Positions 1 through 19,671 of a stretch of 19,671 nt of DNA are shown one piece after another. Where the stretch lies: the NCBI GenBank assembly GCA_016839445.1, contig JAEOUG010000041.1, forward strand, positions 1-19,671. Reading direction: 5' to 3'. Both the position numbers and the translations under genes were made by a program. This stretch comes from Candidatus Thorarchaeota archaeon (GTDB lineage: Archaea; Asgardarchaeota; Thorarchaeia; Thorarchaeales; Thorarchaeaceae). The notes beneath the pieces were generated by a model. It was not told where the DNA came from and did not search any database. It saw only the letters and a list, made by a program, of their open reading frames with translations. Positions within the stretch are counted from its first letter, which is position 1. Every line of letters begins with the position of its first letter.

Positions 1-52
1 GGCCTGGAAGGCGAAGCTAGAGCCAATCTATGCTGGAGCAAAGGCTGCATAG
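1..52 (+). CDS. Probable 3' end of an upstream gene (partial, ...AWKAKLEPIYAGAKAA*), likely in the same operon
   Basis: Frame 2 is open from the window edge to TAG at 50-52. The stop overlaps the AGGTGA RBS (51-56) of the next gene. Too short to identify. Confidence 0.4.
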   Translation, partial: AWKAKLEPIYAGAKAA

Positions 53-62
53 GTGATAGTTC

Positions 63-1019
63 ATGCGCATCATCGCCGAAGCGGCTGGTGTGTCGCTGGC
101 CGTTCCAGATGATGCGTATCTCTCATTCTTCAACAGCCCCTATGCTGGTCACTCTCTTGGTTCTGCAGTTGACGTCTATCCTTTCGAACGCACGTGGGGC
201 TGCCCTGTGCCTTCACCGGCAAACGGTGTCATCAAAGAGATCAAGAAGATGAAGATGGGACGACGCAAGCCCTTCGAGACGGCAGACCACGACTTCGCTG
301 TGGGAATCGCCCCAGAAGGCTCAGACGATCTGCTCATCAGAGTCATGCACCTTTCCCCCTCTCTAAGTCCTGGTGACCATGTTGAGATGGGCTCAGTACT
401 CGGCGAGACCCTGCGCTCTCGATACTTCAACTACTGGACAGGCCCGCACTTCCATATGGAGATCATGCGGTCCAGGAACTTCCATCGAGCTACGAAGTCG
501 ATGCCCCTCGAAGTGGACCTTGGAGAGTCCAGATTGCGGCAGGCTTCTGGTTCGCCTCATGACCAAGAGGTGATGGAAGCATCAGCAGACTGGGTGACTG
601 TGCGTGGAACGGGCTTTGACATCTGCCAGTGTGGGCACTACTACGGCATTGCAGGATTCACTAACAAGAGCGGGAGCGGGGGTATTCTAGACGCGGGTCT
701 CACGCACTACGGTCATGGCGCCTTGGTGGGATCTGAGCAACCAGAGGAATCTGAGACCATCCAGTTTCAGTCAGTGGAGGTGGGCAGGATGCATTGGTCG
801 AGAAGGAACCTTCACTTCTTTGTACGCACCAACGAGTTGGCGTTATCCCTTGGAGAACACGCCCTTCGAGGTCTCTCGGCCTTCCTCTACCCCAAGCAAT
901 ACTTGAAAGAGGGAGTACCGCCCTTGGTCTGTATCCCGCTTCAGCAGGGAGGGCCCTTGAGCCAGCTAGATCCTGGAGATACACATGAGCTTCACATCAA
1001 CAGCATTAAAGCAACATAG
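63..1019 (+). CDS. M23/LAS-like Zn-metallohydrolase domain protein, conserved archaeal type, no signal peptide
   Basis: FFNSPYAGH(30)xxxxxxD(37)VYP, RVMH(96)L, PGDHVEMGSVLG and TGPH(129)FH(131)MEI match the M23 pattern HxxxD...HL...GxxVxxGxxIG...GPHLHFE. RBS AGGTGA at 51-56. Confidence 0.72.
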   Translation: MRIIAEAAGVSLAVPDDAYLSFFNSPYAGHSLGSAVDVYPFERTWGCPVPSPANGVIKEIKKMKMGRRKPFETADHDFAVGIAPEGSDDLLIRVMHLSPSLSPGDHVEMGSVLGETLRSRYFNYWTGPHFHMEIMRSRNFHRATKSMPLEVDLGESRLRQASGSPHDQEVMEASADWVTVRGTGFDICQCGHYYGIAGFTNKSGSGGILDAGLTHYGHGALVGSEQPEESETIQFQSVEVGRMHWSRRNLHFFVRTNELALSLGEHALRGLSAFLYPKQYLKEGVPPLVCIPLQQGGPLSQLDPGDTHELHINSIKAT

Positions 1020-1040
1020 ACACAACGGAGCCTGATTAGG

Positions 1041-2018
1041 TTGGTAGAGAAGGTTCGTCTTTCAGTTGGAACGGCGATGCGACTAGGACTCGTACCAAGT
1101 GAGGACGTGTCATACTTCACAACCGCCTTCCTGTTGACCTATCATCCATCTGGCTGCAACGCCAATTGCGCCTTCTGTCCACAGGCTCAGGATAGCACCG
1201 CTTCATCGGACCGTTTGTCTAGGCTGACCTGGCCTGAGTTTTCCATGGATGAAGTTCTGGCAAGTTGGCCATCTCATAGAGGGTTTGCCAGAGTATGCAT
1301 TCAGACGCTTTGCTATGAAGAGGTAGTTGACGACGTGCTGGAACTCACGAGGCGAGTGCGTTCTGTTTCAGACGCACCTGTTTCAGTCGCCGTACATCCG
1401 GTCTCGCTGGAGGACATGGAACGATTAAAGCTGGGAGGAGTCACTGACATCGGCATCGCTCTGGATGCCTGCACGCGAGAGGTCTTCGACCAAATCAAGG
1501 GTGAGTCGCGCGGGTCTCGGTACAGATGGGAGAAACACCTGAAGGCGCTGAAGGATGCGCTCGGCATCTTCGGAGTCGGTCATGTGACGACACACTTGAT
1601 CGTAGGACTAGGTGAAACGGAAAAGGAGGCAGCTGACTTCATCTTCGATATGTATGGACTGGGAATAGGAGTGGGTCTCTTTGCATTCACTCCCATCAAG
1701 GGGACATCACTGGAAGGTAGACCCCCTCCACGAATTGATGTCTATCGGAGAATACAGACTGTCAGGTATCTTGCCCAAAACGAACATCTATCCAGAGAAA
1801 TGGTCAGGACTGATAAGAATGGGAGGATCTCACTGGATATGGACCCGAAGGAGCTGAAGCAGATATTGGAGTCAGGCGATGCTTTCAGAGTATCCGGATG
1901 CATAGGATGCAACCGTCCATACTACAATGAGAGACCCTCTGGCAAGCTGTACAACTACCACCGTCCGCTTTCAAGCGTTGAGAAGACTGCCGCTCTAGAA
2001 GAAATGGAGTTGGTGTAG
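1041..2018 (+). CDS. lipS2: Radical SAM lipoyl synthase subunit LipS2 (biotin-synthase-like)
   Basis: CNANCAFC (CxxxCxxC) followed by PQA...RLSRLTWP, plus HLIVGLGETE. C-terminal SGCIGCNRPYYNERP resembles the LipS2 TxGCPxC(N/D)RP signature. Lies directly upstream of lipoate ligase genes. Confidence 0.82.
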   Translation: MVEKVRLSVGTAMRLGLVPSEDVSYFTTAFLLTYHPSGCNANCAFCPQAQDSTASSDRLSRLTWPEFSMDEVLASWPSHRGFARVCIQTLCYEEVVDDVLELTRRVRSVSDAPVSVAVHPVSLEDMERLKLGGVTDIGIALDACTREVFDQIKGESRGSRYRWEKHLKALKDALGIFGVGHVTTHLIVGLGETEKEAADFIFDMYGLGIGVGLFAFTPIKGTSLEGRPPPRIDVYRRIQTVRYLAQNEHLSREMVRTDKNGRISLDMDPKELKQILESGDAFRVSGCIGCNRPYYNERPSGKLYNYHRPLSSVEKTAALEEMELV

Positions 2019-2020
2019 GC

Positions 2021-2788
2021 GTGGAGGAAGTCCGGTTCTTAGATCTCGAAACGAACAGCTCGGCTTTGAATATGGCCACAGATGAATCCATCATGCTGGC
2101 ACAGAAGCGCGGAGAAGCGCCGCCCACACTAAGGCTATACAGATGGAAACCTTCGGCTGTTTCTATTGGCACCTTTCAGAGCATGGAAGATGAGGTTGAT
2201 GTAGGATTCTGCAAGAGACAAGGTATGGACTACATCCGACGTATTACCGGAGGAGGGGCGGTGTACCACGACTATGAAGGAGAGATCACCTACAGCATCA
2301 TCTTCCCTAAAGGCCATAGACTTGTGCCAGACGACATCATCGACTCTTACAGAATCCTCTGTGGAGGCGTAATCAAGGCCCTGGAACGAATGGATGTGTC
2401 TGCTGAATTCAAGCCAATCAACGATATTGTCGTTAACGGAGTCAAGGTGTCAGGAAACGCCCAAACGCGCCGGCACTCCTGTGTGCTGCAGCACGGAACG
2501 GTACTGCTGGACCTTGACGTACGAACGATGTTTCAGATACTCAAGGTTCCCGCCGAGAAGATTTCAGACAAGATGATATCTGATGTCCGGCAACGCGTCA
2601 CATCAATCAGACATCTCTTGGAGAGGAAGGTCTCATTCGGGGAACTTCGTGATGCAATGGTTGAAGGCTTCTCTGAGGCGCTCAACGTAGCCCTTGTTCC
2701 AGGTGCACTCTCAAAGAGAGAAAGGGATGACCTCGAGCGGCTCACTGTTGAGAAGTATGCGACTGACGCGTGGAACATGTCTAGGTGA
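2021..2788 (+). CDS. lplA: Lipoate-protein ligase A, catalytic subunit
   Basis: NMATDE, PTLRLYRW, RRITGGGAVYHD, PINDIVVNGVKVSGNAQ and LQHGTVL are BPL/LplA/LipB family motifs. Confidence 0.95.
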   Translation: MEEVRFLDLETNSSALNMATDESIMLAQKRGEAPPTLRLYRWKPSAVSIGTFQSMEDEVDVGFCKRQGMDYIRRITGGGAVYHDYEGEITYSIIFPKGHRLVPDDIIDSYRILCGGVIKALERMDVSAEFKPINDIVVNGVKVSGNAQTRRHSCVLQHGTVLLDLDVRTMFQILKVPAEKISDKMISDVRQRVTSIRHLLERKVSFGELRDAMVEGFSEALNVALVPGALSKRERDDLERLTVEKYATDAWNMSR

Positions 2789-2793
2789 CTATC

Positions 2794-3081
2794 ATGTTTG
2801 TCTATGACCATAAGGTTCCAGGAGGGAAGCTTGTCCGCATTAAGATGAGAGTACACGACGACCGCGTCACATTCATTCAGATACTAGGTGACTTCTTCCT
2901 CCACCCTGAGGAGGCAATCACTGCCCTTGAGAATGCGATTGTCGGAAAGGAGCTCTCGGAACCAATCCTCCTTGCAGCAATAGAGAGCGCCCTGCAGAGT
3001 GAAACAGCTCGGCTCATTGGGGCAGATTCAAACGACTTGGTTAAAGCTATTCTCCTTGCATCGGGCAAGCCTGCAAGATAG
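2794..3081 (+). CDS. lplB: Lipoate-protein ligase accessory (C-terminal-domain) subunit
   Basis: KVPGGKLVR...I.GDFF.HPE...LE..I.G is the Lip_prot_lig_C signature. ATG 2794 follows an AGGTGA RBS (2783-2788) that overlaps the lplA stop. Confidence 0.9.
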   Translation: MFVYDHKVPGGKLVRIKMRVHDDRVTFIQILGDFFLHPEEAITALENAIVGKELSEPILLAAIESALQSETARLIGADSNDLVKAILLASGKPAR

Positions 3082-3083
3082 GT

Positions 3084-3623
3084 CTATCCAGAGTAGCTGA
3101 CTTCTATTCGAAGTCGTTTCCGACTGACCTCTACGATGTTCTGGATTCTCACTACTGACTTCCCCAGTGACTTGCTGAACTCGTCCTCAGTGCCAACATA
3201 AACACTGACAAGACTGTCAAGAAACTTCGCCACTTGTGGTTCAGTGGCCTCGTCATCACGGATTCTCACGATGATGTCGTCGCTCCCTGTGATGCGCCAG
3301 AGAGTGGAAACGATTCCTGCTGCACGTTCCTTGTCCGAAGGATGCGTAACCGCTTCCACAAAGGACTTCGCAAGGTCTTTCCCGAAAGGATTGATTGTCC
3401 TTGATCCTCCAACCCAATCTCTATCGAGGAGCAGTATGCCGCTCCTCACTTGACCCGCCCTGTCTATTAGAATGGAAACGTCGATGAATTCCTGAAAGGC
3501 TCCTGGCTTCAGTCGTATGTCGACCAATCCGTCGGGAGTCCTACGTCTGCCCATTTCACTGAAATGGAAGAACGTGAACAGACCCGTCTCTCGAAGGTCG
3601 TCATACCGCATCAATTTGGCCAT
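3084..3623 (-). CDS. Hypothetical protein (alpha/beta, soluble)
   Basis: Fills the gap between lplB and eamA with protein-like composition (LFTFFHF, INPFGKDLAKSF). ATG 3623 is preceded by GGAG; alternative starts are 3638 and 3668. Confidence 0.7.
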   Translation of the reverse strand: MAKLMRYDDLRETGLFTFFHFSEMGRRRTPDGLVDIRLKPGAFQEFIDVSILIDRAGQVRSGILLLDRDWVGGSRTINPFGKDLAKSFVEAVTHPSDKERAAGIVSTLWRITGSDDIIVRIRDDEATEPQVAKFLDSLVSVYVGTEDEFSKSLGKSVVRIQNIVEVSRKRLRIEVSYSG

Positions 3624-3654
3624 ACCCTGCTCCGTCATAGAGCAAATGCTCACA

Positions 3655-4611
3655 TTAGGCTTTCCCAAGGCTGTTGACGGGCCTCTTCTCCTTTCGGTAA
3701 ATCTGAATCAGTTGCACCGCCATAACACTGGCTCCTAGCAACAAGAGACCTGTCCACTGAGTGGCAGTGGGGAACTCCCCGAGAAACACCAGGGATAGGA
3801 CCACGATCTGGGGCATCATAGTGCTGTTGATGAGAGTCATGTCCACAGCTCTCAGAGTGCCCATCGCCTTGTTCCAGAGAGTGAAGGCAATCGCAGTATT
3901 CACAACACTTAGCCAGAGGATGTAGACCAGAGAGAGGGTCGAAACAGCAGTTACTCCTTCCACTAACAGGGCGATTAGGAGTAGGACCGATGAGCCGAAA
4001 GCCATGCTCACTGTGGTAACCACAAGGTATGGAGTATCGCCATCTCTGTTGACGGCTCTTCCAATGATAGCTGAGAAGGAATTCGAAGTCAGAGCCCCGA
4101 TACCCACTAGCAGGCCCAAAATTGGCAAGGCCAGCATCTCGAGAGGAAAGAAGTAGAGGAAGACCCCCACAAGCCCCACCAGTATGAAGAGCCCCTCCTC
4201 TCTACTAGGAATCTCTCGTAGGATTGGAATCGACACAAAGACTACGACAATAGGAGTGAGATTCAACATTAGGGAGAATGCAATGGCCGGCAGGTAGGAA
4301 AGCGCAAGGAATTGGGCGCCCTGTGTGGCAGTGATGAAGATCAGTCCATAGGCGATAAGTCGAGCCCACCACACTCGGCCTCGTTGCATGACATGAGTTC
4401 GATTCTGCTGACGCGAGAATGTGAAGGCTAGCAGGAGGCCCGACGCGATACCGTACCGCAACGCCGCAAATGTCAGAGGCGGCATTTCCTCTAGGCCGAA
4501 CTTGATTATCACCCACGATGACGCCCAAAGAACAGTGACAAGCAGAGCGAGCATCACTGAACTTGCGTGCCGGCGTGGGGATTGCTGAACATCTGGATTC
4601 TCTTGTGTCAT
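3655..4611 (-). CDS. DMT/EamA family transporter
   Basis: LWASSWVIIKFGL..PPLTFAALRY, about 10 hydrophobic helices and two EamA repeats (LREIP; TAIAFTLW...LVFLGEFPT). Confidence 0.93.
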   Translation of the reverse strand: MTQENPDVQQSPRRHASSVMLALLVTVLWASSWVIIKFGLEEMPPLTFAALRYGIASGLLLAFTFSRQQNRTHVMQRGRVWWARLIAYGLIFITATQGAQFLALSYLPAIAFSLMLNLTPIVVVFVSIPILREIPSREEGLFILVGLVGVFLYFFPLEMLALPILGLLVGIGALTSNSFSAIIGRAVNRDGDTPYLVVTTVSMAFGSSVLLLIALLVEGVTAVSTLSLVYILWLSVVNTAIAFTLWNKAMGTLRAVDMTLINSTMMPQIVVLSLVFLGEFPTATQWTGLLLLGASVMAVQLIQIYRKEKRPVNSLGKA

Positions 4612-4647
4612 TAAGTGCTGACCAATGAGACCGCAAGGCTAATCAGG

Positions 4648-4674
4648 GAATAAGATTGTGCCGTCTAGTGACGG
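4648..4674. promoter_or_regulatory. Divergent promoter region: TATA-like CTTATT (- strand, 4649-4654) and palindrome CCGTC-N4-GACGG (4661-4674)
   Basis: Perfect 5-bp inverted repeat between eamA and the HTH_10 regulator, next to a TATA-like element about 40 bp upstream of the eamA ATG. Confidence 0.45.
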
Positions 4675-4685
4675 GTGTTTATAAG

Positions 4686-5327
4686 GTGATAGAGGCCCAG
4701 CTCCAGATTAGCAGCGAGAGATACTACTCCTGTGAAATCACGCGGACTCTTCCAGTGAGAGTGAACCTGATTGCCATCAATGGTCCGGTCGGTTTTGGTA
4801 TCATTGAAGCTCTTGATGGTAAGGAAAGCACACTCGCCGCATACGTCGAGTCAATGCGGAGGTCTAGTAGCATACTCAGTTTTGATATAACGTATGCGTC
4901 TCCGAGTATGTACTGGACCCGAGCTCATCATGAACTAGGGGGCGAGTCCATTCACGAGACCATTCTTGAGAGTGGCTGCATGAATCGCTTGCCGATAGTG
5001 ATCCAGAAGGGGCTGCAGAATCACACTGTGCTGGCTCCATCGCAGGAGGCCTTCAAGACCATGTATGAAGCCCTGACAGATCGCTTCACAGAAGTGAGAA
5101 TACGAAGGATATCTCGTTCCCCTGTGGGGCAGTTCCTTCCACGCCTGACTGTGAAGCAAGCTGAGGCATTCAGGATTGCGTTCAGGAACGGATACTACGA
5201 TATGCCCAGAGCCACAACTGTGGAGAAACTTGGACGGAAGCTGGGGATAAAGCGGGTGGCAATGCAGGAGCGCCTACGAAGAGCTGAGCGTTCCGTTCTC
5301 CAGCAGTACGCAGACAACTATCTTTGA
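4686..5327 (+). CDS. HTH_10 (bacterio-opsin activator-type) transcriptional regulator
   Basis: C-terminal LTVKQAEAFRIAFRNGYYDMPRATTVEKLGRKLGI...ERLRRAE is the classic HTH_10 motif, with an N-terminal sensor-like domain. GTG 4686 is the likely start (ORF open from 4656). Confidence 0.9.
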   Translation: MIEAQLQISSERYYSCEITRTLPVRVNLIAINGPVGFGIIEALDGKESTLAAYVESMRRSSSILSFDITYASPSMYWTRAHHELGGESIHETILESGCMNRLPIVIQKGLQNHTVLAPSQEAFKTMYEALTDRFTEVRIRRISRSPVGQFLPRLTVKQAEAFRIAFRNGYYDMPRATTVEKLGRKLGIKRVAMQERLRRAERSVLQQYADNYL

Positions 5328-5375
5328 GCACTAGCAAGAGTGAAATATCAATCTGCAGACCCTAATGTGATAGCG

Positions 5376-5858
5376 ATGGTAGACCCAGAATACCTACAGG
5401 ACGCCAAAGTTCAGAAAGTCGACGCCGACATTAGGAACTTCAAAGTAGAGCTTCAGAAGCTAAAGATGAGCCTTGAAGGTCTTGACGCGAAGCTTGATGC
5501 CGAGATTCAACAGAAGGCATCCGATGTCAAGATGCGGAATGACGCCGTTGAGACTCAGAAGGCCAGACTCAGACAAGCCGAGAATGACCTGAAGGATGCT
5601 CAGAAGAGACACAGAGACGCTCAGAAACAGAAGGGGAACGCTCGGGACGACCTCAGGAAACAGGTCGAGAGGATCCAGAAACGCATCAGTGATGCAGAGA
5701 AGACGAAGGAGAAGCGCTTCAAGGAGCTCGACAAAGAGAAGGAGAAGCTTGTTGAGAAGGCAAAGAGGGAGAAGGCAAGAGAGATGGAGGAGCTCAAAGC
5801 TCGGGAAATGGAACGTGTAGCGGAGGAAAAGCGTCGCGAGCTAGGGCTTGGCCAGTAG
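5376..5858 (+). CDS. Small, highly charged all-helical coiled-coil protein
   Basis: K/E/R/Q-rich heptads over about 150 aa with almost no Pro. ATG 5376 is preceded by GTGA. Confidence 0.8.
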   Translation: MVDPEYLQDAKVQKVDADIRNFKVELQKLKMSLEGLDAKLDAEIQQKASDVKMRNDAVETQKARLRQAENDLKDAQKRHRDAQKQKGNARDDLRKQVERIQKRISDAEKTKEKRFKELDKEKEKLVEKAKREKAREMEELKAREMERVAEEKRRELGLGQ

Positions 5859-5886
5859 CCCCGCGCAAGACAAGGGAGGGAGCAAT

Positions 5887-6852
5887 ATGAATGCCTACTT
5901 CGGTATAGTCCTCATCTCGTTCATCCTGTTCTTCACAGTCTGGGGTCTTGGTTGGCTCCTCGAGCGACTCTCCTACAGGATGTTGAAAGCCACGCAGAGT
6001 CCAGGGTCGAGATCATGGTACGCCCTTGTAGGTCCAGGAGTTGCGCTCCACGAGTCATCTCATGCGTTGGGATGCGTAGTCACCAGAACCGAGATCGTCG
6101 AGTTCAAACCGATTAACATCTCAGAGCAAGATGACCAGATTGTACTCGGATATGTCAAATACAGGAAGCCTCCAAGCGCCCTCAAGAATGCCATCATCAA
6201 CCTAGCTCCAGTGGCAGTGTCACTGGTCCTCTTGATTGCCTTTGCATTTGGAGCTACCTACTTGGTCCCCGACCGACCAAGTCTCGGAAGGTCTGCACTT
6301 GACCTATTCTGGGATCTTCTCGGTGCCAAAAACCAGCCGCTGATCTACCCAGTTCTGGCGATTGGAGAGTACGTTTACCAGTTTCTCTACACAATTGCAG
6401 AGCTGACTGTCATCAATCCTGTCTTCTGGATCGTGGCCTTCCTCGCAATGACAATCATGTTTTCCAACGCACCTTCAGAGGCTGACATCCGTAATGCTTG
6501 GTCAGGACTCAAGTTCATCGTGGTGTTCAACCTGATTTGGTTGGTAGTAGCGTTCTTCCTTCCTGAGGCGGGTTGGCTGCTCATTGGATTCTTCGAGATT
6601 CTCGCGGTCATGTTCTCGCTGGCGCTCGCATTTGCTGCCATAGGATATGGCTTCTTCATCCTCGTTGCAGCAATGGCCCGGATTCGTTCGCCATTCCAGG
6701 TGATACCCTTCGTGGCTTGTCTCGCCACCGGTCTTGTGATGTCACTCCAGTTAATTGGCTCTGCTGCGTTTCAGACCATGTCTTCACTTGCCGTCTTCAT
6801 GCTTGTGACGCTTCTCATGCTGTCGATGAAATCACTGAGAGCACCTAGATAA
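5887..6852 (+). CDS. Polytopic membrane Zn-metalloprotease, M50/site-2-protease-like
   Basis: PGVALHESSHALGC (HExxH beside a hydrophobic segment), LGYV, INLAP and downstream APSEAD (candidate third Zn ligand). About 7-8 TM segments. GGAGG RBS before ATG 5887 (TTG 5848 is an alternative start). Confidence 0.78.
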   Translation: MNAYFGIVLISFILFFTVWGLGWLLERLSYRMLKATQSPGSRSWYALVGPGVALHESSHALGCVVTRTEIVEFKPINISEQDDQIVLGYVKYRKPPSALKNAIINLAPVAVSLVLLIAFAFGATYLVPDRPSLGRSALDLFWDLLGAKNQPLIYPVLAIGEYVYQFLYTIAELTVINPVFWIVAFLAMTIMFSNAPSEADIRNAWSGLKFIVVFNLIWLVVAFFLPEAGWLLIGFFEILAVMFSLALAFAAIGYGFFILVAAMARIRSPFQVIPFVACLATGLVMSLQLIGSAAFQTMSSLAVFMLVTLLMLSMKSLRAPR

Positions 6853-6900
6853 TACTGAGTCTAATATTCGACACTTCGTGTTCGTACTCAGGTACTGAAT

Positions 6901-7248
6901 ATGGCGAAGATCAATGTAGTCAGACGACCCTCTCTGATAAGCCCCCGTCACTTCCTTCGCTACATCTTCTTCACAGAAATGCAGGTTGAGCAAGCAGTCA
7001 AGATTCTGGATGTGATTGTACGAAACCAAGGTGAGCTCATGGACAACCAGTGGCAGCAGCTTGTGTTGTCAAGCCGTGGGCTGTACGTCAAGGTCATGCG
7101 GAAGCTTCGAGACGTGGGTATCGTGAAGAAGGATCTCGGCAAATTCAAATTGTCAACTGACTTCTCTACTGCGCTGAGCAAGCTTTCAGCCTTCTGGTTG
7201 GACACAACAAGAGCCTTTGAGGCGGGTGACAGAGACCTCTTTGCCTAA
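6901..7248 (+). CDS. Small winged-helix-like protein
   Basis: YVKVMRKLRDVGIVKK..GKFKLS..FS..L..L...W fits a recognition helix plus wing. Confidence 0.65.
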   Translation: MAKINVVRRPSLISPRHFLRYIFFTEMQVEQAVKILDVIVRNQGELMDNQWQQLVLSSRGLYVKVMRKLRDVGIVKKDLGKFKLSTDFSTALSKLSAFWLDTTRAFEAGDRDLFA

Positions 7249-8819
7249 TCGATCTCGACTTCGCCTTCTTTGAGCTTGACATCCTTCAGAGTGGAAACTA
7301 CCTTCTCTCCGCGGACAGTAAGAGCTCCAAGCTTCTCAAGTTCTCTTGCCCACTTCTTGATAAGACCCACGGGAGTGCCAAGCGACTTGCCAAGTTCCGT
7401 GAAAGTTATGGACCCTACTTCGTCCACAAGAAGCAGAACCTTTGTGTTGTTCTCCATCCCTAGGACGCTGATATACCGCTTTGTCCTCTCGTCGGAGAGG
7501 TCTCTCTGTTCGAGAGCAATGTCGCGCTCCTTCTCCATCAGACGTGTCGCCTTTTCGAATGCCTCTTTTTGCATCTCGAGGATTGGTATCTGCTCATTTG
7601 TCTCCTTCAGCTGCCTCTCGAGATCGTGGATGCGCTTATCCAGCTCTTTGATCTCAGAAATCCGACCCTGAAGGGAGTCAAGTTCAGCTTCGCGGGCCTT
7701 TGCCTCCTGGTTGGCTGCATCTCTCTCGGCTTTTGCATCGCTGATTTGCACTTCAAGTTCCTTGATTGTGGCTTGCGCAGCATCGCTTTCCTTACGCTTG
7801 TCTTCAAGCGTTGATTCCAGCATCTCCACCTTTGTCTGCATGGCCTCAAGCTCAGCCTCAGCTTTCTCCACCTGTGGCTTGGCAGCTTCTATCTCAGTTC
7901 TGTATGCCTCGTACTCGGTCTGTACTTCTCCGAGTTTCATGCGGGCCTCTTCCGCCTCAGCTTTGGCCTCTTCTACATCCTTGAGACGAGCATCGACCTG
8001 GACTTCTCTCATTAGGAGTTCATCACGCAGTGTGCCGACCTGCTTCTCGAGTTCGGCAACGCGGCGTTCGTACTCCTGTACTGTGGATGCAGTAGCCCTG
8101 GACGCAGTGGCTGTCGACTGCAGTCTTCTGACTTCTGCCTCAAGGCGAGTCACTTCCTGGGCCTTCTCGGCAAGCTCCTCACGCTGCGCTCCGGTCTCCT
8201 CTTCGAGACTCTGCATGAAGGAGCGCACAACGTCCTGTTGCTCGACTATTGTTGTCCTAAGGTCTACCTCAGACTCTCGAACTCTGAGGGCAAACTCCTT
8301 GAATCGCTCTTGAGTCTGTTCGACTATCTTGTCTACGAGATCCTTCTCTAGAGCCGCGAACTCAGTATCAACGATGTCGACGAATGTTGACTCGATGAAC
8401 TGCTTGAAGAACTTCATTCGAAGTCTCTCGACCATCTCTTCTGAGATGCGAGACTTCAGCTCGACGACCTTGCCACGGAATGCGAGGAGCTGAGCTGCGA
8501 ATACTCCCACGACACCTCTCTGCAGAGATGAGATGTCTGAACGAAGAGTCTCAAGTTTCAGAAGTAGTGCGTCGAATCCCGCAACCGCATCATCCTGCTC
8601 TGGTCGCTCTACCGGTCCCGTGGTTTCCAGTGTGTCAACGAATTCAAGTGCCATAGCGGCCGCTGTGACAAGATCCTCACTGTCCTCAACGGGCATGACA
8701 ACCTCTCCGCTATCATCAACACCCTCTGCGAGCCGCTCCAGCTCGGCGTCTGTGAGGATTGCGCTCTTGAGAGCATCTTCCATCTCAGACCTTTCCTTGT
8801 CAGTGAGTTTCTTTGACAT
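7245..8819 (-). CDS. Long coiled-coil protein with acidic N-terminus and C-terminal winged-helix domain
   Basis: About 350 aa of E/K/Q/L heptads. C-terminal KVLLLVDEVGSITFTELGKSLG.PVGLIKKWARELEKLGALTV is wHTH-like. No Walker A motif. ATG 8819 has a GGGGA RBS. Confidence 0.82.
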   Translation of the reverse strand: MSKKLTDKERSEMEDALKSAILTDAELERLAEGVDDSGEVVMPVEDSEDLVTAAAMALEFVDTLETTGPVERPEQDDAVAGFDALLLKLETLRSDISSLQRGVVGVFAAQLLAFRGKVVELKSRISEEMVERLRMKFFKQFIESTFVDIVDTEFAALEKDLVDKIVEQTQERFKEFALRVRESEVDLRTTIVEQQDVVRSFMQSLEEETGAQREELAEKAQEVTRLEAEVRRLQSTATASRATASTVQEYERRVAELEKQVGTLRDELLMREVQVDARLKDVEEAKAEAEEARMKLGEVQTEYEAYRTEIEAAKPQVEKAEAELEAMQTKVEMLESTLEDKRKESDAAQATIKELEVQISDAKAERDAANQEAKAREAELDSLQGRISEIKELDKRIHDLERQLKETNEQIPILEMQKEAFEKATRLMEKERDIALEQRDLSDERTKRYISVLGMENNTKVLLLVDEVGSITFTELGKSLGTPVGLIKKWARELEKLGALTVRGEKVVSTLKDVKLKEGEVEID

Positions 8820-8863
8820 CTGGTATGTCCCCAGCAACCGTGCTGGTGTTACTGTGCGATGCA

Positions 8864-8926
8864 GACTATAAGGTTTGTCGATACGTAATTGGAGTAGCCC
8901 GGAAAATCACGAGAAAGCTCTTATGC
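8864..8926. promoter_or_regulatory. Two divergent BRE/TATA-like promoters
   Basis: - strand CAAACCTTATAG (about 8866-8877) upstream of the coiled-coil gene; + strand GAAAGCTCTTATG (about 8913-8925) upstream of the surface-protein gene. Confidence 0.5.
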
Positions 8927-8971
8927 ATTCCCGAGCGGCTTGGGGACACAAACTCGCGCGGTTGAACCAAG

Positions 8972-11458
8972 ATGAAAAAACGCAATCAATCAACAGTGTT
9001 GTTTGTCTTTGTCTTGGCTGTTCTTGGTCTGTCAACTCTAGTAGGCACGCCAAACATAGCTACTCAGACGAACTCAACCGGTTCTGCGATAGACACATCA
9101 GTTGCTTCTGCCATCCCCCGTGATGTCAGAGTCGCTGTGTACGCAGAACAGAACCTCACAGCTCCTGCCTACGCTGGGTCATATGGAGGAGACACAGGCA
9201 ACAATGCCTCTGAGATGAGCAACATCCTTGAAGCAGGAGGATACGACGTCACACTCCTCACTACAGCTGACATAGCTGAACACAAGCTGCTCACCTCAGC
9301 CTATGACGTCTTCGTAATGACTGACATTCTTCCTAGAGAGAACATCACACACCTAGTATGGGACTTCTATGCCGGCGGTGGCGGTCTGCTAGCGCTGGAC
9401 GGAGCAGGATTGTTCCTCTGCTACATGGGCATCGTGCCATCGGAGGCTACAGGTACAACTGGATATCCGACGTACTGGGCCTACCAAGGCCAGGATCTTG
9501 TCATTGAGACGCGTCATCCCGTTACCAAGAGCTACGCTGTCAACGACACCTTTGACACAGATGACGGGTATCTCTACTTCCGTTGGGACTGGTCTGCGCT
9601 CTCTATGAGTTCAATTGGTCCGCATCTTACCCGAATCGCGAACTCCACCGACAATCCCGATGGTGTTGGCGCACTTGCTTACGATTCCGTTGTTGGAGGA
9701 AACGTTGTACACCTCATGGTAGACCTCAGGCAGAACGACTACGATGGACTACAGCAGATGATAATCGATGCTGCAGACTGGCTATGTCCTCGGCCAAAGG
9801 CTCGTATTGCCTTTGACTACACACACATGCCAAGACTCGGTGTTGATGCACACGATGAGAACACCCAGTACCCAGGCTACTACTCAGAACTGAGAAACTA
9901 CTGGACTGCAAGGGACTTCACATTCGACAAGTTGTACCCGTCGACAGAAGGCAATCTCACAGCTAGCCGACTGGCTTCCTACGACATGCTTGTGCTTGTG
10001 TCACCTGACTATAACTTCACGGTGGCAGAGAGGACTGCAGTCATGGACTGGGTGAGCAATGGAGGCTCGATTTTCGTCTTTTCAGAATCATGGAGTCTAC
10101 CTTCACTTAGGATACCCATTGACCAGCTCAACTTACTTATGGAACCACTTGACATGGAAGTAAACGAAACAGTTAGCGCGGGATCGCCACTGGGGGTTCC
10201 GGTTACCGCTGACATCCCGATAGTAGAGAGATGTTCCCTTGGTATCCAGCCTGCTGCATCTGGAGCCATCAACATAACTGGCCCTGGAGCAGAAGGTGTA
10301 TGGATTGGGGAGGGCGATATCTTGGCTGCTAGTGAGGTCTTCGGAATTGGCAGAGTTGTTCTCGTGGCCGACATGAACTGGGCCGACAATGCACACATCA
10401 CTGGCGTACACAATGCGCAGTTCGCGATCAATGTCGCAAACTGGCTTACAGCAGATGACGCTCAGATTCTACTCTATGTCGACGAGCCATACAGCGAGAA
10501 CTACTTCCGAACTCCTGTTGTTGGCGCCTTGAATGATCTGGGATACAGCTTCTATCTTACAGCGTCCGACTACTACCTGAACGTGTCTCTTGTAGATTCC
10601 CAATACACTGTGCTAATCTTGGACATTCCTTGGTCCGGAGTCACCGACTACTACGCTGATATCGACAGATTCGTGCAGGCAGGAGGCAGGCTTCTCATGA
10701 GCGATTATCATGCAGACTCTCACTCAGACAGCACGCTCTGGGCGACTCTTGGTTTCGAGTTCAATGGTGAAGGTCTGAACTCGGCACCTCTCTACATCTG
10801 GAATTCTGCCCACAGTATCTTCAACGTGCCAAATGACTATGGCGCAGCGAACTTCACGCCGTACACTGACTACGGGGACGAAGGTGACAGGCTCACAGTG
10901 ACAAGCGGCATGGCTTTGGCAGGCTGGACATCCACTCCCACAATTGGCGATGCAAGCATTGTCCTTGGGAGTTCTGGCAGAACACTATACAACGGTTATC
11001 TCATCGACGAGTTCACAGGAGACTTGGATGACTCGACATATCCAGACAACTTCGAGTTGTGGGAGAACGAGATTGCTTTCATCATGAGACCGATAGTCAA
11101 TCATCCTGCAGACATTCAGATGCAGGTGGGCGACTCTGTGTTCCTGAACTGGACGATTAATGCACTCGAGGAGTACTACTTCGTCTATTCCATTAACGGA
11201 ACAGATGATTCACTCGGTCAGTCCTCCAGCTCCCTGTTCAGCAGTGACCTCTCGTCTCTTGATCCAGGCGTCTACGAGATGAGTCTCCACGTGAGGAATC
11301 AGTTCTATGCTGGAACGACTGATTATGTCCTGGTGAATGTTACTGCAGCCCCGTCTGCAGGACTTCCCGTTCCGCTGTTGATTGCAGTTGGAGCAGGCAT
11401 CGCAGTTGTGGCCGTGGTCGTTGTTCTGATTCTGAACCGCAAGAAGCCGAAAGAGTAA
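8972..11458 (+). CDS. Secreted, C-terminally membrane-anchored surface glycoprotein with three class I GATase-like (DUF4350/GIFT-like) domains and an Ig-like domain
   Basis: Signal peptide (MKKR + hydrophobic). Three repeats of Y-D/T-hhhh...F/W-h-xxGGxhh, including IAFDYTH...LTASRLASYDMLVLVSP...DWVSNGGSIFV...GRVVLVADMN...FAINVANWL. Many NxS/T sequons, a C-terminal TM helix and a basic tail RKKPKE. Confidence 0.85.
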   Translation: MKKRNQSTVLFVFVLAVLGLSTLVGTPNIATQTNSTGSAIDTSVASAIPRDVRVAVYAEQNLTAPAYAGSYGGDTGNNASEMSNILEAGGYDVTLLTTADIAEHKLLTSAYDVFVMTDILPRENITHLVWDFYAGGGGLLALDGAGLFLCYMGIVPSEATGTTGYPTYWAYQGQDLVIETRHPVTKSYAVNDTFDTDDGYLYFRWDWSALSMSSIGPHLTRIANSTDNPDGVGALAYDSVVGGNVVHLMVDLRQNDYDGLQQMIIDAADWLCPRPKARIAFDYTHMPRLGVDAHDENTQYPGYYSELRNYWTARDFTFDKLYPSTEGNLTASRLASYDMLVLVSPDYNFTVAERTAVMDWVSNGGSIFVFSESWSLPSLRIPIDQLNLLMEPLDMEVNETVSAGSPLGVPVTADIPIVERCSLGIQPAASGAINITGPGAEGVWIGEGDILAASEVFGIGRVVLVADMNWADNAHITGVHNAQFAINVANWLTADDAQILLYVDEPYSENYFRTPVVGALNDLGYSFYLTASDYYLNVSLVDSQYTVLILDIPWSGVTDYYADIDRFVQAGGRLLMSDYHADSHSDSTLWATLGFEFNGEGLNSAPLYIWNSAHSIFNVPNDYGAANFTPYTDYGDEGDRLTVTSGMALAGWTSTPTIGDASIVLGSSGRTLYNGYLIDEFTGDLDDSTYPDNFELWENEIAFIMRPIVNHPADIQMQVGDSVFLNWTINALEEYYFVYSINGTDDSLGQSSSSLFSSDLSSLDPGVYEMSLHVRNQFYAGTTDYVLVNVTAAPSAGLPVPLLIAVGAGIAVVAVVVVLILNRKKPKE

Positions 11459-11462
11459 GAAT

Positions 11463-11502
11463 AGAGACCCCTCCTATTGGAGGGGTTCTCTTCCTTGTTT
11501 TT
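11463..11502 (+). terminator. Hairpin plus T-rich tract between convergent genes
   Basis: AGAGA-CCCCTCC-TATT-GGAGGGG-(T)-TCTCT followed by TCCTTGTTTTT, starting 4 nt after the stop at 11458. Confidence 0.65.
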
Positions 11503-12266
11503 CATTTTCTGAGCACTAGGAATGAGTAGTGCCCAGTCCGACTCAGTTGATTCTGATCGGGCTTGTGATGATAGGTGTCTACATGACCTGATTCGGTCTC
11601 TACGTCGACTCCTTGGATGAAGTGGAAGCCAACCGCTTCGAGAAGTTGCACATTGTCAACTCTGTACAACATGCTTGGCATAGTTACTACTACTATCCCT
11701 TCCGTCTTCATAGAGTCGTAGATGCCCTGCAAGGCTCGATGTGCATCCCCACTCTTCCCATAGTACTCGTGAAGGTATCCGACGATATCGTTGTTGAGAA
11801 TCCCAACGTGGAATGACTCAGATGGAATGGCTCCATGTGTCATGAGAGTACGATCGAATGAAGTCTGCAGTCCGGTGTTCTCATGAAGAAAGTCTGTCAT
11901 GCCTGGTCTGAATGCTGCACTCCTACTCATCGAGTCTAGGCTGGCCTGGACCACTCTGACATCGGCCAGTAGGCGCTCTTCCTCCAGACTTCCCAGAAGG
12001 CTATCAAGTCGCAGCGCATGCAGGTCGATGCAATACACAATCCATCGTCCTTGAGGCTTCGGATTCATAGCGCCTCGCAATAGACGGAGAAAGAATGACG
12101 GGACTCTGTCGTGCTCTCCCGAGGCGAAGTCTGCTAGGAGAATCTCGGAGTTCGTGTCGCTAAGTGTGCGAAGATGCTTCAGAATGATCGAGCTCTCGGT
12201 TATCCATGAGATCGGATATGCTTGCCTGACTTCTCTTTCGAACAAGGCAGAGAGCTCCTGGTTCAT
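11502..12266 (-). CDS. Divergent class I SAM-dependent methyltransferase-like protein
   Basis: Motif I-like ILLADFASGE, motif II-like VYCIDL, then VVQAS, SESFHVGIL and LQGIYDSMKTEGIVVV. ATG 12266 is the likely start because the longer ORF overlaps the next gene. Confidence 0.65.
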   Translation of the reverse strand: MNQELSALFEREVRQAYPISWITESSIILKHLRTLSDTNSEILLADFASGEHDRVPSFFLRLLRGAMNPKPQGRWIVYCIDLHALRLDSLLGSLEEERLLADVRVVQASLDSMSRSAAFRPGMTDFLHENTGLQTSFDRTLMTHGAIPSESFHVGILNNDIVGYLHEYYGKSGDAHRALQGIYDSMKTEGIVVVTMPSMLYRVDNVQLLEAVGFHFIQGVDVETESGHVDTYHHKPDQNQLSRTGHYSFLVLRK

Positions 12267-13509
12267 GAGGGCTCCAAAAGCCCTTATCAGCACATCGACT
12301 TTCTCTTCTCCGAGAGGTGTCCAAGCGATTTCACTTCGCGGAAAGGCAGTAGGCGTCGTTGGCTTCAACGCTCGGCCTATCGCATGCAGTCTCAAGAAGG
12401 CCGGCGCAACAGTCTACGTTTCGGATTACTGGGGCGACGAAGACCTCGTCGCATGTTCTGAAGAGTGGACATCTGTTTTATCGCCTAAGCCACACGAGCG
12501 GCAAAGGCAACCAATCGAGAAGCCGCTTCACGAAGCCCTTGTCGGGAATCTCTTGGACCTCATTTCACCAGATCGACATCTCGACTATATCATGTTTGGA
12601 AGCGGCTTCGATGACCATCCGGAACCACTGCAAACCCTGTGCGAACACACTTCACTAGTGGGAAACAATATCGACGCAATTCGGCGGGCCAGAGACCGCA
12701 AGCTAATCGAGAGTTACCTTACGCAGATAGGGATTCGATTTCCCCTGACTCTACCGGCAGAGGAGTATCTCACGGAGAGGCGCAAGATGGAATTCCCTCT
12801 TGTGTTTCGACCCTCCACTTCAGGAGGGGGTGCGGGTATACGCCTAATCAGGAACAGAATGGCCCTGGAGAAACGCATGGAAACATGCAATGACCCCTCA
12901 GGGTACTTTGTTCAGGAGTACGTGAGGGGCCTGGATGTTTCTTGTAGTGTTCTAGGAACAGGAAAGGAATCAAGTGTTCTCTCAGTTCAGGGACAACTCA
13001 TCGGCATGCCTTTGGCAGGCCAGAACTGCAGTTTCGCCTACTGCGGCAACTACATCCCAGTCCACCTGTCCAAATCGTCCATACTGAGAATTGAAGAAGC
13101 TTCTGCCTCCCTGTGTACGGAACTGGGACTCAGAGGCTCCAACGGCTTCGACTTCGTCGTAACACCCTCTGGGGAGCCAGTCCTGATGGAGGTCAATCCC
13201 CGAATACAAGGGTCTCTGGAGCTGCTAGAGACTGCTGGCTGCCCCTCCGTTACATCCCTTCACTTTGAGGCCCACAACGGCAGTCTGCCAGATAAGAGGT
13301 GCAAACTAGGAGCAGCCGTCAAGCTGATTGTGTATGCTCGAAGAGACCAGGAGGTTTCTGGGCTCACTGGATTTCCGGGCGCCGTGGACAGGACCTTGGA
13401 CGGGGTGTGTGTCAGAAGGGGTGATCCAATATGCACGCTGTTGCAGACAGGCGATAGTGTCGTGGAGTGTTACCATAGAGCATCAGGAATAGCCGCCCGG
13501 ATCATGTAG
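12265..13509 (+). CDS. ATP-grasp domain carboligase (archaeal COG2232-like); start uncertain (ATG 12265 or non-canonical ATT 12328)
   Basis: GFNARPIACS..KAG..VYVSDYWGDEDL, GSGFDD, LVGN, FPLVFRP..SGGGAGI, FVQEYVRG..VS, FAYCGN, LGLRGSNGFDF, MEVNPRIQGS and GDPICT. Confidence 0.88.
   Translation: MRAPKALISTSTFSSPRGVQAISLRGKAVGVVGFNARPIACSLKKAGATVYVSDYWGDEDLVACSEEWTSVLSPKPHERQRQPIEKPLHEALVGNLLDLISPDRHLDYIMFGSGFDDHPEPLQTLCEHTSLVGNNIDAIRRARDRKLIESYLTQIGIRFPLTLPAEEYLTERRKMEFPLVFRPSTSGGGAGIRLIRNRMALEKRMETCNDPSGYFVQEYVRGLDVSCSVLGTGKESSVLSVQGQLIGMPLAGQNCSFAYCGNYIPVHLSKSSILRIEEASASLCTELGLRGSNGFDFVVTPSGEPVLMEVNPRIQGSLELLETAGCPSVTSLHFEAHNGSLPDKRCKLGAAVKLIVYARRDQEVSGLTGFPGAVDRTLDGVCVRRGDPICTLLQTGDSVVECYHRASGIAARIM
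12274..12290. promoter_or_regulatory. BRE/TATA-like element, possibly bidirectional
   Basis: CCAAAAGCCCTTATCAG resembles the other promoter-like elements in this window (AAAGCTCTTATG, AAACCTTATA, AAACCTTAAT). Confidence 0.45.
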
Positions 13510-13679
13510 CATAAGGAGTGCGACTCCTGAGACAAGGTTTTTCACAACAAGCACGAATGAGGTCGCTAGCGTGGTGTAAGGAACTTCTAGAACGCCAAAG
13601 GTGCCCTACTAGATATGATAGCGTAGATCCCTGTGACAGAACCGATTATCCACGTATTAGGAATAGGGATGGATGTTGA

Positions 13680-15848
13680 TTGGATTTCAGTCGGGATACT
13701 AAAGCGGTCCGAAGGGCTCTGATAGCACTACCCTTGTTGGCGGTGATTGCGCTTTCACTTGTGTCTTTTTCCGGCACGATCGGAGCCACTGGAAGTGCAG
13801 ATCTGGACCCCACCATTGAATATCAGAGCGCACCTCATGTTCTATCTGAGGTCGACTATTCGGCACTCTGGAACAGAACCTATGGTGCCTTTGACAACGA
13901 CAGGTTCTATGATATTGTCCATTGCAGCGATGGAGGTTATGCTCTGGTAGGATATACGACCAGTCTCACCATGGCCGACCAGGATGTGTGGGTCGTCAGA
14001 ACGAATGAGAACGGAGACGCTCTATGGACGACGGCATTCTCAATAGGGAGTCTGAATGACCGGGGTCAGGGTATCACAGAGTGTGCAAATGGCGATTTCG
14101 TGATATGCGGCAGCTATGAGACTGCAGCGAATCCTGATGCCATGGTGTGCAGAATTGACGACACGGGCGAGTTGCTGTGGACTTACGAGCTCGGCGGAAC
14201 GGGATTCTCAGACATCCTCTACGATGTCATAGAAGCTGACAACGGAAACATAATCGCTGTAGGTTCTACGAACACATGGGGTGCAGGCAACTACGACGCT
14301 CTTGCCGTATGCCTGACGAGTAATGGGAGTCCGGTCTGGACAAGAGCATATGGAGGCCATCTAGACGAACAGGGACAAGAGGTTGTCGAGTCCTCATCAG
14401 GTGGATACGCCATCCTGTCAAGCACGAGAACGTTCGGGGCAGGAGACGCAGACTTCTATCTCCTGCGGCTAGATGTCAGTGGGAATGTTCTCTGGAATCG
14501 AACCTACGGTGACACAGCGGATGACGTTCCCTACGGCATGGTGGAGAACGCATGGGGTGGTTTCGCAATGGTGGGAATGAGCGAGAGCTTCGGCGACCCT
14601 GCAGGAGACGTGTACCTCGTACGGACGGATTCCACTGGACACGAGCTTGGAGAGGACACCTACCCTGGAGCAGGGCAGGACTTCGCGACAGCTGTTGTAG
14701 AATCGTTCAGAGGTGGCTACGCAATAGCGTGCATAACAGGCTTCCTCTCTGGAGCGGATCAGACCCGTCTCATACGCGTGGAGTACGACGGGACTCAGGT
14801 ATGGAGCTATCCATATGGTGGAGCCAACGTAGACTACTCCTACGGCATTGCCCAACCACGACCCGATGAGTTCGTGCTTGCCGGGTGCACTAACAGCTAT
14901 GGGGCCGGAGGCTTTGATGGATGGCTGCTTCTGGTGCCGGGACCTCCACGTATTACTTCAAGCTTCTCAGACCAGTTCATCGAGTTTGGAGAATACTTCG
15001 TCACGGACGTGACCGCTGAGTCCACAGCGCCACTTGATCATTGGTGGCTTGACGATACATCGGTATTCCAGATTGTGGGAGGTACAATCTACAGCCCTGT
15101 GGCACCTTCCGTTGGCATGTATGAGGTCTGGGTCCATGTGAACAACACGGCAGGCTACGAGGCCGAACTCAACTTCTGGGTGTATGTTGACGATTTCACG
15201 GCGCCTACATGGCGCGAGCAACCAGAGAATCAGACGATTGAGTTCGGTGAGATGTTCTACTACGAACTCGGGGCAGAGGACCTGTCGCCCTTGGATGAGT
15301 GGATTATTGAAGGACCGGCCGGCTTCGACATAGACGATGGAGGCGTTATCACCAGTGATCAGATACCTCAGGTCGGAGAATATGTCTTAGAGGTCACCGT
15401 TGATGACATCTACAGCAACGCTCTCACTGCAGTCATCACTGTCACAGTCGAAGACACGACCGCTCCTGAGTGGGTCGAAACCCCCGAAGACCAGGACCTG
15501 CACTATGGGGACTATCTTGTCTACGACCTCAATGCCACAGACCTCTCTGGAATAGCCTCCTGGGAAGTGGAAGACACGGCACGATTCAGTGTTGATTACC
15601 AGGGACGCATCAGAAGTCTCGTTTCGCTGGCTCCTGGAACCCATGGAGTCACTGTGCATGTGACGGACACGCACGGGAATGTCCTCACAGGGAATTTCGT
15701 CGTGACCGTTGCTCCGGACACTTCTGGGGGGTCCATTGGCCCGAACATTTGGACCTCAACGATACCCTTCATCGCAGGAGTGGGAGCGACTCTTGTTGTC
15801 GGGTCTGTTGTGTGTGTCGCGTCGCGGAGGTCCTCATCAAAGGATTGA
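13680..15848 (+). CDS. Membrane-anchored surface protein: 7-bladed beta-propeller, three Ig/cadherin-like repeats, C-terminal TM
   Basis: Signal peptide. Seven repeats of about 50 aa (W.RTYGG...D....h....GGYhhhG...GAG..Dhhhh.hD..G). Three repeats of about 87 aa (P.W...P.DQ.IEFGE...), two preceded by D.TAP. Ends in a TM helix and SRR tail. Confidence 0.87.
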   Translation: MDFSRDTKAVRRALIALPLLAVIALSLVSFSGTIGATGSADLDPTIEYQSAPHVLSEVDYSALWNRTYGAFDNDRFYDIVHCSDGGYALVGYTTSLTMADQDVWVVRTNENGDALWTTAFSIGSLNDRGQGITECANGDFVICGSYETAANPDAMVCRIDDTGELLWTYELGGTGFSDILYDVIEADNGNIIAVGSTNTWGAGNYDALAVCLTSNGSPVWTRAYGGHLDEQGQEVVESSSGGYAILSSTRTFGAGDADFYLLRLDVSGNVLWNRTYGDTADDVPYGMVENAWGGFAMVGMSESFGDPAGDVYLVRTDSTGHELGEDTYPGAGQDFATAVVESFRGGYAIACITGFLSGADQTRLIRVEYDGTQVWSYPYGGANVDYSYGIAQPRPDEFVLAGCTNSYGAGGFDGWLLLVPGPPRITSSFSDQFIEFGEYFVTDVTAESTAPLDHWWLDDTSVFQIVGGTIYSPVAPSVGMYEVWVHVNNTAGYEAELNFWVYVDDFTAPTWREQPENQTIEFGEMFYYELGAEDLSPLDEWIIEGPAGFDIDDGGVITSDQIPQVGEYVLEVTVDDIYSNALTAVITVTVEDTTAPEWVETPEDQDLHYGDYLVYDLNATDLSGIASWEVEDTARFSVDYQGRIRSLVSLAPGTHGVTVHVTDTHGNVLTGNFVVTVAPDTSGGSIGPNIWTSTIPFIAGVGATLVVGSVVCVASRRSSSKD

Positions 15849-15908
15849 GAGGCGAGGTGTTGCTAGGTAACCATGTTAACCGCCATTAGAGGGACAAGAA
15901 GTCTGTTC

Positions 15909-15923
15909 TGCAAACCTTAATGT
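15909..15923 (+). promoter_or_regulatory. BRE/TATA-like promoter
   Basis: GCAAACCTTAAT about 35 bp upstream of the GAGGTG RBS (15951-15956). Confidence 0.5.
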
Positions 15924-15959
15924 GGCGATTTTCACACTAGTGAGAATGCTGAGGTGCGA

Positions 15960-16946
15960 GTGGTGCGTAAATGCGAGAAGTGCGGCAAGACTAACCAGCC
16001 AACGAGGAAGTTCTGTATCCGATGTGGAGCCAGCCTCATCAAAGCTCCCAAGCCAGAACCTGCCAGGGCGCCCCTGCCCCCGGCACAGACCTCGGAGAAG
16101 AGTAAGGCTATCGTTGGGTCTGAACAAGCACCACCACCCGACTCGGCTACACCAGCAGCGAACGATCAGTGGGTCAAACCCAGTGAGGTAGCTCGTGACA
16201 GAGTAAGAATGGCCGGGGGATCAGCCAGGGGGAAATCTGAGTTCGAGAAGGCGAAGGAGGCCTTCGCCAGAGCTGAGACTGTTGGTATTGATGAAGAGGG
16301 CACTGGGGTCATTGAAACAAGGATGCTTCGAGCCAGCGAGGTGAAGGAGTTGCTGGAAGGCCCGGGAATGATGGACGGGAGTGAAGAGGTTCCTCAACCC
16401 ACGATGATGGCTGGGAGTGAACCAGTCCCTCCTGAGGCACAAGAACTGATGAGGCCTGCTGCGCCGTCTCAGTCCCAGATTGAGAAACAGATACTCGGCT
16501 CGAAGTCCGGATTCGTTGAACAGGAAAAGCCGCCACCCGAGGCGCCGCCTGTTCTAGAGGCCACCACAGTGGAAGCAGAAGTTACGCCGGAGCTCTCAGC
16601 AGAGTTCACGTCCTCCAAGTACGAAGAGGAAGCAGTGGCTAAGCCTGCCCCGGCAAGTACTCCTCCTCCACAGGCAGCAGCTGCTGATGTTGACGAAGAT
16701 AGCTTGGATCTTGTGATTGCGTGTCCGTCCTGCGGCGGGATATTGAACATCGACATGTTTGAGTATCCTCCAGAGGTGTATAGCGCCATGGGGGATGCGC
16801 GGCTGAAGCAGGCTCGTTTCTTTGTGGTGCAGGGACAGAATGATGATGCCAAACGCATAGTCGACGTTGCCACGGCTCTATACGAGAAAGCTGGCGACAA
16901 GAAGGGCATAGCTGAGGCGGAGAAGCTGCGCAAGAGTTTGAAGTGA
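15960..16946 (+). CDS. Zinc-ribbon protein with Pro/Glu-rich disordered linker and C-terminal TPR-like helices
   Basis: CEKCG...KFCIRCG at the N-terminus, a P/E/A-rich middle, a lone CPSCG and a TPR/SNAP-like C-terminus (ARLKQA...QG..DDA......A..LYEKAGD..G..EA). The start is one of GTG 15954, 15960 or 15963. Confidence 0.8.
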   Translation: MVRKCEKCGKTNQPTRKFCIRCGASLIKAPKPEPARAPLPPAQTSEKSKAIVGSEQAPPPDSATPAANDQWVKPSEVARDRVRMAGGSARGKSEFEKAKEAFARAETVGIDEEGTGVIETRMLRASEVKELLEGPGMMDGSEEVPQPTMMAGSEPVPPEAQELMRPAAPSQSQIEKQILGSKSGFVEQEKPPPEAPPVLEATTVEAEVTPELSAEFTSSKYEEEAVAKPAPASTPPPQAAAADVDEDSLDLVIACPSCGGILNIDMFEYPPEVYSAMGDARLKQARFFVVQGQNDDAKRIVDVATALYEKAGDKKGIAEAEKLRKSLK

Positions 16947-16948
16947 AC

Positions 16949-17740
16949 CTAGGCTGCCAGCCATCTCTCCATGAACGACGACCGCTCCCCTTCGAAGTCC
17001 TCTGGCTGTCCACCAATCATGAGGAAGCGTTTGTCATAGGATACGGACTTGAGTAGTGCGAATATCTTCTCAAAGTCAATGGACCCCTCGCCGATCCGTG
17101 AGTGAGAATCATATCGAAGTGCCAGCTCCCTCATCTCACCCCGAGAAACATCTCTCTTCTTTTTGAGGTCAAGTACCTCCTGGATCATCCTACTTCCATT
17201 GTTGTCATGGACGTTCACCATCTCGATGAAGTCACCGAAGGTCTCGATGTGAGCAAGAGACCTGTTGCGAGTCGCAAGGATCTCACCATGGCCTATGTCT
17301 AGGACAAGACGCATCTGCGGAAACCTCTCGAAGAGCAGGCTCAGCTCTGTGTAGTAGAGGCCGAGGGTCTCAACAGCAATAGGAACACCTGCTTCTCTCG
17401 CGGCATCATATGCGACAGGTAGCGACTGCAGGAATGTGTCAATGTCCTCATCGTCGTAGAACAGAGTTGACAGTGTGGTATGAAAGGTAACCAGCCGGGC
17501 ATCAATCAATCTGGCCAGGTCGATGTATGGAGCGATTCCCTGGCTCAGCTCGTAGGGCTTCCAATCCGGGTTGCTTGGCAGATGGATGGTACACGATACC
17601 CCTGCAGAACTCAGAATGCCACAGGCCTCCTTGAGGTCAAGATCATGGCCAAGGTCTAGCCTCAGCTCAACGAAGTCAGGTTTGTGCTGAACTGCCTGTT
17701 TGACCTGCTCGGTGGTTCTGGCATAGGTTCCTATCTCCAT
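16949..17740 (-). CDS. Xylose isomerase-like / AP endonuclease family 2 TIM-barrel protein
   Basis: DFVEL, TIHLP, VTFH, IAVET, LVLDIGH, VHDNNG and H..IGEGSIDF motifs. ATG 17740 has an AGGGG RBS. Confidence 0.85.
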   Translation of the reverse strand: MEIGTYARTTEQVKQAVQHKPDFVELRLDLGHDLDLKEACGILSSAGVSCTIHLPSNPDWKPYELSQGIAPYIDLARLIDARLVTFHTTLSTLFYDDEDIDTFLQSLPVAYDAAREAGVPIAVETLGLYYTELSLLFERFPQMRLVLDIGHGEILATRNRSLAHIETFGDFIEMVNVHDNNGSRMIQEVLDLKKKRDVSRGEMRELALRYDSHSRIGEGSIDFEKIFALLKSVSYDKRFLMIGGQPEDFEGERSSFMERWLAA

Positions 17741-17880
17741 CTTGGTTCCCCTTTTAGAAGGGTCCTCCTCTCTCTGCTTTTGTGGCTTTTGGTGTGTTTT
17801 GGCTCGGAACGCCGGAGGTGCGTGGCGTAACTCGACGATACTGTTATTAGACGCTGAGGCCCACAATCCCCAGCAAGGCT

Positions 17881-18444
17881 TTGGTGTGGAGTGTAGTCAT
17901 CCTGCAAGACAACGTGGCCTATCTCTTCAAAATCGTCTTCCTGGGAGAAGGAGCAGTGGGGAAGACCAGCTTAGTAGGTCGCTATGTCTACGACAGCTTC
18001 GAGGGGGACTATCTCGCTACTATAGGTACTGACATCCATGTCAAGATCGTCGACGTCAAAGAAACACGCGTCAAGCTTGTGATATGGGATATAGCGGGAC
18101 AAGACAACTTCGCCCAGCTGAGGCGCGCCTATTATCAGAACGCCTCTGGAGCCTTCTTCGTATTCGACACGACTAGGACTGAGACCATCAGGCGCATTGA
18201 TGACTGGATCAATGCCCTCTACGCGGTGACCGGAGAGATTCCGCTTGTCATCCTCGAGAATAAGACCGACCTTGAGAGCGGCCTCGAAGAGGACGAGCGG
18301 CAGGCTGTGATCTCCAAGTATAATACACCCATCCTTAAGACGAGCGCAAAAGAGGATGTAAACGTAGAAGAGGCCTTCCGAGAGGTGACTGGAGAGATTC
18401 TTAAGCGTGCGCGCGAAAGGAAGTCTGCCGCCTCTGGTATGTGA
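17881..18444 (+). CDS. Rab-like small GTPase (Ras superfamily) 1
   Basis: G1 GEGAVGKT, G2 ATIG, G3 WDIAGQ, G4 NKTD, G5 TSAK, with RabF-like KLVIW and AYYQNA. Exact start uncertain. Confidence 0.95.
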   Translation: MVWSVVILQDNVAYLFKIVFLGEGAVGKTSLVGRYVYDSFEGDYLATIGTDIHVKIVDVKETRVKLVIWDIAGQDNFAQLRRAYYQNASGAFFVFDTTRTETIRRIDDWINALYAVTGEIPLVILENKTDLESGLEEDERQAVISKYNTPILKTSAKEDVNVEEAFREVTGEILKRARERKSAASGM

Positions 18445-18986
18445 GTGAGGGCCAAGGAGATCTCGAAATGCCCGGTTTGGACCCGGACTTCGTTTACAAG
18501 ATCGTCTTTCTCGGGGACACTGGCGTGGGAAAGACTTCACTAGTTCAGCGGTTCGTGTATGATAGTCTCGAGCCAGATTTGGGGAGGACTATTGGTGCTG
18601 TTCTTCACGTGAAGAACGTCGAACACAGGAGTGCCCTGCACAAGCTAGTGATTTGGGACCTTGGGGGCCAGGAATCCTTCGCACAGCTGAGAGAGCAATA
18701 CTGCGCCAACTCAACAGGTGCCTTCTTTGTCTTTGACCGGACCCGGCCGGACACGCTGGCGAATATGGACAGCTGGCTAGGCGCCCTGAAGACTGGAAGC
18801 AAGGATGCTGTTGTGGTGGCTGTTGAGAACAAGATAGATCTCGACTCTGCAATCACTGATGACCAGGTCAAGGCCCTCGTTGAGGCGCGAGGACTGATTC
18901 TCGTTCCCACTAGTGCCACCGAGAACCAGAACGTTGACAAGGCCTTTGAAGAGATGGTCAAGCTCATTCGTTCAAGAAGAGACTAG
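18441..18986 (+). CDS. Rab-like small GTPase (Ras superfamily) 2
   Basis: G1 GDTGVGKT, G2 RTIG, G3 WDLGGQ, G4 NKID, G5 TSAT. GTGA overlap with the previous stop (ATG 18468 is an alternative start). Confidence 0.95.
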   Translation: MSEGQGDLEMPGLDPDFVYKIVFLGDTGVGKTSLVQRFVYDSLEPDLGRTIGAVLHVKNVEHRSALHKLVIWDLGGQESFAQLREQYCANSTGAFFVFDRTRPDTLANMDSWLGALKTGSKDAVVVAVENKIDLDSAITDDQVKALVEARGLILVPTSATENQNVDKAFEEMVKLIRSRRD

Positions 18987-19669
18987 ATGAGTTCCTCTTC
19001 ATCCACGCCCTTGTAGGCCTGCCCAAGTTTCCTATGCTGACCCTCTACAAGGTACACCGCAGCCTCTGCGATTGAAATAGCCTCATCAGCTGCACGTTCG
19101 CAGTAGCGTCCGACTATCATGTAGCACATGGCAAGGGTCCCTATGTCCTTCCGCTGGCGTAAGTAGTCTGAGATTTCTTCAAACATGTCTGATAGCTCGT
19201 GATCACTCTGAGCCTCAAGTTTCTCAAGTTGGTCAATCTCAGAGAGGTCGGAATCCAGCACTGCCCGAAGGCTAGTCTCAAGGGCGGCCCGGGCGATGTC
19301 TGAGAGGTAGGGAATGGACTCGAGCTCCTTGAAGTGGTCAAGCCCATCACAGAGGGCCACAGTCTCGGAGATCTTCCTCGCGTATCGCGAGACGCGCCTG
19401 AGGCTGATTGAAGTGTAGAGGTAGGCCATTAACCTGCGGAGATCCGTGTCTTTGGGGCTGTACTGGGATGTAGCTCTGAAGACTGACTCCTCGATAGCAC
19501 GATGGAGGCCTTCTGATTCATCGGGTCCTTCGGCTGTGCTCTCTGCTCGTTCCTGATCTAGGTCTTCAAAGGACTCGATAGCCTCAGTGAAACGGGACAT
19601 GACTACCTCCAGCATTGCTCTCAGTTTGTCTGAGATGCTCAGGGATTCGGCTTGCAGAGGGTTACTCAT
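18983..19669 (-). CDS. phoU: Phosphate signalling complex protein PhoU family
   Basis: Two helical PhoU repeats: P..TDLRRL....LRRVSRYA..I and E...D...GRYCERAADEA.SIAEAAVYLVEG. ATG lies at the window edge. Confidence 0.88.
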   Translation of the reverse strand: MSNPLQAESLSISDKLRAMLEVVMSRFTEAIESFEDLDQERAESTAEGPDESEGLHRAIEESVFRATSQYSPKDTDLRRLMAYLYTSISLRRVSRYARKISETVALCDGLDHFKELESIPYLSDIARAALETSLRAVLDSDLSEIDQLEKLEAQSDHELSDMFEEISDYLRQRKDIGTLAMCYMIVGRYCERAADEAISIAEAAVYLVEGQHRKLGQAYKGVDEEELI

Positions 19670-19671
19670 GA

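Follow-up and report, generated by a model that had tools for sequence, protein, structure and literature searches.

An archaeal DUF8155 protein with a predicted M23 fold is encoded next to lipoylation genes

Archaeal lipoylation and its closest described enzymes

Assembly of lipoate by the Lpl(AB)-LipS1/LipS2 pathway begins with free octanoate (Tanabe 2023, PMC10332631; pathway also described in Cao 2018, PMC6067878), and the gene order lipS2-lplA-lplB is typical of archaea (Tanabe 2023). A further report (PMC13692748) has LipS2 inserting the C8 sulfur, finds no ACP homologues in archaea, and states that octanoyl-CoA is not a substrate of the T. kodakarensis ligase. The named accessories of the pathway are LipT, LipX, and LipY; peptidase, hydrolase, lipoamidase, and M23 have zero mentions in the main text of Tanabe 2023. 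In the literature examined, neither the source of free octanoate or lipoate for archaeal lipoylation nor any route of cofactor removal is described, and our search found no description of a lipoate-linked M23-fold hydrolase. Known lipoamidases are Enterococcus faecalis Lpa, a member of the amidase-signature family, and the sirtuins SIRT4, CobB, and SrtN. The residues that characterize M23 enzymes are the motifs H(x)nD and HxH together with another His that precedes HxH by about 30 residues (PMC9662197).

Here we describe a Thorarchaeota DUF8155 gene that lies next to lipoylation genes, carries the M23 ligand residues, is linked to the same pathway in other archaea, and is nested in its distribution within genomes encoding that pathway. 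The M23 fold of its product is predicted.

The Thorarchaeota locus and the DUF8155 protein

The window analyzed is the whole 19,671-nt stretch of contig JAEOUG010000041.1; the features described between 2 and 3081 lie on its forward strand. The open reading frame at 63–1019 starts with ATG and encodes a 318-residue protein assigned to Pfam DUF8155. Judged against the archaeal SD consensus, GGTGAT (52–57) is a likely ribosome-binding site, separated from the start codon by 5 nt. Downstream follow lipS2 (1041–2018, TTG start), encoding a radical-SAM lipoyl synthase (NF053743, 325.7 bits against a cut-off of 270); lplA (2021–2788), for the catalytic subunit of lipoate-protein ligase (PF21948, E 7.4e-55; NF053750, E 4.2e-58, below cut-off); and lplB (2785–3081), for the small subunit (NF053749, 64.6 bits against a cut-off of 65; PF10437, E 1.1e-6), whose start overlaps the lplA stop (GTGA). 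The intergenic gaps are 21, 2, and −4 nt, in agreement with an earlier, sequence-only reading that had placed the gene 21 bp upstream of lipS2 in a packed same-strand run. That reading was also right about LipS2-LplA-LplB as operon content but missed a gene upstream: positions 2–52 hold the 3′ end (16 codons and TAG) of a geranylgeranyl-reductase-family gene truncated by the contig start. Its translation resembles the C terminus of the reductase-family protein at another locus (L001), the best NCBIfam match being NF041080, DGGGPL reductase (E 4.5e-130, below cut-off). The reductase stop is 10 nt upstream, so the DUF8155 gene sits between the reductase gene and lipS2.

The locus thus shares the typical lipS2-lplA-lplB order, whereas lipS1 is absent from the run and a LipS1-like gene (190.8 bits against a cut-off of 230) lies on a separate contig. 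With this below-cut-off LipS1-like gene and an acceptor elsewhere in the genome, the Lpl(AB)-LipS1/LipS2 set is complete; two GcvH-like proteins and one E2 are candidate substrates in the same genome. A scan of the locus for promoters and terminators gave hits near chance, with bacterial patterns applied to an archaeal host.

DUF8155 membership (PF26482; precomputed on the protein) is accompanied by an Atlas family name score of 0.97, and most close homologues also carry DUF8155_C (PF26483); the family as assigned combines DUF8155 with DUF8155_C. Both Pfam entries are without assigned function, and the term DUF8155 was not found in our literature search. The match to Pfam M23 (PF01551) falls under the curated cut-off (E 8.5e-5, 23.1 against 28.7 bits), an NCBIfam search returned no family at E 0.1, and no match to amidase-signature or sirtuin families was found in NCBIfam or Pfam. 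Searches of solved structures gave only noise with the single sequence (E at least 0.27) and weak M23 matches with a profile (best E 4.7e-4). The whole-protein model (pLDDT 96.8) predicts an N-terminal M23/LytM-fold domain (residues ~1–151) and an all-beta C-terminal domain (152–318). Within the former, residues 6–150 most closely resemble EnpA in the model (6smk; Z 13.1, rmsd 2.3, 116 residues aligned). Most of the best 26 structural matches, all with Z of at least 9, are M23/LytM-family domains; other relatives are LytM (2b0p) and lysostaphin (4lxc), the lysostaphin match having an E of 8e-5. Modeled separately (pLDDT 93.9), the C-terminal domain had no Foldseek match at E ≤ 0.001, and its structural matches were all small beta-barrels of a generic kind, MreC being the best at Z 7.0; we infer no function for it.

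The motifs H30-x6-D37, H96, and H129-x-H131, at the positions that the sequence-only reading had assigned, were confirmed by translation and by an alignment of 118 homologues. H30, D37, H96, and H131 are invariant in all 118; H129 is kept in 108 and absent in 10. From one of these 10 a large group can be reached in which most members with an organism name are Methanoperedens. The sequence-only reading called for a zinc site in the model, and the predicted M23 fold contains the ligand set. The DUF8155 protein resembles M23/LytM enzymes in its predicted fold, its H(x)nD and HxH motifs, and the additional His ~30 residues before HxH. It differs from them in its sub-cut-off Pfam score, its Hx6D in place of the Hx3D spacing of M23B, an aromatic-rich loop before HxH (Y121-F122-x-Y124-W125), a C-terminal domain with no clear match, its lipoylation-gene context, and the lack of a visible export signal. 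Hydropathy, on which this last point was judged, peaks at 0.98 over 19 residues and exceeds 1.6 within the first 43 residues in none of the 118 homologues; a beta-strand starting at residue 2 of the model agrees. These hydropathy values agree with the earlier view that the protein has neither signal peptide nor transmembrane segment.

Linkage and co-occurrence with lipoylation genes

We counted a DUF8155 locus as linked when a lipoylation gene lay within 700 bp; Methanoperedens, Synergistota, and Thermococcales homologues are left out of these counts. Linkage was found in 41/48 Thorarchaeia-type loci (the present one included), 10/34 loci of other Asgard archaea, 10/27 of Thermoproteota, and 53/80 halophile-type loci. 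The linked loci fall into five separately supported clades that differ in orientation and partner: lipS2; lipS1/S2-lplAB; lone lplB; lplBA; or a LipL-like transferase. The remaining 12 of ~17 tree clades have no adjacent lipoylation gene, among them all 12 rows of the Loki-like family f9 and all 5 of f16. At 1% adjacency per clade, five of 17 linked clades would be expected by chance with P ~6e-7 if clades are independent; were the link ancestral, the clades would no longer be independent, but it would still have been retained.

Distribution points the same way. Among 301 Thermoproteota genomes, carriers and non-carriers of DUF8155 differ in ligase (27/27 against 156/274), GcvH (27/27 against 154/274), and LipS2 (26/27 against 81/274), and none of the 118 ligase-negative genomes is a carrier. 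Among 251 Asgard genomes, LipS2-like proteins occur in 76/80 carriers and 94/171 non-carriers, and the nine families without a LipS2-like match (67 genomes) have no DUF8155 homologue; related genomes are non-independent, so P values for these co-occurrences are too strong. In families f7 and f19, LipS2-like matches stay under the cut-off, with weak E values of 1e-44 to 1e-64, or are absent (3/10 carriers). The association of homologues with lipoate genes, proposed from the sequence alone, was hence found both as linkage in five clades and as nesting in ligase, GcvH, and LipS2 genomes.

The gene is accessory and not required, since most LipS2 genomes lack it (it is present in 26/107 LipS2-positive Thermoproteota and 76/170 Asgard genomes) and four relatives have cleanly lost it from an otherwise intact lipS2-lplA-lplB run. 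A wide-profile search of near-complete LipS2-positive genomes found it missing in 10/10.

Could the neighborhood be inherited gene order around an unrelated cytoplasmic hydrolase, one whose substrates are, for example, lipids or small amides and which perhaps works together with the geranylgeranyl reductase? The reductase gene is upstream in 45/48 Thorarchaeia-type loci, at least as constant as the downstream lipS2; other genes are inserted before lipS2 in ~10 loci; at one locus (L039) no lipS2 lies within 5 kb; and the 12 unlinked clades fit as well. However, reductase, TrmB, agmatinase, EamA, and the gene at 3084 neighbor DUF8155 in 0/141 loci outside the Thorarchaeia set, and the reductase-operon link survives loss of the DUF8155 gene; we set a functional tie to the reductase aside. 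Together with the five clades of differing lipoylation partners and the absence of carriers from ligase-negative Thermoproteota, this makes the unrelated hydrolase unlikely. Some role in lipoate metabolism is probable, and linkage indicates the pathway, not the reaction.

Candidate reactions

Our preferred reading, held tentatively, is that the DUF8155 protein is a cytoplasmic zinc amidohydrolase, a candidate lipoamidase or de-octanoylase that takes lipoyl or octanoyl groups off lysine. The bond cut would be the amide joining the lysine side chain to lipoyl, mercaptooctanoyl, or octanoyl. By analogy with M23 chemistry, H30, D37, and H131 may bind zinc (the model contains no metal), H129 and H96 may activate water, and Y27 may stabilize the oxyanion. 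The C8 chain could sit in a pocket lined by the aromatic loop, while the C-terminal beta domain could contribute to gripping a lipoyl-peptide or the carrier, be it GcvH, an LbpA-like protein, or an E2 lipoyl domain. The neighboring LplAB would then attach the freed lipoate or octanoate anew, so that the cofactor is salvaged, carriers exchange it, or intermediates that are stalled or damaged are cleared. The changing partner, be it synthase, ligase, or transferase, fits action on their common product, the acylated lysine, and clean loss from the operon fits recycling, not supply. An unchecked lipoamidase would presumably work against the adjacent ligase and so would need control. The proposed reaction is like that of Lpa and the sirtuins, whose folds and chemistry, with a serine nucleophile or NAD+, are unrelated.

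Hydrolysis of octanoyl-CoA, or of another acyl-thioester or ester, to give archaeal LplAB free octanoate for de novo lipoylation is rather improbable. Without archaeal ACP homologues, and with a T. kodakarensis ligase that does not use octanoyl-CoA, PMC13692748 leaves no source of free octanoate. DUF8155 carriers are strongly nested in LipS2 genomes, and suggestive genes lie nearby: a coaBC-type gene after lone lplB in f7 and f19, a divergent thiolase at five loci (L048, L104, L106, L107, and L125), and a 4HBT thioesterase-fold gene in 7/80 halophile-type loci. On the other side, isoprenoid synthesis may be the function of the thiolase cluster; we know of no M23 thioesterase; and the halophile partner is LipL-like, from a family that moves amide-linked groups. 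The rarity of the gene in LipS2 genomes and its clean operon loss weaken an essential supply role, one form of the octanoate-releasing hydrolase suggested earlier.

The protein might instead act in lipoylation chiefly by binding, as an adaptor or chaperone for LplB, ligase, or carrier, or as a peptidase trimming lipoyl-peptides and leaving the acyl-lysine bond whole. Tight coupling to lone lplB (0–22 bp in 10 loci), the H129-less subgroup, the peptide-bond cleavage known for M23, and the protein-protein interactions through which degenerate M23 domains work (PMC9662197) would all fit. The partner gene differs from clade to clade, however, and retention of the full catalytic set in 108/118 homologues at ~19% mean column identity argues, at the level of sequence, for catalysis; we hold this option to be quite improbable. 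A conventional M23 peptidoglycan hydrolase, antibacterial or scavenging cell-wall peptides, is highly improbable: every close structural match is such an enzyme or a relative, but N-terminal signal peptides and transmembrane segments are absent from 118/118 homologues by hydropathy, the spacing is Hx6D, no known wall-binding domain was matched (Pfam; structure comparison of the C-terminal domain), and the gene context is metabolic.

An acyl-carrier role, or a relay enzyme of the LipB/LipM/LipL type, the latter also suggested earlier, was set aside: no alignment column has Cys in at least 50 of the 118 rows, and the sole frequently conserved Lys (column 289, 84/118 rows) is Val in the Thorarchaeota protein.

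We consider it somewhat more likely than not that DUF8155 is a pan-archaeal, M23-derived cytoplasmic enzyme that has moved from peptidoglycan cutting to cofactor metabolism, either as a lipoamidase of a third class that depends on zinc or as the missing maker of free octanoate for ACP-independent archaeal lipoylation. It would then be an M23 enzyme whose substrate is neither cell wall nor secreted protein. Because this candidate hydrolase is conserved and its putative catalytic residues can be named, the octanoate or lipoate source and cofactor removal become directly testable, and genetic tools exist for Sulfolobales-type and halophile-type archaea, both of which have homologues.

Multiple GcvH paralogues accompany the gene in Thermoproteota (23/27 carriers against 31/154) but not in Loki-like family f9 (4/5 carriers against 5/5 non-carriers), and this association was dropped as support. 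No plasmid homologues were found; homologues also occur in Synergistota, Methanoperedens, and Thermococcales.

An M23-fold protein encoded upstream of lipS2

The 318-aa product of ORF 63–1019 (+), whose closest named homologues come from Candidatus Thorarchaeota, matches Pfam PF26482 (DUF8155), joined by PF26483 in most close homologues; the M23 Pfam model aligns with residues 46–137, below its cut-off. A profile search recovered 268 representatives (E ≤ 0.001) among 1.84 billion. In an alignment of 118 full-length homologues (a 270–351 aa length filter kept 122 of 163 proteins, and four starting downstream of the first motif were left out), H30, D37, H96, G114 and H131 are invariant and H129 is present in 108. 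The Y27 position is aromatic in 117 of the 118, and positions 121, 122 and 125 in 109, 109 and 107. A large subfamily (P0114, P0164–P0282), mostly named Methanoperedens, has a query without the first His of HxH.

In the AlphaFold2 model (pLDDT 96.8), residues 6–150 resemble EnpA (Z 13.1, rmsd 2.3), SpoIIQ, LytM and lysostaphin, while a structure search with the C-terminal domain matched generic barrels and nothing more specific. We conclude that DUF8155 is a real, conserved, uncharacterised M23-fold family. By inference, its putative catalytic residues would have the roles of the M23 scheme given in PMC9662197. Literature searches returned no title or abstract describing the family, and DUF8155 was absent from paper text in a search whose coverage excludes most subscription journals; it may stand as hypothetical in the figure source data of PMC6067878 or the supplements of bioRxiv 10.64898/2026.10.01.755906.

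The sequence-only reading placed lipS2 21 bp downstream of this gene, and we find exactly 21 nt. The lipS2 match to NF053743 exceeds the cut-off; lplA follows after 2 nt and overlaps lplB by 4 nt, beyond which the gene orientation switches. Upstream of the DUF8155 gene lies the tail of a geranylgeranyl-reductase-family gene (2–52). The window is the whole of contig C190 of a 2.9 Mb genome (89.8% complete), probably a Thorarchaeia genome to judge from those homologues, which elsewhere carries a LipS1-like gene scoring below cut-off (contig C74), a GcvH gene adjoining gcvT (C183), a second GcvH-like gene (C88, L050:1465–1887), an E2 gene with an additional lplA (C98) and other lplA/lplB matches (C81 and C174).

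Neighbourhood and co-occurrence across archaea

Among 48 related loci from the species collection (47 Thorarchaeia-type and one labelled Nitrososphaerota), the typical order is agmatinase, TrmB, reductase, DUF8155 gene, lipS2, lplA, lplB. With the window included, lipS2 lies within 700 bp in 41/48 and within 5 kb in 43/48; of the five remaining loci, three run out of sequence within about 0.5 kb, and the downstream flanks of the other two, 1.6 kb in one and 5 kb in L039, contain no lipS2. The reductase is present in 45/48. Two or more GcvH-like genes occur in 25 of 26 Thorarchaeia-type genomes, and the second protein (L050:1465–1887, L244–L248) has an ESGKW motif like that of carriers from Sulfolobales-type clusters. 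A trend linking the DUF8155 gene to multiple GcvH genes failed in Asgard family f9.

Because linkage among kin could be inherited gene order, distant lineages were examined. A control set of other neighbours (reductase, TrmB, agmatinase, EamA, and the gene at 3084) matched none of 141 non-Thorarchaeia loci, bar one weak HTH match. Homologues occur in 80 of 251 Asgard genomes, and 34 of the 37 outside the window's family were fetched. A lone lplB lies 0–22 bp downstream in 10/34 (families f7 and f19, where LipS2 matches are weak or absent) and lipS1-lipS2 at 3.8 kb in one; the fetched flanks of 23/34 held no lipoylation gene, and f9 and f16 showed no such linkage anywhere in the family. At L081, L082, L091–L093 and L127–L131 (f7, f19), lplB without lplA sits between the DUF8155 gene and a coaBC-type gene.

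All 27 Thermoproteota loci (from 301 genomes) were examined. Nine copies immediately follow lipS2 of an lplAB-lipS1-lipS2 run, most with GcvH-like genes nearby; from gene content we read these as Sulfolobales-type, the comparison being Group II of PMC6067878. One further copy is convergent with lplB-lplA, and two more have lplB-lplA within 3.8 kb. At four loci gcvP lies no more than 5 kb away, and the remaining eleven lack both lipoylation genes and gcvP in this neighbourhood. In one clade (L104, L106, L107, L108, L048) the gene is flanked on one side by a divergent thiolase cluster and on the other by a gene for a PLP aminotransferase-fold protein, a zinc dehydrogenase or both; four of the loci also have gcvPA/PB less than 5 kb away.

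Of 304 metagenome contigs that are halophile-type to judge from their sequence character, the best 80 were kept; in 53 of these a ligase-superfamily gene lies upstream on the opposite strand, no more than 700 bp away. Its best NCBIfam matches are LipL-type transferases, below cut-off, and the protein aligns with BH3822, including the CPGS segment, whose Cys is catalytic in LipL. LipL-like proteins with an FCPG motif are encoded at L182:5083–5829 and at more than 50 further loci of L141–L220. The rows seen in supplement file 9 of PMC10332631 give LipL as 0 for five Haloferax and five Halorubrum; LipS1, LipS2 and Lpl are listed in five of five Methanoperedens rows and absent from five Methanosarcina and five Methanothrix rows.

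The proposed survey of neighbourhood and co-occurrence bore out the association: adjacency recurs in several clades, and carriers are nested within genomes having LipS2, ligase and GcvH. Lipoylation-adjacent copies fall into five separately supported clades of about 17 (counted by reading) in a 90-row FastTree tree (12/48 Thorarchaeia-type, 33/34 other Asgard, 27/27 Thermoproteota, 18/80 halophile-type) whose backbone is unresolved and to which long-branch warnings apply. In counts that include non-independent kin and many incomplete genomes, Thermoproteota carriers versus others have the ligase domain in 27/27 versus 156/274, GcvH in 27/27 versus 154/274 and LipS2 (E ≤ 1e-40) in 26/27 versus 81/274; for Asgard LipS2-like genes the figures are 76/80 versus 94/171. 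Nine LipS2-like-negative Asgard families (67 genomes) contain no carrier. The nesting is one-way, 81/107 LipS2-positive Thermoproteota and 94/170 Asgard genomes having no homologue.

Possible functions

The DUF8155 gene has been cleanly lost from L288, L289, L291 and L292, leaving the reductase gene directly next to lipS2-lplA(-lplB), and a wide-profile search of ten LipS2-positive genomes (95–100% complete) found no homologue. The gene is thus dispensable.

There is good genomic evidence that DUF8155 would have a place in archaeal lipoate metabolism. In M23 enzymes a zinc-activated water hydrolyses peptide (amide) bonds. The sole thing common to synthase, ligase and transferase is acylated lysine on the carrier, which would be the substrate. 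The simplest reading of a dispensable amide hydrolase adjoining these genes is a lipoamidase or de-octanoylase that would act in salvage, redistribution or clean-up; we favour it tentatively, with all its catalytic steps putative.

Other readings, in falling order, are each unlikely. An unrelated function would sit with the loci devoid of lipoylation genes and less easily with the recurrent adjacency. A thioesterase is also improbable: it would fill a gap stated in PMC13692748 (no ACP in archaea; a T. kodakarensis ligase that does not use octanoyl-CoA), yet a dispensable gene is harder to square with it. Doubtful too is a role in binding or peptide trimming. Wall hydrolysis is very improbable, hydropathy giving no signal peptide or transmembrane segment in the protein or in the N-termini of its 118 aligned homologues.

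In 4/9 Sulfolobales-type lipoate clusters the DUF8155 gene has a histone-deacetylase-family gene directly 3' on the same strand (L115:6846–7874, L117:4612–5610, L118:4788–5813, L120:6844–7854); its product is a candidate second acyl-lysine hydrolase.

Elsewhere in the window, a gene run conserved across Thorarchaeia-type loci (5340–8837) encodes a short coiled-coil protein, a membrane protein with a HESSH motif, a protein of 115 aa and a coiled-coil protein of 530 aa whose C-terminal region is winged-helix-like. An ATP-grasp protein (PF02655; 12154–13509, +) had no NCBIfam match above cut-off, and two tandem Ras-family small GTPase genes (17881–18444 and 18441–18986, +) overlap by 4 nt.
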